Source of the DNA: Escherichia coli
Lineage (GTDB): Bacteria > Pseudomonadota > Gammaproteobacteria > Enterobacterales > Enterobacteriaceae
Reading direction: 5' to 3' (one strand)
DNA length: 64,000 nucleotides
Assembly: GCF_003334785.1 (NCBI RefSeq)
Contig: NZ_QOWV01000007.1
Shown here: one piece after another, positions 1 through 64,000 of the stretch
How positions within the stretch are numbered: position 1 is the first letter of the stretch
Layout of the letters: each line of letters starts with the position of its first letter
Program-made: the position numbers and the translations under genes
The notes under the pieces: generated by a model
Database searches by the model: none
The model's input: only the letters and a program-made list of their open reading frames with translations
Told to the model about the DNA's origin: nothing

Positions 1-16852: not shown

Positions 16853-17058
16853 TCATACAAATAAGATGACGGCATTTTACTCGCACGTTCCATGAAAATC
16901 CTTTGCAAAGCGTAATGTTTCAAATGCACAAAACTTTTATACTCTAAGAAATCAGGATTGCACCAGTACAAGCAGCCTGATGTTTGACGAGTATTTAACT
17001 TGTTATGAATAACATAGAATAGCAGCCATTCACTTTTTCTACGAATCAGGAACCCTCC

Positions 17059-18339
17059 ATGAGTAAGTCTGAAAATCTTTACAGCGCAGCGCGCGAGCTG
17101 ATCCCTGGCGGTGTGAACTCCCCTGTTCGCGCCTTTACTGGCGTGGGCGGCACTCCACTGTTTATCGAAAAAGCGGACGGCGCTTATCTGTACGATGTTG
17201 ATGGCAAAGCCTATATCGATTATGTCGGTTCCTGGGGGCCGATGGTGCTGGGCCATAACCATCCGGCAATCCGCAATGCCGTGATTGAAGCCGCCGAGCG
17301 TGGTTTAAGCTTTGGTGCACCAACCGAAATGGAAGTGAAAATGGCGCAACTGGTGACCGAACTGGTCCCGACCATGGATATGGTGCGCATGGTGAACTCC
17401 GGCACTGAAGCGACCATGAGCGCCATCCGCCTGGCCCGTGGTTTTACCGGTCGCGACAAAATTATTAAATTTGAAGGGTGTTACCATGGTCACGCTGACT
17501 GCCTGCTGGTGAAAGCCGGTTCTGGCGCACTCACGTTAGGCCAGCCAAACTCGCCGGGCGTTCCGGCAGATTTCGCCAAACATACCTTAACCTGTACTTA
17601 TAATGATCTGGCTTCTGTACGCGCCGCATTTGAGCAATACCCGCAAGAGATTGCCTGTATTATCGTCGAGCCGGTGGCAGGCAATATGAACTGTGTTCCG
17701 CCGCTGCCAGAGTTCCTGCCAGGTCTGCGCGCGCTGTGCGACGAATTTGGCGCGTTGCTGATCATCGATGAAGTGATGACCGGTTTCCGCGTAGCGCTAG
17801 CTGGCGCACAGGATTATTACGGCGTAGTGCCAGATTTAACCTGCCTCGGCAAAATCATCGGCGGTGGAATGCCGGTAGGCGCATTCGGTGGTCGTCGTGA
17901 TGTAATGGATGCGCTGGCCCCGACGGGTCCGGTCTATCAGGCGGGTACGCTTTCCGGTAACCCGATTGCGATGGCAGCGGGTTTCGCCTGTCTGAATGAA
18001 GTCGCGCAGCCGGGCGTTCACGAAACGCTGGATGAGCTGACAACACGTCTGGCAGAAGGTCTGCTGGAAGCGGCAGAAGAAGCCGGAATTCCGCTGGTCG
18101 TTAACCACGTTGGCGGCATGTTCGGTATTTTCTTTACCGACGCCGAGTCCGTGACGTGCTATCAGGATGTGATGGCCTGTGACGTGGAACGCTTTAAGCG
18201 TTTCTTCCATATGATGCTGGGCGAAGGTGTTTACCTGGCACCGTCAGCGTTTGAAGCGGGCTTTATGTCCGTGGCGCACAGCATGGAAGATATCAATAAC
18301 ACCATCGATGCTGCACGTCGGGTGTTTGCGAAGTTGTGA
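17059..18339 (+). CDS. hemL: Glutamate-1-semialdehyde 2,1-aminomutase
   Basis: 426-aa [29 protein letters not shown]... matches HemL. Confidence 0.97.
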
Positions 18340-18348
18340 TCCAGCATG

Positions 18349-18485
<137 letters not shown>

Positions 18486-18496
18486 ATATGGAAAAA

Positions 18497-20479
18497 TTAA
18501 CGGCTCTGCTTTCTCAACAAATAGATAAAATATGGCGCGCCGATAAAGGTTGACAGCAGCCCCGCCGGGATCTGGAATGGAAACAGCACCATCCGCCCAC
18601 ACCAGTCAGCGAACACCAGCAGTAAACCACCCACCAGCGCCGAAATTACGATGTGTGGCATCGTCCGTCGAAAGCCCATCATCCGCGCAATATGCGGTGC
18701 CATTAAACCAACAAAACTCAACGGTCCAATAGTCATCGTCGCGGTCGCCGTCAGGCAAGCCGCTAACAGCAGCAGCGCAATTCGCGTCGGCGTCAGCGCC
18801 ATTCCTACGGCTCGGGCGGTATCACCACCCAGCGGTAAAATGGTCAGCCAGCGGCGGCACAGCGGGGTAATCGCCAGCAAAATCACCATCACAATTCCGG
18901 TGCGCCAGACCTGCGCATCGGTCGCGTTGTAGGTCGAACCGGAAATCCAGGTCAGCACTTGCGCCATTCGCGGGTCACCACTTGCCTGCAACATCATCAA
19001 AAGCATGGTGAACGCGGTGCTTAACGCCATCCCCGCCAGTAACATACGGTGTGGGGAAAATCCACCGCGGCCGGCGGCGATCATAATGATCAACAGCGTC
19101 ACCGCCGCGCCGAGACTGCCTGCAGGTAACAGCCAGCCAAAGGCATTACCCGGCACCAGAAACAGCATCAACACCACGCCAAACGCCGCGCCGGAGCTAA
19201 TCCCCAGCACTTCCGGGCTTGCCATCGGGTTTCCGGTCAGTCGCTGAATAATACAGCCCGCCACCGCCAGCATGACGCCCGCAAACAGCGCCGCCATAAT
19301 TCGCGGCCAGCGCCAGGGCATTAAATCCTCGAGCAACGCCCCGCTCGCCCACGTCCAGCCGTGCGCATCACGACCAAACGACAGCGCCACCACCACAGCC
19401 ATCAACAGCAGCACGCCGCCCGCGAGGGCAAACGCCAGCACATGTTGGCGTTCAGCCGCGACACGATCGTTGACCTTCATATCCGGCGCGCTAATGCTGC
19501 GTAAACGCGGCAACAGCCACAGTAGCAGCGGCGCACCGATCAACGCAGTGACCGAACCGGTGGACACTTCCATCCACACGCGAGTCAGCCAGAGGATGAT
19601 TTGATCGGAAAGCCAGAGGATCAGCGCACCAATCAACGACGCCAGCATCAGTCGTGGCAGCAGACGCCGCGCCCCCAGCATTTTTGCCAGCAGCGGCGCG
19701 AACAACCCGATAAAGCCGATAATCCCCACAGCGTTCACCAGCAGCGCACTGATGACAATCGCCAGCGACAGCGCCGCCAGACGCGCAAGCGACAAGGCCA
19801 GCCCGAGATTGCGCGCCACGCCATCATCAAGCCCCATCAGGGTTAACGGACGAAGTAGCAGCAACGTCAGCATCACACCGCCCAGCAGCTGCGGCCATAA
19901 ACGCTCAACGCCGCCCCAGTCGGTTTGCGTCAGCGTTCCAGTGCTCCACAGAAACATGCTTTGCAGTTGGTCATGATGGAAGATAACCAGTAACTGATTG
20001 ATTGCGCCGCAATAAAGGCTCACTACCAACCCCGCGAGAATCAGCGTTACCGGCGACAGCCGTTTCCCCCACGCGACGCCAAAGACAATTAAGCCAACAA
20101 CACAAGCCCCTGCCAGCGCAGCAAACTGGCTCGCCATCGCACCAGGGATCGCCCAGAGCGTAGTGACGGTAATCCCCAGTTGCGCGCCTGTAGCAACGCC
20201 AAGCGTCGTCGGCTCCGCCAGCGGGTTACGCAGCACTTGCTGAAACAGCACGCCCACCAGCCCCAGACCCGCGCCCACCAGCAGCGAAATCGCCAGACGC
20301 GGCAACAAGCTGTAGTGAAAAATCATCTGCTCGATGACGTCAATATCCGGCGACCAGGCAGCCTGCGCCCACTGGCTACGCGGCAGCGCCTGCGAGAAGT
20401 TCATCCAGGTGAGCGCCGTAGCGACAATCACTAACAGCGCCAGCAATAACGCCGGGAAAAGCGCAATTCGTTTACTCAC
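18497..20479 (-). CDS. fhuB: Ferric hydroxamate ABC transporter permease
   Basis: 660-aa ORF, duplicated FecCD-type permease. Confidence 0.96.
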   Translation of the reverse strand: MSKRIALFPALLLALLVIVATALTWMNFSQALPRSQWAQAAWSPDIDVIEQMIFHYSLLPRLAISLLVGAGLGLVGVLFQQVLRNPLAEPTTLGVATGAQLGITVTTLWAIPGAMASQFAALAGACVVGLIVFGVAWGKRLSPVTLILAGLVVSLYCGAINQLLVIFHHDQLQSMFLWSTGTLTQTDWGGVERLWPQLLGGVMLTLLLLRPLTLMGLDDGVARNLGLALSLARLAALSLAIVISALLVNAVGIIGFIGLFAPLLAKMLGARRLLPRLMLASLIGALILWLSDQIILWLTRVWMEVSTGSVTALIGAPLLLWLLPRLRSISAPDMKVNDRVAAERQHVLAFALAGGVLLLMAVVVALSFGRDAHGWTWASGALLEDLMPWRWPRIMAALFAGVMLAVAGCIIQRLTGNPMASPEVLGISSGAAFGVVLMLFLVPGNAFGWLLPAGSLGAAVTLLIIMIAAGRGGFSPHRMLLAGMALSTAFTMLLMMLQASGDPRMAQVLTWISGSTYNATDAQVWRTGIVMVILLAITPLCRRWLTILPLGGDTARAVGMALTPTRIALLLLAACLTATATMTIGPLSFVGLMAPHIARMMGFRRTMPHIVISALVGGLLLVFADWCGRMVLFPFQIPAGLLSTFIGAPYFIYLLRKQSR

Positions 20480-21366
20480 GCCTTACCTCCGATGGCGTTA
20501 TCCAGAACGCGCACAAAGTGCATTGCCGAGAGCGTCGCACCATAAAACCAGACTGCAGGTACGCGCTGAAAGCGTCCGGCGCGGACAAACGGCATGGCCT
20601 GCCACAGCGGCGTTGCCATTAGCGCATCCATGTCTTTGCTGTTGTCGTGATCAAAACAGAGCACATCAACGTCTTTATACGCCGCCAGACGATCGATACT
20701 GACGGCGGTACTGCCCCAGAAGTTGGTTTCCCCTTGCCAGGCATTTGGGATGCCGTACTCATCAAGAATTTCCTGGAACAAGCTGTTTGGACCGAAGACC
20801 AGCATATGGCGCGGATCGATAAGCGTCGTCAGCAATAACGGACGCGCACCACGCTTCACAAAGCGGGGTTTCATGCTGCGGATAAAGTCTTCATATTGCG
20901 CTAAATGCGTTTCCGCTGCGCTTTGCAGGTTAAGTAAATCTGCCATTTCCGTCAGCGATTTACGCGCCATCGCCAACGGCTGTTTGCCGTCACTGAAGTT
21001 AAATCCGCGACCCGGCGCAATACGAGCCAGCATTTCTGGTGAAGGGCCATATCCTGCCGACCAGACCATAAACGATGGTTTCATTTCGGTCAGCAGTTCA
21101 AGGTTAGGTTCTGTGCGCAAACCGACGTCGATCACTGAGTCCGGCAATGGTGGTTCGCTGACCCACAGGCGATAGTTGATGGTATCCGCCACGCCGTAAG
21201 GCACGATGCCGAGCGCCAGCAGTAATTCCACCGGCAACCACTCCAGCGCCACAATACGATTGGGATCAATAGCCGCCGCGTGGGCGGTATTCATCTGCCA
21301 TAACAACGGAGAAAGCGCCATCGCCGTTAACAGTCGACGGCGCGAAATAAGAGGTAAGCCGCTCAT
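20476..21366 (-). CDS. fhuD: Ferric hydroxamate periplasmic binding protein
   Basis: The known 296-aa protein starts at MSGLPLISRRRLLTAMALSPLL (Tat/signal-like). Its stop overlaps the fhuB start. Confidence 0.94.
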   Translation of the reverse strand: MSGLPLISRRRLLTAMALSPLLWQMNTAHAAAIDPNRIVALEWLPVELLLALGIVPYGVADTINYRLWVSEPPLPDSVIDVGLRTEPNLELLTEMKPSFMVWSAGYGPSPEMLARIAPGRGFNFSDGKQPLAMARKSLTEMADLLNLQSAAETHLAQYEDFIRSMKPRFVKRGARPLLLTTLIDPRHMLVFGPNSLFQEILDEYGIPNAWQGETNFWGSTAVSIDRLAAYKDVDVLCFDHDNSKDMDALMATPLWQAMPFVRAGRFQRVPAVWFYGATLSAMHFVRVLDNAIGGKA

Positions 21367-22163
21367 CAATAAACAAAACTCACAGGTGCAGCACCCGCCG
21401 GATGCGGCAAAATACCCATCGGGATGCCATAAATCATTTCGAGGGTTTCGCCGCGCATAATTTCCGCAGGCGTTCCCTGAGCAATCATTTCACCGCCGCG
21501 CAGGGCGACCAGATAATCACAGTAGCGTGCCGCCATATTGATATCGTGCAACACGGCAATGACCGTCAGGCCACGCTCCTGACTTAAACGGTGCACCAGC
21601 GACAGCACATCAACCTGGTGGGCGATATCCAGCGCCGAGGTCGGTTCGTCGAGCAACAGACAACGGCTATCCTGCGCCACCAGCATGGCGATCCACGCCC
21701 GCTGACGTTCGCCGCCAGAGAGACTATCGACCAGCCGATGCGCCAGCGGTTTTAAGCCAACCAGCGAGATAGCTTCCTCGACTTTTTCGCGATCTGCCGC
21801 CCCAAAGCGCCCCAGCGCGCCATGCCACGGGTAACGACCAATCGCCACCAGTTCACGCACGGTCATCCCTTCTGCCGGAGGAAGCTGCTGCGGCAAATAA
21901 GCCACTTTGCGGGCAAACGCTTTGCTGCTCCAGCTTTCCAGCGGTTGGGCATCAAGAAGAATCTCCCCTTCCGACGGCGGCTGATGACGGCCAAGCATTT
22001 TGAGCAGAGTGGATTTACCAGAACCGTTGTGACCAATCAGACCGGTCACTTTCCCGGCAGGAAAGGTTAACGACAGCGGATGCAAAAGCGTGCGCCCGGG
22101 CACACGAAAGGAGATATTACGCAGTGCAAAAGTGGTATCGGAATGATTCGTGTATTCCTGCAT
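21366..22163 (-). CDS. fhuC: Ferric hydroxamate ABC transporter ATP-binding protein
   Basis: The ORF track starts at 22205; the known 265-aa protein starts at MQEYTNHSDTTFALRN (22163). Walker A GHNGSGKST and LSGGERQR signature. Confidence 0.94.
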   Translation of the reverse strand: MQEYTNHSDTTFALRNISFRVPGRTLLHPLSLTFPAGKVTGLIGHNGSGKSTLLKMLGRHQPPSEGEILLDAQPLESWSSKAFARKVAYLPQQLPPAEGMTVRELVAIGRYPWHGALGRFGAADREKVEEAISLVGLKPLAHRLVDSLSGGERQRAWIAMLVAQDSRCLLLDEPTSALDIAHQVDVLSLVHRLSQERGLTVIAVLHDINMAARYCDYLVALRGGEMIAQGTPAEIMRGETLEMIYGIPMGILPHPAGAAPVSFVY

Positions 22164-22213
22164 AACAGCCAACTTGTGAAATGGGCACGGAAATCCGTGC
22201 CCCAAAAGAGAAA

Positions 22214-24457
22214 TTAGAAACGGAAGGTTGCGGTTGCAACGACCTGACGTTCTGCGCCCCAGAAGCAGCCATAAGTGTTAAAGCAGCTGGCGACGTATTC
22301 ACGATCGAACAGGTTGTTAACATGCAGCGCCACGTTGGAGCCAGCCATGCCGACTCGCGCCAGATCATAACGTACTAACGCATCCACGACCGTATAACTT
22401 CCCACTTTAAAGGAGTTAGCCGGATCACCATAACTGGAGCCAGTATAACGACCACCGGTGCCCAGCGTCAGACCTGAAAGCGGACCGTCAAAGAAGGTGT
22501 AGTCAGCCCACAACGAAGCCATGTGTTTTGGCACCTGTGCAGGCGTATTGCCTTTATAGGTAGTATCGGTGGTGTATTCCGCATCGGTGTAAGTATAAGA
22601 ACCGACTACGTTAACACTCGCCGACAGCGCCGCTTTCGCTTCGATTTCTACGCCACGTGCGCGGATCTCGCCACCTTCAACCGAGAAGAAGGAACCCTCA
22701 GGGTCCGCCATCAGGTTGTTGGTTTTAGTGAGATTATACACGGCACCAGTAACTACAATCGGACGATCTTCCGGTACATATTTCACGCCGACTTCATACT
22801 GCTTACCTTTAGACGGTGCGAAAATATTACCATCCTTCCCAACTTGCGAAGAAGGTTCAAACGATTCGCTATAGCTGAAGTAAGGTGTTACACCATTATC
22901 AAACAGGTAGTTAACACCACCACGCCAGGTAAACTGTTTGTCATCACGTTTATCGGTCGTCCCGGCAACGCGGTTAAGAGATTCTTGATCTGCCCAGTCA
23001 TAACGACCGCCTAGGGTGACCAGCACTTTATCCCACTGCGCCTGATCCTGAACATAAACGCCCGTTTGTTTCTGTTTATTCAGAATGCGGTAAGGGCCGG
23101 AGTTTGCCGGATCTTTGGCATTGAAGTCGAAATCGGTATTCACCGGATTGTACAGATTGAGCAGTGGCACAGAGTCGTCGTAACCAAACCAGGCGTTGAT
23201 GTCATTACGCATACGCATAAAGTCGACACCGGTCAGCAGGGTGTGGTCGATATCACCAGTGGCAAACTTGCTCTGCAACTGGGTATCAACGGAGAAGTTT
23301 TGCAGCTTCTCATCATCAACGACGTATTTACGTGCCAGATAATGGCCTTTATCCGCTGGCGCTAATGCCGCACACTGTTTGCTGTAAGCATTCGCCGGAT
23401 CGGAGCAGACGCCGTAACCATAAACGCTGTTTTGCGAGGTTTTGTTTTCAGCAAAGCGCAGGTTCTGACGCACAGTAAAGGTGTCGTTAAATTCGTGATC
23501 GAAGCTGTAGCCGACCATCTTCTCATTACGAGAATAGGTGTTGTTCTTCGCCCCTTCATTAAAGTCTGTCGGCAGACGCTTACCGTTCGGCAGCGGCTCA
23601 ACGGTTCCCTCTTTCGGCAACCAGCCGTAATAACCGGTTTCCGGCTCGTTCTGGAAGTAAGAAAGGAAGGTAAAATTGGTTTTATCATCCGGACGCCAGG
23701 TGAACGCCGGTGCAATAGCATAACGCTGCTCTTCTGACCCTTTCTGCTGGGCATTGGCAGAACGCGCAAGACCGGTCAGGCGATAAGAGTAAACACCGTC
23801 ATCATCCAACGAATCGCTAAAGTCAAAACCAGTCTGGAACAGGCTGTCAGTACCGGCTTTAAACTGAACTTCTTTCAGCGGTTCGGTGGTCGGACGCTTG
23901 CTGACCATATTCAACAGGCCGCCAGGACTGCTTTTACCGTAAAGCACGGAAACCGGGCCACGCATAATTTCAGCGCGTTCCAGCATATACGGGTCAATGA
24001 CCGCATCGTTATAGAAGTTGCCCTGCAACTTCAGGCCATTCAGATAGTTATTCTGGCTTTGGCCTTCTGCCGCAAAGCCGCGAATGATCAGGTGGTCATA
24101 GGTGTTGGATGCGCCACGCGTACCAACAGAGACACCCGGCGTGTAGCTAAGCGCTTCTTTTACCGACTTCGGCTGATGCAGCGCCATCTCTTCGGCGGTC
24201 ACAACAGAAATAGACTGTGGCACTTTTTGAATCGGCGTATCGGTTTTAGTGCCGGTAGCAGACTGTCGCGCCGCAATAGTTGCAGCAGGCCCCCATGCGC
24301 TTTCTTGCGGCGCAGGTGCAGCGGTAACGGTGATAGTGTCTTCTTTCGGTTCAACCGCTGCCTGTGCATAAACAGACATGCCGCTAACCGCTGTGGCTAC
24401 TACAACTGCGATTTTACGCAGTGAGTGTTTTGGCTGAGCAGTTTTGGAACGCGCCAT
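22214..24457 (-). CDS. fhuA: TonB-dependent ferrichrome outer membrane receptor
   Basis: 747-aa ORF with signal peptide, TonB box and C-terminal aromatic residue (ATFRF). Confidence 0.97.
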   Translation of the reverse strand: MARSKTAQPKHSLRKIAVVVATAVSGMSVYAQAAVEPKEDTITVTAAPAPQESAWGPAATIAARQSATGTKTDTPIQKVPQSISVVTAEEMALHQPKSVKEALSYTPGVSVGTRGASNTYDHLIIRGFAAEGQSQNNYLNGLKLQGNFYNDAVIDPYMLERAEIMRGPVSVLYGKSSPGGLLNMVSKRPTTEPLKEVQFKAGTDSLFQTGFDFSDSLDDDGVYSYRLTGLARSANAQQKGSEEQRYAIAPAFTWRPDDKTNFTFLSYFQNEPETGYYGWLPKEGTVEPLPNGKRLPTDFNEGAKNNTYSRNEKMVGYSFDHEFNDTFTVRQNLRFAENKTSQNSVYGYGVCSDPANAYSKQCAALAPADKGHYLARKYVVDDEKLQNFSVDTQLQSKFATGDIDHTLLTGVDFMRMRNDINAWFGYDDSVPLLNLYNPVNTDFDFNAKDPANSGPYRILNKQKQTGVYVQDQAQWDKVLVTLGGRYDWADQESLNRVAGTTDKRDDKQFTWRGGVNYLFDNGVTPYFSYSESFEPSSQVGKDGNIFAPSKGKQYEVGVKYVPEDRPIVVTGAVYNLTKTNNLMADPEGSFFSVEGGEIRARGVEIEAKAALSASVNVVGSYTYTDAEYTTDTTYKGNTPAQVPKHMASLWADYTFFDGPLSGLTLGTGGRYTGSSYGDPANSFKVGSYTVVDALVRYDLARVGMAGSNVALHVNNLFDREYVASCFNTYGCFWGAERQVVATATFRF

Positions 24458-24477
24458 TGGTATATCTCTGATGTAAA

Positions 24478-24530
24478 GTGAATGATAACGTAAACGAGAA
24501 TGATTATTATAAAGATAAGATAATATTCGA
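24478..24530. promoter_or_regulatory. fhuA promoter region with Fur-box-like AT-rich repeats
   Basis: gaatgataacg ... gaatgattattat ... gataagataatattc lies 20-75 bp upstream of the fhuA ATG and resembles GATAATGATAATCATTATC hexamer arrays. Confidence 0.55.
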
Positions 24531-24676
24531 AACGCTGGCGGGTTCGCAAGCGGTACGCAATCTGAGCGTTCCTGAAGGGTTAATAAACAACCAGATGAAA
24601 AGAAAGGGTTAATATCTTAGATGGGATGTTATTTTACCGGATGGCAACTCGCCATCCGGTATTTCACGCTTAGATG

Positions 24677-27211
24677 TTAATTACTACCAAACATATCCTT
24701 GATCCAACCGGCTACACCGTCGCTGTCTTTCTGCTCTTGCTGAGCAGGTTGCTGTTGCGGCTGTTGCTGCGGCTGAGAAGACTGATCAAACGGATTGCCT
24801 GACGGCTGCTGCTGCATCTCGCTCTGCTGGCACAGCGATTGCGGATCGCTGGTCCAGACCGGCAAGATACGCATGCCACCGCTGCAAACAAAGTTGCCGT
24901 CGTAGTCCACGCCCATATCTGCAATATCTTCTGGCGGAACAAGATTCAGCGGCGTTGGCGTCTGGTTAGCCAGATAACGCTGATAAATCGACATTGCCCC
25001 GCTGGCACCATACAGTTTGGTCGGCTGGTTGTTATCACGGCCGACCCAGGTGATGGTCACCGTGCTGCCGTCAATGCCCGCAAACCAGGTATCTACGTTA
25101 TTGTTGGTAGTCCCTGTTTTCCCTGCCAGATGCAGGTTCGGGTATTTCGCCCCAAGCTGACGACCCGTACCGCGTTGTACCACCTGCTGCATGGTCCATA
25201 GTGTCAGATACGCCGCCTGCGCCGGAACAGCGCGTTCCGCCTGCGGGAAGCTCTGATACAGCACTTTGCCATCTTCCGCGATTACCGAACGCAGCGCAGA
25301 AAGCGGTGCACGGTTACCACCGCTGGCGATGGTCTGGAATGCCTGCGCCACTTCGATTGGCGTTAAGTTCAACGCCCCCAGCAGCATTGCCGGAACCGGA
25401 TGCAACTGATCTTTCGGTACGCCCAGTTTAATCCAGGTCTCCGTAACCGCAGGCAGCCCCAGCGCCATCCCCAGATTTACCGTCGGCACGTTCATCGAAC
25501 GGGTCAACGCATCCACCAGCATCACTCTGCCGCTTTCGCTATAACGACGGTCATCATTCTGCGGTGACCAGACCTGGCCATTCGGCTGACGCAGCGCAAT
25601 TGGCGCATCCGCAATCCACGTATTCAGACGATAGATTTTCGGCTGGCTTAAGGCCGTCAGATAAGTCGCTGGTTTTGCAAGGGAACCAATCGAACGACGC
25701 GCCTGCATCGCACGGTTGTAGCCCGCAAACTGCGGCTCAGAACCTCCGACCATCGCACGAACTTCACCACTAAAGCGGTCGACGACCACAATCGCAGTTT
25801 CAAGATCGCTCAACTTACGCTGTTTCTTCAGTGCCGGAATGCCTTCCACGGCGGCTTTTTCTGCCGCGTCCTGGGCCACCGAGTCAAAGGTAGTGAAGAT
25901 CTTCACGCCGGAGAGATCTTTTACCTTATCGCCCAGTTTTGCCTGCAGCTCCTGACGCACCAGTTGCATAAAGGCTGGCTGAGGAGAGATCACCCCACCG
26001 CGCGGCTGAACCCCCAGCGGACGGGCACTCAACATGTCATAGAGTTCTTGATCAATAATCTGTTGCTGTTGCAGCAGACGCAGCACCAGATTACGTCGCT
26101 CCAGCGCCAGTTTTGGGTTACGCCACGGGTTGTAGATGGACGCCCCTTTCACCATACCGACTAACAGCGCCTGCTGGTCGAGGCTTAGCTCTTCTACCGG
26201 GCGACCAAAGTAATACAAGCTTGCCAGCGGGAAGCCGCGGATTTCGTTGTCGCCGCTCTGACCGAGATACACCTCGTTCATATACAGCTCAAGAATACGG
26301 TCTTTGCTGTAACGCGCGTCCATGATCAGCGCCATGTAAGCTTCGTTCGCTTTACGCCAGTAAGAACGCTCGCTGGAGAGGAACAGGTTTTTCACCAGCT
26401 GTTGCGTCAGCGTACTCGCACCCTGTACCGTGCGTCCGGCGGTCAGGTTTGCCAGCACCGCACGTCCGATTGAGTAGAGACTGATTCCATCATGCTCGTA
26501 AAAATGACGGTCTTCTGTCGCCAGCAAAGTATCCACCAGCAAATCCGGGAAACCACTGCGCGGCACAAACAGACGCTGCTCACCGTTTGGCGAAGAGATC
26601 ATGGTGATCAGACGCGGATCAAGACGGAAGAAACCGAACTGACGGTTGTTCTCCATATTGACGATCGTCGCCAGATGATCGCCATCAAAGGTCAGACGCG
26701 CGCGCACCTGTCCTTCTTTACTGTCCGGGAAATCAAACGGACGGCGAATCATCTCAATGCTGTTGGCCTGCACGGTAAATTCGCCAGGACGGGTCATTTT
26801 CGACACCTGACGATACTGGGTCGCCTCCAGCAGCTTCACCATCTCGTTCTTGCTGATGGTCATGTCTGGCTCAAGATTGACCATTCGGCCATAAACTGCC
26901 GCAGGCAGTTGCCAGACCTTGCCATCAATACGGCTACGAATTTTTTGATCGAGATAAACGCCGTAAATGGCGATCAGCACGGCAAAAACGATAGCCAGTT
27001 TTAGCAGTAGCCATAGCCAGCCGCGTTTGCCACGAGGCTTACGCCCTTTGCCTTTGCCCTTACCTTTGCGCGGCATCGGTTCTTCATCCTCATAGTCATC
27101 ATAATCGTCGTAATCATCGTCATCTTCGTAACGACGACGGCTTACCTTTTGTTTGACCGGACGCGTCGGTTTCCCTTTGCGTCCAATTGGCTCGCGGTCA
27201 TTCCCGGCCAT
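24677..27211 (-). CDS. mrcB: Penicillin-binding protein 1B (bifunctional transglycosylase/transpeptidase)
   Basis: The known 844-aa protein starts at [14 protein letters not shown] (27211); the ORF track starts 5 codons upstream. Has SxxK-type transpeptidase domain. Confidence 0.96.
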
Positions 27212-27308
27212 GCTTTTTCTCCGCAATATTCAGGCGCAAAAGCCCGATTTTCTGTTCTTCTGTTACAAGACAGAAGAAGATATCTCTCAAAATTTGTGCT
27301 CGATCGGT

Positions 27309-27397
27309 CCCCTCTCCCTTGAGGGAGAGGGTTAGGGTGAGGGTGAACGTGCGCGCTGATGCCCTCACCCCGGCCCTCTCCCACAGGGAGAGGGAGA
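27309..27397. repeat. Two inverted boxC-like GC-rich palindromic repeat units in the hrpB-mrcB intergenic region
   Basis: cctctccc-ttg-agggagagg, then gggtgagggtga ... gccctcaccc, then ccctctccc-aca-gggagaggg; nested inverted repeats typical of intergenic boxC-type repeats. Confidence 0.7.
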
Positions 27398-27406
27398 AAA
27401 CCAACC

Positions 27407-29836
27407 TTACGAATACTTTTTCGTCCGTCGCGTCGGTGCAGTATTTGCCGGGTCGTCCGGCCAGACATGTTTGGGATAACGCCCTTTCATCTCTTTTTGC
27501 ACCTCACGGTACGCTCCTTTCCAGAAGGCGCTCAAATCTCGTGTGATTTGTAATGGCCTTTGGGCAGGTGAAAGCAACTCCAGCACCAGCGGCACGCGCC
27601 CCTGGGCGATCGTCGGATTGGTGGCCTCGCCAAACATCTCTTGCATTCTCACCGCCAGCGCGGGCGGGTTATCTTCATGATAACGAATGGCGATCCGGCT
27701 TCCCGTCGGCACAGTGTAATGCGCAGGCAATTCACTATCCAGACGTTGCTGCATTCCCCAATCAAGTAATCCGCGTAGTGCCTGATAAATGTCGAGTGAT
27801 TTCAGGCCGCGTAGTGAATGTACGCCAGTCATATGTGGCAGCAGCCACGTTTCCAGCGCTGCCAATAAACTTTCATCATCAACCGCTGGCCAGTCATATT
27901 CCGGCAACCACTTTGCGGCGCATAACAAACGCAAGCGTAGCTGTTCCGCTTCCGCCGTCCAGTTGAGCACGCTTAAACCTTTATCACGGATGCCATTAAG
28001 CATCGCCTGATGCAACTCGTCTTCTGACGGTTTCGCCAGCGGCTGCACTTTCACCGTCAACTGACCGATTTGTAGCCGACGCCAGGCTTTCAGCGTACCT
28101 TGCGCGTCATCCCACTCCACAGTGTCAGACTGCTGTACCAGCTGCGGGCAGCGTTGTACTAACTCATCAATATCGACCAGCAGCGCCAGTAAAATCCGCG
28201 CATCCGGCGAGGCGCTGCCCTGCAATAATAACGGTGCGATCAACCATTCGTGGCGGCTTAGCGCGTCGTTGGCATCGAGCATCGCTCCCATGCCGTTTGC
28301 CAGTTGATAGCGTCCATCTTGCCCACGGCGACGAGCAATGCGATCGGCAAACGCCCCGGCAAGTAGCGGCGCGATAAGCGAACTGTCTGCCTCACCGCCA
28401 CGTACGTTTAAGCGTTTTAACAGTTGCTGACTACGTTGCTGCCAGGCTGGTTGATTGCGCGAAAACGCCACGCCCAGGTCACTATTGCCCATCCGTGGCG
28501 GCTCTTCGAGAATGGCGGCAATTTTTGCCGCGGTAGCAGCTTCGTCGTCGTTCTTCGCGCTAACCAGCATTGCCGCTAAACGCGGATCGTTACCCAGCGC
28601 TGCCATTTTTTGCCCTTGCGCACTAAGCCGTTCACCCTCCAGTGCCCCCAGCATTTGTAACAGACGTTTCGCGGCCAGTAGATTCACTACTGGCGGTTGA
28701 TCCAGCCAGCTCATCTGCGCCGGATCGCTGCATCCCCATTGCAGTAATTCCATCAGCAAACCGGAAAGATCGCTTTGTAAGATCTCCGGTTCACTTTGCG
28801 CCGCGGCGCGTTCTGCTTGTTCTTTGGCGATTAAATGCAGGCTGATACCCGGCTCCAGACGCCCGGCGCGCCCGGCACGCTGCGTCATGGATGCCTGGCT
28901 AACGCGTTGAGTAATCAGTCGCGTAAGCCCCGTGCGCGGATCAAAACGCGCCACACGCTCCTGGGCACAATCCACCACCAGACGAATACCTTCAATGGTT
29001 AAACTGGTTTCAGCAATATTGGTCGCCAGCACCACTTTACGCATCCCTTGCGGTGCCGGGAGGATCGCTTTTCGCTGATCGTTCAGCGACAACGCGCCAT
29101 ACAGCGGGCAGAGCAATACATCACTGCCGATGCGCGAAGCCAGTTGTTCCTGCACACGCTGAATTTCTCCGACGCCAGGTAAAAATAACAGTAATGATCC
29201 GCTTTCCTGACGCAGCATTTCAGCGGTGGCTACCGCAACGGCATCGTCAAAACGCTGATGCGCGGGCAGCGGTAAATAACGGCGTTCAACCGGAAACGAG
29301 CGCCCTTCTGAGATGACGACAGGCGCTTCTGGCAGCATTTGCTGCAAGCGGTCGTTGTCCAGGGTAGCCGACATAATCAGCAGTTTAAGGTCATCACGCA
29401 GACCTTGTTGCACATCGAGTAACAGCGCCAACGCCAAATCCGCCTGCAAGCTGCGCTCATGAAATTCATCAAGGATCACCAGTCCAACACCGCTCAGTTC
29501 CGGGTCACGCTGGATCATGCGCGTCAGCACGCCTTCGGTAACCACTTCCAGGCGGGTATTCGGCCCGACGCAGTTTTGCGCACGCATCCGGTAGCCAACG
29601 GTATCGCCTGGCTTTTCGTTAAGCAGCTCCGCCAGCCGTTGCGCGACGTTACGCGCCGCCAGACGACGCGGCTCCAGCAGGATAATTTTCCCGTTAATGC
29701 CGGGATGCGCCAGCAGTTGCAGCGGCAGCCAGGTTGATTTCCCGGCCCCGGTCGGCGCACTTAATAATACCTGCGGCGCACAATCGAGAGCGGTAAGTAA
29801 TTCAGGTAAGACGGCAGCAACGGGCAACGACGACAC
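27407..29836 (-). CDS. hrpB: ATP-dependent DEAH-box RNA helicase HrpB
   Basis: The ORF track starts at 29881; the known 809-aa protein begins VSSLPVAAVLPELL at a GTG (29836). Walker A GAGKST and DEFH motif present. Confidence 0.92.
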   Translation of the reverse strand: MSSLPVAAVLPELLTALDCAPQVLLSAPTGAGKSTWLPLQLLAHPGINGKIILLEPRRLAARNVAQRLAELLNEKPGDTVGYRMRAQNCVGPNTRLEVVTEGVLTRMIQRDPELSGVGLVILDEFHERSLQADLALALLLDVQQGLRDDLKLLIMSATLDNDRLQQMLPEAPVVISEGRSFPVERRYLPLPAHQRFDDAVAVATAEMLRQESGSLLLFLPGVGEIQRVQEQLASRIGSDVLLCPLYGALSLNDQRKAILPAPQGMRKVVLATNIAETSLTIEGIRLVVDCAQERVARFDPRTGLTRLITQRVSQASMTQRAGRAGRLEPGISLHLIAKEQAERAAAQSEPEILQSDLSGLLMELLQWGCSDPAQMSWLDQPPVVNLLAAKRLLQMLGALEGERLSAQGQKMAALGNDPRLAAMLVSAKNDDEAATAAKIAAILEEPPRMGNSDLGVAFSRNQPAWQQRSQQLLKRLNVRGGEADSSLIAPLLAGAFADRIARRRGQDGRYQLANGMGAMLDANDALSRHEWLIAPLLLQGSASPDARILLALLVDIDELVQRCPQLVQQSDTVEWDDAQGTLKAWRRLQIGQLTVKVQPLAKPSEDELHQAMLNGIRDKGLSVLNWTAEAEQLRLRLLCAAKWLPEYDWPAVDDESLLAALETWLLPHMTGVHSLRGLKSLDIYQALRGLLDWGMQQRLDSELPAHYTVPTGSRIAIRYHEDNPPALAVRMQEMFGEATNPTIAQGRVPLVLELLSPAQRPLQITRDLSAFWKGAYREVQKEMKGRYPKHVWPDDPANTAPTRRTKKYS

Positions 29837-29909
29837 AAAACGCTCCAGAGGGTTAACATTCTTCGCGCCACATTGTAGCATCGCGGTAATTCATAACCGA
29901 GTGCCTCAC

Positions 29910-31159
<1,250 letters not shown>

Positions 31160-31336
31160 TAAAGTAAGTAACTGGTTAATTTACATTCTGGTCGCGTGCG
31201 CAAATACGCTTTTCCTCACACAGTTGTCAAGTGTTACGTTTAGATAATTGCTATCCGGAAAAGCATCTGCTATTTATAGCGGCCTCATTTTTCCCCCGAA
31301 CATGGGGATCGATAGTGCGTGTTAAGGAGAAGCAAC

Positions 31337-31792
31337 ATGCAAGAAGGGCAAAACCGTAAAACATCGTCCCTGAGTATTCTCGCCATCGCTGGGGTGGAAC
31401 CATATCAGGAGAAGCCGGGCGAAGAGTATATGAATGAAGCCCAGCTGGCGCACTTCCGTCGTATTCTGGAAGCATGGCGTAATCAACTCAGGGATGAAGT
31501 CGATCGCACCGTTACACATATGCAGGATGAAGCAGCCAACTTCCCGGACCCGGTAGACCGTGCAGCCCAGGAAGAAGAGTTCAGCCTCGAACTGCGTAAC
31601 CGCGATCGCGAGCGTAAGCTGATCAAAAAGATCGAGAAGACGCTGAAAAAAGTGGAAGACGAAGATTTCGGCTACTGCGAATCCTGCGGTGTTGAAATTG
31701 GTATTCGCCGTCTGGAAGCGCGCCCGACAGCCGATCTGTGCATCGACTGCAAAACGCTGGCTGAAATTCGCGAAAAACAGATGGCTGGCTAA
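31337..31792 (+). CDS. dksA: RNA polymerase-binding transcription factor DksA
   Basis: The known 151-aa protein starts at [19 protein letters not shown]; C4 zinc finger [25 protein letters not shown]. Confidence 0.96.
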
Positions 31793-31819
31793 TTACAGCC
31801 GTTCCATCACGTTTACCAC

Positions 31820-31848
31820 AGGCGGGAAATGCTCCCGCCTTATTTTTT
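31820..31848 (+). terminator. Rho-independent terminator after dksA, overlapping the gluQ start
   Basis: Hairpin ggcggga-aatgc-tcccgcc followed by ttatttttt; the ATG of the gluQ ORF (31829) lies in the loop. Confidence 0.75.
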
Positions 31849-32755
31849 GTTCAAAGAGATGACAGACACACAGTATATTGGCCGCTTCGCCCCCTCTCCT
31901 TCCGGCGAGCTTCATTTTGGCTCTCTGATCGCCGCGCTCGGCAGCTATTTGCAGGCTCGCGCCCGGCAAGGTCGCTGGCTGGTACGCATAGAAGATATCG
32001 ACCCGCCTCGTGAAGTTCCCGGTGCCGCAGAAACTATCCTGCGCCAGCTGGAACATTACGGTCTGCACTGGGACGGCGATGTTCTCTGGCAATCGCAACG
32101 TCACGACGCCTATCGTGAAGCACTCGCCTGGTTACATGAACAAGGACTAAGTTATTACTGCACCTGTACGCGTGCGCGTATTCAAAGCATTGGCGGTATT
32201 TACGACGGTCATTGCCGGGTGTTGCATCATGGACCAGACAACGCCGCAGTGCGTATCCGCCAGCAGCATCCGGTCACGCAATTTACTGACCAGCTGCGCG
32301 GCATTATTCACGCCGACGAAAAACTGGCACGGGAAGATTTTATCATTCATCGCCGTGATGGGTTGTTCGCCTACAACCTGGCTGTTGTGGTTGATGATCA
32401 TTTCCAGGGCGTTACAGAAATAGTGCGTGGGGCTGATCTGATTGAACCAACAGTAAGGCAAATCTCGCTGTACCAGCTTTTTGGCTGGAAAGTGCCAGAT
32501 TACATTCATCTGCCGCTGGCGCTTAATCCACAAGGCGCTAAACTTTCCAAGCAGAATCATGCGCCTGCGTTGCCGAAAGGCGATCCACGCCCGGTACTAA
32601 TCGCGGCACTTCAATTTCTGGGGCAGCAGGCAGAAGCACACTGGCAGGATTTCAGCGTCGAGCAAATCCTTCAGTCAGCCGTCAAAAACTGGCGGCTTAC
32701 CGCCGTGCCCGAGTCGGCAATTGTAAATTCAACATTCTCAAATGCGTCATGCTGA
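31829..32755 (+). CDS. gluQ: Glutamyl-queuosine tRNA(Asp) synthetase
   Basis: 308-aa ORF with class I synthetase-like motifs ([11 protein letters not shown] ... KLSKQ). The start is ambiguous: an alternative ATG at 31859 (MTDTQYIG) gives 298 aa. Confidence 0.88.
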
Positions 32756-32814
32756 GCTATGATTAGCCGCTATTTTTTTGTCCTGAATGATGTTTGACAC
32801 TACCGAGGTGTACT

Positions 32815-34212
32815 ATTTTTACCCGAGTCGCTAATTTTTGCCGCAAGGTGCTAAGCCGCGAGGAAAGCGAGGCTGAACAGGCAGTCGCCCGTCCACAGGT
32901 GACGGTGATCCCGCGTGAGCAGCATGCTATTTCCCGCAAAGATATCAGTGAAAATGCCCTGAAGGTAATGTACAGGCTCAATAAAGCGGGATACGAAGCC
33001 TGGCTGGTTGGCGGCGGCGTGCGCGACCTGTTACTTGGCAAAAAGCCGAAAGATTTTGACGTAACCACTAACGCCACGCCTGAGCAGGTGCGCAAACTGT
33101 TCCGTAACTGCCGCCTGGTGGGTCGCCGTTTCCGTCTGGCTCATGTAATGTTTGGCCCGGAGATTATCGAAGTTGCGACCTTCCGTGGACACCACGAAGG
33201 TAACGTCAGCGACCGCACGACCTCCCAACGCGGGCAAAACGGCATGTTGCTGCGCGACAACATTTTCGGCTCCATCGAAGAAGACGCCCAGCGCCGCGAT
33301 TTCACTATCAACAGCCTGTATTACAGCGTAGCGGATTTTACCGTCCGTGATTACGTTGGCGGCATGAAGGATCTGAAGGACGGCGTTATCCGTCTGATTG
33401 GTAACCCGGAAACGCGCTACCGTGAAGATCCGGTACGTATGCTGCGCGCGGTACGTTTTGCCGCCAAATTGGGTATGCGCATCAGCCCGGAAACCGCAGA
33501 ACCGATCCCTCGCCTCGCTACCCTGCTGAACGATATCCCACCGGCACGCCTGTTTGAAGAATCGCTTAAACTGCTACAAGCGGGCTACGGTTACGAAACC
33601 TATAAGCTGTTGTGTGAATATCATCTGTTCCAGCCGCTGTTCCCGACCATTACCCGCTACTTCACGGAAAATGGCGACAGCCCGATGGAGCGGATCATTG
33701 AACAGGTGCTGAAGAATACCGATACGCGTATCCATAACGATATGCGCGTGAACCCGGCGTTCCTGTTTGCCGCCATGTTCTGGTACCCACTGCTGGAGAC
33801 GGCACAGAAGATCGCCCAGGAAAGCGGCCTGACCTATCACGACGCTTTCGCGCTGGCGATGAACGACGTGCTGGACGAAGCCTGCCGTTCACTGGCAATC
33901 CCGAAACGTCTGACGACATTAACCCGCGATATCTGGCAGTTGCAGTTGCGTATGTCCCGTCGTCAGGGTAAACGCGCATGGAAACTGCTGGAGCATCCTA
34001 AGTTCCGTGCGGCTTATGACCTGTTGGCCTTGCGAGCTGAAGTTGAGCGTAACGCTGAACTGCAGCGTCTGGTGAAATGGTGGGGTGAGTTCCAGGTTTC
34101 CGCGCCACCAGACCAAAAAGGGATGCTCAACGAGCTGGATGAAGAACCGTCACCGCGTCGTCGTACTCGTCGTCCACGCAAACGCGCACCACGTCGTGAG
34201 GGTACCGCATGA
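32815..34212 (+). CDS. pcnB: Poly(A) polymerase I
   Basis: The ORF track starts at TTG 32794; the known 465-aa protein begins at the ATT codon 32815-32817 ([13 protein letters not shown]), a documented non-canonical AUU initiation. Confidence 0.9.
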
Positions 34213-34688
34213 CAGTGGCGTATATTGCCATAGGCAGCAATCTGGCCTCTCCGCTGGAGCAGGTCAATGCTGCCCTGAAAGCATTAGGCGATATCCCTGA
34301 AAGCCACATTCTTACCGTTTCTTCGTTTTACCGCACCCCACCGCTGGGGCCGCAAGATCAACCCGATTACTTAAACGCAGCCGTGGCGCTGGAAACCTCT
34401 CTTGCACCTGAAGAGCTACTCAATCACACACAGCGTATTGAATTGCAGCAAGGTCGCGTCCGCAAAGCTGAACGCTGGGGACCACGCACGCTGGATCTCG
34501 ACATCATGCTGTTTGGTAATGAAGTGATAAATACTGAACGCCTGACCGTTCCGCACTACGATATGAAGAATCGTGGATTTATGCTGTGGCCGCTGTTTGA
34601 AATCGCGCCGGAGTTGGTGTTTCCTGATGGGGAGATGTTGCGTCAAATCTTACATACAAGAGCATTTGACAAATTAAACAAATGGTAA
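34209..34688 (+). CDS. folK: 2-amino-4-hydroxy-6-hydroxymethyldihydropteridine pyrophosphokinase
   Basis: 159-aa [68 protein letters not shown]... ; start overlaps the pcnB stop (ATGA). Confidence 0.96.
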
Positions 34689-35057
34689 TTTATTTATATT
34701 GCGAATATAAATATTTTCTGAAAATCATATCTCATCTCTTTCCTTAATTACGATTTTAGTTTAAACATCTCTTTGCGGAAATAATATAACTTCCTATAAA
34801 TAAATATCAATCCCATCTCCATACCCTAACCAATTGCACTTGTGAACTTATTTTTACTTAATTTTGAATTAAGTAAATTTAATTTGTTCAAAAGCTTCTA
34901 AAGTGCACAATAGGCGACCTAATGAACAATGGTTGTAAATTTGGGTAACAAATATCATTGCTCATTAATATCTAACATTTGTTTCTCCTATTTGTGTCAT
35001 GAATAGTCATTCTTCAAACATGTAGTCTGACTAATGGAATTTTATTAAAGGATTTTT
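34689..35057 (+). promoter_or_regulatory. AT-rich upstream/promoter region of the yad fimbrial operon (likely nucleoid-protein silenced)
   Basis: 369 bp, very AT-rich with A/T tracts and short palindromes (atttatatt-gcg-aatataaat directly after the folK stop). Confidence 0.5.
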
Positions 35058-35642
35058 ATGTCTAAAAAATTAGGTTTTGCCCTGTCTGGTCTTATGCTGG
35101 CGATGGTTGCAGGTACTGCTTCTGCTGATATGGACGGCGGTCAGTTAAATATCAGTGGTCTGGTTGTTGATAACACCTGTGAAACCCGCGTTGACGGCGG
35201 TAACAAGGATGGTCTGATCCTGCTGCAAACCGCAACCGTTGGTGAAATCGATGCTGGCGTACTGAATGACACCGTTGGCGCTAAAGCTAAACCTTTCAGC
35301 ATCACCGTTGACTGCAGCAAAGCAAATCCGAATCCAGGTAGCACGGCTAAAATGACCTTCGGTTCTGTTTTCTTTGGTAACAGCAAAGGGACTTTGAACA
35401 ACGACATGTCTATTAACAACCCATCTGACGGCGTTAATATCGCTCTACACAATATTGATGGTTCCACTATCAAACAGGTTCAAATTAACAACCCTGGCGA
35501 TGTGTATACTAAAGCCCTGGATGCAACGACAAAATCTGCTGTTTATGATTTTAAAGCGTCTTACGTTCGTGCCGTCGCAGACCAAACAGCAACTGCTGGT
35601 TATGTAAAAACTAACACTGCATACACCATTACTTATCAGTAA
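35058..35642 (+). CDS. yadN: Fimbrial major subunit-like protein
   Basis: 194-aa ORF with signal peptide and type 1 pilin fold signature (C...C pair, C-terminal YTITYQ beta-strand). Confidence 0.92.
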
Positions 35643-35739
35643 GTATTCACCAGTTAAATTGATTGAATGAATATACAGGGAATAATAATTTCTATTTTAT
35701 ATTATTCCCTGTTTTAATTAACTCTATCAGGGATGGTTT

Positions 35740-36480
35740 ATGTTTTTTAACACCAAACATACAACAGCTTTATGCTTCGTAACCTGTATGGCTTTTAGTT
35801 CATCGTCTATTGCGGACATTGTCATTTCGGGTACTCGCGTAATATATAAAAGCGATCAAAAAAGTGTCAACGTACGTCTGGAAAATAAAGGGAATAACCC
35901 GTTGCTTGTCCAGAGTTGGTTAGATACTGGCGATGACAACGCTGAGCCTGGCAGTATTACAGTCCCTTTTACTGCTACGCCGCCAGTATCGCGTATTGAT
36001 GCCAAACGTGGGCAAACAATCAAATTAATGTACACAGCCAGCACCTCACTGCCTAAAGACAGAGAGAGCGTGTTCTGGTTTAACGTACTGGAAGTTCCAC
36101 CAAAACCAGATGCAGAAAAGGTCGCGAATCAAAGCCTGCTGCAACTGGCATTTCGCACACGTATAAAACTTTTCTATCGCCCGGATGGATTGAAGGGAAA
36201 TCCCTCTGAAGCCCCGTTAGCCCTGAAGTGGTTCTGGTCAGGTTCAGAAGGTAAGGCGTCATTACGAGTGACCAATCCAACCCCTTACTACGTCTCTTTT
36301 AGCAGTGGTGATTTAGAAGCTAGCGGTAAACGCTATCCGATTGATGTGAAAATGATTGCACCATTTAGTGATGAGGTCATGAAAGTCAATGGCCTTAATG
36401 GCAAAGCGAATTCTGCAAAAGTGCATTTTTACGCCATTAATGACTTTGGTGGCGCAATTGAAGGTAATGCCAGGCTGTAA
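35740..36480 (+). CDS. ecpD: Periplasmic fimbrial chaperone (PapD-like)
   Basis: 246-aa ORF with signal peptide and PapD-like motifs (TRVIY, LVQSW, NPTPYY); also called yadV. Confidence 0.92.
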   Translation: MFFNTKHTTALCFVTCMAFSSSSIADIVISGTRVIYKSDQKSVNVRLENKGNNPLLVQSWLDTGDDNAEPGSITVPFTATPPVSRIDAKRGQTIKLMYTASTSLPKDRESVFWFNVLEVPPKPDAEKVANQSLLQLAFRTRIKLFYRPDGLKGNPSEAPLALKWFWSGSEGKASLRVTNPTPYYVSFSSGDLEASGKRYPIDVKMIAPFSDEVMKVNGLNGKANSAKVHFYAINDFGGAIEGNARL

Positions 36481-36514
36481 TCAGGCAAGGATATAATTCC
36501 GCAGGAAGCATAGC

Positions 36515-39112
36515 GTGACTATAGAATATACTAAAAATTATCATCATCTGACCCGTATCGCCACGTTTTGCGCGCTGCTGTATTGCAATACTGCTTTCAG
36601 TGCTGAACTCGTTGAATATGACCATACCTTCCTGATGGGGCAGAATGCATCTAATATTGATCTCAGCCGGTACAGTGAAGGTAACCCCGCTATACCGGGT
36701 GTTTACGACGTCAGTGTTTATGTAAACGACCAACCAATCATTAACCAAAGTATTACATTTGTCGCAATTGAAGGAAAAAAGAACGCCCAGGCTTGTATCA
36801 CATTAAAGAATTTATTGCAGTTTCATATTAATTCTCCCGATATAAATAACGAAAAAGCCGTTCTGCTTGCCAGGGATGAAACGCTCGGCAATTGCCTCAA
36901 TTTGACGGAAATTATCCCTCAGGCTTCTGTTCGTTATGACGTTAACGATCAACGTCTGGATATAGACGTTCCTCAAGCCTGGGTAATGAAAAATTACCAA
37001 AACTATGTTGATCCATCGTTATGGGAAAACGGCATTAATGCGGCCATGTTGTCATACAACCTCAACGGATATCATAGTGAAACCCCTGGTCGAAAAAATG
37101 AAAGCATTTATGCTGCATTTAACGGTGGGATGAATTTAGGTGCATGGCGACTGCGTGCCTCGGGCAACTACAACTGGATGACCGATTCTGGCAGTAATTA
37201 TGATTTTAAGAATCGGTATGTTCAGCGTGATATCGCCTCGCTGCGTTCTCAACTCATTCTTGGTGAGTCTTATACGACGGGCGAAACCTTTGATTCCGTC
37301 AGTATCCGAGGCATTCGTTTATACAGTGACAGCCGCATGTTGCCTCCGACTTTAGCCAGCTTTGCGCCTATCATTCATGGCGTTGCCAATACCAACGCCA
37401 AAGTCACTATTACGCAAGGTGGCTATAAGATTTATGAAACGACGGTGCCGCCAGGCGCTTTCGTCATTGATGATCTGAGTCCGTCAGGGTACGGCAGCGA
37501 TCTTATTGTTACCATCGAAGAATCCGATGGCTCAAAGCGGACATTCTCGCAACCTTTCTCATCCGTTGTTCAAATGTTACGCCCTGGCGTTGGACGTTGG
37601 GATATTAGCGGCGGTCAGGTCTTAAAAGATGATATTCAGGATGAGCCTAATTTATTTCAAGCAAGCTACTACTACGGCCTGAATAACTATCTGACGGGTT
37701 ATACCGGTATTCAGATAACCGATAATAACTATACCGCTGGTTTGTTAGGTCTTGGTCTGAATACTTCAGTTGGTGCATTTTCTTTCGATGTGACTCATTC
37801 CAATGTTCGTATCCCGGATGATAAAACATACCAGGGGCAAAGTTATCGTGTTTCCTGGAACAAGTTATTCGAAGAAACAAGTACTTCACTGAATATCGCG
37901 GCCTATCGCTATTCGACACAGAATTACCTTGGTCTTAATGATGCACTAACTCTAATTGATGAAGTGAAACATCCCGAACAAGATCTTGAACCGAAATCCA
38001 TGCGTAATTACTCACGCATGAAAAATCAGGTTACGGTCAGTATTAACCAACCGTTGAAATTTGAGAAAAAAGATTACGGTTCATTTTATCTTTCCGGAAG
38101 TTGGTCCGATTACTGGGCTTCCGGACAAAATCGTAGCAATTACTCTATTGGCTACAGTAACAGTACATCCTGGGGCAGCTACAGTGTCAGTGCCCAGCGT
38201 TCATGGAATGAAGACGGCGACACTGACGATAGCGTTTATCTTAGTTTCACCATTCCAATTGAAAAATTACTTGGCACTGAACAACGTACTTCAGGTTTCC
38301 AGAGTATTGATACTCAAATAAGCAGTGACTTTAAGGGTAATAACCAACTCAACGTTAGCAGCAGTGGCTATAGCGATAACGCTCGCGTCAGTTATAGCGT
38401 GAATACTGGCTATACGATGAATAAAGCCAGCAAAGATTTGAGTTATGTTGGGGGTTATGCCAGCTATGAGTCACCATGGGGAACGCTGGCAGGTTCAATT
38501 TCTGCAAATAGCGATAACAGCCGTCAAGTTTCTCTCAGCACCGACGGTGGTTTTGTATTGCATAGCGGTGGACTGACTTTCAGTAATGATAGTTTTAGCG
38601 ACTCCGATACACTGGCGGTAGTTCAGGCTCCAGGTGCTCAAGGAGCGCGAATAAATTATGGCAACAGTACTATCGATCGATGGGGTTATGGTGTCACCAG
38701 CGCTCTTTCTCCTTATCATGAAAACCGTATCGCGCTGGATATCAACGATCTTGAGAACGATGTTGAATTAAAAAGTACCAGTGCAGTAGCTGTACCGCGT
38801 CAGGGTTCAGTCGTCTTTGCTGATTTTGAAACCGTGCAAGGGCAATCAGCCATTATGAACATCACACGAAGTGATGGTAAAAATATTCCATTTGCTGCAG
38901 ATATTTATGATGAGCAAGGCAATGTCATTGGTAATGTTGGACAGGGTGGACAAGCATTTGTTCGTGGTATTGAGCAGCAGGGAAATATCAGCATTAAATG
39001 GCTCGAACAAAGTAAACCCGTAAGTTGTCTTGCGCATTATCAACAAAGCCCAGAAGCAGAAAAAATAGCACAATCTATTATTCTGAATGGAATTCGGTGT
39101 CAGATTCAGTAA
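36515..39112 (+). CDS. htrE: Outer membrane fimbrial usher
   Basis: 865-aa ORF, usher family (signal peptide, central beta-barrel, C-terminal C...C pair). Confidence 0.93.
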   Translation: MTIEYTKNYHHLTRIATFCALLYCNTAFSAELVEYDHTFLMGQNASNIDLSRYSEGNPAIPGVYDVSVYVNDQPIINQSITFVAIEGKKNAQACITLKNLLQFHINSPDINNEKAVLLARDETLGNCLNLTEIIPQASVRYDVNDQRLDIDVPQAWVMKNYQNYVDPSLWENGINAAMLSYNLNGYHSETPGRKNESIYAAFNGGMNLGAWRLRASGNYNWMTDSGSNYDFKNRYVQRDIASLRSQLILGESYTTGETFDSVSIRGIRLYSDSRMLPPTLASFAPIIHGVANTNAKVTITQGGYKIYETTVPPGAFVIDDLSPSGYGSDLIVTIEESDGSKRTFSQPFSSVVQMLRPGVGRWDISGGQVLKDDIQDEPNLFQASYYYGLNNYLTGYTGIQITDNNYTAGLLGLGLNTSVGAFSFDVTHSNVRIPDDKTYQGQSYRVSWNKLFEETSTSLNIAAYRYSTQNYLGLNDALTLIDEVKHPEQDLEPKSMRNYSRMKNQVTVSINQPLKFEKKDYGSFYLSGSWSDYWASGQNRSNYSIGYSNSTSWGSYSVSAQRSWNEDGDTDDSVYLSFTIPIEKLLGTEQRTSGFQSIDTQISSDFKGNNQLNVSSSGYSDNARVSYSVNTGYTMNKASKDLSYVGGYASYESPWGTLAGSISANSDNSRQVSLSTDGGFVLHSGGLTFSNDSFSDSDTLAVVQAPGAQGARINYGNSTIDRWGYGVTSALSPYHENRIALDINDLENDVELKSTSAVAVPRQGSVVFADFETVQGQSAIMNITRSDGKNIPFAADIYDEQGNVIGNVGQGGQAFVRGIEQQGNISIKWLEQSKPVSCLAHYQQSPEAEKIAQSIILNGIRCQIQ

Positions 39113-39128
39113 CTACAAGGGACGTCAA

Positions 39129-39698
39129 ATGATAAAAACAACGCCACATAAAATAGTGATACTGATGGGAATATTATTATCACCCTCAGTATTTGCAACG
39201 GATATTAATGTAGAGTTTACAGCCACTGTCAAAGCGACAACCTGTAACATCACACTTACTGGTAATAACGTCACGAATGATGGCAATAATAACTACACAT
39301 TGAGAATCCCTAAGATGGGTCTGGATAAGATCGCGAATAAAACGACAGAATCTCAGGCTGATTTTAAACTGGTTGCCAGTGGGTGCAGCAGTGGCATCAG
39401 TTGGATTGATACCACTCTGACCGGAAATGCATCATCAAGCTCACCTAAGCTTATTATACCGCAGTCTGGTGATTCATCTTCGACGACAAGTAATATCGGT
39501 ATGGGTTTCAAAAAACGGACTACTGATGATGCCACTTTCCTTAAACCTAACAGTGCGGAAAAGATACGCTGGAGCACAGACGAGATGCAGCCCGATAAGG
39601 GTCTTGAAATGACCGTTGCGCTACGTGAAACAGATGCAGGGCAAGGCGTACCGGGGAATTTTCGTGCACTGGCGACGTTTAATTTCATCTATCAATAA
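39129..39698 (+). CDS. yadM: Fimbrial subunit-like protein
   Basis: The ORF track starts at 39087 overlapping htrE; the likely start is MIKTTPHKIVILMGILLSPSVFA (signal peptide), 189 aa. Confidence 0.88.
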   Translation: MIKTTPHKIVILMGILLSPSVFATDINVEFTATVKATTCNITLTGNNVTNDGNNNYTLRIPKMGLDKIANKTTESQADFKLVASGCSSGISWIDTTLTGNASSSSPKLIIPQSGDSSSTTSNIGMGFKKRTTDDATFLKPNSAEKIRWSTDEMQPDKGLEMTVALRETDAGQGVPGNFRALATFNFIYQ

Positions 39699-39709
39699 GA
39701 AGGATAATT

Positions 39710-50510: not shown

Positions 50511-50715
50511 ATCTCTAACCATATGATTTAAAAACAAATCACTTCGCACGGGCAGGTTTTGGCACCGCAACAAAGCGCAAGACACGCAGTATACCAGTAA
50601 AACTATTCATTCGCGGAATCTGTTAATAAAGCTCGAATTGTGATGACGATCACACATGTTAAAACCTATAATTAATTGCTACTAAAATATTAATGAATTG
50701 AAATGGTGTCTCTTT

Positions 50716-53106
50716 ATGGCAATTAACAATACAGGCTCGCGACGATTACTCGTCACGCTAACAGCCCTTTTTGCAGCGCTTTGCGGGCTGTATCTACTCA
50801 TTGGCGGAGGCTGGCTGGTCGCGATTGGCGGCTCCTGGTACTACCCTATCGCTGGCCTTGTGATGCTCGGCGTCGCCTGGATGCTGTGGCGCAGTAAACG
50901 CGCCGCGCTTTGGCTATACGCAGCCCTGCTGCTCGGCACCATGATTTGGGGCGTCTGGGAAGTTGGTTTCGACTTCTGGGCGCTGACTCCGCGCAGCGAC
51001 ATTCTGGTCTTCTTCGGCATCTGGCTGATCCTGCCGTTTGTCTGGCGTCGCCTGGTCATTCCTGCCAGCGGCGCAGTTGCCGCACTGGTGGTCGCACTGC
51101 TGATTAGCGGTGGTATCCTGACCTGGGCCGGATTTAACGATCCGCAGGAGATCAACGGCACCTTAAGCGCCGATGCCACACCTGCTGAAGCTATCTCCCC
51201 CGTAGCCGATCAGGACTGGCCTGCCTATGGTCGTAATCAGGAAGGTCAACGCTTTTCGCCGCTGAAACAAATTAACGCCGATAACGTCCATAATCTGAAA
51301 GAAGCCTGGGTGTTCCGTACTGGCGATGTGAAGCAGCCGAACGATCCGGGTGAAATCACCAATGAAGTGACGCCGATTAAAGTGGGCGACACCCTTTACC
51401 TGTGTACCGCTCACCAGCGCCTGTTTGCGCTTGATGCCGCCAGCGGCAAAGAGAAATGGCATTACGATCCTGAGCTGAAAACCAACGAGTCTTTCCAGCA
51501 CGTAACCTGCCGTGGTGTCTCTTATCATGAAGCCAAAGCAGAAACCGCTTCGCCGGAAGTGATGGCGGATTGCCCGCGTCGTATCATTCTTCCGGTCAAT
51601 GATGGTCGACTGATTGCGATTAACGCTGAAAACGGCAAACTGTGCGAAACCTTCGCCAATAAAGGCGTGCTCAATCTGCAAAGCAATATGCCAGACACCA
51701 AACCGGGTCTGTATGAACCGACTTCGCCACCGATTATCACCGATAAAACCATCGTGATGGCCGGTTCAGTTACCGATAACTTCTCAACCCGCGAAACGTC
51801 TGGCGTGATCCGTGGTTTTGATGTCAACACCGGGGAGCTGCTGTGGGCTTTTGATCCCGGCGCGAAAGATCCGAACGCAATCCCGTCTGACGAACACACC
51901 TTTACCTTTAACTCGCCAAACTCCTGGGCACCAGCGGCCTATGACGCGAAGCTGGATCTGGTCTATCTGCCGATGGGCGTGACCACGCCGGATATCTGGG
52001 GCGGTAACCGCACACCGGAACAGGAACGTTATGCCAGCTCGATTCTGGCGCTGAATGCCACTACCGGGAAACTGGCGTGGAGCTACCAGACCGTTCACCA
52101 CGACCTGTGGGACATGGATCTTCCGGCACAGCCGACGCTGGCGGACATCACCGTTAATGGTCAGAAAGTGCCAGTTATTTACGCTCCGGCGAAAACCGGC
52201 AACATTTTTGTGCTCGATCGTCGTAATGGCGAACTGGTGGTTCCGGCACCGGAAAAACCGGTTCCCCAAGGTGCAGCGAAAGGCGATTACGTAACCCCAA
52301 CTCAACCGTTTTCTGAACTGAGCTTCCGTCCGACGAAAGATTTGAGCGGTGCGGATATGTGGGGAGCCACCATGTTTGACCAACTGGTGTGCCGCGTGAT
52401 GTTCCACCAGATGCGCTATGAAGGCATTTTCACCCCGCCATCTGAACAGGGTACGCTGGTCTTCCCGGGTAACCTGGGGATGTTCGAATGGGGCGGGATT
52501 TCCGTTGATCCAAATCGTGAAGTGGCGATTGCCAACCCAATGGCACTGCCGTTTGTTTCGAAACTGATCCCGCGTGGTCCTGGCAACCCGATGGAGCAGC
52601 CGAAAGATGCCAAAGGCACGGGTACGGAATCCGGCATTCAGCCACAGTACGGTGTACCGTATGGTGTCACGCTCAACCCGTTCCTCTCACCATTTGGTCT
52701 GCCATGTAAACAGCCAGCATGGGGTTATATCTCGGCGCTGGATCTGAAAACTAATGAAGTGGTGTGGAAGAAACGTATTGGTACGCCGCAGGACAGTATG
52801 CCGTTCCCGATGCCGGTTCCGGTGCCGTTCAATATGGGTATGCCGATGCTGGGCGGGCCAATCTCCACGGCGGGTAACGTGCTGTTTATCGCCGCTACGG
52901 CAGATAACTACCTGCGCGCTTACAACATGAGCAACGGTGAAAAACTGTGGCAGGGTCGTTTACCAGCGGGTGGTCAGGCTACGCCAATGACCTATGAAGT
53001 GAATGGTAAGCAGTATGTGGTGATCTCCGCAGGCGGTCACGGTTCATTTGGTACGAAGATGGGCGACTATATTGTGGCTTATGCGCTGCCGGATGATGTG
53101 AAGTAA
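50716..53106 (+). CDS. gcd: Membrane-bound PQQ-dependent glucose dehydrogenase
   Basis: The known 796-aa protein starts at MAINNTGSRRLLV; N-terminal transmembrane helices plus a PQQ beta-propeller. Confidence 0.96.
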   Translation: MAINNTGSRRLLVTLTALFAALCGLYLLIGGGWLVAIGGSWYYPIAGLVMLGVAWMLWRSKRAALWLYAALLLGTMIWGVWEVGFDFWALTPRSDILVFFGIWLILPFVWRRLVIPASGAVAALVVALLISGGILTWAGFNDPQEINGTLSADATPAEAISPVADQDWPAYGRNQEGQRFSPLKQINADNVHNLKEAWVFRTGDVKQPNDPGEITNEVTPIKVGDTLYLCTAHQRLFALDAASGKEKWHYDPELKTNESFQHVTCRGVSYHEAKAETASPEVMADCPRRIILPVNDGRLIAINAENGKLCETFANKGVLNLQSNMPDTKPGLYEPTSPPIITDKTIVMAGSVTDNFSTRETSGVIRGFDVNTGELLWAFDPGAKDPNAIPSDEHTFTFNSPNSWAPAAYDAKLDLVYLPMGVTTPDIWGGNRTPEQERYASSILALNATTGKLAWSYQTVHHDLWDMDLPAQPTLADITVNGQKVPVIYAPAKTGNIFVLDRRNGELVVPAPEKPVPQGAAKGDYVTPTQPFSELSFRPTKDLSGADMWGATMFDQLVCRVMFHQMRYEGIFTPPSEQGTLVFPGNLGMFEWGGISVDPNREVAIANPMALPFVSKLIPRGPGNPMEQPKDAKGTGTESGIQPQYGVPYGVTLNPFLSPFGLPCKQPAWGYISALDLKTNEVVWKKRIGTPQDSMPFPMPVPVPFNMGMPMLGGPISTAGNVLFIAATADNYLRAYNMSNGEKLWQGRLPAGGQATPMTYEVNGKQYVVISAGGHGSFGTKMGDYIVAYALPDDVK

Positions 53107-53144
53107 GACTTGCTCAGATTGCTGACAACGTGCGCGTTGTTCAT

Positions 53145-53244
53145 GCCGGATGCGGCGTGAACGCCTTATCCAGCCTACAAAATTGTGCAAAATCAATGGA
53201 TTGCACAGCTAGCGTAGGCCTGATAAGCGTAGCGCATCAGGCAG
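53145..53244. repeat. REP elements downstream of gcd
   Basis: gccggatgcggcgtgaacgccttatccagcctac and inverted gtaggcctgataagcgtagcgcatcaggc flanking a short palindromic spacer. Confidence 0.85.
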
Positions 53245-53267
53245 ATTTGCGTTTGTCATCAGTTTAA

Positions 53268-53289
53268 TGCCCGGAGAGATCCGGGCATA
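53268..53289. terminator. Hairpin between gcd and cueO 3' ends (putative terminator)
   Basis: Inverted repeat atgcccgga-gaga-tccgggcat; weak T-tract. Confidence 0.4.
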
Positions 53290-53307
53290 TTTCCGAATAC
53301 GGTCTTT

Positions 53308-54858
53308 TTATACCGTAAACCCTAACATCATCCCCGTATCTTCATGCTCCAGCAGATGGCAGTGCGCCATATAAGCATGTTCTTTCGGTGCATCGTGATT
53401 AAACTTCACCAGCACTTCGCTGACATTACCTTCTACCTTAACGGTATCTTTCCAGCCCGCGCGATGAGCCGCTGGCGGTTTGCCATTTTCTGACAAGATA
53501 CGGAACTGCGTGCCGTGGATATGGAACGGATGCAGCATCATGTCGCCCACGCCAGAGATAACCCAACGTTCGTATTGCCCTTTCGCCGCCGCAAACATCG
53601 GCTTGTTCATATCAAACGCCTGACCGTTGATTTTGTTGGCATGGTGGAAATCGAACTTCCCGCCGTGGTTCATATGATTCATATTGCCGTGCCCCATATG
53701 GCCCATCATCTGGCTGTGATCCATCCCGGCCATCGCCTGATCGCCATATTTCTCCATTAGCATCTGCATCCCCATCATATCGAGCATCGGGTCCATAGAG
53801 AGTTGCAGCTTGCGTACCGTCAGCCCTTCCAGCGAAGGTAACGCAGGCAGGCTACTTAATGTGTCTGGCAAAGCACCGGAGGCACTAATAGCAATCGGCT
53901 GAATCCGCATTACCGGATGAGGCTTATCAAACGGCGCAATCGCCATCCCCATCTGGCTGACCGGCAGCGTCACCAGGTCAAAGGGTTTGTTATCGTTAAC
54001 CTCCACCAGCACTTCAAAACGCTCGCCCATCAGCACCGGCAGTTCGCTCACCTTCACTGGTTCAGGTAGCAGACCACCGTCGCTGGCAATCACATACAGC
54101 GGGCGATTGTCGCTGGTGGCGAAATTGAGCGAACGGGCATTACAGCCATTGAGCAAACGCAGGCGCAGCCAACCACGCGGGGCAGCGTGTTGCGGGTAGA
54201 TTGCACCGTTGGTCAGCAACGTATCGCCAAACCAGCCCACGGCGGCGGTCATCACATCCAGTTGATAATCAATCTGCCCGTCGGCGCTAAATTTCTTATC
54301 CTGAACGATCACCGGAACATCATCGATACCCCACTGTTTTGGCAGCATTAATTTCAGGATCTCGTCATCTTCAATCACCACCAGCCCAGCCAGCCCCATC
54401 GCCACCTGTCGCCCGGTTTTGCCGTGCTGATGCGGATGGAACCAGCAGGTAGCGGCAGGTTGATCAACGTTCAACGTCACCGAGCGCTTGCCACCTGGCG
54501 GAATAATTCCCTGCGGGCCGCCGTCGACTTCACCCGGTACTTCCAGCCCGTGCCAGTGCAACGTTGTCTCTTCCGTCAGTTGGTTGTAGATATCAACCGT
54601 TACCGCTTTGCCGCGCTGTAATTTCACCGCCGGCCCCAGCAGATTGCCGTTATAGCCCCAGGTAGTTGCAGTTTTCCCGCCAAAGGTGGACTGGCCTGCG
54701 CCAATAGTTAACTGAATGCGATTACGGGCATCGGTCGTGAGCAAATCAGGGATCGGTAACGTTGGGCGTTCTGCCGCAAATACTGCGCGGCTCCACAGCG
54801 GCAAAGCCGAAGCCACACCCAGCGCGACGGAATATTTTAAGAAATCACGACGTTGCAT
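53308..54858 (-). CDS. cueO: Multicopper oxidase CueO (periplasmic cuprous oxidase)
   Basis: The known 516-aa protein starts at [28 protein letters not shown] (twin-arginine signal); His-rich copper sites ([19 protein letters not shown]) and a Met-rich segment. Confidence 0.96.
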
Positions 54859-55023
54859 AGTTATTTCCTTATTCTTAAGCAGGCGAAACAAAATCAAACG
54901 TTGAGCATAGTCCTTCCCCTTACGGGAAGGTCAAGCCGCAGACACAATTTAATCGACAATAATGGTCGTCGCCTCGCTCGCAGTGTGCTAACGTTTATCT
55001 TCTTTAAGCCCCTGGTAGAAGCA

Positions 55024-55371
55024 ATGAAGACGTTTTTCAGAACAGTGTTATTCGGCAGCCTGATGGCCGTCTGCGCAAACAGTTACGCGCTCAGCGAGTC
55101 TGAAGCCGAAGATATGGCCGATTTAACGGCAGTTTTTGTCTTTCTGAAGAACGATTGTGGTTACCAGAACTTACCTAACGGGCAAATTCGTCGCGCACTG
55201 GTCTTTTTCGCTCAGCAAAACCAGTGGGACCTCAGTAATTACGACACCTTCGACATGAAAGCCCTCGGTGAAGACAGCTACCGCGATCTCAGCGGCATTG
55301 GCATTCCCGTCGCTAAAAAATGCAAAGCCCTGGCCCGCGATTCCTTAAGCCTGCTTGCCTACGTCAAATAA
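55024..55371 (+). CDS. yacC: Uncharacterised secreted protein YacC
   Basis: The ORF track starts at 54853 overlapping cueO; the likely 115-aa product starts at MKTFFRTVLFGSLMAVCANSYA (signal peptide). Confidence 0.85.
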   Translation: MKTFFRTVLFGSLMAVCANSYALSESEAEDMADLTAVFVFLKNDCGYQNLPNGQIRRALVFFAQQNQWDLSNYDTFDMKALGEDSYRDLSGIGIPVAKKCKALARDSLSLLAYVK

Positions 55372-55476
55372 TCCCTGATACCTTTTTGTAGAAATATTGA
55401 CCGTGCATCCGCGGTCAATGTTAGCTATTATGTTGCGCCCTTTTTTTACGGGTGTTAACAAAGGAGGTATCAACCC

Positions 55477-56343
55477 ATGGCCGAAAAAAAACAGTGGCAT
55501 GAAACGCTACACGACCAGTTTGGGCAGTACTTTGCGGTAGATAACGTTCTGTATCATGAAAAGACCGATCACCAGGATCTGATCATTTTTGAGAACGCTG
55601 CATTTGGTCGCGTAATGGCGCTGGATGGCGTAGTACAAACCACCGAGCGCGACGAGTTTATCTATCATGAGATGATGACCCATGTTCCGCTACTGGCCCA
55701 TGGTCACGCGAAACATGTGCTGATTATCGGCGGCGGCGACGGTGCCATGCTGCGTGAAGTAACCCGACATAAAAACGTTGAGTCAATCACGATGGTGGAA
55801 ATCGATGCGGGTGTCGTATCGTTCTGCCGTCAGTATCTACCCAACCATAACGCCGGTAGCTACGACGATCCGCGCTTTAAGCTGGTGATCGACGATGGCG
55901 TCAATTTCGTTAATCAAACCAGCCAGACCTTTGATGTCATTATCTCCGACTGCACCGATCCTATCGGTCCCGGCGAAAGCCTTTTCACTTCGGCATTTTA
56001 TGAAGGCTGCAAACGTTGCCTGAATCCTGGCGGTATCTTCGTCGCACAAAACGGCGTCTGCTTTTTACAGCAGGAAGAAGCCATCGACAGCCATCGCAAA
56101 CTCAGCCATTACTTCAGCGACGTTGGCTTTTATCAGGCGGCGATCCCGACCTATTACGGCGGTATCATGACTTTTGCATGGGCGACAGATAACGACGCCT
56201 TACGCCATCTCTCAACCGAAATTATTCAGGCGCGTTTTCTCGCCTCTGGCCTGAAATGCCGTTATTACAATCCGGCAATCCATACGGCAGCTTTTGCCTT
56301 ACCTCAGTATCTGCAAGACGCACTGGCTTCACAGCCGTCCTAA
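55477..56343 (+). CDS. speE: Spermidine synthase
   Basis: 288-aa [64 protein letters not shown]... matches SpeE. Confidence 0.97.
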
Positions 56344-56358
56344 GGAGAAGATAAGAAA

Positions 56359-57153
56359 TTGAAAAAACTGAAACTGCATGGCTTTAATAATCTGACCAAA
56401 AGTCTGAGTTTTTGTATTTACGATATCTGCTACGCCAAAACTGCCGAAGAGCGCGACGGTTATATTGCTTATATCGATGAACTCTATAATGCCAACCGTC
56501 TGACCGAAATCCTGTCAGAAACCTGTTCCATTATCGGGGCTAATATTCTTAACATCGCCCGCCAGGATTACGAACCACAGGGTGCCAGCGTCACTATTCT
56601 GGTGAGTGAAGAACCGGTTGACCCGAAACTCATCGACAAAACAGAACACCCCGGCCCACTGCCAGAAACGGTCGTTGCCCATCTTGATAAAAGTCATATT
56701 TGCGTACATACCTACCCGGAAAGTCATCCTGAAGGCGGTTTATGTACCTTCCGCGCCGATATTGAAGTCTCTACCTGCGGCGTGATTTCTCCGCTGAAGG
56801 CGCTGAATTACCTGATCCACCAGCTTGAGTCCGATATCGTAACCATTGATTATCGCGTGCGCGGTTTTACCCGCGACATTAACGGTATGAAGCACTTTAT
56901 CGACCATGAGATTAATTCGATTCAGAACTTTATGTCTGACGATATGAAGGCGCTGTATGACATGGTGGATGTGAACGTCTATCAGGAAAATATCTTCCAT
57001 ACCAAGATGTTGCTTAAAGAGTTCGACCTTAAGCACTACATGTTCCACACCAAACCGGAAGACTTAACCGACAGCGAGCGCCAGGAAATTACCGCTGCGC
57101 TGTGGAAAGAAATGCGCGAGATTTATTACGGGCGCAATATGCCAGCTGTTTAA
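56359..57153 (+). CDS. speD: S-adenosylmethionine decarboxylase proenzyme
   Basis: 264-aa ORF beginning at TTG ([27 protein letters not shown]...); matches SpeD. Confidence 0.95.
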
Positions 57154-57158
57154 CGGCT

Positions 57159-57184
57159 CTGGCGGAGCTCCCAGGCTCCGCCAG
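57159..57184. terminator. Bidirectional terminator hairpin between convergent speD and yacL
   Basis: Inverted repeat ctggcggagc-tcccag-gctccgccag followed by atttattta. Confidence 0.6.
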
Positions 57185-57190
57185 ATTTAT

Positions 57191-57553
57191 TTACTTCTGC
57201 TGCACGAAATTGCGGTAAGCCGCCACGACCTGCAGAAAATCCTCAACGCCGCATAGCGACAGGCTTTCTTCGTCGTAGTAGTTCATCCCCTCTTCCATTT
57301 CATCGCCAGCGAATTCCAGTTGATTGGCGCGAACCATCACCTCTTCACCGTCCATCCACAGGGTGTATTCATGCCCTGCCCGTTGCCAGGACCGTTCGCT
57401 ACCTTTCAGTGCGTGCGCTGCTTGTTCCACTTCATCAAGCAAGGCCAGGTTTTCTTTCACCTCTTCATTAAACCAGTGCCCGACCACTTCATGCCCCATG
57501 GACATACGCACCTTTACCACTCCGGTAATATCGCGCAGAAATTCGTAATCCAT
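57191..57553 (-). CDS. yacL: UPF0231 family protein
   Basis: The ORF track starts at 57601; the known 120-aa protein starts at [31 protein letters not shown] (57553). Confidence 0.9.
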
Positions 57554-57660
57554 AGTGTGTTCCTCTGCTCCCGGCAATGCACCGAAATCGCATTGCGCCA
57601 TTGATGTAATTATCGCAGCCTTACCGGAGAAAAACAGCGGAACGGCGATGGTTTAGAAAT

Positions 57661-57695
57661 AAAAAAATGCCCGGGAATCTCATTCACCGGGCATT
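57661..57695 (-). terminator. Rho-independent terminator after acnB
   Basis: Minus strand reads atgcccggtgaatgagattcccgggcat followed by ttttttt, about 35 nt after the acnB stop. Confidence 0.8.
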
Positions 57696-57728
57696 GTGTC
57701 GTTTATGCGCAGCGCGTGCGCTGACTTT

Positions 57729-60326
57729 TTAAACCGCAGTCTGGAAAATCACCCCATCGGCTTTCTCGGTGTACTGAGAAAGCTGGTTGAAGTTCAGATA
57801 ACGGTAAGTATCAACGGCTGTTTTATCTACCTGCGCCACGTAGGTCTGGTACTCTTCCGGCGTCGGCAGTTTGCCAATCAGCGCCGCAACAGCCGCCAGT
57901 TCCGCAGAAGCCAGGAAGACATTCGCGCCAGTACCCAGACGGTTCGGGAAGTTACGGGTAGAGGTGGAAACCACCGTTGCACCGTCCGCCACACGCGCCT
58001 GGTTACCCATACACAGGGAACAGCCAGGGATCTCGATACGCGCACCACTCTTACCGAAGACGCTGTAGTAGCCTTCTTCGGTCAACTGTGCGGCGTCCAT
58101 ACGGGTTGGCGGTGCCACCCACAGGCGGGTCGGCAACTGACCTTTATGCGCATCCAGCAGTTTACCCGCAGCACGGAAGTGACCGATGTTGGTCATGCAG
58201 GAACCGATAAACACTTCGTCGATCTTCTCACCCTGTACCGCAGACAGCGGACGCGCGTCATCCGGGTCGTTCGGAGCACACAGGATTGGCTCTTTAATAT
58301 CCGCCAGATCGATGTCGATCACTGCCGCGTATTCCGCATCTGCATCGGCTTCCAGCAGCTCAGGATTCGCCAGCCATTTTTCCATGCCCTGAATACGACG
58401 TTCCAGGGTACGACGATCGCCGTAACCTTCCGCGATCATCCACTTCAGCAGGACGATGTTAGAGTTCAGGTATTCGATGATCGGTTCTTTGTTCAGCTTG
58501 ATGGTACAACCAGCGGCAGAACGCTCGGCGGACGCATCGGTTAGCTCAAAGGCCTGCTCAACTTTCAGATCCGGCAGACCTTCAATTTCCAGGATGCGGC
58601 CAGAGAAGATGTTTTTCTTGCCTTTCTTCTCAACGGTCAGCAGACCTTGTTTGATCGCATACAGCGGAATAGCGTGTACCAGATCGCGCAGGGTGATGCC
58701 CGGCTGCATTTTGCCTTTGAAGCGCACCAGAACGGATTCCGGCATATCAAGCGGCATTACGCCAGTTGCGGCAGCAAACGCCACCAGACCAGAACCCGCC
58801 GGGAAAGAGATACCGATCGGGAAACGGGTATGGGAGTCACCACCGGTACCGACGGTATCCGGCAGCAGCATACGGTTCAGCCAGGAGTGAATGACGCCGT
58901 CACCCGGACGCAGCGACACACCGCCACGGTTCATAATGAAGTCCGGCAGCGTGTGGTGCGTGTTCACGTCAACTGGCTTCGGATACGCCGCGGTGTGGCA
59001 GAAAGACTGCATCACCAGGTCAGCCGAGAAGCCCAGGCACGCCAGGTCTTTCAGTTCATCACGGGTCATCGGGCCGGTGGTGTCCTGGGAACCTACAGAA
59101 GTCATTTTCGGTTCACAGTACGCGCCCGGACGAATGCCTTTCACGCCACAGGCACGGCCTACCATTTTTTGCGCCAGCGAGAAGCCGCGATCGCTCTCAG
59201 CGACATCTTTCGCCTGACGGAACACATCACTGTGCGGCAGACCAAGTGCTTCACGCGCTTTGGTGGTCAGGCCACGCCCGATAATCAGCGGAATACGGCC
59301 ACCAGCACGCACTTCATCAATCAGCACGTCGGTTTTCAGTTCGAAGGTCGCCAGCAGTTCGCCGGTTTCGTGGTTACGCACTTCACCTTTGTACGGGTAA
59401 ACGTCAATCACGTCGCCCATGTTCAGGTTAGAGACGTCGACTTCGATTGGCAGTGCACCCGCGTCTTCCATCGTGTTAAAGAAGATGGGTGCAATTTTAC
59501 CGCCGAGGCACAAACCACCGCCGCGTTTGTTCGGCACATGTGGAATATCATCGCCCATAAACCACAGAACGGAGTTAGTGGCGGATTTACGCGAAGAACC
59601 CGTACCCACAACGTCACCGACGTACGCCAGCGGGAAACCTTTCTGTTGCAGAGCTTCGATTTGCTTGATCGGACCAACAACACCAGGCTGGTCTGGCTCA
59701 ATACCTTCACGGGCGTTTTTCAGCATCGCCAGCGCGTGCAGTGGGATATCCGGGCGTGACCACGCATCCGGTGCCGGAGAAAGGTCATCGGTGTTAGTTT
59801 CGCCAGTGACTTTGAAGACAGTAACGGTCAGTTTTTCAGCCAGCGCCGGGCGATTCAGGAACCATTCGGCATCCGCCCAGGACTGCATAACCTGCTTCGC
59901 ATATTCGTTGCCTGCTTTCGCTTTCTCTTCTACGTCATAGAAGTTATCGAACATCAGCAGCGTGTGAGAAAGTGCTTTGGCAGCAATAGGTGCCAGTTTG
60001 GCATCATCCAGCGCGTCGATCAGCGGATGAATGTTGTAACCACCCTGCATGGTGCCCAGCAGTTCGATGGCTTTTTCCGGAGTCAGCAGAGGGGATTTGG
60101 CTTCGCCTTTCGCGATAGCAGCCAGGAAGCCTGCTTTGACATAGGCGGCTTCATCGACGCCTGGGGGAACACGGTTGGTTAACAGATCTAACAGGAATTC
60201 TTCTTCGCCCGCGGGCGGGTTTTTCAGCAGCTCTACAAGTGCGGCCATTTGGTTTGCATCCAGGGGTTTGGGCGCAATCCCCTCAGCGGCACGCTCAGCT
60301 ACGTGCTTACGGTATTCTTCTAGCAC
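57729..60326 (-). CDS. acnB: Aconitate hydratase B (bifunctional aconitase / 2-methylisocitrate dehydratase)
   Basis: The ORF track starts at 60479; the known 865-aa protein begins (M)[21 protein letters not shown] at a GTG codon (60326). Confidence 0.96.
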
Positions 60327-60680
60327 GACGGTTCTCCTCGCTCTCATTGTCATAGTGCGGCAGGCGATTCTCTTCACGCTCCTGTGAGACAGCAGTTTGT
60401 AGGGTAAATGCCCAGTACCGCAACGGGCAGAATAGCAGGATTTTGACGAGGTGTTAATCTGTTTACAAAAAAGCAACATAAAAAAGTGGCTGAATCGTTA
60501 AGGATGGTCTAGAGATTGTTTCCCTCCGTAAAAACTTCGTTAATTCGCATGGTGATAATCACCTTTCTCAACGAATCCCAAGATTAGTCAAAATTTAAAC
60601 TACCGCCTCTTTATACTCGGATTCACAGCACCTGCGGGTGGCAGTTCGCCGACCATTGCGATTTCCTTGAGATCCGAATT

Positions 60681-62534
60681 ATGAAAATGACTTTGCCGTT
60701 TAAACCCCATGTGCTGGCGCTAATTTGCAGTGCCGGGCTTTGTGCCGCCTCTACCGGGCTATATATAAAAAGCCGCACAGTGGAAGCGCCTGTGGAACCG
60801 CAATCGACACAACTGGCTGTGTCTGACGCTGCCGCGGTTACGTTTCCTGCAACGGTTTCCGCACCTCCCGTAACACCCGCCGTCGTCAAATCCGCATTCA
60901 GCACTGCACAAATAGATCAATGGGTCGCGCCCGTCGCGCTGTATCCCGACGCCCTACTTTCGCAGGTGCTGATGGCATCAACCTATCCGACAAACGTTGC
61001 TCAAGCAGTGCAATGGTCGCACGATAATCCACTTAAACAAGGCGATGCTGCTATTCAGGCGGTATCTGACCAGCCGTGGGACGCCAGCGTTAAATCACTG
61101 GTGGCCTTTCCACAATTGATGGCATTGATGGGCGAAAACCCGCAATGGGTGCAAAACCTGGGCGATGCTTTTCTGGCCCAGCCGCAGGACGTGATGGACT
61201 CGGTACAGCGATTGCGGCAACTGGCGCAACAAACCGGCTCGCTGAAGTCATCAACCGAACAGAAAGTTATTACCACAACGAAGAAAGCTGTACCGGTAAA
61301 ACAGACAGTCACGGCACCCGTCATACCATCCAATACAGTTTTAACTGCCAACCCCGTCATTACAGAGCCGGCAACAACCGTCATTTCCATTGAGCCCGCC
61401 AATCCTGATGTGGTCTATATTCCCAACTACAACCCAACCGTGGTTTACGGGAACTGGGCCAATACTGCGTATCCGCCGGTTTATCTGCCACCACCAGCCG
61501 GAGAACCGTTTGTTGACAGCTTTGTACGCGGATTCGGCTATAGCATGGGCGTTGCTACCACGTACGCACTATTCAGCAGCATCGACTGGGACGACGACGA
61601 TCATGACCATCATCATCATGACAATGATGATTATCATCACCACGATGGCGGTCATCGTGACGGTAATGGCTGGCAACACAACGGCGACAACATCAATATC
61701 GACGTCAACAATTTCAACCGTATCACCGGTGAGCATCTTACTGATAAGAATATGGCATGGCGGCACAATCCAAACTACCGTAATGGTGTGCCCTATCATG
61801 ATCAGGATATGGCAAAGCGGTTTCATCAAACCGATGTCAACGGCGGAATGAGCGCCACGCAATTACCTGCCCCAACGCGCGACAGCCAGCGTCAGGCGGC
61901 AGCAAATCAGTTTCAGCAACGAACACACGCCGCACCAGTCATTACACGAGATACCCAACGTCAGGCAGCGGCACAGCGGTTTAATGAAGCTGAACACTAT
62001 GGGAGCTATGACGACTTCCACGACTTCAGCCGTCGCCAACCACTGACCCAGCAACAAAAGGACGCCGCTCGTCAGCGTTATCAGTCCGCCTCGCCTGAGC
62101 AGCGCCAGGCAGTTCGCGAGAGAATGCAGACTAACCCGAAGATCCAGCAGCGAAGAGAGGCAGCGCGTGAGCGCATTCAGTCCGCCTCGCCTGAGCAGCG
62201 CCAGGCGGTTCGCGAGAAAATGCAGACTAACCCGCAGAACCAGCAGCGAAGAGACGCAGCGCGTGAGCGTATTCAGTCCGCATCACCAGAGCAGCGCCAG
62301 GTGTTTAAGGAAAAAGTACAGCAGCGCCCACTGAATCAACAGCAACGTGATAACGCCCGCCAGCGTGTTCAATCGGCATCACCTGAACAACGTCAGGTTT
62401 TTCGGGAGAAAGTTCAGGAGAGCCGCCCACAACGTCTAAACGACAGTAACCATACTGTCAGGCTGAATAACGAGCAACGGTCAGCAGTATGCGAACGTCT
62501 CTCTGAACGTGGAGCAAGAAGACTGGAAAGGTAA
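60681..62534 (+). CDS. yacH: Uncharacterised secreted repeat protein (DUF3300-like)
   Basis: 617-aa ORF with signal peptide (MKMTLPFKPHVLALICSAGLCAAS), a His/Asp-rich tract, and C-terminal tandem repeats of about 32-33 aa. Confidence 0.9.
   Translation: MKMTLPFKPHVLALICSAGLCAASTGLYIKSRTVEAPVEPQSTQLAVSDAAAVTFPATVSAPPVTPAVVKSAFSTAQIDQWVAPVALYPDALLSQVLMASTYPTNVAQAVQWSHDNPLKQGDAAIQAVSDQPWDASVKSLVAFPQLMALMGENPQWVQNLGDAFLAQPQDVMDSVQRLRQLAQQTGSLKSSTEQKVITTTKKAVPVKQTVTAPVIPSNTVLTANPVITEPATTVISIEPANPDVVYIPNYNPTVVYGNWANTAYPPVYLPPPAGEPFVDSFVRGFGYSMGVATTYALFSSIDWDDDDHDHHHHDNDDYHHHDGGHRDGNGWQHNGDNINIDVNNFNRITGEHLTDKNMAWRHNPNYRNGVPYHDQDMAKRFHQTDVNGGMSATQLPAPTRDSQRQAAANQFQQRTHAAPVITRDTQRQAAAQRFNEAEHYGSYDDFHDFSRRQPLTQQQKDAARQRYQSASPEQRQAVRERMQTNPKIQQRREAARERIQSASPEQRQAVREKMQTNPQNQQRRDAARERIQSASPEQRQVFKEKVQQRPLNQQQRDNARQRVQSASPEQRQVFREKVQESRPQRLNDSNHTVRLNNEQRSAVCERLSERGARRLER
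62061..62446 (+). repeat. Intragenic tandem repeats in yacH (about 4 units of 96-99 bp)
   Basis: Units 1 and 2 are near-identical at DNA level (tcagtccgcctcgcctgagcagcgccaggc[a/g]gttcgcgaga[g/a]aatgcagactaacccg); units 3 and 4 are diverged. Each encodes AARERIQSASPEQRQAVREKMQTNP-QQRR-like segments. Confidence 0.85.
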
Positions 62535-62544
62535 ATTGCAGACG

Positions 62545-62576
62545 TAAAAAAAGCGGCGTGGTTAGCCGCTTTTTTA
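62545..62576. terminator. Bidirectional Rho-independent terminator between convergent yacH and lpdA
   Basis: A-run, stem agcggc-gtggtt-agccgct, then T-run (aaaaaaagcggcgtggttagccgcttttttaa); readable as a terminator on both strands. Confidence 0.8.
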
Positions 62577-62604
62577 ATTGCCGGATGTTCCGGCAAACGA
62601 AAAA

Positions 62605-64000
62605 TTACTTCTTCTTCGCTTTCGGGTTCGGCAGGTCGGTAATGCTACCTTCGAACACTTCTGCCGCCAGGCCCACAGACTCGTGCAGAGTCGGGTGCGC
62701 GTGGATGGTCAGTGCGATGTCTTCAGCATCACAACCCATTTCGATTGCCAGGCCGATTTCACCCAGCAGCTCGCCGCCGTTAGTACCGACAATCGCACCA
62801 CCGATCACACGGTGAGATTCTTTGTCGAAAATCAGCTTGGTCATACCGTCTGCGCAGTCGGAAGCGATAGCACGACCAGAAGCAGCCCACGGGAAGGTGG
62901 CGGTTTCATAGCTGATGCCTTTCTCTTTCGCTTCTTTCTCAGTCAGACCCACCCATGCAACTTCTGGTTCGGTATAGGCGATGGACGGGATAACTTTCGG
63001 ATCGAAGTAGTGTTTCTTACCGGCGATAACTTCAGCGGCAACGTGACCTTCGTGAACACCTTTGTGTGCCAGCATCGGTTGACCGACGATATCGCCGATA
63101 GCAAAGATGTGCGGTACGTTGGTACGCAGCTGTTTGTCAACGCGGATGAAACCACGGTCGTCAACTTCCACGCCTGCTTTGCCTGCGTCGAGGTTTTTAC
63201 CGTTCGGCACACGACCAATCGCTACCAGCACGGCGTCGTAACGCTGCGGTTCAGCGGGTGCTTTTTTGCCTTCCATCGTCACATAAATGCCGTCTTCTTT
63301 CGCTTCAACGGCGGTAACTTTGGTTTCCAGCATCAGGTTGAATTTCTTGCTGATACGCTTGGTGAAGACTTTAACGATGTCTTTGTCAGCTGCCGGGATA
63401 ACCTGGTCGAACATTTCAACCACGTCAATCTGTGAACCCAGCGCGTGGTAAACGGTGCCCATTTCCAGACCGATGATACCGCCACCCATTACCAGCAGGC
63501 GTTCTGGTACTTCTTTCAGTTCCAGCGCGTCAGTGGAGTCCCAGATACGCGGATCTTCATGCGGAATAAACGGCAGTTGGATCGGGCGAGAACCCGCTGC
63601 AATGATCGCGTTGTCGAAGTTGATCACGGTTTTGCCGTTCTCACCTTCAACTTCCAGGGTGTTAGCCCCGGTGAATTTACCCAGACCGTTGACCACTTTG
63701 ACTTTGCGGCCTTTCGCCATACCAGCCAGACCACCGGTCAGCTGATTGATCACTTTCTCTTTCCAGGTACGAATCTTGTCGATATCGGTTTTCGGTTCGC
63801 CGAAGACGATACCGTGTTCAGCCAGCGCTTTGGCTTCTTCGATAACTTTTGCTACGTGCAGCAGTGCTTTAGAAGGGATACAGCCGACGTTCAGGCAAAC
63901 ACCGCCAAGGGTGTTGTAACGTTCTACGATTACGGTTTCCAGACCTAAATCAGCGCAACGGAAGGCAGCGGAGTAACCTGCGGGGCCTGCCCCAAGTACC
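62605..64000 (-). CDS. lpdA: Dihydrolipoyl dehydrogenase (E3 of PDH/OGDH), 5'-truncated at window edge
   Basis: The reading frame runs to the window end (…VLGAGPAGYSAAFRCADLGLETVIVERYNTLGGVCLNVGCIPSKALL… FAD/disulfide motifs); about the first 10 codons lie outside. C-terminus …DLPNPKAKKK. Confidence 0.95.
   Translation of the reverse strand, partial: VLGAGPAGYSAAFRCADLGLETVIVERYNTLGGVCLNVGCIPSKALLHVAKVIEEAKALAEHGIVFGEPKTDIDKIRTWKEKVINQLTGGLAGMAKGRKVKVVNGLGKFTGANTLEVEGENGKTVINFDNAIIAAGSRPIQLPFIPHEDPRIWDSTDALELKEVPERLLVMGGGIIGLEMGTVYHALGSQIDVVEMFDQVIPAADKDIVKVFTKRISKKFNLMLETKVTAVEAKEDGIYVTMEGKKAPAEPQRYDAVLVAIGRVPNGKNLDAGKAGVEVDDRGFIRVDKQLRTNVPHIFAIGDIVGQPMLAHKGVHEGHVAAEVIAGKKHYFDPKVIPSIAYTEPEVAWVGLTEKEAKEKGISYETATFPWAASGRAIASDCADGMTKLIFDKESHRVIGGAIVGTNGGELLGEIGLAIEMGCDAEDIALTIHAHPTLHESVGLAAEVFEGSITDLPNPKAKKK

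Follow-up and report, generated by a model that had tools for sequence, protein, structure and literature searches.

The AT-rich interval at positions 24478-24530 is very probably (roughly 95%) the operator through which Fur controls the fhuACDB promoter. Positions refer to the window, i.e. the whole stretch of 64,000 nucleotides of E. coli DNA that was analysed. The fhuA Fur operator is already documented; it is real, conserved and ordinary. A preliminary description of this DNA had picked out three strings as Fur-box-like hexamer repeats, and all of them are found verbatim on the plus strand: GAATGATAACG at 24480-24490 (motif 1), GAATGATTATTAT at 24498-24510 (motif 2) and GATAAGATAATATTC at 24514-24528 (motif 3). 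The features of the region are compiled in Table 1.

Table 1. Features of the fhuA promoter region and conservation of its blocks (mean major-base frequency among 77 distinct aligned upstream regions)
Feature	Position in the window	Strand	Matrix score	Mean major-base frequency	Basis and remarks
fhuA coding sequence, 747 aa, first gene of fhuACDB	22214..24457	-			ORF list and RefSeq annotation of identical DNA; ATG at 24457
mrcB	27226..24677	-			upstream of fhuA
-35 hexamer TTGCGA, 18-bp spacer to -10	24544..24549	-		0.94	promoter scan
-10 hexamer TATTAT, -12 to -7, within motif 3	24520..24525	-		0.97	promoter scan; spacing fits the E. coli and Klebsiella TSS
fhuA TSS, experimental	24513	-			Cappable-seq, MG1655 167428 (+ strand), score 31.4 (PMC4782308 supplement)
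Core Fur site, TATAATAATCATTCTCGTT on the fhuA strand, palindromic type 9-1-9 / 7-1-7	24493..24511	-	19.6 bits		+3 to +21 from TSS 24513
Overlapping Fur site, 6 bp upstream of core	24499..24517	-	13.3 bits		centre 24508
Overlapping Fur site, 6 bp downstream of core	24487..24505	-	7.7 bits		centre 24496
Weak in-phase Fur site, 12 bp downstream of core	24481..24499	-	4.8 bits		centre 24490
TTACGTTATCATTCA, identical to the proximal HypT DNase I footprint of the Salmonella fhuA promoter	24479..24493	-			PMC6397515; near-invariant in 77 upstream regions
AACCCTTTCTTTTCA, counterpart of the distal HypT footprint	24596..24610	-			one base off the Salmonella sequence, 14/15 (PMC6397515)
Fur array and HypT block	24478-24511			0.95	
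Between -10 and core	24512-24519			0.74	
Flanks	various			0.71-0.76	

The window is E. coli K-12-like: its reverse complement corresponds to MG1655 (NC_000913.3) 127,942-191,940, with 10 differences in 63,999 aligned bases, and coordinates were converted as MG1655 position = 167,484 + (24,457 - window position). According to the ORFs and the RefSeq annotation, the gene order is mrcB-fhuA-fhuC-fhuD-fhuB. The interval is part of the 219 bp between mrcB and fhuA (the intergenic region, 24458-24676), immediately upstream of fhuA, and has a G+C content of 25% compared to 51% window-wide. The intergenic region is the same as in MG1655 base for base; none of the ten differences falls into it, and several are located in fhuA-fhuB and in the hemL area. 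The region also holds a hairpin at 24636-24660 on the minus strand, with 11 perfectly paired bp and a loop of 5 nt (ACCGGATGGCG AGTTG CCATCCGGT region), which lies 17 nt past the mrcB stop codon and is not followed by a U run on either strand. Its predicted energy is -20.9 kcal/mol (z-score -5.4), and it may be a terminator-like hairpin of mrcB or a protein-binding hairpin.

The classic 19-mer Fur consensus GATAATGATAATCATTATC has no match with three or fewer mismatches anywhere in the 64-kb window, and the fhuA site agrees with it at 14 of the 19 bases (five mismatches). The 7-1-7 consensus TGATAATNATTATCA yields 18 three-mismatch matches in the window, with the fhuA core agreeing at 12 of 14 specified bases. 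Mismatch counting was rejected as a test: it fails to single out the fhuA site and ranks a triplet repeat in yacH above it. Since the counting of mismatches does not discriminate, we used a matrix learned from other Fur promoters instead. The yacH repeat, a run of GAT, CAT and GAC triplets within the coding sequence (61596-61641), harbors the closest matches to the classic 19-mer in the window (four mismatches) and scores 10.4 bits with the matrix; from its sequence it looks like a coding repeat and not like an operator.

The matrix was obtained by unseeded de novo Gibbs sampling of the sequences upstream of 17 further Fur-controlled genes or operons of MG1655 (fepA-fes, fepD-entS, fepB-entC, gpmA, fiu, fhuE, sufA, cirA, exbB, bfd, ryhB, sodA, fecA, fecI, fhuF, tonB and mntH), with fhuA excluded, and was symmetrised; the resulting consensus is AATGATAATCATTATCATT. 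Scoring against such a matrix had been proposed as a check in the preliminary description, and it places the site at 24493-24511 (centre 24502) at rank one among the 64,000 positions of the window. Its 19.6 bits are within the range of the training sites (8.2-26.8 bits, n = 17). The number of sites with at least 19.6 bits that is expected by chance amounts to 0.006 per 64 kb at the composition of the window and to 0.0025 in the 219 positions of the intergenic region at 25% G+C. In 5000 dinucleotide shuffles of the intergenic region, neither this score nor the 45.4 bits to which the four in-phase sites add up (phased sum) was ever attained, and when the AT-rich 73-bp core was shuffled, the top score was attained in 1 of 5000 cases and the phased sum in none of the 5000. 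The sequence match and its statistical significance, together with the 6-bp phasing and the deep conservation described below, are what the present analysis shows.

The four sites follow each other in exact 6-bp steps, and the whole operator comprises 37 bp (24481-24517). Written along the fhuA strand, the array is CTTTAT AATAAT C ATTCTC GTTTAC GTTATC ATTCAC, which means forward hexamers, one spacer base and reverse hexamers, a pattern shared with the hexamer model of NAT[A/T]AT repeats. Since it matches the classic 19-mer at only 14 of 19 bases, the fhuA site is a mid-strength natural site, unlike the near-consensus sites of gpmA or ryhB. The closest class are the Fur box clusters of E. coli iron-uptake promoters (fepA-fes, fecI, cirA, fhuF, ryhB, sodA and others). 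For fhuA itself, Chen et al. 2007 (NAR 35:6762, Table 4) listed a cluster of 19.5 bits with three sites in 31 bp at MG1655 167439, i.e. window position 24502, 45 nt before the ATG (PMC2189734). It shares with our array the locus, the coordinate, the score (19.5 vs. 19.6 bits), the 6-bp overlap, the overlap with the promoter as well as Fur shift and repression. However, the present scan adds the fourth, weak in-phase site (4.8 bits) and thereby extends the operator from 31 to 37 bp.

The likeness to Fur boxes that had been ascribed to all three motifs therefore stands for two of them. Motif 2 belongs to the core and motif 1 to the weak downstream sites: the good half of the site at 24481-24499 is GTTATCATT, the reverse complement of motif 1, and agrees with the Fur consensus at 8 of 9 bases. 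In contrast, motif 3 scores 0.4 bits with the Fur matrix and was discarded as a Fur site. It is made up of the -10 hexamer TATTAT (24525-24520) and of the non-conserved 24512-24519, an 8-bp stretch that is not kept in other genera and is GC-rich in most of them.

The binding of Fur in vitro and in vivo, the iron dependence of this binding and the derepression in the absence of fur have been shown in the literature. A gel shift with a fhuA oligonucleotide was positive at 150 nM Fur (Chen et al. 2007, PMC2189734). The Fur ChIP-exo data of Gao et al. 2023 contain a peak at 167456-167466 in MG1655 and at 167456-167468 in W3110, corresponding to 24475-24485 of the window, under iron-replete conditions only (PMC10164565 supplement). 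This peak is offset by 17-27 bp downstream of the matrix centre and overlaps the weak site at 24481-24499. In delta-fur strains the expression of fhuA, fhuC, fhuD and fhuB goes up; the log2 change of fhuA is modest in MG1655 (+1.09), reaches +5.0 in W3110 and is positive in eight of nine strains, with no value in the remaining one (PMC10164565). In agreement with this, Fur represses a fhuA promoter-lacZ fusion (Beauchene et al. 2015, PMC4676285) and derepression in delta-fur was detected by qPCR (Gerken et al. 2020, PMC7315122). The matrix match together with the published gel shift, ChIP-exo and delta-fur expression data thus bears out the proposed iron-dependent repression of fhuACDB by Fur, including the two checks by Fur ChIP and by expression in a fur deletion that had been suggested for it. 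Since no DNase footprint of Fur on the fhuA promoter was found in the literature examined, we infer the extent of protection. Further Fur ChIP-exo peaks in MG1655 are located about 200 bp to each side of the operator, at 24269-24300 inside fhuA and at 24687-24723 at the end of mrcB (PMC10164565); a matrix match of 9.2 bits at 24673-24691 adjoins the peak on the mrcB side.

The position of the operator relative to the promoter depends on the choice of the transcription start. The sequences TTGCGA and TATTAT, spaced by 18 bp, form a sigma-70 promoter with 9 of 12 matches, and the experimental start follows 7 nt past the -10 hexamer. In Klebsiella, 55 nt separate the start of the fhuA transcript from the ATG, and this start directly follows TATTAT, with TTGCC as -35 (PMC3415461 supplement); as far as the tables of Kim 2012 were available, they list fhuA for Klebsiella, with no fhuA entry found in the E. 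coli TSS table. Jo et al. 2019 number from a start at window position 24499, downstream of TATAAT at 24511-24506, and give as its source Huerta and Collado-Vides 2003, a paper about promoter-like signals (PMC6397515). We rejected TATAAT with +1 at 24499 as the main promoter: it has no usable -35, the first T of the hexamer is replaced by C in 56 of 77 relatives, and neither of the two experimental TSS data sets supports a start that goes back to promoter-like signals. With +1 at 24513, the array extends from -4 to +33, directly after the -10 hexamer, and the core from +3 to +21; with +1 at 24499, the core would extend from -12 to +7. For either start, Fur is located where RNA polymerase has to bind and to open the DNA. 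The operator covers the transcription start and the early transcribed region, not the -35 and -10 hexamers.

The arrangement is deeply conserved. A scan of one genome per species yielded 78 loci with FhuA relatives, from about 30 genera according to the record titles and with protein identities down to 58%. Among the 77 usable loci, the best Fur site within 300 bp upstream is found 43-49 nt before the ATG in 76, and the sole exception still has a 12.4-bit site at -44; a Fur site of at least 12 bits at -43 to -49 is therefore present in all 77 upstream regions. Of the related loci that were scored in register, all 72 have at least 14 bits at the equivalent of the core, all 72 are positive at the downstream site with centre 24496 (median 9.3 bits) and 71 are positive at the weak site with centre 24490. 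The upstream site with centre 24508 reaches at least 10 bits in 4 of the 72 loci (median 3.6 bits) and is strong in Escherichia only. In the alignment (Table 1), T1, A2 and T6 of the -10 hexamer are invariant in 77 of 77 regions, and the -35 reads TTGCTA in most genera. The main variable columns of the core are the central base (C/A, with zero information in the matrix), position 14 (C/A, with A as the consensus) and position 1 (T/C). This substitution pattern fits a Fur constraint better than a -10 function of TATAAT, the first T of which is C in the majority of the relatives.

Within E. coli, the 78-bp promoter-operator is present as a single copy in 5422 of 5426 complete genomes; it is identical in 3825 of them and at least 80% covered in 5419 of the 5422 genomes with a match. 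A longer query of 501 bp that crosses the intergenic region is covered to less than 80% in one place in 576 of 5425 E. coli genomes, and 27 additional bases are present between mrcB and fhuA in genome H1. The poorer coverage of the longer query, compared to the nearly complete coverage of the 78 bp, shows an insertion/deletion polymorphism between the end of mrcB and the -35.

The conservation of 24478-24511 is not attributable to Fur alone, since the block is transcribed as part of the 5' UTR, overlaps a HypT footprint and contains the TATAAT-like hexamer at its left end. HypT (YjiE) is a HOCl-sensing repressor of the LysR type, for which Jo et al. 2019 (PNAS 116:3740) described Salmonella footprints on TTACGTTATCATTCA and AACCCTTCCTTTTCA (PMC6397515). 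The proximal sequence is the same in the window, contains motif 1 and overlaps the downstream Fur sites, whereas the distal one, about 100 bp upstream, differs by one base. By sequence, both elements of the HypT operator are thus in place; binding is known for the Salmonella protein, and Jo et al. 2019 number from 24499 compared to the experimental 24513. Since 24479-24493 is also the proximal HypT operator known from Salmonella, the downstream end of the array probably serves two repressors, and a joint use by Fur and HypT may be the reason why 24478-24492 is so invariant although its Fur scores are low.

One could go further and assume that 24479-24493 is kept mainly as a proximal HypT operator that loops with the distal element at 24596-24610, and not as an extension of the Fur array. 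The Salmonella DNase I footprint on 24493-24479 with its 14/15 distal partner at 24610-24596 speaks for this, and so does the fact that the Fur matrix gives the stretch just 4.8-7.7 bits although its invariance equals that of the core. However, a HypT site is compatible with Fur binding too: the sites are in exact 6-bp phase with the core, GTTATCATT agrees so well with the Fur consensus, the Fur ChIP-exo peak at 24475-24485 lies on this stretch, and the evidence for HypT binding was obtained with the Salmonella protein. We regard a predominant HypT function as possible, yet rather unlikely. With similar reserve we put forward the composite view that 24478-24492 might be a transcribed operator for both Fur and HypT, that the -10 and +1 of Jo et al. 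2019 might be 14 nt off with TTGCGA/TATTAT and +1 at 24513 as the real promoter, and that Fur would act at the start site and on the DNA transcribed first, and not at the -10 hexamer; taken as a whole, this view is tentative.

It is very improbable that the invariant block is kept for a function of the fhuA mRNA leader (+3 to +36), for instance in pairing with a small RNA or in translational control, and not as DNA. With +1 at 24513 the entire block is indeed transcribed, and the conservation runs on to the ribosome-binding region CAGAGA. However, the substitutions that are permitted track the Fur matrix, including the free central base, which varies, and direct Fur binding data exist, while no evidence at the RNA level was found. 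There is also no match to an Rfam family: a scan of 24200-24900 gave chance-level matches only, with best E-values of 0.7 and far under the gathering scores.

Scarcely credible is the assumption that the AT-rich motifs are core promoter DNA only, that is -10-like hexamers and the discriminator/start region with an accidental likeness to Fur boxes, since, although TATTAT (24525-24520) and TATAAT (24511-24506) in the interval both resemble a -10 hexamer and AT-rich DNA inflates matrix scores (the per-position chance of at least 19.6 bits is about 100 times greater at 25% G+C than at the composition of the window), the expectation for the intergenic region and the shuffles of the 73-bp core given above already take this composition into account, the C found in place of the first T in most relatives makes TATAAT a poor -10 and is tolerated by the Fur matrix, and the published gel shift, ChIP-exo and delta-fur data contradict it.

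Apart from the fhuA locus, the window contains a few other Fur-like sites. The second-best matrix match, ATTCAGAATGATTCTCAAT at 2342-2360 with 18.3 bits, is located between map and tff/rpsB, and 75-93 nt separate it from the downstream start of map (methionine aminopeptidase) at 2435. It coincides with an iron-replete Fur ChIP-exo peak that is assigned to map (MG1655 189588-189600, window 2341-2353; PMC10164565). The Fur-like sequence TATGAAAATCGGCATCATT at 12787-12805 (14.1 bits) extends over the start codon of mtn (12788) and its first six codons and adjoins the mtn-dgt intergenic region; no published Fur peak was found for it in the ChIP-exo tables examined. AATAATAATCGCCATTATC at 15375-15393, located where clcA and yadW adjoin and 44-62 nt ahead of the erpA start, has five mismatches to the classic Fur 19-mer and 9.1 bits. 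The W3110 Fur ChIP-exo peak for clcA-erpA / yadS-btuF-mtn sits elsewhere, at 177012-177024, which is 14917-14929 of the window (PMC10164565).

Taking the interval as the Fur operator of fhuACDB, we propose the following sequence of events. Transcription of fhuA proceeds on the minus strand from the sigma-70 promoter with -35 at 24549-24544, -10 at 24525-24520 and +1 at 24513. When iron is sufficient, dimers of Fe(II)-Fur occupy the core at 24493-24511 and probably also reach the weaker sites in phase with it, each on another face of the helix; we infer both the occupation of the weak sites and the number of dimers. Since Fur would thereby cover +1 and the stretch to be contacted and melted by RNA polymerase, initiation would be blocked by what we take to be occlusion. 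When iron becomes scarce, apo-Fur leaves the DNA, and the cell makes the receptor for ferrichrome together with the corresponding ABC transporter.

The fhuA operator couples the synthesis of FhuA and FhuCDB to the iron supply, which is textbook knowledge. FhuA is also the receptor for the phages T1, T5 and phi80, for colicin M and for albomycin. Moreover, two sets of experimental TSS data and the conservation place the promoter 14 nt further upstream than it was put in at least one recent paper, and this shifts the positions of Fur and HypT relative to +1.

Follow-up and report, generated by a model that had tools for sequence, protein, structure and literature searches.

Palindromic repeats of the BoxC type have been described in Escherichia coli several times and under several names. 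BoxC is a recognised E. coli family of 56 bp, with 32 copies and a predicted common structure (Petrillo 2008, PMC2267715). The TMECO pattern, CCCTCNCCC-N3-6-GGGNGAGGG-N3-GGGNGAGGG, was equated with the element first named BoxC and later PIT, for potential intrastrand triplex (Holder et al. 2015, PMC4666352); we take the equivalence of BoxC, PIT and TMECO from these two papers, the original 56-bp BoxC consensus being that of Bachellier et al. The earlier BoxC/PIT sources, as cited in later work, are Bergler 1992, Bachellier 1996 and Hoyne and Maher 2000/2002. For MG1655, Holder et al. (2015) list 23 TMECO copies in their Table 1, and at five sites type A and type B are combined as an inverted pair. 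The first two entries are TMECO no. 1 (CCCTCTCCCTGTGGGAGAGGGCCGGGGTGAGGGC, type B, 164,547-164,580, plus strand) and no. 2 (CCCTCTCCCTTGAGGGAGAGGGTTAGGGTGAGGGT, type A, 164,631-164,597, minus strand). This pair of units between hrpB and mrcB also figures in a catalogue of G-quadruplex motifs, under the names HPG2 no. 5 and HPG1 no. 6 (Kaplan 2016, PMC5100583). Here, we analysed this interval in a 64,000-nt stretch of E. coli DNA (NCBI RefSeq assembly GCF_003334785.1, contig NZ_QOWV01000007.1), hereafter the window. Thirty years after BoxC became known, no function has found acceptance, and for the window itself the significance of the element is small.

Other repeat families offer points of comparison. 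REP elements (BIME, PU) are short extragenic palindromes at gene ends, present in hundreds of copies, which, once transcribed into hairpins, stop 3' exonucleases and set the 3' ends of mRNAs. They possess a mobilising enzyme family, RAYT, and have gyrase, IHF and Pol I as protein partners; for BoxC, we know of neither a mobilising enzyme nor a protein partner. The two families are unrelated in sequence, REP being of the GCCGGATAAGGCG...CGCCGCATCCGGC type, which we take to be the consensus palindrome, and nothing resembling this consensus was found in 27296-27404. Elsewhere in the window, REP-like motifs occur at 18368-18467 and 53160. The Correia elements (CREE) of Neisseria and the MITE-like families ERIC/IRU, RUP and BOX are akin to BoxC in their length of ~100-150 bp, their inverted ends and their polymorphism between strains, and also in being co-transcribed with their neighbours and giving rise to long RNA hairpins. 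The hairpins of these families are processed and alter transcript ends. In Correia elements, however, the terminal inverted repeats are well defined and insertion duplicates a TA target, whereas neither a target duplication nor a transposase partner is evident for BoxC.

Both hrpB and mrcB are encoded on the window's minus strand, with the end of hrpB at 27407 and the ATG of mrcB at 27211. Between them lie two ~35-nt units in inverted orientation, separated by a 16-nt spacer (27310-27394); the plus-strand letters of 27300-27405 read tcgatcggtc-CCCTCTCCCTTGAGGGAGAGGGTTAGGGTGAGGGT-gaacgtgcgcgctgat-GCCCTCACCCCGGCCCTCTCCCACAGGGAGAGGG-agaaaaccaacc. The unit at 27310..27344 (plus strand; CCCTCTCCC-TTGA-GGGAGAGGG-TTA-GGGTGAGGG-T) has TTA as its loop 2 and is of type A, and the unit at 27361..27394 (minus strand; CCCTCTCCC-TGT-GGGAGAGGG-CCG-GGGTGAGGG-C) has CCG and is of type B, in agreement with the published subtype rule for an inverted A + B pair. 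A regular-expression search with the TMECO pattern retrieved both units, at 27362-27394 and 27310-27343 (2548-2580, plus, and 2599-2632, minus, in the coordinates of locus L001). Once the published MG1655 coordinates x were converted (window position = 27211 + 164730 - x, a map verified on the hrpB and mrcB ends), the first two entries of the TMECO table fell exactly on 27394-27361 and 27310-27344. The type B unit is hence TMECO no. 1 and HPG2 no. 5, and the type A unit TMECO no. 2 and HPG1 no. 6. With sequences and coordinates matching exactly, the identification is certain, and the element at this very locus was already known in the literature down to its coordinates. Sequence pattern, inverted A + B pair, intergenic site and multi-copy spread are all as described for BoxC/PIT/TMECO/HPG, and we see no difference in the element itself. 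What the present analysis adds to this catalogue knowledge is the recognition of a ~110-bp composite as the repeated unit, allele frequencies across 5,426 genomes together with their outgroup polarity, and a coincidence with Term-seq 3' ends.

The G-rich tails of the two units face one another, tail to tail, across the central spacer (GAACGTGCGCGCTGAT, 27345..27360), which forms the loop of a long hairpin. A repeat finder returned two perfect small palindromes, one of 10 nt (CCCTCTCCCT/AGGGAGAGGG, 27310-27319/27322-27331, 100% complementary) and one of 9 nt (CCCTCTCCC/GGGAGAGGG, 27374-27382/27386-27394, 100%), besides a 27-nt inverted repeat of 81% that links both units (27317-27343 / 27362-27388) and a family of 12-nt direct repeats, AGGGWGAGGGNN. 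The sequence also holds an outer pairing of 27310-27319 with 27385-27394. On the type A side, the pair is bordered by a conserved flank (GTGCTCGATCGGTC, 27296..27309, plus strand), defined by alignment with three other composites; on the type B side, alignment and RNA fold delimit a second conserved flank (TTGGTTTTCT in minus-strand letters, 27395..27404), which pairs with 27302-27309 in the predicted fold. Next to it, the hrpB stop codon (27407..27409, minus strand) marks the insertion boundary in the alignment with outgroups. The mrcB upstream region (27212..27295, minus strand; AAATTTTGAGAGAT...GGAGAAAAAGC before the ATG) lies outside the repeat and contains an AT-rich hairpin of its own (27255-27278), separate from the BoxC element. 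Since both genes are read from the minus strand, the order on the transcript is the hrpB stop codon, 12 nt, unit B, the spacer, unit A as its C-rich complement, ~98 nt and mrcB. A mechanical list of open reading frames places two frames over the element on the minus strand (27142..27468 and 27198..27404) and four on the plus strand (27187..27546, 27153..27335, 27149..27322 and 27359..27553); none of the frames crossing it is annotated in RefSeq NC_000913.3. An earlier, sequence-only reading of the window had named this feature a boxC-like repeat pair, correctly as both the pattern search and Table 1 of Holder et al. (2015) indicate, and the two opposite ~35-bp units, the nested palindromes and the small, spurious ORFs it described are all there. 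Annotation of the element as BoxC/TMECO keeps such overlapping ORFs from being called genes.

Among 5,426 complete E. coli genomes, 5,332 gave blastn matches to the 106-nt element. The matches fall at 58,388 places, nearly all of them chromosomal; per genome, the median is 11 places and the highest number 26. The element is a dispersed repeat. For comparison within MG1655, we took ten further copies from five loci, all intergenic, by their published coordinates. Among these copies, ..C(A/G)GTC invariably stands before a type A unit, and a T-rich run ending in TTCY (TTTTCT, TTTTCC or GTTCTGCC) before a type B unit. The tail-to-tail arrangement of A and B recurs in three other pairs, and the whole A-spacer-B composite aligns with those at fepB/entC, ygfF/gcvP and alx/sstT over ~115 columns with a mean column identity of 84%. 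This alignment takes in the spacer and the flanks; compared with the homologous spacers of the three others, which measure 26-27 nt, the one at hrpB-mrcB is shorter by ~11 nt. The homology with other copies extends slightly past 27309-27397, the span assigned to the feature before, to ~27296-27404. Since spacer and flanks are part of the alignment, the repeated unit is a quasi-palindrome of ~110 bp, and judging from these comparisons the feature is a single composite BoxC copy, in which units of types A and B are joined tail to tail. Solo BoxC units, by the same token, look like halves of this composite.

The locus is polymorphic. A megablast search with 27120-27560 matched all 5,426 genomes, 3,536 of them at a coverage of at least 80%. 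When the ranked list of 5,436 matching records is sampled at regular intervals, an estimated ~60% of alleles are full-length, ~5% are remnants (90% coverage) and ~33-35% are empty (75% coverage); the remnant share is an estimate rather than an exact count because BLAST merges split pieces into one place. Alignment of representatives showed the full pair in K-12 and O157:H7. In strain PE164, exactly one 12-nt repeat (AGGGAGAGGGTT) is missing, a slip deletion, while in DEC9B and 14EC017 only CCCTCTCCCACAGGGAGAGGG and CCCTCTCCCTTGAGGGAGAGGG are left after deletions of 64 bp and 63 bp, respectively, between internal direct repeats. The latter two deletions are independent, and each spares one small hairpin; the remnant alleles go back to at least two such events. 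In AZ159 and MB50, the element is wholly absent and the intergenic region is ~102 bp shorter. The element is a dispersed, polymorphic and dispensable insertion, and it decays via deletions between its own short direct repeats.

As outgroups, we aligned the hrpB-mrcB loci of Salmonella enterica and Citrobacter freundii; the Klebsiella locus differs in synteny and was unsuitable. Neither aligned outgroup locus contains BoxC. Instead, another palindrome (GCCAGATAAGGCG...CGCCATCCGGC) sits directly 3' of the hrpB stop codon in both, at the exact position of BoxC in E. coli, and by eye it resembles REP. Searching the E. coli genomes with the 47-nt Salmonella palindrome gave no match at E <= 0.01, the query being too short for a 28-Gb database, so that the REP assignment rests on this resemblance; the NC_000913.3 record examined carries no repeat_region features, and neither BoxC nor REP can therefore be confirmed from annotation. 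Depending on lineage, the hrpB 3' site thus holds BoxC, a REP-like palindrome or nothing. The hrpB stop codon is TAA in alleles with the element and TGA in the empty E. coli allele, in Salmonella and in Citrobacter. The ~90 nt that lead up to the mrcB ATG are conserved in both outgroups and across all E. coli alleles. Given outgroups that lack BoxC and share their TGA stop codon with the empty allele, the composite is most simply read as a derived insertion at the hrpB 3' end, apart from the conserved mrcB upstream region. Of the hallmarks of a MITE, inverted arms are present in the form of the two units; no target-site duplication is visible between filled and empty junctions, the boundaries of which are blurred by divergence.

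Secondary structure at this site exceeds what chance would yield. The 21-nt hairpin pattern arose in 0 of 100 shuffles of the window. For the gene-sense RNA (minus strand), the predicted fold is a single long hairpin with interruptions (-74.2 kcal/mol, z = -8.4), and for the antisense RNA (plus strand) a structure of -67.4 kcal/mol (z = -6.6); none of 200 shuffles folded as well as the element RNA. With DNA parameters, both strands gave folds of about -33 kcal/mol (z = -5.3), and each unit on its own formed a 9-bp hairpin; all of these values refer to Watson-Crick pairs only. An Rfam search at a permissive E-value returned solely sub-threshold look-alikes of microRNA precursors, of which the best reached 29 bits where the threshold is 74; none of the known RNA families thus fits. 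The sequence 3' of the hairpin is GACCGATCGAGCAC, which contains no U tract.

A published RNA 3' end coincides with the foot of this predicted hairpin. In the Term-seq data of Adams et al. (2021, PMC7815308), a 3' end is curated at MG1655 164,636 (+), corresponding to window 27305, 5 nt 3' of the element (...GGGAGAGGGGACCG-3'). Its context is given as ...CCCTCTCCCTCAAGGGAGAGGGGACC[G]ATCGAGCACA (Supplementary file 1), and it lies 94 nt upstream of the mrcB start (Supplementary file 3). The end is classed as 'orphan' and appears on the M63 glucose sheet only, with an average read count of 987, so for the hrpB 3' end the evidence is thin, with few reads from a single data set and growth condition; the TERMITe supplements have no hrpB/mrcB entry. 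Five more BoxC or BoxC-like copies in the Adams et al. table, read in one orientation or the other, have a 3' end 3-5 nt past the 3' arm of the CCCTCNCCC/GGGNGAGGG hairpin, namely at 3781065 (+), 3959467 (-), 847200 (-), 4231270 (-) and 632098 (+). The sequence-only reading had suggested a cruciform or alternative hairpins. The RNA and DNA folds bear out stable alternative hairpins, while a cruciform in the cell finds no support, as DMS footprinting of another copy in vivo showed no stable non-B structure (PMC4666352). For follow-up, the same reading had proposed three approaches. A genome-wide count of the motif turned out high (a median of 11 places), presence/absence polymorphism between strains is real, with its empty and remnant alleles, and a mapped transcript end does exist. 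The opposite picture, of a motif unique in the genome with no transcript ends mapping here, does not hold: the motif is multi-copy, and a 3' end lies 5 nt off.

Taken together, we consider it probable that the feature is a selfish or neutral, deletion-prone BoxC composite whose RNA hairpin marks the 3' end after hrpB and on which mrcB expression does not depend. At the level of DNA, such a quasi-palindrome would chiefly render the locus prone to deletion. At the level of RNA, read-through from hrpB across the element would produce a hairpin of ~40 bp (-74 kcal/mol) without a U tract, which may halt 3'-to-5' exonucleases and so leave a stable RNA 3' end a few nt past the element. From their position, we infer that the observed 3' ends were trimmed by exonucleases back to a very stable hairpin, as is the case for REP and for processed Rho-dependent ends. 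Stalling of exonucleases would be a REP-like task, and a REP-like palindrome is what Salmonella and Citrobacter seem to have at the same spot. Expression of mrcB, finally, would have no need of the element. With Term-seq ends 3-5 nt after a BoxC hairpin at six loci, the view of BoxC as a selfish insertion that sets RNA 3' ends becomes testable.

A different emphasis was put forward by Holder et al. (2015, PMC4666352), for whom the main effect is on DNA: a triplex or hairpin forming transiently during replication would stall forks and make the site especially prone to deletion and rearrangement, an instability that selection might favour as a supply of variation. In vitro, single-stranded type A and type B oligonucleotides adopt a very stable purine-motif (class II) intrastrand triplex, supported by CD and 18 imino NMR signals and melting at 70-82 °C. 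For a single-stranded DNA unit, others have shown such an intrastrand triplex, or a G-quadruplex in K+, in vitro. TMECO loci also vary more among strains than control loci, with paired sites often collapsing to a single hairpin (the 'palindrome effect'; PMC4666352). Work of Hoyne and Maher, in the summary of Holder et al., saw DNA polymerase blocked by the elements in vitro. Our own alignments fit in so far as four derived allele classes exist at hrpB-mrcB, including the two independent one-hairpin deletions and the 12-nt slip. However, these deletions are confined to the element and leave the flanking genes untouched, and any quasi-palindrome with internal direct repeats is expected to be unstable, without a triplex being required. 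When annealed to their complementary strand, the oligonucleotides formed an ordinary duplex, and DMS footprinting of another copy in vivo revealed no protection and no stable non-B structure (PMC4666352), that is, the triplex was not detected in vivo. As an account of the main effect, we therefore regard this reading as unlikely. It is compatible with, and does not exclude, the selfish or neutral insertion whose RNA hairpin probably marks the hrpB 3' end.

The hairpin begins 12 nt past the hrpB stop codon, is rich in GC and has an RNA 3' end at its foot, so that the element might also be taken for the transcription terminator of hrpB, intrinsic or factor-assisted, which would shield mrcB from read-through. 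In line with this, hrpB and mrcB are separate single-gene operons in RegulonDB, as quoted by Kaplan (2016, PMC5100583). Hairpin- or factor-dependent termination would indeed yield the same 3' end as the stalling of exonucleases. Yet the hairpin is followed by GACCGAUCGAGCACAAAUUUUGAG and not by the adjoining U/T run of an intrinsic terminator, and a consensus scan of 27000-27700 for terminator- and promoter-like sites found none at the element, the only terminator-like site in that range being an unrelated one at 27652. Neither hrpB nor mrcB has an entry in the table of Rho regions of Adams et al. (2021, PMC7815308), which speaks against a Rho-assisted variant. Besides, the genes are still separate in strains that lack the element, and PIT/BoxC showed neither promoter nor terminator activity in the reporter tests of Hoyne and Maher, with RNA polymerase and conjugation unaffected, at least as summarised by Holder et al. 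(2015, PMC4666352). A terminator function thus appears improbable, and exonuclease trimming to the hairpin remains our preferred explanation of the 3' end. Separately, a candidate sigma-70 promoter just downstream of the element (TTGAGA-17-TGTAAC) was rejected, as neither Salmonella nor Citrobacter conserves its -10-like hexamer.

Could the element instead tune the expression of mrcB, which encodes PBP1b? The sequence-only reading had raised such an effect, and Kaplan (2016, PMC5100583) proposed a switch in which the G-rich strand toggles between G-quadruplex, hairpin and duplex, modulating initiation or elongation at mrcB (or hrpB). The motif (G3+ N1-7)x4 is found in both units (GGGAGAGGGTTAGGGTGAGGG and GGGAGAGGGCCGGGGTGAGGG), each with four G3 runs and 3-nt loops; moreover, CD changes dependent on K+ and Mg2+ were reported, and the locus is situated 111-150 nt upstream of mrcB (PMC5100583). 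Against this, about one-third of E. coli genomes as well as Salmonella and Citrobacter do without the element, and mrcB and the ~90 nt upstream of it are conserved independently of it. Natural element-free alleles and an independently conserved upstream region make a tuning of mrcB unlikely, and the effect on PBP1b expression finds no support in our data. As to the switch itself, NMR of the oligonucleotides indicated a triplex rather than a G-quadruplex, footprinting in vivo an ordinary duplex, and the genes flanking TMECO copies have no common functional class (PMC4666352); the earlier reporter work, as far as summarised there, argues in the same direction. We hence deem a G-quadruplex switch at this locus highly improbable. 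The remaining alternative, a chance or locus-specific palindrome without relatives, can be dismissed almost outright given the thousands of E. coli genomes with matching places, the homologous composites at other loci and the lack of an equivalent in any shuffle.

The core motif reaches beyond enteric bacteria. Scanning one genome per species for GGGAGAGGGNNNGGGTGAGGG gave at least 120 loci, all of them non-enteric among the matches listed, which come from Afipia, Pseudolabrys, Hyphomicrobiales, Contendobacter, further MAGs of the Gamma- and Deltaproteobacteria, one unclassified MAG (27 contigs) and one MAG of the Gracilibacteria. At least 92 copies fit the strict TMECO regular expression; most have the C-rich complementary arm upstream, even though the search pattern omitted it, and tail-to-tail pairs recur among the matches listed. 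Among those from IMG/VR viral contigs, there are at least 146 core matches and at least 78 to the full pattern, on contigs of 32-74% GC and with up to nine copies on one 21-kb contig. Holder et al. (2015, PMC4666352) had reported the motif for Proteobacteria alone, with no copies on plasmids or phages. Since the core served as the search key, these matches carry an ascertainment bias, and they bear on the family and not on the hrpB-mrcB locus. It is conceivable, albeit tentatively, that the copy described here belongs to a structure-defined mobile element that crosses phyla and types of replicon, with a core of hairpin plus third strand that recurs many times in MAGs of Alpha-, Gamma- and Deltaproteobacteria. 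If so, this would imply an unknown, conserved mechanism that mobilises or recognises the hairpin or triplex. As a side effect, each insertion would equip its site with a preformed hairpin for an RNA 3' end, and at places like the 3' end of hrpB, BoxC and REP could stand in for one another. The lineage-dependent occupancy of the hrpB 3' site and the occurrence of the core on viral contigs and within CPR genes likewise bear on the view of a selfish insertion that sets 3' ends, and together with the Term-seq ends they argue against any part in the control of PBP1b.

The Gracilibacteria (CPR) copies differ from those in E. coli, which are all intergenic. In this MAG (26% GC, with a range of 24-32%), at least 11 copies lie inside long frames and in both orientations. 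Only with code 25 do these frames stay open, each having 12-49 TGA codons in frame, and the copies encode inserts of 12-13 residues, e.g. ALTLTLSQRERG or NPHPNPLPEGEG, of which we found no mention in the literature searched. In this respect alone, they are reminiscent of the Rickettsia palindromic elements (RPE), in-frame palindromes in conserved coding genes, which differ in sequence and host and, at ~100-150 bp, are longer than the ~36-39-bp Gracilibacteria inserts. Three of the element-bearing frames are genuine genes, coding for MiaB/RimO (E = 8e-117), SufS (E = 4.5e-127) and a GT4 glycosyltransferase, and when the SufS protein was aligned to PDB 1t3i, the extra residues fell exactly at the element.

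At five further copies that are BoxC or BoxC-like, published Term-seq data place RNA 3' ends 3-5 nt past the hairpin of BoxC, and do so in either orientation of transcription. These ends, taken from Supplementary file 1 of Adams et al. 2021 (PMC7815308), lie at MG1655 positions 3781065 (+), 3959467 (-), 847200 (-), 4231270 (-) and 632098 (+), all outside the window. Copies transcribed in the G-rich orientation have their Term-seq 3' end after the hairpin but before the third G-strand. The authors of the data do not seem to connect these ends with BoxC.

The position that BoxC occupies downstream of hrpB in the window (∼27296-27406) is taken in two relatives by a REP-like palindrome, not BoxC, directly 3' of the hrpB stop codon. 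Recognized as REP-like by eye (GCCAGATAAGGCG..CGCCATCCGGC / GCCTGATAAGCG..GCGCCATCAGGC), it spans 2671-2725 of the Salmonella enterica hrpB-mrcB locus (L128) and 999-1040 of the Citrobacter freundii locus (L129). About one third of E. coli genomes have neither element at this site. The presence of BoxC, a REP-like palindrome or neither, depending on the lineage, therefore indicates that the hrpB 3' site accepts different extragenic palindromes. Closer to mrcB, ∼45-65 nt upstream of its ATG and in a minus-strand gene context, an AT-rich hairpin (TTCTTCTGT-N6-ACAGAAGAA, window 27255-27278) is found in all E. coli alleles; its outer TTCTTC/GAAGAA arms are conserved to Salmonella and Citrobacter and its inner part differs. 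This hairpin may be a genuine part of the leader or promoter of mrcB. Elsewhere in the window, a REP-like motif (GNCGGATAAGGCGTT) occurs twice between fhuB and hemL, at 18368-18382 and 18453-18467 (85 nt separation), and once more at 53160-53174, and these motifs probably represent an ordinary REP/BIME cluster.

The BoxC/TMECO core is also frequent on IMG/VR viral contigs (L136-L255), for example UViG_3300033121_000767 (L160-L162) and UViG_3300013136_000015 (L207-L209). A pattern scan returned at least 120 loci with at least 146 core matches, and the full hairpin-plus-third-strand pattern was present in at least 78 of the matches listed. Among these listed matches, GC content spanned 32-74%, and as many as 7-9 copies lay on one contig. 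Holder et al. 2015 (PMC4666352), in contrast, described the TMECO motif as lacking phage association. The contigs may be true phages or prophage-flanking host DNA.

In the metagenome-assembled genome (MAG) JANYBJ01 (isolate GL140_5_metabat_74_sub; L003-L030), the core sits inside a longer, ∼90-nt repeat that is carried by at least 27 contigs of this one genome. The repeat forms two subfamilies, whose left flanks are AT-rich and conserved and which have another GC hairpin (..GGGTGAGGGTTGCGGGCTCCGCCCGCGTTAG) on the right. It looks like a MITE-like family around the BoxC core.

A further MAG, Candidatus Gracilibacteria JALNXF01 (L077-L093; 24-32% GC), harbors at least 20 core copies, at least 11 of which lie in frame, in either orientation, within long ORFs read with code 25 (UGA = Gly), for instance at L088 8988-10451 (-), L082 1721-2959 (+) and L087 5349-6569 (+). 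Each adds a stretch of 12-13 residues, for example ALTLTLSQRERG, NPHPNPLPEGEG or SLSLWERVGVR. Among the host genes are those for MiaB/RimO, SufS and a GT4 glycosyltransferase, and the additional residues of SufS relative to PDB 1t3i coincide with the core element in the alignment. These in-frame inserts are reminiscent of Rickettsia palindromic elements, and we found no mention of them in the literature searched. In the same MAG, a 627-residue frame (L089 6113-7993, +), 23S rRNA methyltransferase-like by eye, seems to contain several separate GC-rich inserts (ALTPTLSQGERE, SPSPQMEKGDGE, SPLHSMERGWGGG), and a segment of it resembles, again by eye, a DUF559/Vsr-like endonuclease domain.

Follow-up and report, generated by a model that had tools for sequence, protein, structure and literature searches.

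The closest described relative of the gene considered here is hrpB of E. coli K-12, whose product has been crystallised (PDB 6HEG, 6EUD) and is built from two RecA domains, a winged-helix domain, a ratchet domain, an OB domain and a unique C-terminal extension. RNA-dependent NTPase activity has been reported for HrpB of both E. coli and P. aeruginosa (PMC8325345, PMC7237152), and the C-terminal extension is required for the response to structured RNA (PMC7237152). Deletion of hrpB in either species gave no phenotype, cold stress included, and left motility and biofilm unaffected (PMC7237152); the cold-stress deletion test suggested alongside the original prediction was therefore already in print, with a negative outcome. 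E. coli HrpA shares the RecA1-RecA2-WH core, and HrpB residues 3–449 align with it (E ~1e-74). The DEAH motif of HrpA is a true one, its N-terminus carries an APHB domain and its C-terminal region is long, and the enzyme unwinds RNA 3'-5'. In HrpB the motif is DEFH and the C-terminal extension is of another kind, and the protein shows RNA-dependent NTPase activity without unwinding in isolation (PMC8325345, PMC11014265). The helicase cores of Prp43/DHX15, DHX8/Prp22 and DHX36 are likewise homologous to HrpB residues 3–445 (E ~1e-65 to 1e-72). HrpB is among the few widely conserved bacterial RNA-dependent NTPases that have a crystal structure yet no known function or phenotype.

The window (the whole 64,000-nucleotide stretch of E. 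coli DNA that was analysed) contains an 809-codon, GTG-initiated coding sequence on the minus strand (27407–29836), annotated by RefSeq/PGAP as 'ATP-dependent helicase HrpB'. The HrpB equivalog profile NCBIfam NF008662 matched it end to end, residues 1–809 against profile positions 1–812 of 813, with 1505.8 bits (cut-off 1053), and TIGR01970 matched with 1275 bits (cut-off 546.15). Motifs I, II, III and VI of the DExH superfamily 2 enzymes were all found: GAGKS (the GxGKS of motif I, residues 30–34), DEFH (123–126), SAT (156–158) and QRAGRAGR (319–326). These are followed by the Pfam domains CON_HrpB (residues 566–600, E = 4.9e-14) and HrpB_C (residues 664–796, E = 4.5e-54). In an alignment of 41 sequences, with homologues at 39–53% identity, G32, K33, D123, E124, H126, S156–T158, Q319 and G322–R326 were invariant. 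A literal DEAH is absent from motif II of HrpB; the DEFH that replaces it, also remarked upon in PMC11014265, contains F125, a residue conserved at 90% or more across the family alignment. The protein matches 6HEG at 808 of 809 residues and agrees with the K-12 protein in length, start, domain order and genomic position. The single substitution, A770 for the D770 of the crystallised protein, falls at a non-conserved position in the 41-homologue alignment. Several E. coli chromosomes match the region at 100% DNA identity, and of 5426 complete E. coli genomes all but one (5425) have hrpB.

We concluded with high confidence that this reading frame is the canonical E. coli hrpB, a gene already known whose protein has already been crystallised. 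That confidence is a joint one, placed on the best explanation as a whole: the gene identity together with the proposed RNA role, the promoter and start, read-through into mrcB and insertion of the spacer repeat. The original prediction had named the gene correctly, as judged by the RefSeq annotation, NCBIfam, Pfam and the 6HEG match; its 809 residues and GTG start agree with the RefSeq/PGAP annotation and the start-site evidence below, and the literature bears out its statement that the cellular role is undefined. It had left the strand unstated. Its DEAH label is apt for the DEAH/RHA (DExH) family but not for motif II, which reads DEFH, and 'helicase' holds as a family label, whereas the published biochemistry describes an RNA-dependent NTPase that does not unwind in isolation. 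As written, the observation contributes nothing new on HrpB; the comparative data give a concrete place to look.

The longest form of the reading frame begins at an ATG at 29881 and would encode 824 amino acids. The GTG (29836–29834) has a GGAG Shine-Dalgarno sequence 6 nt upstream (29846–29843), the pair occupying 29834–29846 on the minus strand. Both crystallised constructs start at the GTG-encoded residue, and homologues representing 50%-identity clusters align from query residue 1–4. GTG or TTG starts were found in 19 of 21 related loci and are kept across Enterobacterales, Vibrio, Aeromonas and Shewanella, and the arrangement GTTAACCCTCTGGAGC...GTG is conserved at the hrpB start in Enterobacterales. 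The 824-codon form was rejected: its ATG lies within the conserved TGCTACAAT and lacks a Shine-Dalgarno sequence, and stop codons interrupt the extension in seven of the sampled genera. The sequence TGCTACAAT stands at a constant distance from the hrpB start in Escherichia, Citrobacter, Enterobacter, Rahnella, Photorhabdus, Providencia and others. A candidate extended −10 element for hrpB, TGcTACAAT (29872–29880, minus strand), was recognised from sequence and conservation, with a predicted promoter function; the in-frame ATG (29881–29879) sits inside this −10 element and is not a start codon, and TACAAT is the Vibrio counterpart. In a promoter scan the element overlapped a −10-like TAGCAT (29876–29881, plus strand) of a putative promoter for the divergent thpR (ligT), which encodes an RNA 2',3'-cyclic phosphodiesterase (29910–30440, plus strand, RefSeq; 73 bp from the hrpB start). 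Judging from this conservation, hrpB would be read from an extended −10 promoter overlapping that of thpR, and its conserved weak start codon (GTG/TTG) would fit low abundance. An RNA-repair link between thpR and hrpB was considered and dropped, because the two genes lie side by side in Aeromonas and some Enterobacterales only.

Downstream of hrpB and in the same orientation lies mrcB, encoding PBP1b (24677–27211, minus strand; RefSeq, and tblastn in related loci). The two are separated by a spacer of 195 bp (27212–27406, minus strand) that contains an inverted repeat at 27309–27396, in agreement with the co-orientation and the repeat-containing spacer of the original prediction. Same-strand adjacency of hrpB and mrcB was found in all 21 loci of Enterobacterales, Vibrionales, Aeromonas and Shewanella, at HrpB identities down to 43%. 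It was found in none of the 59 loci outside those four groups, and 51 of these 59 include 3 kb or more of sequence downstream. Clustering of flanking reading frames at 80 loci revealed no cross-lineage conserved hrpB neighbour outside the gamma clade, where the neighbours are lineage-specific and non-RNA (a response regulator, a cation efflux protein, lipoproteins). In two Vibrio species the stop codon of hrpB and the start codon of mrcB overlap as ATGA; Aliivibrio has a spacer of 23 nt and Shewanella one of 29 nt, and in E. coli it is 195 or 93 bp, with an RNA polymerase binding site inside. The divergent sfsA-dksA-gluQRS-pcnB block is syntenic with the pair as well, yet in Shewanella hrpB adjoins mrcB while lying ~5 kb from sfsA. 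By these genomic comparisons the pairing is ancient and looks operon-like in related bacteria: the two genes were already linked before Vibrio, Shewanella and the enterics split. Together with the Vibrio overlap and the co-transcription in Dickeya, this points to PBP1b expression and the conserved structured mrcB leader. The operon link implied by the original prediction, still putative in E. coli, has stronger comparative support than could have been known from the sequence.

Comparative data and a published Dickeya transcript map suggest that hrpB transcription most likely continues into mrcB, and mrcB would also have an initiation site of its own in the spacer, giving an operon with an internal promoter. 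The chief alternative is that the E. coli genes are fully independent units, their adjacency an inherited order of no functional meaning, with the spacer hairpin ending or stabilising the hrpB mRNA and mrcB transcribed from its own promoter only. RegulonDB operon counts, as quoted by Kaplan 2016, list each gene as a single-gene operon (PMC5100583), and in genomic SELEX four RNA polymerase holoenzymes bound the spacer in vitro ~72 nt upstream of mrcB, indicating that mrcB can be transcribed independently. The long spacer allele carries a very stable hairpin, two enterobacterial-type loci (L010 and L165) have a canonical intrinsic terminator at the equivalent place, between hrpB and the conserved core, and the sfsA-dksA-gluQRS-pcnB synteny implies that part of the conservation is simple synteny. 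However, a separate promoter would not fit into the overlap or the spacers of at most 29 nt seen in Vibrio, Aliivibrio and Shewanella, and Shewanella hrpB has stayed beside mrcB despite its distance from sfsA. The E. coli hairpin has no U-tract, a scan found no terminator-like site on the sense strand of the spacer, and the hairpin is missing from ~35% of E. coli genomes; in the short allele none stands between the hrpB stop codon and the conserved core. Co-transcription has, moreover, been validated in Dickeya. On balance we consider full independence doubtful, while leaving it an appreciable share of the probability.

The conserved core directly upstream of mrcB (27212–27290, minus strand) is supported by SELEX binding, alignments and covariation. 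It comprises, on the minus strand, TTGAGAGAT (27290–27282), hairpin HP1 (27278–27270 paired with 27263–27255), GAAAAT (27252–27247), hairpin HP2 (27247–27230) and the mrcB Shine-Dalgarno sequence GGAG (27222–27219). HP1 pairing held at 99% across 18 sequences, and 4 of its 6 pairs showed compensatory changes. The leader is conserved and of fixed length, the three E. coli spacer alleles do not differ in the core, and an invariant UCUUC tract in the leader is able to base-pair with the Shine-Dalgarno sequence; Rfam gave no match for the leader. A published assignment places a sigma-70 promoter, TTGAGA-17-TGTAAC, in this region (27290–27285 and 27267–27262, minus strand), which we doubt, as its −10 hexamer lies in the loop of the hairpin and other genera do not conserve it. 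Two other candidate mrcB −10 elements are present, one just upstream of TGAGAG and the other GA(G/A)AAT.

These features raise the prospect that the function of HrpB concerns PBP1b or the envelope, for example through remodelling of the structured mrcB leader, with its UCUUC anti-Shine-Dalgarno tract, to tune PBP1b synthesis. The ancient operon-like pairing, the fixed-length conserved leader with its covarying hairpin and possible anti-Shine-Dalgarno pairing, and an ATPase that responds to structured RNA via the C-terminal extension (PMC7237152) are consistent with such a role. Yet HrpB is widespread where mrcB is not adjacent (Pseudomonas, alphaproteobacteria, Bacteroidota), no envelope phenotype has been reported, and none of the papers in the library searched tied HrpB functionally to PBP1b, LpoB or ribosomes. 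As the anti-Shine-Dalgarno pairs are invariant they carry no covariation evidence, and the leader might be promoter DNA only. We judge an envelope role improbable, and we would place a little less credence still in the full proposal, namely an ancient Enterobacterales-Vibrionales-Aeromonadales-Shewanella operon in which HrpB controls PBP1b synthesis post-transcriptionally via an mrcB leader whose covarying 5' hairpin is joined to an invariant UCUUC tract able to mask the Shine-Dalgarno sequence. The comparison of the two genes nevertheless gives a modest, testable lead tying HrpB to PBP1b expression.

A different role has been proposed in Xanthomonas citri, that of a specific mRNA-stability factor for surface-appendage genes such as fimA, and E. 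coli HrpB might act likewise. Deletion of X. citri hrpB reduced type IV pilus transcripts and biofilm (PMC4804567), but the normal motility and biofilm of the E. coli and P. aeruginosa deletions (PMC7237152) make a shared role in E. coli a long shot. The reading that we prefer is more general: HrpB most likely works as a clamp or translocase on RNA, driven by ATP and remodelling a structured RNA or an RNA-protein complex, and it probably depends on a partner protein or a particular substrate.

The repeat in the spacer consists of two inverted G-tract/C-tract copies (27309–27396, minus strand) that make up one 88-nt palindrome and, as RNA, would form one long hairpin; the first copy carries GGGAGAGGGCCGGGGTGAGGG on the sense strand. 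The predicted fold has −76 kcal/mol (z = −7.6). Counting against read-through, a hairpin of this stability in the long allele could block or process it. Matches of the repeat to animal microRNAs in Rfam were rejected, at 29 bits against a gathering threshold of 74, as chance matches to a long hairpin. The repeat is dispersed, occupying a median of 10 sites per E. coli genome and 25 at most. At the hrpB-mrcB locus it is missing from ~1890 of 5426 E. coli genomes (~35%) and from E. albertii; other genera have different inserts at its site, and three spacer alleles occur in E. coli, including the 195-bp long, a 131-bp and the 93-bp short form. The repeats are of the HPG1/HPG2 type, presumably the same as the 'Box C' intergenic family. 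The copy in the E. coli spacer is a palindromic element of this dispersed kind that inserted later and can be dispensed with. By analogy with DHX36, which is among the PDB relatives of the HrpB helicase core, HrpB might resolve such G-quadruplex/hairpin repeats, one of them in its own 3' region, and a G-quadruplex-capable repeat does lie directly after the hrpB stop codon, but because the repeat is dispersed over ~10 sites per genome, often absent here and replaced in other genera, the juxtaposition looks accidental and we give this idea almost no credence.

A TTG-initiated reading frame of 68 codons (27198–27404, minus strand), labelled 'hypothetical protein' in some records, runs through the repeat and the mrcB promoter/leader, and a curli phenotype has recently been attributed to it. 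Its start and half its length are missing from the short allele, and it is frameshifted in the 131-bp allele. Most likely it is not a gene but translated repeat and promoter DNA.

What is new here is the adjacency survey, the Vibrio ATGA overlap, the spacer-repeat polymorphism and the covarying mrcB leader hairpin; the gene itself is known. Compared with Prp43/DHX15, DHX8/Prp22 and DHX36, which have defined substrates and are activated by G-patch or other cofactors, HrpB has neither a known activator nor a known substrate. The spacer repeat resembles the HPG1/HPG2 'G-quadruplex-hairpin-duplex switch' repeats in having four G-tracts of at least 3 beside a complementary C-rich arm and dispersed intergenic copies; its sequence matches an oligonucleotide studied in that work, and the locus is listed by the authors as HPG1 no. 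6 and HPG2 no. 5 (Kaplan 2016, PMC5100583). It differs in that two inverted copies form an 88-nt palindrome here, with presence/absence polymorphism in E. coli. For transcription the closest parallel is TU 1525 ('hrp, mrcB') of Dickeya dadantii, which has the same gene pair and the same divergent ligT-sfsA-dksA-gluQ-pcnB unit. The published transcript map shows it as one unit with an internal transcription start site and no internal terminator, validated by Nanopore; co-transcription and an internal start were thus measured in Dickeya, and in E. coli both are expected by comparison with it.

The gene hrpB was annotated in RefSeq as 'ATP-dependent helicase HrpB' (27407–29836, minus strand; 809 aa, GTG start). 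This annotation was read from chromosomes 100% identical to the window over 27100–30000, a stretch of which at least 80% was present in 5425 of 5426 complete E. coli genomes, and an ORF scan also placed the minus-strand ORF end at 27407. We concluded that the GTG at 29836–29834 (minus strand) is the correct start because GGAG lies 6 nt upstream, crystallised HrpB proteins begin at the same residue, alignments with distant homologues begin at residue 1–4 of the window protein, Enterobacterales share a GTG or TTG start together with the leader 'GTTAACCCTCTGGAGC', and stop codons cut off the alternative in-frame ATG at 29881, 15 codons further upstream, in seven of the sampled genera. Thus, RefSeq, the Shine-Dalgarno sequence, the crystallised constructs and the homologues all agreed with the 809-aa, GTG-initiated protein of the original prediction. 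Across 21 related loci the non-ATG start was conserved over large evolutionary distances, as GTG in most Enterobacterales and as TTG in Rahnella, Vibrio, Aeromonas and Shewanella, which suggests selection for weak translation initiation. Gene mrcB, encoding PBP1b, lies downstream (24677–27211, minus strand), and the spacer between the genes is 195 bp long (27212–27406). The RefSeq coordinates matched the predicted gap and co-orientation, and they placed both genes on the minus strand, a detail that had been left unstated.

To describe the linkage of hrpB and mrcB across species, HrpB relatives were scanned in one genome per species and the best 80 loci were retained. Gene mrcB was the next same-strand gene after hrpB in all 21 loci of one clade (Enterobacterales 15, Vibrionales 3, Aeromonas 1, Shewanella 2). 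It was found in the hrpB flanks of none of the 59 other loci (Pseudomonas, Pseudoalteromonas, Marinobacter, alpha- and deltaproteobacteria, Bacteroidota); for 51 of these, 3 kb or more of sequence was available downstream. The hrpB stop codon and the mrcB ATG overlapped as ATGA in two Vibrio species (loci L018, 10457–10460, and L019, 8492–8495), and the gap was 23 nt in Aliivibrio and 29 nt in two Shewanella (loci L022, L024 and L027); at so close a spacing there is no space for a separate mrcB promoter. In these species the PBP1b N-terminus, immediately following hrpB, is a lysine-rich tail. In a published transcript map of Dickeya dadantii, transcription unit TU 1525 is listed as 'hrp, mrcB', with a primary and one internal start site and no internal terminator, and is called 'validated' on the basis of Nanopore reads across both genes (PMC9239193, Table S1A).

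We read hrpB-mrcB as an operon with an internal promoter. The rival explanation is that the two genes are independently transcribed in E. coli: both count as single-gene operons in the RegulonDB figures that Kaplan et al. (PMC5100583) cite, and in Genomic SELEX four RNA polymerase holoenzymes (RpoD, RpoH, RpoF and RpoE) bound ~72 nt upstream of the mrcB ATG. However, a scan of the spacer's sense strand found no terminator-like site, which favours read-through, and we consider it likely that some transcription continues from hrpB into mrcB in E. coli.

The part of the spacer directly upstream of mrcB is a conserved core (27290–27212, minus strand). The distance from its TTGAGA to the mrcB ATG was ~82 nt (81–83) in 18 of 18 distinct enterobacterial sequences (10 genomic, 8 found by scanning metagenomes). 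Within the core, the stem-loop HP1 (27278–27270 paired with 27263–27255, minus strand) showed covariation: pairing was kept at 99% across the 18 sequences, with compensatory changes on both sides at four of six pairs (20 cells), and neither the observed pairing nor the covariation was reached by any of 500 shuffles. Eighteen cells held U-G pairs whose U belongs to the 5' arm when the sense strand is read, and on the opposite strand these would be A-C mismatches; this orientation argues that HP1 is selected as a structure in RNA read from hrpB to mrcB. Such a core could belong to the mrcB 5' UTR, or it could occur solely in RNA that reads through from hrpB; TGTAAC, assigned in the literature as the −10 hexamer of the mrcB promoter, is not conserved and falls within the HP1 loop. 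A second hairpin of 6 bp, HP2, showed only one-sided G/A changes (G-U to A-U). The RNAalifold consensus paired an invariant UCUUC just 5' of HP1 (27279–27275) with the mrcB Shine-Dalgarno GGAGA (27222–27218, minus strand), a predicted pairing that would compete with the longer hairpin form; all five pairs are invariant and so carry no covariation evidence either way. No Rfam family scored above threshold in this core.

The remainder of the spacer is variable. Adjoining the hrpB stop is an 88-nt palindrome (27309–27396) of two inverted G-tract/C-tract repeat units, whose RNA fold was −76 kcal/mol (z = −7.6). The unit is dispersed, at a median of 10 and a maximum of 25 places per E. coli genome, and the hrpB-mrcB locus appears as HPG1 no. 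6 and HPG2 no. 5, two published repeat motifs, in the 'G-quadruplex-hairpin-duplex switch' paper (PMC5100583). A query spanning the spacer was covered to at least 80% in 3536 of 5426 complete E. coli genomes (~65%, repeat present), and in ~1890 of the 5426 (~35%) the spacer was 93 bp long and lacked the repeat; in a less common allele of 131 bp, 64 bp between the repeated arms had been lost. The repeat pair is thus a presence/absence polymorphism that is not fixed in E. coli. It looks like an insertion, because E. albertii carries the 93-bp form. In a comparison of flanks in the window and in L004 (10428–10450), the left flank GGTTGGTTTT (27397–27406) is complementary to the right flank GACCGATC (27300–27308), lengthening the hairpin; where the repeat is lacking, in the short allele and in E. 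albertii, the site has the sequence GA(A/G)(A/G)ACCAAA. This may be a trace of the mode of palindromic-unit insertion. At the equivalent position Enterobacter cloacae has one copy of the unit, Citrobacter werkmanii and Superficieibacter have REP-like palindromes (several REPs in the 458-bp Superficieibacter spacer), and two enterobacterial-type loci (L010, L165) have canonical intrinsic terminators; one Citrobacter has no insert, and TTGAGA begins 2 nt past its hrpB stop. The junction from the hrpB stop to TTGAGAGAT is a cross-genus insertion hot spot confined to a few nucleotides past the stop (L006, L007, L009, L010, L095, L114, L165, L172), with inserts that are REP-like palindromes, one or two G/C-tract repeat copies, several REPs or an intrinsic terminator.

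A 68-codon ORF with a TTG start (27198–27404, minus strand) spans the repeat and the core, which holds the mrcB promoter and leader. The identical sequence was labelled 'hypothetical protein' on at least 1000 contigs, and it is probably, as matched by length and position, the 'D8B36_18480' ORF whose ectopic expression reduced curli expression (PMC10869245). We regard it as unlikely to be a gene, since its start and half of its codons are missing from the short spacer allele and its reading frame is shifted in the 131-bp one. The curli effect could stem from extra mrcB promoter/leader or palindrome sequence carried on the plasmid.

At the other end of hrpB, only 73 bp separate its GTG from the ATG of the divergent thpR (29910). 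A putative extended −10 element, TGcTACAAT (29880–29872, minus strand, toward hrpB), was found by sequence and conservation; it lies at a constant distance from the start in Escherichia, Citrobacter, Enterobacter, Rahnella, Photorhabdus, Providencia and others, with TACAAT as its Vibrio form. A promoter scan found the promoter-like site TTAACA-17-TAGCAT on the plus strand, toward thpR, and the hexamers TACAAT and TAGCAT share 2 bp. We infer that this region is a conserved bidirectional promoter with overlapping divergent promoters. Within 29853–29900, TGCTACAAT and a palindromic GTTAAC are kept across Enterobacterales. The divergent block thpR-sfsA-dksA-gluQRS-pcnB (29910–34212, plus strand) is rich in RNA-related genes, and its synteny with hrpB-mrcB extends from E. 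coli to Vibrio; in Vibrio, Photorhabdus and Providencia thpR itself does not adjoin hrpB.

The RNA preference of HrpB is set by its accessory domains and C-terminal extension, the latter being required for stimulation by structured RNA (PMC7237152). [quoted passage not shown] The only hrpB phenotype is in Xanthomonas citri, where type IV pilus transcripts and biofilm were lowered (PMC4804567). Our literature search found no later publication giving HrpB a function, and with deletions mostly lacking a phenotype, the statement that its role is undefined holds. We think it improbable that HrpB is tied to PBP1b expression; such a link becomes testable through modest additions, namely the hrpB-mrcB operon signature, the repeat polymorphism and the leader hairpin with its covariation.

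Against the NCBIfam HrpB equivalog, whose cut-off is 1053 bits, the window protein scored 1505.8 bits, and against TIGR01970 it scored 1275 bits. It contained the Pfam domains DEAD, Helicase_C, CON_HrpB and HrpB_C and belongs to a very large family, of which 35,510 cluster representatives reached E ≤ 1e-3. A 41-sequence alignment (39–53% identity) showed no variation in the catalytic residues of motifs I, II, III and VI; by every family feature that could be checked, the protein is HrpB. The predicted 'DEAH-box helicase' stands as regards homology to the DEAH/RHA family, but not literally, as motif II reads DEFH, in agreement with the literature, and 'helicase' is a family label: published work describes an RNA-dependent NTPase that did not unwind duplexes by itself (PMC8325345, PMC11014265). 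Compared with the crystal structure of E. coli HrpB (PDB 6HEG), 808 of 809 positions were shared. The sole difference was at codon 770 (27524–27526, minus strand), Ala in the window and Asp in 6HEG, a position that is variable in the family alignment. The gene itself is thus already known, with nothing new about it: hrpB of the window and the crystallised gene are one and the same.

Follow-up and report, generated by a model that had tools for sequence, protein, structure and literature searches.

A leaky intrinsic terminator as the probable gate to gluQ expression downstream of dksA in Escherichia coli, and a spurious start codon in its loop

Rho-independent terminators that lie between co-transcribed genes have been described before. 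In the cases of T1, upstream of dnaG in rpsU-dnaG-rpoD, and of the recA-recX terminator (both cited in PMC3542578), expression of the distal gene is kept to a small fraction of that of the proximal gene, as in dksA-gluQ, and dnaG, again like gluQ, also has a poor ribosome-binding site; the likeness is one of description only, and the genes and sequences differ. Far nearer is the dksA-gluQ-rs terminator of Shigella flexneri 2457T, which belongs to the E. coli species complex and in which the same dksA-gluQ locus was dissected by Caballero et al. (BMC Microbiol 2012;12:226; PMC3542578). There, the same hairpin carries a first AUG in its loop (the “bulge” of that paper), a second AUG follows downstream, gluQ has no separate promoter and is limited by the terminator, and the second methionine is the start. 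The locus is also known from another angle, that of genome annotation: yadB (gluQ) is entry 102 among the about 150 start sites corrected by Nakahigashi et al. 2016 (PMC4909307), a case of N-terminal over-extension through longest-ORF annotation. Unlike other errors of this kind, the false gluQ start falls in the loop of a terminator and hence looks regulatory. The arrangement, the effect of the terminator and the start site are, accordingly, already known in print (Caballero 2012; Adams 2021; Nakahigashi 2016), and what the present analysis brings beyond Caballero 2012 are look-ups of Term-seq and TetRP data for E. coli K-12 and a comparison of 80 loci. A paper on 3'-UTR “valves” cites a DksA paper only and contains nothing on the dksA-gluQ terminator.

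The DNA that we analysed, hereafter the window, is a stretch of 64,000 nucleotides from E. coli (contig NZ_QOWV01000007.1). Around dksA and gluQ, it is K-12-like: a sequence search found positions 31300-32800 to be 100% identical to MG1655, and this segment matches 5,425 of the 5,426 complete E. coli genomes. The ORF list and the RefSeq annotation give the gene order sfsA, dksA, gluQ (gluQRS), pcnB, and the coordinates of the junction are collected in Table 1. The dksA frame closes with a TAA (31790-31792), and the length of the spacer that follows should keep a ribosome that terminates at this codon clear of the stem. The layout proposed in the initial annotation, with a hairpin and a T-run after dksA, an ATG at 31829 within the loop and another at 31859 downstream, is borne out in every element by direct reading. 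The longest gluQ ORF in the ORF list (31829-32755) encodes 308 aa, with no stop between the loop ATG and the second in-frame ATG (31859-31861; MTDTQ), which lies 30 bases downstream of the first and 18 nt beyond the stem. On the minus strand, the ORF list contains only a spurious 103-aa ORF at the junction (31793-32104). A bidirectional terminator was considered and rejected: there is no minus-strand T-run after the hairpin and no convergent gene.

Table 1. Features of the dksA-gluQ junction, in window coordinates
Feature	Position	Strand	Basis or remark
dksA coding sequence, 151 aa	31337..31792	+	RefSeq annotation of the identical MG1655 sequence; ORF list; Caballero 2012 fusions
Spacer from dksA stop to hairpin, 27 nt	31793..31819	+	Read directly
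Terminator hairpin	31820..31840	+	5' arm 31820-31827, loop AATGC 31828-31832, 3' arm 31833-31840
In-frame loop ATG	31829..31831	+	First codon of the obsolete 308-aa annotation; initiation is elsewhere, at 31859
U-tract TATTTTTTG	31841..31849	+	Read directly; in vivo RNA 3' end at 31844
gluQ (gluQRS, yadB) coding sequence as translated, 298 aa	31859..32755	+	RefSeq; PDB 1NZJ/4A91; N-terminal sequence; TetRP and N-terminal peptide

In the stem, aGGCGGGA (31820-31827) pairs with TCCCGCCt (31833-31840), and a terminator scan returned exactly this site, with 8 pairs, 6 of them G-C, a loop of 5 and the tail TATTTTTTGT; the segment TTATTTTTTG puts 8 T within the 10 nt after the hairpin core. The predicted folding energy of the hairpin alone is -14.5 kcal/mol, with 30 nt start-to-start between the two AUGs, compared with a delta-G of -14.7 and a 27-nt gap between the AUGs in S. 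flexneri, the DNA of which we compared by way of the published description. The 91-nt context of the hairpin folds with z = -2.17 relative to shuffles, 3 of 200 shuffles being equally good. As a count, the result of the terminator scan is not significant alone (5 sites against 2.2 expected, in 1.9 kb); the hairpin stands out from chance because each of the 80 Enterobacteriaceae loci has it at the corresponding position and because an in vivo RNA 3' end lies at 31844.

This 3' end comes from the Term-seq data of Adams 2021 (PMC7815308, supplementary files 1 and 3), where it is given as MG1655 160097(-); the 61-nt context printed with it places it at 31844 of the window, in ...CCGCCUUAUU. It is present in all three growth conditions, including LB at OD 0.4 and LB at OD 2.0, with average counts of 3,097,035 and 254,767 at these two densities, respectively. 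Between the 800-nt windows on the two sides of the site, the coverage drops from 250 (upstream) to 62 (downstream) in the absence of bicyclomycin (BCM, an inhibitor of Rho), and from 250 to 72 in its presence; with a Rho score of 1.16 (“No”), the end is classed as Rho-independent, and its intrinsic-terminator score of 7.47 exceeds the threshold of 3 (PMC7815308). In the same data set, the site is classed as “internal to gluQ, +15 from the start codon”, and because of this assignment it is clear that the old 308-aa annotation was used. The mapping of dksA 3' ends that the initial annotation had called for thus already exists, and it yields an abundant, Rho-independent end within the U-tract. 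The properties that mark an intrinsic terminator are found here together: a G+C-rich stem-loop, an adjoining U-rich tract, a 3' end inside that tract and insensitivity to Rho inhibition, along with pairing that is kept in evolution and an increase in downstream transcription when the stem is disrupted, the latter seen in plasmid fusions in S. flexneri. Our principal reading, to which we assign a probability of roughly 0.87, is that the element is the Rho-independent terminator of dksA acting as a leaky intercistronic attenuator, such that gluQ is made by read-through and its translation starts at AUG 31859.

The dependence of gluQ on read-through, as claimed in the initial annotation, is upheld by the fusions and terminator mutants of Caballero 2012, together with the E. 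coli Term-seq and coverage data. In S. flexneri, an RT-PCR product spans dksA and gluQ, the dksA promoters drive the whole dksA-gluQ transcript, and a lacZ fusion devoid of these promoters, which carried dksA, the intergenic region and 5 gluQ codons, showed baseline activity, indicating that there is no separate gluQ promoter (PMC3542578). Deletion of the intergenic region raised lacZ 10-fold, and point mutations that break the stem raised downstream lacZ more than 2-fold (PMC3542578); given that the stem mutations account for about 2-fold of the effect and deletion of the whole region for 10-fold, something else in the intergenic region may contribute. The reporter work, like the N-terminal analysis discussed below, used plasmids, multicopy or T7-driven, rather than the E. 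coli chromosome. The opposite arrangement, in which gluQ has a promoter of its own downstream of the hairpin and the terminator insulates two independent units, was the finding that would have spoken against read-through, and we consider it very improbable. In its favor, our promoter scan picked up a promoter-like pair, TTCAAA-18-TATATT, at 31850-31879. However, the -10 hexamer of this candidate lies inside the coding sequence, so that the transcript would begin after AUG 31859, and the scan as a whole gave 3 such sites compared with 1.8 expected by chance. The promoterless fusion and the RT-PCR product that joins the two genes also weigh against a separate gluQ promoter, although the fragment in the fusion ends inside the candidate -10 hexamer and is, therefore, no test of 31850-31879 itself.

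The position of the 3' end calls for a closer look at what it represents. It lies only 4-5 nt past the stem, a distance shorter than that of typical release points, and on its own cannot separate termination from the arrest of an exonuclease at the hairpin; given this short distance, the end was probably trimmed. Conceivably, then, the 31844 end could be mainly a product of processing or exonuclease arrest, with the hairpin serving chiefly as a 3' stabilizer of the dksA mRNA and not as a site of RNA polymerase release. The drop in coverage could, likewise, reflect faster decay of the gluQ segment, and Gordon et al. 2017 reported an RNase III-dependent site within gluQ that speeds up decay. We nevertheless regard this possibility as improbable: the canonical hairpin with its U-tract has the high intrinsic-terminator score given above, the U-rich tail is kept in most genera, and the transcriptional lacZ fusions, which are independent of gluQ mRNA stability, respond to deletion or mutation of the stem (PMC3542578). 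With termination at a leaky intrinsic terminator as the preferred interpretation, the coverage ratio of 62/250 translates into read-through of roughly a quarter in exponential LB, a ratio that mixes termination with mRNA stability.

The cleavage cluster of Gordon et al. 2017, denoted “gluQ*”, is at MG1655 159578 (window ~32363); the cleavage depends on RNase III and reportedly accelerates decay, but was not reproduced in vitro. We considered and dismissed the identification of this site with the hairpin at the junction, the cluster being ~500 nt inside the gluQ coding sequence. A minus-strand promoter-like site at 32330-32303 lies near “gluQ*”, and transcription from it would run away from ~32363.

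Where the evidence departs from the initial annotation is the start codon. The codon in the hairpin loop had been taken as the gluQ start; the start in use is the one at 31859, as attested by N-terminal sequencing, TetRP, RefSeq, the crystallized protein and the relatives of E. coli. Edman sequencing of GluQ-RS produced from a clone with the native intergenic region gave the N-terminus of the second-methionine form (PMC3542578), and so the protein sequencing that had been proposed is available, for S. flexneri, with a result that points to 31859 and not to 31829. In E. coli K-12, start-site mapping has been accomplished by ribosome profiling instead of the suggested toeprinting or mutagenesis, and initiation appears at 31859 only: Nakahigashi et al. 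(2016, DNA Res; PMC4909307) list a new yadB start at 160082, a shift of +30, ATG, with TetRP signals of 13.7/72.9/24.8 at this ATG against 0/0/0 at the start annotated in 2006, and report the N-terminal peptide TDTQYIGR. Exclusive use of 31859, the outcome named beforehand as contradicting the loop start, is, thus, what both initiation and the N-terminus indicate, with zero signal at 31829. RefSeq places the start at 31859 in MG1655 and three other strains; the protein in PDB 1NZJ and 4A91 is the 298-aa form; and similarity to GluRS structures begins at residues 17-19 of the long ORF, the 10 extra residues having no counterpart.

All this bears on the suggestion that the loop AUG is a genuine, perhaps, conditional start, from which melting of the hairpin would release a 308-aa GluQ isoform, with the Shine-Dalgarno-like AGGCGGG in the 5' arm guiding the ribosome. 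The frame from 31829 is open, a possible Shine-Dalgarno for the first AUG was noted by Caballero 2012 (PMC3542578), and the stretch upstream of 31829 is predicted to form a duplex of -6.3 kcal/mol with the anti-Shine-Dalgarno, whereas AUG 31859 has no recognizable Shine-Dalgarno and a duplex of only -1.7 kcal/mol, its absence having likewise been noted in the 2012 paper (PMC3542578). Nevertheless, the absence of TetRP signal at 31829 in three samples, the match of the N-terminal sequence and the N-terminal peptide to the short form, the lack of any equivalent of the extra residues in GluRS homologues or the crystal structure, and the fate of the loop ATG in close relatives, where it is lost or out of frame, and in other genera, where it is missing from the loop, leave the long isoform scarcely credible, and a start at 31829 can be taken as already largely refuted. 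The hallmarks of start-codon sequestration are not found: the codon in the hairpin is not the one that initiates, and it is not conserved among relatives. An in-frame TTG at 31847, inside the T-run, was also weighed as a start and discarded, as it has no Shine-Dalgarno and the TetRP peak is at 31859. In the predicted structure of the read-through RNA, a weak A-U/G-U hairpin at 31841-31861, in which the U-tract pairs with AAAGAGAUG, would mask the true AUG, with a predicted unpaired probability of 0.1-0.2 for the start; as a control element, this pairing was rejected because its sequence is not conserved in other genera.

For the comparison across Enterobacteriaceae, we scanned one genome per species, which returned 80 loci with GluQ identities of 76-97%; the set analysed, with that of MG1655 included, comprised 80 loci. 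The hairpin is found between dksA and gluQ in 80/80 loci, at a median distance of 25 nt from the dksA stop and 10-27 nt ahead of the conserved ATG. The exact core GGCGGG...CCCGCC is present in 75 of the 80, although both flanks are fully diverged, and 73 of these 75 have 5-9 T in the 10 nt past the core. At the two top pairs, compensatory double changes from A-U to G-C and from G-C to A-U are observed, and the basal pairs covary too; overall, 86.6% of the cells are paired, compared with 47-57% when the partners are slid, the six core pairs being (near-)invariant and, hence, uninformative. The loop, in contrast to the stem, is free to vary (TCT, TTT, CTT, CAT, TCAC and others). In most other genera, the stem is longer by one pair (GGCGGGAG-NNN-CTCCCGCC) and the loop has 3-4 nt; in Escherichia, a G-to-A change opens this pair, producing the 5-nt loop AATGC. 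Among the 80 loci, the loop carries an ATG that is both in frame and open in E. coli, E. albertii and Escherichia sp. E1V33 alone. This codon is replaced by ATA in E. whittamii and by TTA in the divergent “E. coli” isolate AF16, is out of frame in Escherichia sp. MOD1-EC7003, where one T is missing from the run, and is found in the loop of none of the other genera examined; within E. coli, positions 31793-31873 are identical in 4,454 of 5,425 genomes. From this comparison, it follows that the loop ATG is a lineage-specific accident, whereas selection maintains the hairpin as well as the downstream ATG. The loop ATG is, in short, an obsolete annotation start that arose by chance in the Escherichia lineage and misled early ORF-based annotation.

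Two groups of loci depart from the common pattern. In 15 loci from Enterobacter, Lelliottia and Yokenella, the invariant stem is followed by a degenerate tail (GTTACCGTT, GTTACTGTT; in Yokenella, GTAACCACA), and no more than 10-12 nt separate the stem from the gluQ ATG, the hairpin being kept despite the weak-looking U-tract. In these genera, far more transcripts may pass the terminator, or the hairpin may serve a different function. In eight other loci, four of them from Phytobacter, Kosakonia and relatives, an extra, stronger hairpin or a REP-like insert separates dksA from the conserved hairpin, and in those four, the latter is weakened to GTCGGGGAAA...TTTCCCGTAT, at -9.2 kcal/mol.

The near-invariance of the stem core invites the question whether read-through is not merely leaky but regulated. 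The hairpin might be an attenuator at which growth phase or stress tunes read-through via a trans-acting factor or a ligand that recognizes the invariant stem, so that gluQ is induced independently of dksA. In S. flexneri, the junction RT-PCR product increases 20-fold in stationary phase, with changes of 1.3-fold in the dksA and gluQ amplicons, and Caballero 2012 left open a riboswitch-like or protein-binding mechanism (PMC3542578). In E. coli, the raw Term-seq count at 31844 falls 12-fold between OD 0.4 and OD 2.0, compared with 3-fold for the neighboring panD terminator, and the 6-bp core is invariant in sequence in 75 of the 80 loci despite the fully diverged flanks. Each of these observations can, however, be read otherwise. 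The junction RT-PCR was an end-point assay quantified on gels and is internally odd, in that the increase at the junction was not accompanied by one in the gluQ amplicon; the Term-seq counts lack normalization across conditions; and purifying selection for a stable stem would, by itself, be expected to keep a G-C core invariant. An Rfam search of 31100-33000 at a permissive E-value gave only a chance snoRNA match inside dksA (19 bits against a gathering score of 50), the riboswitch-server search of Caballero 2012 was negative (PMC3542578), and the minimum free energy fold of 31700-31960 keeps the terminator hairpin, with no competing antiterminator evident. The spacer upstream of the hairpin is not conserved between genera. 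On balance, we deem a regulated attenuator of this kind unlikely; and more specifically, that the hairpin responds to growth phase or stress, either because a trans-acting factor binds the invariant GGCGGGAG/CTCCCGCC stem or because DksA/ppGpp tunes its efficiency by acting on the elongating polymerase, appears slightly less likely still. If it were so, the GluQ modification of tRNA-Asp would become more frequent in stationary phase, whatever the level of DksA.

Several other sites in the vicinity deserve mention. Between sfsA and dksA, the terminator scan revealed a terminator-like hairpin, CTGCTATTTATAGCGG followed by CCTCATTTTT, at 31267-31291, and the Term-seq data for LB at OD 2.0 place an “orphan” 3' end within it, at MG1655 160652(-), equivalent to 31289 (PMC7815308). 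By the numbering of Caballero 2012 (PMC3542578), the dksA +1 is near 31282-31284, and the sfsA terminator seems to overlap the promoter-proximal region of dksA. A further Term-seq end inside dksA, at MG1655 160387(-) (window ~31554), has a count of 29,202, is not Rho-dependent and has an intrinsic score of 1.04 (PMC7815308); it is probably a product of processing. At the distal end of gluQ, a promoter-like TTCTCA-17-TATGAT at 32735-32763 extends across the last gluQ codons and the stop (32753-32755), just upstream of pcnB, and as a predicted site, this candidate would be in keeping with separate promoters for pcnB that lie inside gluQ or directly behind it. In RefSeq, the first codon of pcnB is an ATT (32815-32817), as against TTG 32794 in the mechanical ORF list. 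The ATT is the known non-canonical AUU start of pcnB.

The picture that emerges for the junction itself is one of transcriptional attenuation followed downstream by weak initiation without a Shine-Dalgarno. The initial annotation had instead proposed a coupled control point of terminator and translation, which no data support. Published experiments show the co-transcription, the lack of a separate promoter, the effect of the terminator, the 3' end, its Rho-independence and the start site. In the proposed scheme, most transcripts from the dksA promoters would end in the U-tract, leaving the stable 3' end at 31844, and a minority, roughly a quarter as judged by RNA coverage in exponential LB, would read through and be the sole source of gluQ mRNA. 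On the read-through RNA, GluQ would initiate at AUG 31859 without a Shine-Dalgarno, yielding a low-abundance 298-aa enzyme, and the two weak steps, read-through and initiation, would jointly keep GluQ far below DksA, under the control of the dksA promoters. We infer both the read-through fraction and the purpose, namely, that GluQ is held far below DksA while sharing dksA promoter control.

The locus illustrates how longest-ORF calling can place a false start inside a terminator and thereby suggest regulation that is absent. The old 308-aa start also found its way into later studies: with it, the 2021 Term-seq study scored the dksA terminator as a 3' end “internal” to gluQ. For the biology of the organism, the arrangement places the enzyme that makes glutamyl-queuosine in tRNA-Asp under the dksA promoters while keeping its level much lower, which was already the conclusion of the 2012 paper.

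Follow-up and report, generated by a model that had tools for sequence, protein, structure and literature searches.

Translation of pcnB, the gene for poly(A) polymerase I (PAP I) of Escherichia coli, starts at an AUU codon, at positions 32815-32817 of the window (the whole stretch of 64,000 nucleotides of E. coli DNA that was analysed, to which all positions refer), and gives a protein of 465 amino acids; we put the probability of this reading at about 0.95. The AUU start is already known: it was shown in 2002 and stands in the reference annotation, and confirming it adds no new biology. What the comparative data add is a modest point, namely that selection at the nucleotide level is unusually strong on the ATT, on its Shine-Dalgarno sequence and on the eleven codons that follow, throughout the Enterobacteriaceae and somewhat beyond. 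The gene matters as one of the two confirmed AUU starts of E. coli, in this case one that limits a toxic enzyme of RNA tailing to a few dozen copies in each cell, and it shows why programs that search for open reading frames misplace such starts. The start is placed here by its position, its frame and its annotation, by the conservation of the ATT and of the Shine-Dalgarno sequence, and by the coding signature seen from the first codon after the ATT onwards; the mutational proof of the AUU start and its effect on expression are taken from the literature.

The source for the AUU start of pcnB is Binns & Masters 2002 (Mol Microbiol 44:1287), as represented in the papers that cite it (PMC2939334, PMC3561954, PMC5499595, bioRxiv 063800, PMC4447247), of which PMC2939334 names AUU as the codon at which translation really begins. 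According to PMC3561954, Binns & Masters also had support from phylogeny for an AUU start in other Proteobacteria. Initiation at AUU had been described as rare in the sequence-only reading of this DNA, and the literature bears this out, as infC and pcnB are the only E. coli genes that are confirmed or known to start in this way (bioRxiv 063800, PMC5499595, PMC4447247, PMC4245954, PMC9410913). The AUU codon limits the synthesis of PAP I (PMC3561954, PMC4447247, PMC9764084), which is present at about 30-50 molecules per cell, a low level that is ascribed in part to the AUU (PMC3561954, PMC9764084), and PAP I is toxic when overproduced (PMC2939334, PMC3561954). One of these papers (PMC3561954) is inconsistent on the start codon, with "UUG" in the Introduction but "AUU" in the Discussion; thus, the misreading of the start as TTG persists in the literature.

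The pcnB gene and its annotation

The list of open reading frames begins the pcnB frame at a TTG, 21 nucleotides (seven codons) before the ATT and in the same frame, which reads TTG ACA CTA CCG AGG TGT ACT ATT TTT ACC CGA GTC GCT AAT TTT TGC CGC AAG GTG. The features discussed are collected in Table 1; codons are counted from the ATT, which is codon 0.

The sequence-only reading had taken the ATT, rather than the TTG, as the known N-terminus of PcnB, and three RefSeq records agree with it, among them both of the records of MG1655, as does Binns & Masters 2002 through the papers that cite it. In NZ_CP032667.1 (a PGAP record; protein WP_010723084.1) the annotated start of the pcnB coding sequence maps to window position 32815, and the same is true of NZ_AP027764.1. 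In the curated record of strain MG1655 (NC_000913.3), pcnB (b0143, 157729..159126) starts on the same ATT. Positions 32600-33200 of the window are 100% identical to MG1655 and to many other strains, and this segment was found in 5425 of the 5426 complete genomes of E. coli. The 66 nucleotides centred on the pcnB start are identical in 5417 of these 5425 genomes, and the single variant that was inspected has a C-to-T change at -2, which lies outside the ATT.

That the gene encodes PAP I, a class II nucleotidyltransferase, is supported by the identity to MG1655, by the gene order gluQ-pcnB-folK and by the poly(A) polymerase chains 3AQK-3AQN of the PDB, which match residues 28-442 of PcnB with an E value of about 1e-284. 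These crystal constructs begin at residue 28 and are without the N-terminus of PcnB. No N-terminal peptide of PcnB and no peak of initiation profiling at pcnB was found in the literature and data retrieved: the text and supplements of the paper on ribosome profiling with tetracycline (TetRP) hold no entry for pcnB, and the only paper found that names both pcnB and retapamulin concerns Staphylococcus aureus (PMC13009471).

The genes in the neighbourhood are sfsA, dksA, gluQ, pcnB, folK and yadN. The stop codon of pcnB and the start codon of folK overlap in the sequence ATGA (34209-34212), an arrangement that is typical of translationally coupled genes.

Table 1. Positions of pcnB, its start codons and neighbouring signals in the window.
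Feature	Position	Strand	Remarks
TAAACT, -10 of published sigma-S promoter pS2	32539..32544	+	PMC2939334
sigma-70 promoter-like site TTCTCA-17-TATGAT	32735..32763	+	promoter scan; candidate for published major promoter pB
mechanical ORF of pcnB	32794..34212	+	472 aa, TTG start (ORF list)
TTG, mechanical start	32794..32796	+	first 3 nt of TTGACA; no Shine-Dalgarno-like sequence upstream
Shine-Dalgarno GAGGTG of pcnB	32805..32810	+	GAGG ends 6 nt before ATT; invariant
pcnB CDS (poly(A) polymerase I)	32815..34212	+	465 codons + stop; RefSeq annotation, PDB matches
ATT (AUU) initiation codon of pcnB	32815..32817	+	in frame, RefSeq CDS start, conserved
codons 1-11 of pcnB	32818..32850	+	amino acids invariant; synonymous constraint strongest in gene
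GTG, codon 11, rival start	32848..32850	+	first canonical in-frame codon downstream of ATT
ATG, codon 51, possible minor isoform start	32968..32970	+	probable start '+1(b)' of Liu & Parkinson 1989
folK	34209..34688	+	ATG overlaps pcnB stop

Conservation in Enterobacteriaceae

The comparative set consisted of one genome per species and comprised the pcnB loci of 80 Enterobacteriaceae, with protein identities of 86-100%. The codon aligned with the ATT of the window is ATT in every one of the 80 species. The chance of finding an in-frame ATT within seven codons in any one sequence is roughly 10%, which is unremarkable; the significance of this ATT lies not in its mere presence but in its being conserved (80/80) where the internal isoleucine codons vary. 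In a gapped codon alignment of the 80 species, there are 276 columns in which the amino acid is invariant and its codon is degenerate, and a single codon is used in 13 of them. Among the fourteen columns with an invariant isoleucine, only that of the ATT keeps to one codon; the 13 internal ones use two or three. Judged by these alignments, the ATT is conserved beyond what would be expected of an internal isoleucine codon.

Where coding begins can be seen from the pattern of change on either side of the ATT. In codons 1-10 the amino acids are invariant, and all 52 minor-allele calls are synonymous and fall at third positions, none being at positions 1 or 2. At codon positions -5 to -8, which lie upstream of the Shine-Dalgarno sequence, all three positions vary, in-frame stop codons are present and there is no coding pattern. 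Thus, coding begins at the ATT or immediately after it, since change is confined to third positions downstream and has no coding pattern upstream.

The hexamer at -10 to -5 is GAGGTG in all 80 species, and upstream of it the sequences diverge through both substitutions and insertions or deletions. GAGGTG can form six contiguous base pairs with the CACCUC at the 3′ end of 16S rRNA. The ribosome binding site of pcnB has been called "poor" in several papers (PMC3561954, PMC9764084). In the sequence, it has a Shine-Dalgarno match of six bases at a good spacing, and this match is absolutely conserved; if the site is poor, the Shine-Dalgarno sequence itself gives no obvious reason for it.

More distant relatives

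For orthologues beyond the Enterobacteriaceae, representatives of clusters at 50% identity were used, and the DNA was retrieved for three of them, with protein identities of 67%, 62% and 55%. The closest (CP043324.1, a genome of 5.0 Mb, 67% identity) has GAGGTG-tacc-ATT. In the second (LR217737.1, a reduced genome of 1.08 Mb, 62% identity), the sequence reads GAGGTG-tcct-ATT TTT ACC CGA GT, and the coding sequence is annotated in that genome as beginning on the ATT. In the third, a contig from a metagenome (55% identity), GAGGA is followed after seven nucleotides by ATT ATT ACA AAA GTC; the call of pcnB on this contig has been extended far upstream because the gene is without a canonical start there. 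Among relatives with 42-54% identity, gene calls, which are predictions rather than experiments, place the start at a methionine (or leucine) 0-5 residues from the column of the ATT, and a similar hydrophobic and basic N-terminal motif follows it. These comparisons show the N-terminus that is defined by the ATT to be the normal one for the PcnB family.

In the reduced genome (589-640 of the retrieved segment), the GAGGTG, the spacer length of four nucleotides, the ATT and the next 14 nucleotides (TTTACCCGAGT...) are nearly unchanged.

Other possible start codons

If translation started at the TTG at 32794, the product would be a protein of 472 amino acids and the ATT would be an ordinary internal isoleucine codon. 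No canonical start precedes the TTG in the open reading frame, and UUG is the codon named as the start in the Introduction of PMC3561954; nevertheless, this start is highly improbable. The TTG lacks a Shine-Dalgarno-like sequence ahead of it, the RefSeq records of pcnB do not use it, and in the columns between it and the Shine-Dalgarno sequence all three codon positions vary, stop codons included. Among the 80 species, the distance from the nearest upstream in-frame stop to the ATT ranges from 5 to 59 codons, and in four of them this stop is at -5 or -6, between the position of the TTG and the ATT. A TTG at codon -7 is found in only 26 of the 80 species, and in 43 the frame holds no ATG, GTG or TTG at all from the nearest upstream stop up to the ATT; thus, the TTG cannot be a conserved start. 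As the sequence-only reading had proposed, the TTG is the start of the mechanically derived reading frame and nothing else. The opposite displacement, a start at the GTG at 32848, would give a protein of 454 amino acids, and the conservation upstream of it would then be regulatory instead of coding. This GTG is present at codon 11 in 80/80 species, and the stretch that precedes it is almost invariant in nucleotide sequence, so that a non-coding element is possible in principle. However, the codons before the GTG evolve as coding sequence, with synonymous changes at third positions only, and distant genomes keep the N-terminal peptide despite changes in the nucleotides. Furthermore, the GTG is preceded by TTTTGCCGYAAR, in which there is no Shine-Dalgarno sequence, whereas the invariant GAGGTG is spaced correctly for the ATT and lies 37 nucleotides from the GTG. 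A start at this GTG can be given hardly any credence.

A different kind of proposal is that, besides the protein started at the AUU, a shorter isoform is made as a secondary product from the ATG at 32968 (Met52) when transcription comes from pS1, an internal sigma-S promoter. An earlier start for pcnB, designated '+1(b)' by Liu & Parkinson 1989, is among the points discussed in PMC2939334, and we infer that it corresponds to this ATG. In that paper, pS1 was active in vitro and also in vivo in stationary-phase cells lacking ppGpp (ppGpp0), and two bands were seen repeatedly on Western blots with antibodies to PAP I, which suggested a second, shorter isoform. In the sequence, there is an AAGG four nucleotides upstream of the ATG, and the region 10-35 nucleotides before it contains a block whose synonymous sites are invariant. 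Against this, pS1 was silent in wild-type cells, and the authors themselves called the short isoform unproven (PMC2939334). Codon 51 is ATG in only 23 of the 80 species and encodes leucine (CTC, CTT or CTG) in the other 57. The ATG was therefore rejected as a conserved start, and a conserved role for it is disfavoured because it is poorly conserved; a minor product of this kind in E. coli is unlikely. The AUU start of the full-length protein is part of this proposal too.

Two observations concern the same part of the gene. The block at 32933-32957 (TCC CGC AAA GAT ATC AGT GAA AAT) is a second run of invariant synonymous sites in pcnB, and it may coincide with pS1. Codon 28 (32899-32901), which reads GTG in the window and GTA in one other E. 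coli strain, is ATG in 73 of the 80 species; it is a canonical codon in frame, and gene callers could take the ATG for the start in those 73 genomes.

Synonymous constraint in the Shine-Dalgarno sequence and codons 0-11

Across the 80 species, synonymous sites hardly change over the 46 nucleotides that run from the Shine-Dalgarno sequence through codon 11 (32805-32850), and no other part of the gene is so strongly constrained at such sites. Codons 0-11 hold seven of the 13 degenerate codons of pcnB that are invariant as codons; outside them, six of about 264 degenerate codons with an invariant amino acid are codon-invariant. Minor-allele calls in codons 1-8 total five, compared with 42 in the next-lowest window elsewhere in pcnB. 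Even the rare arginine codon CGA at 32824-32826 is invariant in the 80 species, and most of the stretch is kept in the reduced genome of 1.08 Mb. No description of this synonymous constraint over 32805-32850 was found in the literature examined.

The simplest reading of the constraint is that a weak start codon places stronger selection on every other determinant of initiation. The alternative is that 32805-32850 is a specific cis-element, for example the site of a trans-acting regulator or an initiation region dedicated to AUU, rather than the generic consequence of a weak start; we regard this as doubtful. A search of Rfam with positions 32500-33100 gave no match at E values up to 1. When folded as a single sequence, the initiation region was no better than shuffled sequences (z = +1.29), and a consensus fold of 24 diverse sequences was weak (-7.3 kcal/mol) and had no compensatory pairs. 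The consensus fold includes a small hairpin in which the Shine-Dalgarno sequence pairs with codons 1-3 and the AUU is in the loop; because all of its positions are invariant, this hairpin is beyond the reach of covariation.

An open reading frame of 15 codons at 32787-32834, out of frame with pcnB, overlaps its Shine-Dalgarno sequence and ATT, and is probably not functional. It was considered as a cause of the constraint and rejected: its ATG is present in 42 of the 80 species, and its length varies.

Initiation at AUU

As sequence, annotation and conservation show, the GAGGUG, with its GAGG ending six nucleotides upstream, positions the 30S subunit such that the AUU is the codon in the P site, where it is read as methionine by the initiator tRNA. 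Initiation factor 3 (IF3) would discriminate against the AUU of pcnB as it does for infC, and translation of pcnB should therefore rise when IF3 is limiting. The AUU being a poor start codon, synthesis of PAP I is kept very low, and the cell is thereby spared the toxic effects of too much polyadenylation. As the first canonical triplet after the upstream in-frame stop, the TTG at 32794 lies inside the untranslated leader. No figure for the size of the effect of AUU compared with AUG at pcnB was found in the literature examined.

In relation to the E. coli pcnB of Binns & Masters 2002, there is no difference to report, as the gene and the codon are the same and this is the described case itself. 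A close comparison is with infC, the gene for IF3: both genes have a non-canonical AUU start that limits expression. In infC, the AUU is the sensor of an autoregulatory loop, in which IF3 discriminates against the start codon of its own gene (PMC9410913), whereas for pcnB we infer a dependence on IF3, and no feedback loop involving PAP I was found for it in the literature retrieved. A further likeness is to three genes of S. aureus, cvfC1, ccpN and infC, which start at AUU or AUA and likewise combine a weak start codon with a conserved and strong Shine-Dalgarno sequence that directs the selection of the start (PMC13009471). The non-canonical starts of S. aureus gave about 10% of the expression of matching reporters with AUG mutations in poor medium (PMC13009471). 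These cases differ from that of pcnB in gene and organism, and they were mapped by ribosome profiling with retapamulin; no map of that kind was found for pcnB in the literature retrieved.

Promoters upstream of pcnB

The TTG at 32794 opens a perfect -35 consensus, TTGACA (32794-32799), a hexamer conserved in some genera, Escherichia and Citrobacter among them. As the -35 element of a promoter it was rejected, the promoter scan having given no suitably spaced -10.

The published promoters provide a link between the numbering of the literature and that of the window. According to PMC2939334, the -10 of pS2 is TAAACT and the transcription start sites, numbered from the ATT, are -263 to -265. Position 32815 minus 264 is 32551, which is seven nucleotides after the TAAACT of the window; thus, the ATT of that paper is the ATT of the window.

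The sigma-70 promoter-like site TTCTCA-17-TATGAT is a candidate for the published promoter pB, to which it probably corresponds. Its -10, TATGAT, begins three nucleotides after the stop codon of gluQ (TGA, 32753-32755), and it is kept in 70 of the 80 species, at 36-72 nucleotides from the ATT.

Follow-up and report, generated by a model that had tools for sequence, protein, structure and literature searches.

BIME-1 repeats of Escherichia coli are also known as RIB (reiterative ihf BIME) or RIP (repetitive IHF-binding palindromic element). Their description is said to go back to Gilson, Bachellier and Hofnung, to Boccard and Prentki in 1993 and to Oppenheim in 1993, and the names of their A and B flanks were reportedly given by Gilson et al. 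in 1991. According to the literature, a BIME-1 is made of one Y and one Z1 unit in single copy, joined by a long and well-conserved L linker in which an IHF site is frequent, with a length of 140 bp, and presence or absence of the whole element has been reported for BIME-1 loci other than the one considered here. The units of REP325/naRNA, which belong to BIME-2, have been described as Y plus Z2. A 2026 preprint gave REPs two roles, termination that depends partly on Rho and stabilisation of mRNA, and found that about 60% of REPs lie between convergent genes and that about 30% of convergent pairs in E. coli hold one. REPINs, REP doublets mobilised by the RAYT/TnpA-REP Y1 transposases, resemble BIME-1 in having two inverted REPs that are able to pair in one long hairpin and in carrying conserved GTAG and CTAC tetranucleotides, which TnpA-REP requires in vitro for binding and cleavage; BIME-1 differs from them by its long protein-binding linker, by A and B flanks that look like terminal inverted repeats, and by long target duplications at many copies.

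The present analysis concerns the gap between the convergent genes gcd and cueO in a 64,000-nucleotide stretch of DNA, referred to as the window. This DNA is of the E. coli K-12 type, and a 1201-bp query around the feature matched MG1655 (E. coli K-12) at 100%, as it did many further E. coli chromosomes. The window runs opposite to the numbering of MG1655, the two being converted by MG coordinate = 191941 - window coordinate, and the MG1655 minus strand is the gcd sense. As had been proposed in a first-pass annotation, the two annotated genes do converge on the gap, which measures 201 bp between the stops of gcd (plus strand) and cueO (minus strand). The features of the locus, in window coordinates, are as follows.

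50716-53106, plus strand: coding sequence of gcd, quinoprotein glucose dehydrogenase, present in the list of open reading frames and a 100% match to annotated gcd (MG1655 138835-141225); its TAA stop ends at 53106.
53107-53113, plus strand: junction GACTTGC, 7 nt from the gcd stop to the repeat, outside the repeat family; genomes without the BIME have CCAT(A) instead.
53114-53143, plus strand: A flank, TCAGATTGCTGACAACGTGCGCGTTGTTCA, defined by profile alignment and by an alignment of 62 copies; an imperfect inverted repeat of the B flank.
53144-53178, plus strand: Y-type REP (palindromic unit), TGCCGGATGCGGCGTGAACGCCTTATCCAGCCTAC, recognised by the Y half of Rfam naRNA4 (34.8 bits) and by the family consensus.
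53179-53213, plus strand: L linker, 35 nt, with a conserved core and a small central palindrome.
53191-53203, plus strand: match to the IHF consensus, AATCAATGGATTG, which fits WATCAANNNNTTR exactly (MG1655 138738-138750).
53214-53243, minus strand: Z1-type REP, short and inverted relative to the Y REP, GTAGGCCTGATAAGCGTAGCGCATCAGGCA (minus-strand reading TGCCTGATGCGCTACGCTTATCAGGCCTAC).
53244-53266, plus strand: B flank, GATTTGCGTTTGTCATCAGTTTA, defined by the family profile and the 62-copy alignment; lost with the rest of the element in alleles lacking the BIME.
53267-53288, no strand assigned: locus-specific stem-loop ATGCCCGGA-GAGA-TCCGGGCAT, with 9 of 9 base pairs between arms 53267-53275 and 53280-53288.
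53289-53307, plus strand: spacer ATTTCCGAATACGGTCTTT, 19 nt from the hairpin to the cueO stop codon, with a weak gcd-sense T-tract (3 T in the first 8 nt).
53308-54858, minus strand: coding sequence of cueO, multicopper oxidase, with its stop codon at 53308-53310 and a translation 100% identical to annotated CueO.

Positions 53114-53266 very probably constitute one canonical BIME-1 repeat of the RIB/RIP class, about 153 bp long, in which an A flank, a Y-type REP, the 35-nt L linker, a short Z1-type REP and a B flank follow one another. The two REPs are inverted, and their CTAC and GTAG tetranucleotides face the linker; the Y REP carries a single G>A change that gives CCAGCC in place of CCGGCC. 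Within the linker, TTGTGCAA (53183-53190) and TTGCACAG (53201-53208) contain the two complementary 7-nt arms of the palindrome, TGTGCAA (53184-53190) and TTGCACA (53201-53207), which pair both in the RNA fold and in the Rfam ES036 alignment, and the inverted-repeat arms of the A and B flanks are TGCTGACAA and TTGTCATCA, respectively. The first-pass annotation had seen the two inverted REPs, the short palindromic spacer between them and the separate hairpin, all of which are present at 53144-53178 and 53214-53243, 53179-53213, and 53267-53288, respectively. It had started the repeat at 53145, which does not hold, as the unit begins 30 nt further left at 53114 and also takes in 53244-53266; it had also missed the L motif with its IHF consensus, the A and B flanks, and the separate histories of the repeat and the hairpin. 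Its suggestion of BIME typing was apt, and the outcome is BIME-1 by profile, by the Y plus Z1 pair and by the L linker.

The identity and boundaries of this BIME-1 are shown here by comparison with the family. One genome per species was scanned with a pattern built from the REP end and the linker core, which yielded 127 copies in 107 DNA stretches, nearly all from Escherichia species and Pseudocitrobacter, with the linker core TGCAAA.TCAAT..ATTGC common to the 127 copies. A profile HMM built from 116 copies of other genomes matched 53112-53264 over model positions 5-157 of 159 (153 bits, E = 1.2e-46), and, given the extent of this match, the likeness to the family reaches past the REPs into the left and right flanks. 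The Y, L and Z1 parts can also be aligned, column for column, to 61 copies at other loci. RNA of a 216-nt stretch comprising the gap folds far more stably than its shuffled versions (z = -4.9 for the plus strand and -5.4 for the minus strand), and a query containing the REP had dozens of matches per E. coli genome among the matches listed. The folding z-scores, the profile E-value and the many genomic matches argue that the element is not a product of chance. In a consensus fold of the 62 copies almost no covariation was found (term -0.13), the sequences being too conserved, which leaves this test neutral on any RNA or single-stranded DNA fold; no pairing between A and B was predicted in that fold, and a long Y:Z1 hairpin was neither supported nor opposed.

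The type of the repeat follows from its Z unit and its linker. Since the long Z form is Z2, both in the description of REP325 and in the Rfam naRNA4 consensus, which shows the long form GCCTGATGCGACGCTTGCGCGTCTTATCAGGCC, the short form beside the L linker is Z1. The gcd-cueO element has the 30-nt short Z form and a 35-nt linker of L sequence, and shares with BIME-2 the Y REP, the extragenic 3' location and a proposed role as stabiliser and partly Rho-dependent attenuator; the long Z2, the short linker without an IHF site, the usual tandem repeats and the status of preferred gyrase target, which mark BIME-2, are absent from it. That second pattern, a short linker with a long Z2, was observed in the other REP cluster of the window, between fhuB and hemL at 18351-18468. 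With BIME-1 the gcd-cueO element has in common the inverted Y and Z1 on either side of a long conserved L linker that holds an IHF consensus, conserved A and B flanks, a length of about 150 bp, an extragenic position at the 3' ends of transcription units (here between convergent stop codons), a single unit in K-12-type genomes, and presence or absence of the whole element among strains. Nothing essential separates it from the family: besides the G>A change in the Y stem, its linker has an extended 7-bp palindrome unlike other BIME-1, and its IHF core AAATCAAT is closer to the textbook consensus than the family consensus AATTCAAT is. It is thus an already known kind of element, BIME-1/RIB/RIP having been described since the early 1990s. 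It is presumably labelled as a 'RIP' element in GenBank U00096. The RefSeq annotation of MG1655 has coding sequences only at this locus and no repeat feature.

Two small open reading frames run across the repeat (53130-53267, plus strand, 45 aa; 53044-53196, minus strand, 50 aa) and were dismissed as spurious, since their sequence is that of the repeat, which 44% of strains do not have. A small-RNA gene was likewise considered and rejected. A gene of the ES036/CssrF or naRNA type has in its favour an Rfam ES036 (CssrF) hit of 30.9 bits on the L linker and the naRNA4 (CssrE) hit of 34.8 bits on the Y REP, but both fall below the gathering scores of these repeat-derived families (37.6 and 59.5, respectively) and reflect shared repeat sequence rather than a gene. 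As no promoter-like site was detected by a promoter scan of 52900-53500 and no 3' ends are listed by Term-seq for the interval, such a small RNA is highly improbable.

The distribution of the element was followed in 5426 complete E. coli genomes. The allele bearing the BIME, counted where at least 80% of a 501-bp query was covered, occurs in 2741 of them, and a short allele, in which the gcd stop (TAA) is followed by CCATA and then by the hairpin, in 2377 (about 44%); the remaining forms amount to about 300 genomes. Among these other forms, those examined include one that keeps only the A flank after a deletion between two ATGCC microhomologies, some with a duplicated A flank plus Y unit, and IS insertions. 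The BIME-1 at gcd-cueO is therefore dispensable, with about 44% of E. coli genomes lacking it. The 66-nt hairpin segment that extends up to cueO was found in 5420 of the same 5426 genomes, in a single copy per genome, so that the repeat, missing in 2377, and the hairpin have different histories.

Outside E. coli, E. albertii carries the BIME at the same place, with gcd largely deleted and one endpoint of the deletion in the A flank. In Escherichia sp. MOD1-EC7003 the left junction is again GACTTGC, with eight tandem Y-L-Z1 units, and Shigella flexneri has the short allele. The insertion is either old or was moved by recombination, and an old insertion is favoured because E. albertii and cryptic-clade Escherichia share it. 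The junctions of the two main alleles differ, CCAT(A) in the short one versus GACTTGC in the long one, and neither is a clean derivative of the other.

The hairpin lies outside the repeat and is a native, locus-specific 3' structure common to gcd and cueO. Its perfect 9-bp stem contains 6 G-C pairs, with a folding energy of -16.4 kcal/mol in the gcd sense and -15.5 kcal/mol in the cueO sense; it was invariant in the five E. coli alleles compared and identical in E. albertii. It stands 19 nt from the cueO stop and, in strains without the BIME, 5 nt from the gcd stop. It was not found in the more distant relatives searched, namely Citrobacter, in which other genes lie downstream of cueO, and one metagenomic relative, in which cueO and gcd are separated by a REP pair of a kind of its own. 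Like a bidirectional intrinsic terminator, it is one GC-rich stem-loop common to two converging genes, but it has no flanking A-tract and T-tract, in contrast to the terminator between lpdA and yacH (window 62547-62576), which has the form AAAAAA-stem-TTTTTTT.

Whether this gap forms the transcript ends of the two genes is the next question, the first-pass annotation having described it as a composite structured 3' region. Under that explanation the REP pair and the hairpin together would work as one composite intrinsic terminator in both directions and give the mRNAs of gcd and of cueO their 3' ends. The position exactly between two convergent stop codons and the very stable structures would suit such a terminator, many family copies adjoin true terminators with a hairpin and T-tract, and the 2026 preprint places 78 REPs within 306 bidirectional terminators from an earlier study. 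However, neither strand shows the canonical signature of an intrinsic terminator. The hairpin supplies the GC-rich stem-loop, but no U-rich tract follows it: the 8 nt past it contain 3 T in the gcd sense (ATTTCCGA) and 2 T in the cueO sense (TAAACTGA). A U-tract is equally absent after the REPs on either strand, and a terminator scan requiring at least 5 T in 8 picked out neither the hairpin nor the REPs as terminator-like, whichever strand was read. Two terminator-like matches were observed at 53465-53485, inside cueO, at chance level.

Public data on transcript ends lean the same way. The curated Term-seq of Adams et al. 2021, covering three growth conditions, has no 3' end at MG1655 1386xx-1387xx, an absence that may simply reflect the low expression of gcd and cueO in those conditions, and the TERMITe tables have no entry for the gcd-cueO locus. 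Adams et al. 2021 reported instead a region of Rho termination at 138442 (minus strand, antisense to cueO), with a Rho score of 3.44 and p = 5e-6; this position falls past the gap, about 190 nt into cueO, its site being only loosely placed by the 800-nt windows used. Reads upstream and downstream of 138442 were 57 and 18 in untreated cells and 220 and 239 with bicyclomycin, low counts taken over those windows. Read-through in the gcd sense thus increases with bicyclomycin. Because downstream coverage equals upstream coverage when Rho is inhibited, the structured gap alone probably does not stop RNA polymerase, and little intrinsic stopping is seen. Together with the absence of the REP part from 44% of E. 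coli genomes, these observations make a composite intrinsic terminator quite unlikely, and neither the REP part nor the hairpin looks like an efficient intrinsic terminator. The claim that transcripts end within the interval leans towards refuted, with the low expression of gcd and cueO to be borne in mind. Termination of gcd-sense transcription may instead depend on Rho, which we hold to be about as likely as not; the counts are low and both genes are poorly expressed in the media used (LB and M63 glucose).

The explanation that we prefer is that the BIME-1 would be transcribed within the gcd 3' UTR and within read-through from cueO, where its REP stem-loops would chiefly block 3'-to-5' exonucleases and would also attenuate transcription modestly, in part through Rho. 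Such a picture agrees with the way REPs are now seen, as elements of 3' UTRs that shield the mRNA upstream of them from exonucleases and attenuate partly by way of Rho. In DNA, the L linker may bind IHF and be bent by it, and final termination in the gcd sense would be brought about by Rho further downstream, inside antisense cueO. These functional steps (transcription in the UTRs, the exonuclease barrier, attenuation, IHF and Rho) draw on work on the family and on one public data set, and our confidence in them is evenly divided.

A role at the level of DNA has also been considered, in which the element would be kept mainly as a site, bent by IHF and weakly bound by gyrase, that acts as a supercoiling insulator between the converging transcription units. 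The perfect IHF consensus in the L linker is in keeping with it, and the family literature reports binding of IHF, gyrase and Pol I as well as topological insulation. The IHF motif alone is not significant, with 4 matches in the 64-kb window against 2.4 expected, and its weight comes from its place in the L motif, where the literature reports frequent IHF sites. Against this role, 2377 of 5426 genomes have this gene pair but lack the element, which is hence not required here; moreover, gyrase cleavage is enriched in BIME-2, and the paper concerned reports nothing for BIME-1. Taken as the main explanation, a DNA-level role appears unlikely, although it is compatible with the RNA-level role preferred above.

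The hairpin beside the repeat may have more to say about how BIME-1 spreads. At many BIME-1 copies the stem-loop to the right of the B flank was observed to be repeated just left of the A flank, over roughly 15-30 bp. With one copy counted per locus, and at least 12 matching bases and at least 80% identity required, a direct repeat immediately adjacent to the element at each end was found at 25 of 65 loci, compared with 1 of 641 mismatched left/right pairs, and its median length was 23 nt. A stem-loop abuts the A end in 58 of 73 copies and lies near the B end in 44 of 73, often with T-tracts on the outer sides.

Comparisons of occupied and empty sites confirmed at two loci that the flanking repeat is a duplication of the target. 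The lpdA-yacH site (window 62535-62604) is empty in K-12 and consists of one bidirectional terminator, AAAAAA-GCGGCTAACCACGCCGC-TTTTTTT, whereas 494 genomes have a BIME-1 at this site, with one copy of the stem-loop on each side of it; ccmH-narP has the same occupied-versus-empty pattern. The duplication pattern itself is thus well supported. At gcd-cueO a left copy of the hairpin was sought and none was found, the flank being GACTTGC, so that the duplication rule is not visible at this locus. Only the right-hand stem-loop is present, in gcd-sense orientation and exactly at the position of the family's right-hand copy, the place by the B end that a stem-loop occupies in 44 of the 73 copies, and it is the likely integration target of the BIME-1.

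It is possible that BIME-1 integrates at terminator stem-loops and duplicates the whole stem-loop, with the gcd-cueO hairpin as the surviving copy of one such target rather than a feature in its own right, but we regard it as rather doubtful that this proposal is both new and mechanistically right. Under this proposal, BIME-1 would insert in the manner of a MITE, the left copy of the stem-loop keeping the side with the A-tract and the right copy the side with the T-tract, such that both converging transcripts might read through the repeat and still terminate. Integration would be directed by structure, through staggered cuts at the two feet of the hairpin or cruciform, perhaps made by a REP-associated Y1 transposase, and the flanking direct repeats would then allow precise excision and hence the presence/absence polymorphism.

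The comparison with MITEs is instructive in both directions. BIME-1 shares with them a size of about 150 bp, the absence of coding capacity, terminal inverted repeats that are imperfect (the A and B flanks), folding as one long hairpin, direct repeats on either side of many copies, and presence/absence polymorphism. It differs in that its duplications span 15-30 bp and comprise a whole terminator stem-loop, those of MITEs being as a rule far shorter. To our knowledge, no related transposase-bearing IS exists for BIME-1. In one review the example given of a MITE duplication is 5 bp, and REPs are stated to 'do not display MITE signatures'.

Taken by itself, the gcd-cueO element matters very little, as it is of a known kind and lies in an unremarkable place, REPs between convergent genes being common. 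The locus nevertheless offers a clean natural experiment, with about half of the strains having a 153-bp repeat in the gcd 3' UTR and 44% lacking it. Beyond this locus, the duplications of terminator hairpins around BIME-1 copies provide a testable footprint for the old question of how REPs and BIMEs spread.

A direct duplication of an entire terminator stem-loop was found to flank many BIME-1 copies among the homologous DNA stretches from other genomes (loci L007-L113; examples are L068, L060, L076, L042, L023, and L013). When each locus was counted as one copy, direct repeats abutting BIME-1 were detected at 25 of 65 loci, compared with 1 of 641 controls consisting of mismatched left and right flank pairs, and these abutting repeats had a median length of 23 nt. 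Across the BIME-1 family survey, an A-tract often preceded the left copy of the stem-loop, with a T-tract after the right copy.

Sites discussed in the text, by window position
62535-62604, gap between lpdA and yacH (also represented by L122, L046, and L123)
53217, position corresponding to the IS621 insertion point in E. coli CEA224S
53279, position corresponding to the IS3-family insertion point in E. coli MS 119-7
18351-18468, second REP cluster, between fhuB and hemL

Comparison of occupied and empty sites in the lpdA-yacH gap demonstrates that the target is duplicated. In K-12, this gap contains only one bidirectional terminator, AAAAAA-GCGGCTAACCACGCCGC-TTTTTTT. Of the 5426 E. coli genomes, 494 have a BIME-1 inserted in the gap, and these occupied sites carry the stem-loop of that terminator on each side of the insert. 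An identical occupied/empty pattern was observed between ccmH and narP (L124, L052, and L125).

The gcd-cueO gap itself has several variants in other Escherichia genomes. In Escherichia sp. MOD1-EC7003 (L095:2624-3600), eight tandem Y-L-Z1 units with a period of 107 bp occupy the same insertion site as the gcd-cueO BIME-1, and the hairpin has one unpaired change (ATGCCCGCA...). BIME-1-type units in tandem arrays were also present in L094, L097, L098, and L104; the arrays of these four loci and of L095 disagree with the description of BIME-1 as a single-copy element. In E. albertii (L120:2352-2857), the hairpin and BIME-1 are likewise found after cueO, only a gcd remnant is left, with hpt next to it, and the A flank of BIME-1 holds one endpoint of the gcd deletion. 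In E. coli clone D i14 (L003, aligned to window 53107-53266), the A flank is the sole part of BIME-1 that has been kept, the Y-L-Z1-B portion having been lost in a deletion between ATGCC microhomologies that lie where the Y REP and the hairpin begin.

In addition, insertion sequences have entered this gap. REPs are a known target of IS621, an IS110-family element, which in E. coli CEA224S (L006:2768-5233) lies directly after the GTAG of the Z1 REP; an IS3-family element adjoins it, and the Z1 REP and the B flank are missing in part. In E. coli MS 119-7 (L126:1-401), an IS3-family element interrupts the gcd-cueO hairpin at its loop, and only ATCCGGGCAT of the hairpin remains beside cueO.

With regard to taxonomic spread, Pseudocitrobacter, like Escherichia, is rich in BIME-1 units that are nearly identical, A and B flanks included (L018-L024, L033-L044, and L105-L113). 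A scan of one genome per species gave no match to the exact BIME-1 pattern in Salmonella, Citrobacter, or Klebsiella. E. coli-type BIME-1 was also found on tiny contigs of assemblies labelled Desulfosporosinus, Collinsella (a metagenome-assembled genome), Alkalicoccobacillus, and Methylobacterium (L017, L065, L066, and L067), most likely reflecting contamination of those assemblies.

Further REP clusters were observed as well. In the fhuB-hemL cluster, a 15-nt linker separates a Y REP from a long Z2 REP, and part of a third REP is also present, which is the BIME-2 pattern; the cluster scored 46.6 bits against Rfam naRNA4, under the threshold of 59.5. In a metagenomic relative whose CueO is 87% identical, the cueO-gcd gap (L118:2752-2913) contains two tandem doublets of a different REP type (GCCGGATAAGGCGCAGCCGCCATCCGGC). 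The convergent cueO-gcd gap has been colonised by REPs independently.

Follow-up and report, generated by a model that had tools for sequence, protein, structure and literature searches.

The cueO locus

Within the 64-kb stretch of Escherichia coli DNA analyzed here (the window), the coding sequence of cueO occupies positions 53308 to 54858 on the minus strand, as defined by an open reading frame (ORF) with an ATG start and by matches to PDB, NCBIfam, and Pfam. Its product, a periplasmic multicopper (cuprous) oxidase, comprises 516 amino acids plus the stop codon. While the ORF as listed (53308 to 54897, minus strand) opened at a TTG 13 codons 5′ of this ATG, the true start of cueO is the ATG at 54858 (MQRRDFLK...), not the TTG at 54897. 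The annotated start of the gcd ORF (50698 to 53106, plus strand) likewise lies inside the listed frame, at window position 50716 (MAINNTG...) and not at the TTG at 50698.

Across its full 516 residues the protein matches PDB 5b7e with 100% identity, and its residues 29 to 516 are 100% identical to 1kv7, 1n68, 3od3, and about 40 further CueO entries. In a profile search, the NCBIfam CueO equivalog (NF008205) scored 982.9 bits, far above its curated cut-off of 525; the runner-up family, FtsP (NF008135), reached 297 bits, under its cut-off of 581, and the match to TIGR01480 (copper_res_A) was confined to residues 1 to 163 with a score below the cut-off. Pfam placed Cu-oxidase_3 at residues 55 to 165, Cu-oxidase at residues 227 to 293, and Cu-oxidase_2 at residues 399 to 516. 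Together with the comparison of an AlphaFold2 (AF2) model with multicopper oxidase (MCO) structures, these assignments give three cupredoxin-like domains and place the enzyme among the three-domain MCOs. The Tat signal peptide covers residues 1 to 28 (MQRRDFLK...AVFA/AERP; 54775 to 54858, minus strand): Pfam TAT_signal matched residues 1 to 20 (E = 7e-4) with the RR motif at residues 3 and 4, the mature crystallized CueO chains in the PDB begin at residue 29, and residues 12 to 28 are modeled with low confidence by AF2. An earlier note, made from the sequence alone, had named the gene as a CueO multicopper oxidase with a twin-arginine signal peptide (MQRRDFLK), and both assignments are borne out by these matches.

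At the DNA level, cueO is 100% identical to the gene in several E. coli genomes, among them those of a laboratory strain and an O16:H48 strain, and the gene was found or annotated in 5425 of 5426 complete E. coli genomes. The RefSeq gene order around it is hpt-gcd-cueO-yacC-speE-speD-yacL-acnB. The product is the same protein as E. coli K-12 CueO (YacK; 1KV7, 1N68, 3OD3, 3NT0, 5B7E), with no detectable difference, and the neighborhood gcd-cueO-yacC-speE-speD and the inverted repeat in the promoter are shared as well; the gene in the window is a K-12-type cueO allele. Because of this 100% sequence identity, published CueO function is applied here to the present sequence, and the encoded enzyme would be expected to have the cuprous oxidase activity of its characterized counterpart.

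Elsewhere in the window, three structured RNAs on the minus strand scored above their Rfam gathering scores: the CssrA sRNA (1147 to 1256; 136 bits), the t44 RNA (2095 to 2181; 83.5 bits), and the HtrA 5′ UTR thermometer (11052 to 11097; 77 bits). A tRNA search found no tRNA genes in the 64-kb window. A 617-aa ORF at 60681 to 62534 (plus strand), which we take to be yacH from its map position, contains the His/Asp-rich run DDDDHDHHHHDNDDYHHHDGGH and several tandem copies of a ~36-aa repeat that includes QSASPEQRQ.

The cueO promoter and plasmid copies of the gene

Read from the sequence, the cueO promoter region spans 54904 to 54934 on the minus strand. It comprises a −35 hexamer, TTGACC (54929 to 54934), and a −10 hexamer, TATGCT (54904 to 54909), with a spacer of 19 bp, and a perfect inverted repeat, CCTTCC-N7-GGAAGG, lies between them at 54912 to 54930. 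We take this repeat to be a putative operator for CueR, a MerR-type regulator. The layout would be that of a MerR-type (CueR) activated promoter, and induction by copper is predicted. A sigma-70 promoter scan that allowed spacers of 16 to 18 bp called no promoter upstream of cueO; the scan missed this promoter because its spacer, at 19 bp, is longer than the scan required.

Copies of cueO at 95 to 100% identity were also present on 19 PLSDB plasmids. For at least 8 of these 19, the homologous stretch ends within the −10 hexamer, at query base 1600 (window position 54907); among this group are IncHI1B conjugative plasmids of E. coli and E. fergusonii that came from pigs, pork, and humans. On the IncHI1B plasmid pP59A-CTX-M-55 (CP044299.1, 3310 to 8906), a gcd′-cueO fragment equivalent to window positions 51327 to 52020 plus 52519 to 54907 lies between two copies of an IS4-family element, presumably IS10 as judged from its terminal sequence and the N-terminus of its transposase. 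The transposase frames are broken in both flanking elements, and an IS end replaces the CueR box of this cueO copy. Because the CueR operator is lost and an IS end stands in its place, transcription of the plasmid gene may be driven from that end and may not require copper. If true, such plasmid copies could give copper-independent CueO on IncHI-type resistance plasmids. A search of one literature library found no paper on IS-flanked plasmid copies of cueO.

Position and composition of the Met-rich segment

The Met-rich segment of CueO corresponds to residues 355 to 400, encoded at window positions 53659 to 53796 on the minus strand. It had been placed at 53650 to 53800 in the earlier note, which named no strand and was right to within 10 bases, and the two peptides quoted there are found verbatim in the translation, the first at residues 355 to 368 (53755 to 53796) and the second at residues 379 to 400 (53659 to 53724). 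These 46 residues contain 14 Met and 5 His, while the remaining 470 residues of the protein contain 15 Met in total; the hypergeometric probability of this many Met or more in the segment is P = 8e-9. When all stop-free stretches of 46 codons in the window's six reading frames were ranked by Met content, the segment came first with its 14 Met. The second-best stretch has 8 Met and is an antisense artefact opposite the His-rich part of yacH; this antisense frame ranks second because CAT and ATG are reverse complements.

DNA-level repeats were considered as the source of the Met/His richness and rejected: Tandem Repeats Finder reported no tandem repeats under the segment, and a search for dispersed DNA repeats found nothing there beyond short two-copy chance pairs. 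With both repeat searches empty, the enrichment is compositional and resides in the protein.

Helix, loop, and copper ligands

The insert to which the segment belongs (residues 355 to 402) lies within cupredoxin domain 3, shortly before the HxxHxH copper motif. Its first part, the Met-rich helix part (residues 355 to 379; 53722 to 53796, minus strand), is followed by a flexible loop rich in Met, His, Gly, and Asn (residues 380 to 402; 53653 to 53721, minus strand). This division is based on an AF2 model built from a 36-sequence alignment, with a mean pLDDT of 88.9 and a TM score of 0.92 to 0.97 against 3od3. The model has a long helix at residues 357 to 375 and a short one at residues 381 to 384, and its confidence then falls, with block-mean pLDDT values of 52 for residues 381 to 390 and 44 for residues 391 to 400 and values below 50 at residues 388 to 400. 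Crystallography agrees with the model here: electron density is usually missing for the loop that follows the Met-rich helix (PMC6155172), and most CueO entries in the PDB model just 461 to 477 of the 488 mature residues. The loop is resolved in 3OD3 alone, a 1.1-Å structure whose PDB description states that residues of the previously disordered region are included. Therefore, with the predicted helix and the low pLDDT in agreement with crystal disorder, the segment consists of a Met-rich helix that leads into a flexible loop.

All 12 canonical copper ligands of the type-1 (T1) copper and the trinuclear center are present in their four motifs (H101, H103, H141, H143, H443, H446, H448, H499, C500, H501, H505, and M510). 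The C-terminal copper motif (residues 499 to 510; 53329 to 53364, minus strand) supplies C500, H505, and M510 to the T1 site and H499 and H501 to the trinuclear center, and these five residues are invariant in the 36-sequence alignment. For the additional copper sites, the residue assignments made in CueO (PMC11494321) were used. The Cu5 (or sCu) ligands M355, D360, D439, and M441 are all present; D439 and M441 are the domain-3 ligands that lie outside the insert, in the codons for D439-M440-M441 (53536 to 53544, minus strand). The Cu6 ligands M358 and M362 and the Cu7 ligands M364, M368, and M376 are likewise present. In published structural work, the insert lies over the T1 copper site (PMC11494321, PMC6155172).

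Conservation within E. coli and among relatives

Using a 211-nt query centered on the segment, we found it at full length and at least 95% identity in 5424 of 5426 complete E. coli genomes. Four sampled alleles had 3 to 6 nucleotide differences over the 211 nt and 0 to 2 amino acid changes each; the changes seen were K350N, M388I, and G399S. This near-universal retention, with few amino acid changes per nucleotide difference, indicates strong purifying selection on the Met-rich segment in E. coli.

Several aberrant copies were examined as candidate variants and set aside. The cueO gene of strain L37 (NZ_CP034589.1, 1501 to 3033) is 86 to 89% identical and is the only copy among the complete E. 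coli genomes whose Met-rich segment is not intact. It was rejected as an alternative allele, being annotated as frameshifted with an internal stop and showing many single-base indels, and most likely reflects a sequencing-error-rich assembly or a pseudogene. Two proteins of 470 to 471 aa (P0008 and P0011) were rejected as natural deletions of the insert, as their gap lies in domain 2 and the Met-rich segment is intact; both are single metagenome sequences and probably assembly artefacts. A third (P0002) was rejected as a natural deletion variant for its internal duplication and truncated C-terminus.

Among close relatives, the two halves of the insert behave differently. Residues 355 to 368 are invariant in Citrobacter and other close orthologues. 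In Citrobacter CueO (84 to 88% identical; P0012, P0037, P0003), the fold, the copper ligands, Cu5, and the position of the insert are shared and the helix half is unchanged, whereas the loop half is enlarged by HGNMN/HGEMG-like pentapeptide units; total lengths are 519 to 544 aa, with Citrobacter freundii proteins that carry extra repeats reaching 539 to 544 aa. CueO of Hafnia alvei (PDB 8R4F), 65% identical in structural alignment, has the same fold, copper ligands, Cu5 residues, and insert position, and its loop half is likewise longer than in E. coli. In P0121 (546 aa, 65% identical), the nearest representative from the 50%-identity library, 83 residues including 18 Met separate the anchors, compared with 61 residues and 14 Met in the present protein. 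The invariance of the helix fits a structural and ligand role, and the length change of the loop fits a role in which bulk composition matters.

More distant homologues were sampled as one representative per 50%-identity cluster (n = 118, full-length). All 12 copper ligands are kept in 115 of the 118, with Leu in place of M510 counted as complete. Between the anchors at residues 350 and 410, the stretch in this set ranges from 9 to 83 residues (median, 15) with 0 to 18 Met. Of the 115 ligand-complete homologues, 63 have no insert (≤16 residues versus 61 in E. coli CueO), while inserts of at least 35 residues occur in 19 homologues; 12 of these 19 contain at least 7 Met, at positions that are not conserved, and 5 are Met-poor. 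Because most distant homologues with intact copper centers have no insert, these comparisons point to a lineage-variable accessory at a fixed site, with recurrent Met enrichment, that lies outside the catalytic core. The reported high diversity of Met-rich domains (PMC12041951, PMC11494321) is in line with this pattern.

Among known systems, the three-domain bacterial MCOs and laccases without the insert have three cupredoxin domains and the same 12 copper ligands as CueO, whereas FtsP/SufI (P0221) has three cupredoxin domains and has lost the copper ligands. Thioether clusters with weak, reversible binding of Cu(I) or Ag(I) are known from PcoA/CopA oxidases, CusF, and the MxxM motifs of the Ctr1 type; the sequence contexts of these motifs are not homologous to the CueO insert, and the likeness is one of general knowledge. 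A Met-rich hairpin is also present in a Thermus enzyme, where its deletion acts differently from that in CueO (PMC11494321).

Function of the insert and alternative explanations

The segment is best read as the methionine-rich insert of E. coli CueO, with the functions of a lid over the T1 copper, a contributor to Cu5, and a recruiter of Cu(I); we put the probability of this reading at roughly 0.92. The identity of the protein, the presence of the ligands, the architecture of helix plus disorder, and the conservation pattern are direct observations, and the functions are those published for the same protein. The insert over the T1 copper is a physical barrier to phenolic substrates, and phenol oxidase activity is 33-fold higher once the Met-rich domain is deleted (PMC11494321). 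Mutagenesis identified Cu5 as the only substrate site in Cu(I) oxidation, while Cu6 and Cu7 appear functionally negligible, their mutants being wild-type-like (PMC11494321). Deletion of residues 358 to 407 or 361 to 396 leaves 10 to 20% of the activity on strongly chelated Cu(I)(BCA)2 and is essentially without effect on the oxidation of free, electrogenerated Cu(I), and copper resistance in vivo is nearly normal without either stretch (PMC11494321). The CueO of Hafnia alvei, with a larger and more Met-rich domain, oxidizes chelated Cu(I) better (PMC12041951). Under anaerobic copper stress, it was the catalytic activity that mattered and not the copper-binding capacity of the Met-rich domain (PMC12510620).

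On this basis, the mechanism may be described as follows. CueO is exported by the Tat pathway and acts in the periplasm, where it converts toxic Cu(I) to Cu(II) and uses O2 as the oxidant, with water as the product. The amphipathic Met-rich helix (residues ~356 to 375) would pack on the type-1 copper and shut out bulky phenols, and this packing over the T1 copper could account for both their exclusion and the bias toward metal-ion substrates. The labile Cu5 site is built from two helix residues, M355 and D360, and two further residues of domain 3, D439 and M441; substrate Cu(I) would dock there and hand its electron to T1. The exposed thioethers, probably with the imidazoles of the loop, would form a low-affinity, fast-exchange surface that takes up Cu(I), including that held by strong chelators, and delivers it to Cu5. 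Current evidence suggests that this recruitment by the Met-rich domain is collective and transient and matters mainly for strongly chelated Cu(I) (PMC11494321); we infer that the His-rich loop contributes to the capture.

The two functional claims of the earlier note are supported: that the insert binds additional Cu(I) agrees with the presence of all Cu5, Cu6, and Cu7 ligands and with published work, and that it gates substrate access agrees with the cover over T1 and the barrier to phenols (PMC11494321). The same note had named absence of the segment from functional orthologues as the observation that would count against its reading and did not expect it. This counterargument proved invalid, as so many ligand-complete distant homologues lack the insert, and it is further weakened by engineered deletions of the insert that stay functional (PMC11494321, PMC12510620).

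Several other explanations of the insert were weighed. The one that survives best, though we consider it improbable, is that the insert serves mainly (i) to acquire copper during maturation of CueO or (ii) to dock a periplasmic Cu(I) partner, with recruitment of substrate secondary. The maturation proposal has as its premise that Tat-exported CueO may receive its coppers in the periplasm. The idea was raised in PMC11494321, since variants that lack the Met-rich domain still protect cells, and a flexible, low-confidence loop with fast length evolution would suit a tentacle for capture or docking. [quoted passage not shown] A narrower form of the idea appears similarly doubtful, namely, that the loop at residues 380 to 402 has a second, non-catalytic role, either in capturing copper for self-metalation after Tat export, as may occur under copper-poor or chelator-rich conditions, or as a docking site for a Cu(I) donor. 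This second role was considered because the loop has been dispensable in assays so far and changes length in a repeat-like manner between genera. Nothing in the window argues specifically for it.

Less probable still is the explanation that Cu6 and Cu7 form a discrete, obligatory relay that passes Cu(I) or electrons to Cu5 and T1. A stepwise Cu6/Cu7 relay is the model of Singh 2011 and Cortes 2015 as cited in PMC11494321; the essential role given to these sites by Cortes 2015 conflicts with the 2024 data. The relay would be compatible with the presence of M358, M362, M364, M368, and M376, all invariant in close orthologues, and with crystal structures (3nt0, 3nsd) in which Cu(I) and Ag(I) occupy these sites. 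However, Cu6, Cu7, and combined Cu6/7 mutants retain the cuprous oxidase activity of the wild type in solution, on electrodes, and in vivo, and occupancy of the sites was seen only in a soaked crystal of the inactive C500S variant (PMC11494321); in addition, the Met-rich inserts of distant homologues do not conserve these positions.

It is very unlikely that the insert acts only as a steric lid, or arose as a neutral expansion of low complexity, and that its Met content has no copper function. Such an explanation could accommodate the absence of the insert from 63 of the 115 ligand-complete homologues, the Met-poor character of 5 of the 19 long inserts, and the repeat-like expansion by which the loop evolves. 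It is opposed by the strong purifying selection indicated in E. coli, by the Met enrichment of 12 of the 19 long inserts (≥7 Met) that share no sequence similarity, which suggests convergence, by the role of M355 and D360 as Cu5 ligands, and by the scaling of activity on chelated Cu(I) with Met content (PMC12041951). Finally, the notion that the Met-rich signal is due to an 81-aa plus-strand ORF at 53515 to 53760, which does appear in the ORF listing, and not to cueO can be dismissed: this ORF was rejected as a real feature, being a mirror image of the Met-rich frame, since ATG and CAT are reverse complements and such a frame yields a stop-poor, His-rich antisense frame, the same effect is found opposite the His-rich stretch of yacH, and the sampled E. 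coli annotations all place cueO alone there.

Significance

The feature described here is already known, having been reported since 2002 (PDB 1KV7) and dissected repeatedly, and nothing about it is new in this sequence. The general question of what Met-rich domains do in vivo is under active study, and the present sequence does not advance the answer. The CueO insert itself is a textbook feature, with over 40 crystal structures determined for this same protein, and its occurrence here leaves the understanding of the enzyme unchanged.

Follow-up and report, generated by a model that had tools for sequence, protein, structure and literature searches.

The UUG start codon and the distant Shine-Dalgarno sequence of Escherichia coli speD are conserved across Enterobacterales

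In mammals and plants, S-adenosylmethionine decarboxylase is controlled by a polyamine-sensing upstream ORF. In S. pombe, the corresponding gene, spe2, has a spermidine-binding 5′UTR (PMC6961545). The polyamine modulon of E. coli consists of genes whose translation polyamines stimulate, as judged in a polyamine-requiring mutant (MA261). One class of its members has a UUG or GUG start (cya, spoT, cra, uvrY, frr and gshA), while in an alternative class the Shine-Dalgarno (SD) sequence is obscure or distant, at 10 nt in soxR and emrR versus the normal 6 (PMC4405209; PMC7177335). Correcting either feature abolishes the 2–4-fold stimulation by polyamines (PMC4405209; PMC7177335), and for the distant-SD class a bulged hairpin close to the SD is described as a requirement of the mechanism (PMC7177335). 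Here we describe how speD, a gene of polyamine metabolism which encodes S-adenosylmethionine decarboxylase in E. coli, compares with these systems.

The window, i.e. the whole stretch of DNA analysed, is 64 kb long. The genomic stretch matches every one of the 5426 complete E. coli genomes at 95–100% identity, and the neighbourhood cueO, yacC, speE, speD, yacL and acnB has the order of the E. coli chromosome. Compared with the annotated speED operon of E. coli K-12 (speD b0120, speE b0121), it is the same locus with no sequence difference; the junction of the two genes is identical to that of the K-12 derivative AB1157 (135549–135619), and RefSeq has the same TTG start and the same 264-residue proenzyme. 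The features of the locus, numbered from the first base of the window, are the following.

55460–55469, plus strand: SD of speE, AAAGGAGGTA, strong, with a long aligned spacer (9 nt) to ATG 55477.
55477–56343, plus strand: speE CDS (spermidine synthase / polyamine aminopropyltransferase), 288 codons, ATG start and TAA stop, annotated in RefSeq.
56341–56343, plus strand: TAA stop of speE, with which the speD SD begins.
56341–56347, plus strand: SD of speD, TAAGGAG, with 7 contiguous pairs to the 16S anti-SD.
56348–56358, plus strand: spacer AAGATAAGAAA, A-rich, 11 nt, exceeding the spacer of most other Enterobacterales by one base.
56359–56361, plus strand: initiation codon of speD, TTG (UUG), the RefSeq start.
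56359–57153, plus strand: speD CDS (S-adenosylmethionine decarboxylase proenzyme, E. coli type), 264 codons.
56692–56694, plus strand: AGT, codon 112 (Ser) counted from TTG, preceded by the codon for Lys111.
57158–57185, plus strand: intrinsic-terminator-like hairpin closing the speED unit, 12 pairs (8 of them G-C), then a T-rich tail.

SpeE was recognised by the NCBIfam equivalogs NF002010 (425 bits, with a cut-off of 260) and TIGR00417 (416 bits), and SpeD by the equivalog TIGR03331 (491.5 bits against a cut-off of 255.8), with residues 3–261 spanning positions 1–259 of the 259 in the profile. The identities of both genes, as the initial annotation had proposed them, are thus secure and agree with RefSeq. 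The speE gene is directly upstream of speD on the same strand, an order found in 80 of 80 Enterobacterales loci, and its SD forms a duplex of −12.9 kcal/mol with the 3′ end of the 16S rRNA. A simple consensus scan detected no promoter-like site inside 55300–57300, and so no candidate for an internal speD promoter, and the terminator-like hairpin lies 3′ of speD. With one strong terminator, no internal promoter-like site and the output of about 1:1 given below, speE and speD are probably carried on one mRNA and translated with comparable efficiency.

RefSeq/PGAP places the start of speD at TTG 56359. An in-frame TAA is present six codons 5′ of this TTG, the five codons between them (GGA GAA GAT AAG AAA) are non-start codons, and between TAA 56341 and codon 82 the TTG is the only canonical in-frame start. 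The next one is a GTG at codon 82, and initiation there would cost SpeD most of its small subunit. A conserved 11-residue N-terminus comes directly after the start codon in all homologues examined, also in those which start with ATG, and in most genera an in-frame stop sits 2–3 codons 5′ of the speD start. Codons 111–112 counted from TTG are AAA AGT (Lys-Ser, 56689–56694), the published self-cleavage site of E. coli SpeD (UniProt entry P0A7F6), with the serine as the pyruvoyl precursor; the Lys111-Ser112 numbering fits only if TTG is codon 1 and so accords with the TTG start. A search for a PDB chain matching SpeD by sequence, as a structure showing the N-terminus, returned none. As far as can be judged from sequence, TTG appears to be the real and only possible start of speD. 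The initial annotation had also let speD begin at this codon, an assignment borne out by the RefSeq start, by the lack of an alternative in-frame start and by the match to the profile from residue 3. The start is already annotated and already known; it is present in every E. coli annotation and by itself changes nothing.

Positions 56341–56361, in which the junction is contained, read TAAGGAGAAGATAAGAAATTG. AGGAG (56343–56347) has its first A in common with the stop codon of speE, and the SD of speD forms a duplex of −9.1 kcal/mol with a 9-mer anti-SD or −10.7 kcal/mol with a 13-mer. The distance from AGGAG to TTG is exactly 11 nt, the intergenic gap is 15 nt and the spacer in the aligned register is 10 nt. 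That TAA 56341–56343 overlaps AGGAG, and that TTG 56359 follows at about 11 nt, had been noted before from the sequence, and all these coordinates proved to be correct. The A content is 55% over 56348–56380, a region which covers the spacer and the first speD codons, and codons 2–3 of speD are AAA AAA, a context generally linked to good initiation. We looked for a regulatory or sequestering RNA structure at the junction and found none, the fold being no more stable than that of shuffled sequence (z = +0.26); nor was any Rfam element detected there, the only matches being chance, sub-threshold ones to eukaryotic snoRNAs.

To place these features against the local background, we turned to a near-identical strain, in which the corresponding 64 kb have 55 annotated CDS, of which 48 start with ATG, 5 with GTG, one with ATT (pcnB) and one, speD, with TTG. 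In the genome as a whole, about 3% of E. coli genes begin with UUG (10.1101/063800). SD spacers were measured, in one fixed 16S register, as the distance between the start codon and the base that falls on the last G of UAAGGAGG in the alignment. In the 36 genes with a usable SD, the mode was 6 nt, with 32 of 36 at 3–8 nt and only 2 of 36 at 10 nt or more; in the same register the spacer is 10 nt in speD and 9 nt in speE. The SD had been called distant in the initial annotation, which this comparison upholds (10 nt in speD against a local mode of 6), and "TTG with distant SD" is a fair description of speD, as both features are rarer than the local background.

Both features are old. Scanning a single genome of each species, we collected 80 Enterobacterales loci, which extend from Escherichia to Photorhabdus, Yersinia and Budvicia. 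The aligned speD start was TTG in all 80; the codon after it encodes K, Q, H, S, N or R. The bases at −1 and −2 are A in 79 of the 80 loci, and the SD is kept even where it is non-coding. Its usual form in Enterobacterales, at the homologous place, is AGG(A/G)GGTGA, with −16 to −19 kcal/mol against a 13-mer 16S tail, such that most genera have a very long SD of 10–12 pairs alongside UUG. Of 81 sequences, 64 have an aligned spacer of 9 nt and 6 have one of 10 nt, the length in Escherichia; the long spacing between SD and start (9–10 nt) is conserved as well. E. coli and E. albertii have a derived form, in which TAAGGAGGTGATAA-AAA became TAAGGAGAAGATAAGAAA, a change that weakened the SD (to −10.7 kcal/mol) and added one base; the ancestral form which is contrasted with the Escherichia SD is AGGAGGTGA. 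Among the 5426 E. coli genomes, 5309 carry an identical 71-nt junction, and no complete genome had an exact match to an ATG or GTG version of it.

Outside the order, proteins with 75–80% identity start with TTG in Permianibacter, Marinobacterium and Neptunomonas and with GTG in Gallaecimonas, and none of these four close outgroups has an in-frame ATG as an alternative. All four have a GGAG/GAGG core about 9–10 nt 5′ of the start. In five homologues at 45–60% identity the homologous codon is ATG, and their SD does not exceed −5.2 kcal/mol in strength; a sixth distant homologue (42% identity) has a called GTG start and also a weak SD. The starts in the outgroups are gene-caller calls that we checked against in-frame stops, and in three outgroups the SD register is ambiguous. 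As the distant homologues use ATG, the SpeD protein itself has no need of TTG. The distribution suggests that a switch from ATG to a non-ATG codon took place in the ancestor of this group and was kept together with a strong, distant SD. The pattern of start type and SD strength would fit compensation between codon and SD, being drawn from 10 outgroup loci and one large clade and thus from few independent events.

For the output of the two genes, we used the ribosome profiling rates of Li et al. 2014, as tabulated in the S1 Table of Price et al. 2016 (PMC5053530) and taken here from the entries for these two proteins. SpeD is made at 6346 monomers per generation in rich medium, 1745 in minimal medium and 1826 in medium with no methionine, and SpeE at 4911, 1960 and 2631, respectively, according to the same entries (PMC5053530). 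The SpeD/SpeE synthesis ratios that follow from these tabulated values are 1.29, 0.89 and 0.69. Such rates are accurate to about two-fold and mix translation efficiency with differences in mRNA level along the operon; at this accuracy, ratios of 0.69–1.29 mean that the output of SpeD and SpeE is about 1:1. By weight fraction, SpeD amounts to 359 ppm and SpeE to 440 ppm, where typical proteins are at 3–21 ppm, and SpeD is among the highly expressed proteins in Price et al. (PMC5053530).

Taken together, we consider it probable that the UUG of speD and its strong, distant SD are an old design which selection has kept in this branch of SpeD proteins, the SD offsetting the weak codon, with a high output at about 1:1 to SpeE. 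Under this reading, the 7-pair SD UAAGGAG, overlapping the stop of speE, would recruit the 30S subunit and position it 10–11 nt 5′ of UUG 56359. The unstructured, A-rich spacer and the AAA AAA at codons 2–3 would favour initiation and may help to offset the weak UUG. Ribosomes that end speE 15 nt upstream, with the SD under them, are probably re-used for speD in E. coli. Escherichia would run this design with a shortened SD and one extra spacer base, versus the SD of 10–12 pairs in most genera. In sum, the weak codon with its strong but distant SD would be a selected set-point of expression and not a defect. Read in this way, speD is a natural case of a weak codon and an over-long SD spacing that stay unchanged across a bacterial order while the protein is abundant and made at about 1:1 with its operon partner.

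The alternative that survives best is that coupling is obligatory, i.e. that speD is mainly translated by ribosomes which terminate at the TAA of speE and re-initiate 15 nt further on, with the output of the two genes tied at 1:1. The junction resembles that of known coupled operon pairs in its short 15-nt gap, in an SD lying over the stop, in the single transcription unit suggested by the simple scan (no internal promoter-like site and one terminator) and in the near 1:1 output, and in several genera the stop of speE abuts TTG or is 0–6 nt away from it. Thus, some coupling to the termination of speE is plausible in E. coli. However, unlike in coupled pairs, this geometry is not conserved among relatives. 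The distance from the speE stop to TTG varies from 0 to 77 nt across Enterobacterales, with all three frame relations occurring, and three outgroups, Marinobacterium, Neptunomonas and Gallaecimonas, retain TTG or GTG and the long spacer in a speD that is not preceded by speE. As the gap is variable and three of the four close outgroups have the non-ATG start with no upstream speE, coupling cannot be the reason for which TTG was kept. Moreover, no RNA structure masks the site such that upstream translation would be needed to open it, and an SD of 7 pairs suffices for independent initiation. We therefore regard obligatory coupling as possible but on the unlikely side. We also considered a SpeE-SpeD read-through fusion, given that speE and speD are in the same reading frame in E. 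coli, and rejected it as a selected feature, since the frame relation varies among genera.

A second alternative is that speD is an unrecognised member of the polyamine modulon, in which putrescine and spermidine would tune how much is made of the enzyme by which S-adenosylmethionine is committed to spermidine. By analogy with known members this is conceivable, as both defining features are found in speD, namely the UUG start and a distant SD (11 nt after AGGAG, 10 nt when aligned), and both are conserved beyond what the expression level alone seems to require; we nevertheless hold it to be doubtful. The texts of PMC4405209 and PMC7177335 do not include speD, and a positive loop, in which the end product stimulates a gene of its own biosynthesis, would be an odd arrangement. 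In addition, the bulged hairpin of the distant-SD class (soxR, emrR, oppA, rpoN and others) is not predicted near the SD of speD. A literature search linking speD to UUG, TTG or start codon gave nothing relevant. Although the sequence features are present, we did not file speD as a member of the modulon, because membership is defined by experiment and not by sequence. Perhaps the conserved UUG, the strong SD and the 9–10-nt spacer form a polyamine-sensing initiation site which sets the level of S-adenosylmethionine decarboxylase, a suggestion by analogy that we put forward only tentatively. With both features of the modulon, speD offers a direct test of self-regulation in the polyamine pathway, at the initiation step of its committed enzyme.

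It is improbable, in our view, that the TTG is a historical accident, of single origin, which persists by chance or under weak constraint and has no particular function. All TTG and GTG cases are indeed in one related group of proteins (at least 73–75% identity), which makes a single origin likely. Persistence since then was examined by parsimony on a neighbour-joining tree built from speD codons 13–260. The T of TTG showed 0 changes, where third codon positions average 17.4 and only 1.5% of them have none; a change of this T to A or G would leave the protein unaltered. Four-fold degenerate sites, used as a neutral proxy on the same tree, average 11.4 transversions, although 1 of the 37 has none as well. 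The empirical p for the invariance of the start T is accordingly about 0.03, while a Poisson value of 1e-5 ignores the variation of rates between sites; taken empirically, the statistic is modest. Besides, the bases at −1 and −2 and the SD are also nearly invariant, even as non-coding sequence, and the absence of an exact ATG or GTG version from the E. coli genomes likewise speaks against chance.

The initial annotation had suggested weak or coupled initiation at speD that would set the SpeE:SpeD ratio. Read as weak initiation, this would mean that UUG and the distant SD lower the output such that SpeD is made at a fraction of the level of SpeE. Reporter studies give some reason to expect this: those with UUG initiate at 10–100% of the AUG level (10.1101/063800), a change of UUG to AUG raised GshA-lacZ 3-fold, and EmrR-lacZ rose 6-fold when an SD at 10 nt was brought to 6 nt (PMC4405209). 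The speD spacer is, moreover, in the long tail of the local genes. This reading is nonetheless contradicted by the published profiling values, in which, for the two entries used, SpeD synthesis is 0.7–1.3 times that of SpeE in three media and SpeD, at 359 ppm, is highly expressed (PMC5053530), and we consider it very unlikely. A non-AUG start should thus not be read as a sign of low expression. Lastly, that the start is mis-annotated and translation begins elsewhere is hardly credible, because, although gene callers sometimes pick wrong non-ATG starts, we found no specific support for it here, and it conflicts with the lack of another canonical in-frame start before codon 82, with the conserved N-terminus immediately after TTG or its ATG counterparts and with the upstream stop 2–3 codons away in most genera.

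Beyond what is annotated, only the conserved design, across the order and further, and the link to polyamines are of interest, and what is added here is the comparative picture and the connection to expression data. Among the described systems, speD resembles gshA of the polyamine modulon in its UUG start and soxR and emrR in an SD placed 10–11 nt away, and it is itself a gene of polyamine metabolism. If polyamines did act at this site, there would be a bacterial feedback or feed-forward loop, at the level of translation, on the same enzyme that eukaryotes control via a polyamine-sensing upstream ORF. The mechanisms would be unrelated, as the eukaryotic ones depend on a uORF peptide or on 5′UTR structure and speD has neither an upstream ORF nor a predicted structure; the enzyme step, on the other hand, is the same, and in speD the control point would be translation initiation.

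In the window, the two genes of the operon are laid out as follows.

55477-56343, plus strand: speE, ending in the TAA stop codon at 56341-56343
56359-57153, plus strand: speD, starting at the TTG codon at 56359-56361

In E. coli, speE and speD lie in one frame (55477-57153) with only the TAA and five sense codons between them, so that read-through of the TAA would yield a SpeE-SpeD fusion. The frame relation of the two genes varies between genera, the gap modulo 3 taking all three values, and the common frame in E. coli is therefore probably incidental. The Shine-Dalgarno sequence of speE, AAAGGAGGTA (55460-55469), is very strong (-12.9 kcal/mol) and is separated from the ATG, which ends at 55479, by a long spacer of 9 nt. 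As the Shine-Dalgarno of speD, which overlaps the speE stop codon, lies 10-11 nt before its TTG, a strong but distant Shine-Dalgarno is a layout common to both genes of the operon.

Other start codons in the window were also noted. The annotated start of pcnB is ATT, a rare non-canonical codon (32815-32817); initiation at AUU has been confirmed for just two E. coli genes, pcnB among them (10.1101/063800). On the minus strand, the mechanical ORF list extends cueO (53308-54897, 529 aa) to a TTG at 54897, while its RefSeq start is an ATG with its first base at 54858, 39 nt downstream of that TTG.

At the other end of speD, between it and the convergent yacL, we identified a G+C-rich hairpin of 12 pairs with a T-rich tail (57158-57185), which may act as a bidirectional terminator serving both the speD and the yacL sides.

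In E. coli strain HT-948 (NZ_CP122317.1), the match to the window (56150-56362) stops at 56362, one base past the start codon of speD, and no speD is annotated at the end of the match. In this genome speD looks to have been deleted with its start codon left in place, possibly by engineering. The 71-nt speE-speD junction (56322-56392) had 5426 matches in complete E. coli genomes, and three of these were on records labelled as plasmids, not chromosomes. Compared with strain E2 (NZ_CP048915.1), the coordinates of the window are offset by 123 nt and then by 836 nt within roughly 1-18500, which indicates insertions or deletions between the strains, and they agree from about 18500 on.

A sequence search of the Protein Data Bank with the E. 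coli-type SpeD (56359-57150) returned no chain at E <= 0.001, and thus this branch appears to be without a solved structure detectable by sequence. Outside Enterobacterales, an OsmC-family gene was found directly upstream of speD and on the same strand in half of the ten outgroup loci (L085, L087, L088, L089 and L090), the position that speE takes in Enterobacterales, and the pairing of the two genes looks like a recurrent neighbourhood.

Follow-up and report, generated by a model that had tools for sequence, protein, structure and literature searches.

An in-frame coding minisatellite with strain-variable unit number in yacH of Escherichia coli

The yacH locus and its product

The window, by which we mean the whole 64,000-nucleotide stretch of Escherichia coli DNA analyzed here, carries yacH at positions 60681 to 62534 (plus strand, as are all features below unless noted), flanked by acnB and lpdA. 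The coding sequence (617 aa plus stop) comes from the ORF list, matches Pfam DUF3300 and is named yacH in the RefSeq annotation of E. coli, and a 617-aa protein cluster of E. coli, annotated "DUF3300 domain-containing protein," matches the ORF at 100% identity. The DUF3300 domain itself (Pfam PF11737) spans 60903 to 61679 (aa 75 to 333; E value, 1.5e-78; model positions 2 to 227 of 227), and scans of the YacH protein or region against NCBIfam, PADLOC (anti-phage defense) and Rfam returned zero matches. The genes yacH and lpdA are convergent, and the 70-nt gap between them contains a bidirectional terminator hairpin common to both (62546 to 62575, no strand assigned) with the layout A7-stem-loop-stem-T6 and an RNA fold of -15.2 kcal/mol, which is absent from the list of a consensus terminator scanner.

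YacH has a single hydrophobic segment (60705 to 60767; aa ~9 to 29), at which a Kyte-Doolittle profile with a 19-residue window peaks at 1.91, the rest of the protein staying at or below 1.25. It may be a signal peptide or may anchor the protein in the membrane by its N terminus; orthologues all keep L14 and C16, and a possible A-A-S cleavage site accompanies it. The initial annotation had assigned a signal peptide, and this lone segment fits that assignment and a signal anchor alike. A second transmembrane helix at aa 280 to 298, which would place the tail in the cytoplasm, was considered and is unsupported by hydropathy. One paper lists YacH as "Extracellular" (a prediction) and another as an "outer membrane" protein, and DUF3300 homologues in root nodule bacteria have been reported to carry signal peptides (PMC4653623). 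The gene is reported to be regulated by CpxR and repressed by protamine, and its deletion to raise survival in protamine (PMC9600279).

An acidic His/Asp tract (61587 to 61685; aa 303 to 335; net charge, -9; 10 His) is encoded by runs of GAC, CAT and GAT triplets and occurs as at least 24 distinct sequences among 120 listed E. coli protein clusters. Upstream of the array described below lie two degenerate TRDxQRQAAA motifs with their spacer (61869 to 62060; aa 397 to 460), of which RDxQRQAA is near-invariant in Enterobacteriaceae orthologues and related to RDAARQRAQ, the core of the repeats in Betaproteobacteria. Downstream, a basic C-terminal tail (62445 to 62531; aa 589 to 617) holds an extra motif resembling the first helix predicted for each repeat unit, NNEQRSAVCERL, and orthologues keep its LNxEQRSAxRER pattern. 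Two copies of a 7-nt direct repeat, ACGCCGC, at 61927 to 61933 and at 62062 to 62068 (the latter in the first codons of the array), bound a 135-nt in-frame polymorphism whose duplication allele is P0001 (662 aa) and whose reciprocal 45-aa deletion is carried by L005.

Four tandem 96-nt units in the 3' part of yacH

Positions 62061 to 62444 consist of four head-to-tail, in-frame units of 96 nt, each encoding 32 aa and starting at codons 461, 493, 525 and 557, all in frame 0. We designate them A1 (62061 to 62156; aa 461 to 492; DAARQRYQSASPEQRQAVRERMQTNPKIQQRR), A2 (62157 to 62252; aa 493 to 524; EAARERIQSASPEQRQAVREKMQTNPQNQQRR), B (62253 to 62348; aa 525 to 556; DAARERIQSASPEQRQVFKEKVQQRPLNQQQR) and C (62349 to 62444; aa 557 to 588; DNARQRVQSASPEQRQVFREKVQESRPQRLND). 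The ~32-aa module that the initial annotation had described as repeated about four times in the C-terminal half is thus present, and it is Q/R-rich and basic (array charge, +13; pI, 11.5); the units measure 96 nt throughout, not 96 to 99, and the array ends at 62444 rather than 62446. Nucleotide identity between units is 89% for A1/A2, 74% for A2/B, 62% for B/C and ~55% for A/C, C being the most diverged, as against 19 to 42% for 96-nt blocks outside the array compared in the same way. A1 and A2 are therefore the most similar pair, as had been noted, but "almost identical" overstates a difference of 11 of 96 nt, with 30 nt as the longest in-register run in common.

The periodicity was recovered independently by Tandem Repeats Finder (62081 to 62301; period, 96; 2.3 copies; 92% matches; score, 379), and self-similarity of the YacH protein at a lag of 32 residues is 2.16, compared with a shuffled null maximum of 0.15 ± 0.08. 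The repeat region extends in both directions as degenerate half-motifs, namely the two RDxQRQAA copies upstream and the tail motif downstream.

Copy number variation among E. coli genomes

Unit number was read from record spans in two systematic samples, each of 60 genomes, out of 5,417 complete E. coli genomes. In the first sample the span across the region was 701 bp in 33 of 60 genomes and 605 bp in 21 of 60, a difference of exactly 96; in the second, reciprocal sample, four units were found in 30 of 60 and three in 28 of 60. Overall, four units occur in ~50 to 55% of genomes and three in ~45%, the latter as A-B-C or A-A-C'. Relative to the window, A-B-C alleles lack one A unit, which may be either A1 or A2, and in A-A-C' alleles unit B is joined to C. 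The sequenced alleles comprise five architectures (A-A-B-C, A-B-C, A-A-C', A-A-A-C' and A-A-A-B-C), bearing out the prediction, made from the window sequence, of a locus that varies in repeat number by slippage or recombination. Five units, or a 98-nt deletion that shifts the frame, are found in rare alleles; the deletion is the sole frameshifted array encountered and is annotated as a pseudogene, and L005 and L021 are the pseudogene alleles. A BLAST census of the A-to-A junction (147 nt) was confounded, as overlapping pieces were joined and divergent alleles fell below megablast sensitivity, and record spans were used instead.

The array is a coding minisatellite, in frame with yacH, whose alleles differ by whole units or unit fusions with the reading frame kept, and as a phenomenon it is an ordinary one. 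In-frame coding minisatellites (VNTRs) in the genes of bacterial envelope and surface proteins serve for MLVA typing. The yacH array shares with these its similar head-to-tail units, a unit length that is a multiple of three, a strain-variable copy number, and gains, losses and fusions of whole units, but differs from typical examples in its narrow range (3 to 5 units), slow turnover and diverged units (55 to 89%) where near-identical ones are usual. Searches of a papers library for the yacH repeats, or for the gene as a typing marker (VNTR or MLVA), gave no relevant paper and were swamped by author names beginning "Yach."

Could the differences in copy number be artefacts of assembly, with repeats collapsed or expanded? 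Some rare variants do sit on few contigs (P0006 on 2), and L021 is flagged as frameshifted, but both main states are found in thousands of complete genomes and accompany distinct flanking allele sequences, the units are different enough (≤89%) for short-read assembly, and three units also occur in other Escherichia species. For the common alleles this explanation is already contradicted, and in general we give it almost no credence.

Age of the array and selection on it

Across genomes the units cluster by position, and both Escherichia albertii and a cryptic Escherichia clade have three units, which are A1-like, A2-like and C-like in each; unit B is specific to E. coli. By this sequence comparison, the array predates E. 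coli and goes back at least to the origin of the genus Escherichia. The initial annotation had read the A1/A2 pair as a recent duplication, and for the window allele this does not hold, because the units group by position and A1-like and A2-like units are already present in E. albertii and the cryptic clade. Recent events do occur in other alleles: the five-unit P0006 and the four-unit P0108 differ at just 3 residues outside the array, indicating that array changes continue. All sampled alleles at least 99.7% identical to that of the window have four units. We infer that gain and loss of units are occasional allelic events and not a rapid switch.

The dN/dS of the array is 0.07 to 0.27, compared with 0.05 to 0.11 for the DUF3300 core. 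Among E. coli, the cryptic clade and E. albertii, 9 of the 32 columns of the module are invariant and unit positions 3, 7, 18 and 22 are hydrophobic in every case. These patterns of substitution show purifying selection on the amino acid sequence of the module. Rather than the invariant repeat number and unconserved linker that the initial annotation had set against its own reading, we find a repeat number that varies and a module that is conserved. Relative to acnB and lpdA, yacH has 2 to 6 times the synonymous divergence and ~10 times the nonsynonymous divergence.

A lineage-specific form of repeats found across DUF3300 proteins

Orthologues were compared at 12 loci among the matches listed, with Salmonella, Citrobacter and Klebsiella left out. 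YacH has the same order of parts as other DUF3300 proteins, with an export signal (putative in YacH), the DUF3300 core, a NINVN / WxHNP block and basic, Q/R-rich tandem repeats built around R-D-A-A-R-Q-R-x-Q. The betaproteobacterial homologues have cleavable-looking signal peptides with AxA-type sites, and a 12-aa period of the SADRDAARQRAQ type ranks first in 30 of the 42 betaproteobacterial DUF3300 proteins with significant periodicity. The period is 18 to 19 aa in Atlantibacter, Kluyvera, Enterobacter and UBA5654. Among the matches listed, a 32-aa period with sub-lags of 15 and 17 is confined to Escherichia, whose composite unit (15 + 17 half-units) sets YacH apart from other DUF3300 proteins, as do the lack of an ANALSGNDSRS block, of a Gly/Arg tail and of an adjacent DUF2950 gene. 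On this comparison, the array is an Escherichia-specific amplification of a composite motif, in which the family-wide core RDAARxRxQSA is joined to a helix-start motif, S/T-P-E-Q-R-Q-x-h-R-E-x-h-Q. The composite motif is single in other Enterobacteriaceae, and 12-aa or 18- to 19-aa repeats are found elsewhere among DUF3300 proteins.

A DUF2950 gene lies directly downstream of the DUF3300 gene at three of the loci (L019, L020 and L009 [Pfam E value, 3.2e-94]), and at L012 an ORF in the equivalent position is a candidate for such a gene. In root nodule bacteria the pairing is reported to hold without exception (PMC4653623). In the window no DUF2950 gene lies between yacH and lpdA, and the Atlantibacter DUF2950 gene had no match in 5,426 E. 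coli genomes (blastn, "distant" mode).

Predicted structure and proposed role of the repeat tail

An AlphaFold2 model of full-length YacH, built on a 12-sequence alignment, has a mean pLDDT of 40.6 and values of 50 to 65 in the repeats, too poor for fold comparison. At this low confidence each unit is predicted as helix-break-helix, with breaks at SASP and TNP; the helical character proposed in the initial annotation is thus reproduced as a prediction, from a model too poor to establish either helicity or the packing of helices. The individual predicted helices are no more amphipathic than shuffled controls, with the marginal exception of the C-terminal tail, whose hydrophobic moment of 0.47 is matched by 5% of shuffles. 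Given amphipathicity at the level of shuffles, the idea of amphipathic helices lying on a membrane surface was dropped. The tail matches no Pfam repeat family and no solved solenoid that would place it with TPR-like helical solenoids, and a PDB profile search with it returned only the basic tails of ribosomal proteins (E ≥ 0.035).

We hypothesize that the yacH minisatellite encodes an elongated basic helical tail that binds an anionic partner in the cell envelope, which as a whole explanation we consider probable. Misaligned units, for which the exact 30-nt run between A1 and A2 could serve as substrate, would change in number by unequal homologous recombination or replication slippage. Each unit would form two short helices, PQNQQRRDAARERIQSA and PEQRQAVREKMQT, with S-x-S-P and T-N-P as capping or break motifs between them and a small conserved hydrophobic seam along unit positions 3, 7, 10, 17, 18 and 22. 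Together the units would make up a strongly basic tail, each adding ~+3, and the anionic partner may be a polyanion of the envelope, the His/Asp tract of YacH itself or another protein. The gain or loss of a unit would then make the tail longer or shorter and alter its charge but not destroy it. The opposite charges of the array and the His/Asp tract, the N-terminal hydrophobic segment and the reported links to CpxR and protamine are in favor of this explanation. Against it stand the poor model, the nonamphipathic helices, the pseudogene alleles, the differing localizations given in papers, the fast turnover of unit type and period between genera, and the coexistence of frequent three- and four-unit alleles that are not known to differ in phenotype; the last two fit weak constraint on the exact architecture.

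The repeats could also be read as a neutral, mostly disordered low-complexity spacer in which neither the sequence nor the number of units has a specific function, the gene being weakly expressed and quick to evolve and its polymorphism a matter of drift. The low-confidence structure prediction and nonamphipathic helices would suit such a spacer, as would the variation in period and unit type by genus, the high frequency of both main alleles, the divergence of yacH above that of acnB and lpdA, and the occurrence of pseudogene alleles. A drifting spacer would nonetheless be hard to reconcile with an array dN/dS so far from 1, with nine invariant columns and hydrophobic positions held from E. 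coli to the cryptic clade and E. albertii, with a basic repeat region that DUF3300 proteins of Beta- and Gammaproteobacteria alike retain, and with common alleles that are all in frame; we regard it as unlikely, while giving it some weight. A selective reading of the opposite kind, in which yacH is a contingency or antigenic-variation locus whose repeats are selected for the mutability of an exposed envelope protein, draws on indels concentrated at three separate places in the gene (the 96-nt array, the triplet runs of the His/Asp tract and the 135-nt duplication/deletion), on high allelic diversity and on a frameshift reported within the His/Asp tract in Salmonella (PMC10048834). The observed range is nevertheless restricted to 3 to 5 units, architectures follow allele lineages, most of YacH is inferred to be periplasmic and not surface exposed, and overall dN/dS is well under 1. 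Because 96 nt is a multiple of three, a change in unit number would not switch expression, and unit changes in the array stay in frame, with no shift of frame or promoter spacing of the kind seen at phase-variable loci. We therefore hold this reading to be very improbable and retain the basic envelope tail as the favored explanation.

Resemblance to LTXXQ and DUF3106 proteins

We also asked whether the modules are client-binding helices of the LTXXQ type (PF07813), like those of CpxP, Spy and ZraP, with the number of units setting the capacity of YacH. CpxP and Spy are dimeric helical hairpins with two motifs, and published CpxP structures have a basic concave surface; the YacH array is basic too. 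In hhalign comparisons SASPEQRQAVRERMQ lines up precisely with the first of the LTXXQ motifs in CpxP (SLTEHQRQQMRDLMQ) and in Spy (LTDAQKQQIREIM), but with probabilities of just 11.5% and 2.7%, respectively. The S/T-x-x-Q of YacH followed by R/K-Q-x-h-R-x-h-h-Q aligns with the motif, which in Escherichia units reads A-S-P-E-Q, so that Leu is replaced by Ala and T by S while Q is kept; S/T-P-E-Q is, however, a generic helix N-cap motif that is present in unrelated repeats as well (P0135). Pfam LTXXQ matches neither YacH (E ≤ 10) nor 11 orthologue C termini (E ≤ 0.1), and sequence and profile searches of the PDB did not find CpxP, Spy or ZraP. Like members of the LTXXQ family, YacH is an envelope protein of basic, predicted helical character with reported Cpx regulation (PMC9600279). 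CpxP and Spy are small (166 and 161 aa in the versions used), whereas YacH has 4 to 5 tandem copies joined to an unrelated 330-aa domain.

When 1.84 billion representatives were searched with the C terminus, the only hits apart from YacH were small proteins, secreted and carrying tandem (L/M)TPEQRxQMRERMQQ repeats, and one of them (P0141) matches Pfam LTXXQ at 4e-5 and DUF3106 at 8.9e-4. These proteins share with YacH the PEQRQxxRExxQ helix and an N-terminal export signal, putative in YacH, but have units of ~15 to 16 aa and lack both the RDAARERIQSA half and DUF3300. The phmmer E values behind this link, 3e-4 to 9e-4, stem from compositionally biased repeats, and the likeness could also have arisen by convergence in composition and helix capping. 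DUF3106 (PF11304) is faint in YacH-type tails, with an i-E value of 0.89 in E. coli and a best value of 6.7e-3 in one of 11 orthologue tails. We accordingly reject homology of the YacH module to CpxP, Spy and ZraP in the sense of family membership, leaving an alignment at the level of the motif and a weak analogy, and consider a chaperone-like capacity set by unit number distinctly unlikely.

Implications for YacH function and strain comparison

A bolder version of the favored explanation would have the tail act as a modular polycationic binding device, with helices perhaps distantly related to LTXXQ or DUF3106, in which unit number tunes the engagement of the envelope's anionic components or of its unfolded proteins. 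Three- and four-unit alleles would then be kept by selection linked to cationic antimicrobial peptides, and the module would have been amplified in Escherichia after the loss of DUF2950; as a combined scenario this is highly speculative, and we think it improbable. YacH is an uncharacterized E. coli protein linked to the Cpx regulon and to survival of cationic peptides, and the constrained, copy-variable basic array, its standing as a lineage-specific form of family-wide repeats and the missing DUF2950 partner offer experimental handles, with natural three-, four- and five-unit alleles as ready-made variants. The array is also a PCR-sizeable marker that divides E. coli about in half. Length variants of YacH between 585 and 662 aa are legitimate and should not be flagged as errors by annotation pipelines.

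Locus and repeat array

The final 4 kb of the window hold the acnB-yacH-lpdA region (acnB, 57729-60479; lpdA, 62605-64000, convergent with yacH), in which the plus-strand yacH open reading frame (60681-62534) has a 617-aa product. RefSeq genomes label this ORF as yacH, and its product matches at 100% identity a very large cluster of E. coli proteins called "DUF3300 domain-containing protein." A Pfam scan found DUF3300 as its single domain (aa 75-333, E = 1.5e-78), and scans against NCBIfam, PADLOC, and Rfam gave no match for the protein or the region. A model built on a 100-sequence alignment gave a confident fold for the DUF3300 core (pTM 0.74; pLDDT >85 over aa ~70-270). By hydropathy, aa ~9-29 are the sole segment hydrophobic enough to enter or span the membrane, so the remainder should lie on one side of it, most simply in the periplasm.

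Four consecutive 96-nt units, designated A1, A2, B, and C, occupy 62061-62444 in frame 0 of yacH (codons 461, 493, 525, and 557). Nucleotide identity is 89% for A1/A2, 74% for A2/B, 62% for B/C, and about 55% for A/C, versus 19-42% for adjoining 96-nt blocks compared in the same way. Together with Tandem Repeats Finder (period 96, 2.3 copies, score 379) and a lag-32 protein self-similarity more than 20 standard deviations over shuffled sequence, this confirms the tandem repeat that the initial annotation described in the 3' part of the gene. That annotation gave units of 96-99 bp ending at 62446; the 96-nt length holds, but no unit is 99 nt and the array ends at 62444. Nor are the first two units almost identical, as it stated, since they differ at 11 of 96 positions and share no run longer than 30 nt. 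Lags of 15 and 17 residues within the unit are also significant, indicating that the 32-aa unit is built of two related half-units, and fainter half-motif copies flank the array, two (TRDxQRQAAA) upstream at aa 397-460 and NNEQRSAVCERL in the tail.

Copy number and age of the array

Of 5,426 complete E. coli genomes, 5,417 had a match to a 701-nt query spanning the array. Among 60 evenly spaced records the matched span was 701 nt in 32, 605 nt (exactly one unit shorter) in 21, and 671 nt in one, confirmed as four-unit (locus L006); six aligned only partially. A reciprocal search of 60 systematically sampled genomes with a three-unit allele recovered 23 three-unit A-B-C arrays, 26 four-unit arrays, four more with unjoined pieces (the one checked, L022, reads A-A-B-C), five 575-nt spans that are probably A-A-C' (C' being a B/C fusion), an array frameshifted by a deletion, and a match that was only partial. 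These span counts put four units in roughly 50-55% and three in roughly 45% of complete E. coli genomes. Sequenced alleles comprise A-A-B-C (this window and L022), A-B-C (L001-L003, 585-587 aa), A-A-C' (L004 and L005), A-A-A-C' (L006), and, from the protein database, a five-unit A-A-A-B-C allele of 648 aa (P0006), as well as a partial duplication inside a unit (P0049) and a 4-residue duplication (P0047). The repeat-number variation predicted from the single sequence is thus borne out both by the 701- and 605-nt spans and by sequenced three-, four-, and five-unit alleles. In one genome a 98-nt deletion leaves A1 joined out of frame to B, and the gene is annotated as a pseudogene.

Units cluster by position rather than by genome, first units with first units, B with B, and C with C. 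Three units resembling A1, A2, and C are present both in E. albertii (L008) and in an Escherichia of a cryptic clade (L007), so the array is older than E. coli and unit B is an E. coli-specific addition. The initial interpretation is supported overall, save for its proposal that the first two units arose by a recent duplication, which finds no support for the window allele because A1- and A2-like units already exist in those relatives. A1/A2 identity within K-12 (89%) exceeds the identity of orthologous units across species (76-82%), and A1 and A2 may therefore have been partly homogenized with each other.

Interpretation of the array

The yacH feature is most likely an in-frame coding minisatellite. 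Comparison of the alleles shows whole units gained, lost, and fused with the frame kept, changes that would arise when units misalign in pairing, by unequal recombination or by slippage where up to 30 nt are identical. The product would be an elongated, basic helix-break-helix tail on an exported DUF3300 protein, a structure and location that, like a binding role, we infer; each unit would add a charge of about +3 and two short helices, so that unit number would set tail length and charge. The array has 29 Lys and Arg versus 16 Asp and Glu (net +13, pI 11.5) and 28 Gln. What the array amounts to is a coding VNTR in a gene for an envelope protein, to which the family comparison adds useful context.

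The repeats could instead be a neutral, disordered spacer, a reading that we regard as doubtful though not far-fetched. AlphaFold2 performed poorly overall on full-length YacH with a 12-sequence alignment (mean pLDDT 40.6), modeling the repeat region as two helices per unit broken at S-A-S-P and T-N-P with pLDDT of 50-65, and helix amphipathicity was not over that of shuffled controls, the tail alone being marginal. S/T-P-E-Q is a common helix N-capping sequence. Nine columns are invariant across 13 Escherichia units (A3, R6, Q8, S9, P12, E13, Q14, R15, and Q16), and unit positions 3, 7, 18, and 22 are hydrophobic without exception. Measured on the array or its first unit, pairwise Nei-Gojobori dN/dS is 0.07-0.27; the DUF3300 core has 0.05-0.11 and the middle region 0.11-0.20. 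The low ratios and conserved columns indicate that the amino acid sequence of the array is selected, by these estimates under slightly weaker constraint than the core domain. That yacH is a contingency or antigenic-variation locus we consider improbable: all sampled alleles at least 99.7% identical to the window have four units, so that architecture mostly moves with the allele lineage. Outside the array the five-unit P0006 differs from the four-unit allele P0108 at just 3 residues, so at least some array changes are recent. This pattern reads as an allelic polymorphism to which new events are occasionally added, not as a rapid switch. That the copy-number differences are assembly artifacts is scarcely credible, the same one-unit difference recurring among complete genomes in both samples.

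It is likewise unlikely, if somewhat less so than a contingency locus, that the repeats are chaperone modules like those of LTXXQ, the Pfam family of CpxP, Spy, and ZraP. The C-terminal 221 aa of YacH, searched against 1.84 billion representative proteins, gave only 25 matches at E <= 1e-3, the strongest being YacH fragments. The remainder comprise small secreted proteins in which (L/M)TPEQRxQMRERMQQ is repeated in tandem, an OmpA-domain protein whose 33-aa repeats contain LTPEQRQEIRE, and a large protein of LSPEQ repeats; one non-YacH match (P0141) hits Pfam LTXXQ (4e-5) and DUF3106 (9e-4). In hhalign, SASPEQRQAVRERMQ falls on the first of the LTXXQ motifs in CpxP and in Spy, with probabilities of no more than 11.5% and 2.7%, respectively. 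Pfam LTXXQ did not match YacH or the tails of 11 orthologues, PDB searches with YacH returned no CpxP, Spy, or ZraP, and the DUF3106 match in YacH-type tails is faint (best 6.7e-3, one orthologue). On these grounds we read the likeness as an analogy at motif level rather than as family membership. The metagenomic protein P0132 (494 aa) is membrane anchored and OmpA/MotB-like with a weak Zorya ZorB2 match. Its eight 33-aa tandem repeats (LSRLTPEQRQEIREGGVPVDPQRLETLEDAERA) run from the transmembrane helix to the peptidoglycan-binding domain, showing that PEQRQ-type helical repeats serve as periplasmic spacers in other proteins.

Other variation in yacH

The His/Asp tract DDDDHDHHHHDNDDYHHHDGGHRDGN (61587-61685, aa 303-335; net charge -9, 10 His), encoded by GAC, CAT, and GAT triplet runs, varies in length far more than the 96-nt array does, with at least 24 distinct sequences of 18-40 aa among the 120 E. 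coli protein clusters listed, 7-aa DNDDYHH duplications among them. A frameshifting 8-bp yacH deletion in a Salmonella isolate (850_857delGATCATCA, Asp284fs; PMC10048834) appears to fall in the same GAT/CAT-rich region. The 7-nt direct repeat ACGCCGC (61927-61933 and 62062-62068, 135 nt apart) flanks an in-frame 45-aa polymorphism, seen as a duplication in a 662-aa allele (P0001-P0003, 27 contigs) and as the reciprocal deletion in L005 (strain H22), where RefSeq marks yacH as a pseudogene containing an internal stop.

The gene is also far more diverged than its neighbors acnB and lpdA. Between K-12 and the three-unit allele L001, dS is 0.40 in the DUF3300 core versus 0.07 in lpdA, and between K-12 and E. 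albertii it is 1.1 for yacH, 0.25 for lpdA, and 0.38 for acnB; orthologues in other species and genera are 91-99% identical for AcnB and LpdA, and YacH in other genera is 48-59% identical. Weak codon bias may account for part of this excess.

The DUF3300 family and its DUF2950 partner

In a species-level scan, yacH orthologues lie between acnB and lpdA in Atlantibacter, Kluyvera, Enterobacter, Franconibacter, and unnamed Enterobacteriaceae, among the matches listed. Their N-terminal two thirds align well with Escherichia YacH, whereas their C termini carry 18- to 19-aa repeats (e.g., NPTAQQQQRRDAAKNELQ or STPEQRQARRENVQQRV) unlike those of Escherichia, followed by a single composite element (in Atlantibacter, PTAQQQQRREAVQQHRATITPEQRQQRRETL) that aligns with the entire Escherichia unit. 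Betaproteobacterial DUF3300 proteins (120 clusters) have signal peptides that look cleavable and C-terminal tandem repeats with the core SADRDAARQRAQ (top period 12 aa in 30 of 42 significantly periodic proteins), then a Gly/Arg-rich tail; the start of the Escherichia unit, RDAARERIQSA, has the same core. The simplest reading of these alignments is that DUF3300 proteins generally end in a basic, repeat-rich region, of which Escherichia would have amplified one composite 32-aa element.

A DUF2950 gene lies 3' of the DUF3300 gene in Betaproteobacteria (L019, 7385-8284; L020, 7378-8280) and follows it in Atlantibacter (L009, 4645-5493; Pfam E = 3.2e-94), and Enterobacter soli has a similar ORF, a candidate DUF2950 gene, in the same position (L012, ~4604-5398). 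In root nodule bacteria DUF3300 and DUF2950 genes are reported to be universally colocalized, secreted, and uncharacterized (PMC4653623). The yacH-lpdA gap of the window (62535-62604) holds only a terminator and no DUF2950 gene, and the Atlantibacter gene has no blastn match in the 5,426 E. coli genomes. With the partner usual elsewhere but missing here, Escherichia yacH looks like the orphaned half of a two-gene DUF3300-DUF2950 module. The gap feature is a symmetric hairpin, A7-GCGGC-loop-GCCGC-T6 (62546-62575, -15.2 kcal/mol), that resembles a bidirectional intrinsic terminator for the convergent genes and is absent from the output of a consensus terminator scanner. A small gene for a 90- to 94-aa protein with a signal-peptide-like start (MK..L.TT...A..FSG...AAD..IPWA.NSGGTES.HIAAMG.DLN.QHQ) sits before lpdA, after yacH in E. 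albertii (L008, 4989-5261, minus strand) and after the DUF2950 gene in Atlantibacter (L009, 5540-5824, minus strand), and is absent from the K-12-type window.

A literature search found no publication on the yacH repeats. For the gene itself, CpxR regulation has been reported, as have repression by protamine and raised protamine survival on yacH deletion (PMC9600279); yacH expression is lowered in a rob mutant during butanol stress (PMC7537768), and the gene is among the transcripts affected in UTI89 by a cathelicidin peptide (PMC6737244).

Residue 605 of the window allele (codon 62493-62495) is Cys (SAVCERLSE), the only one in YacH besides Cys16 and Cys21 of the N-terminal hydrophobic segment, and is Arg (SAVRERLSE) in the more divergent alleles examined. 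In strain MRY15-117 (L006, 2514-3494) the yacH-lpdA gap is interrupted by an IS621 (IS110-like) transposase gene directly past the yacH stop.
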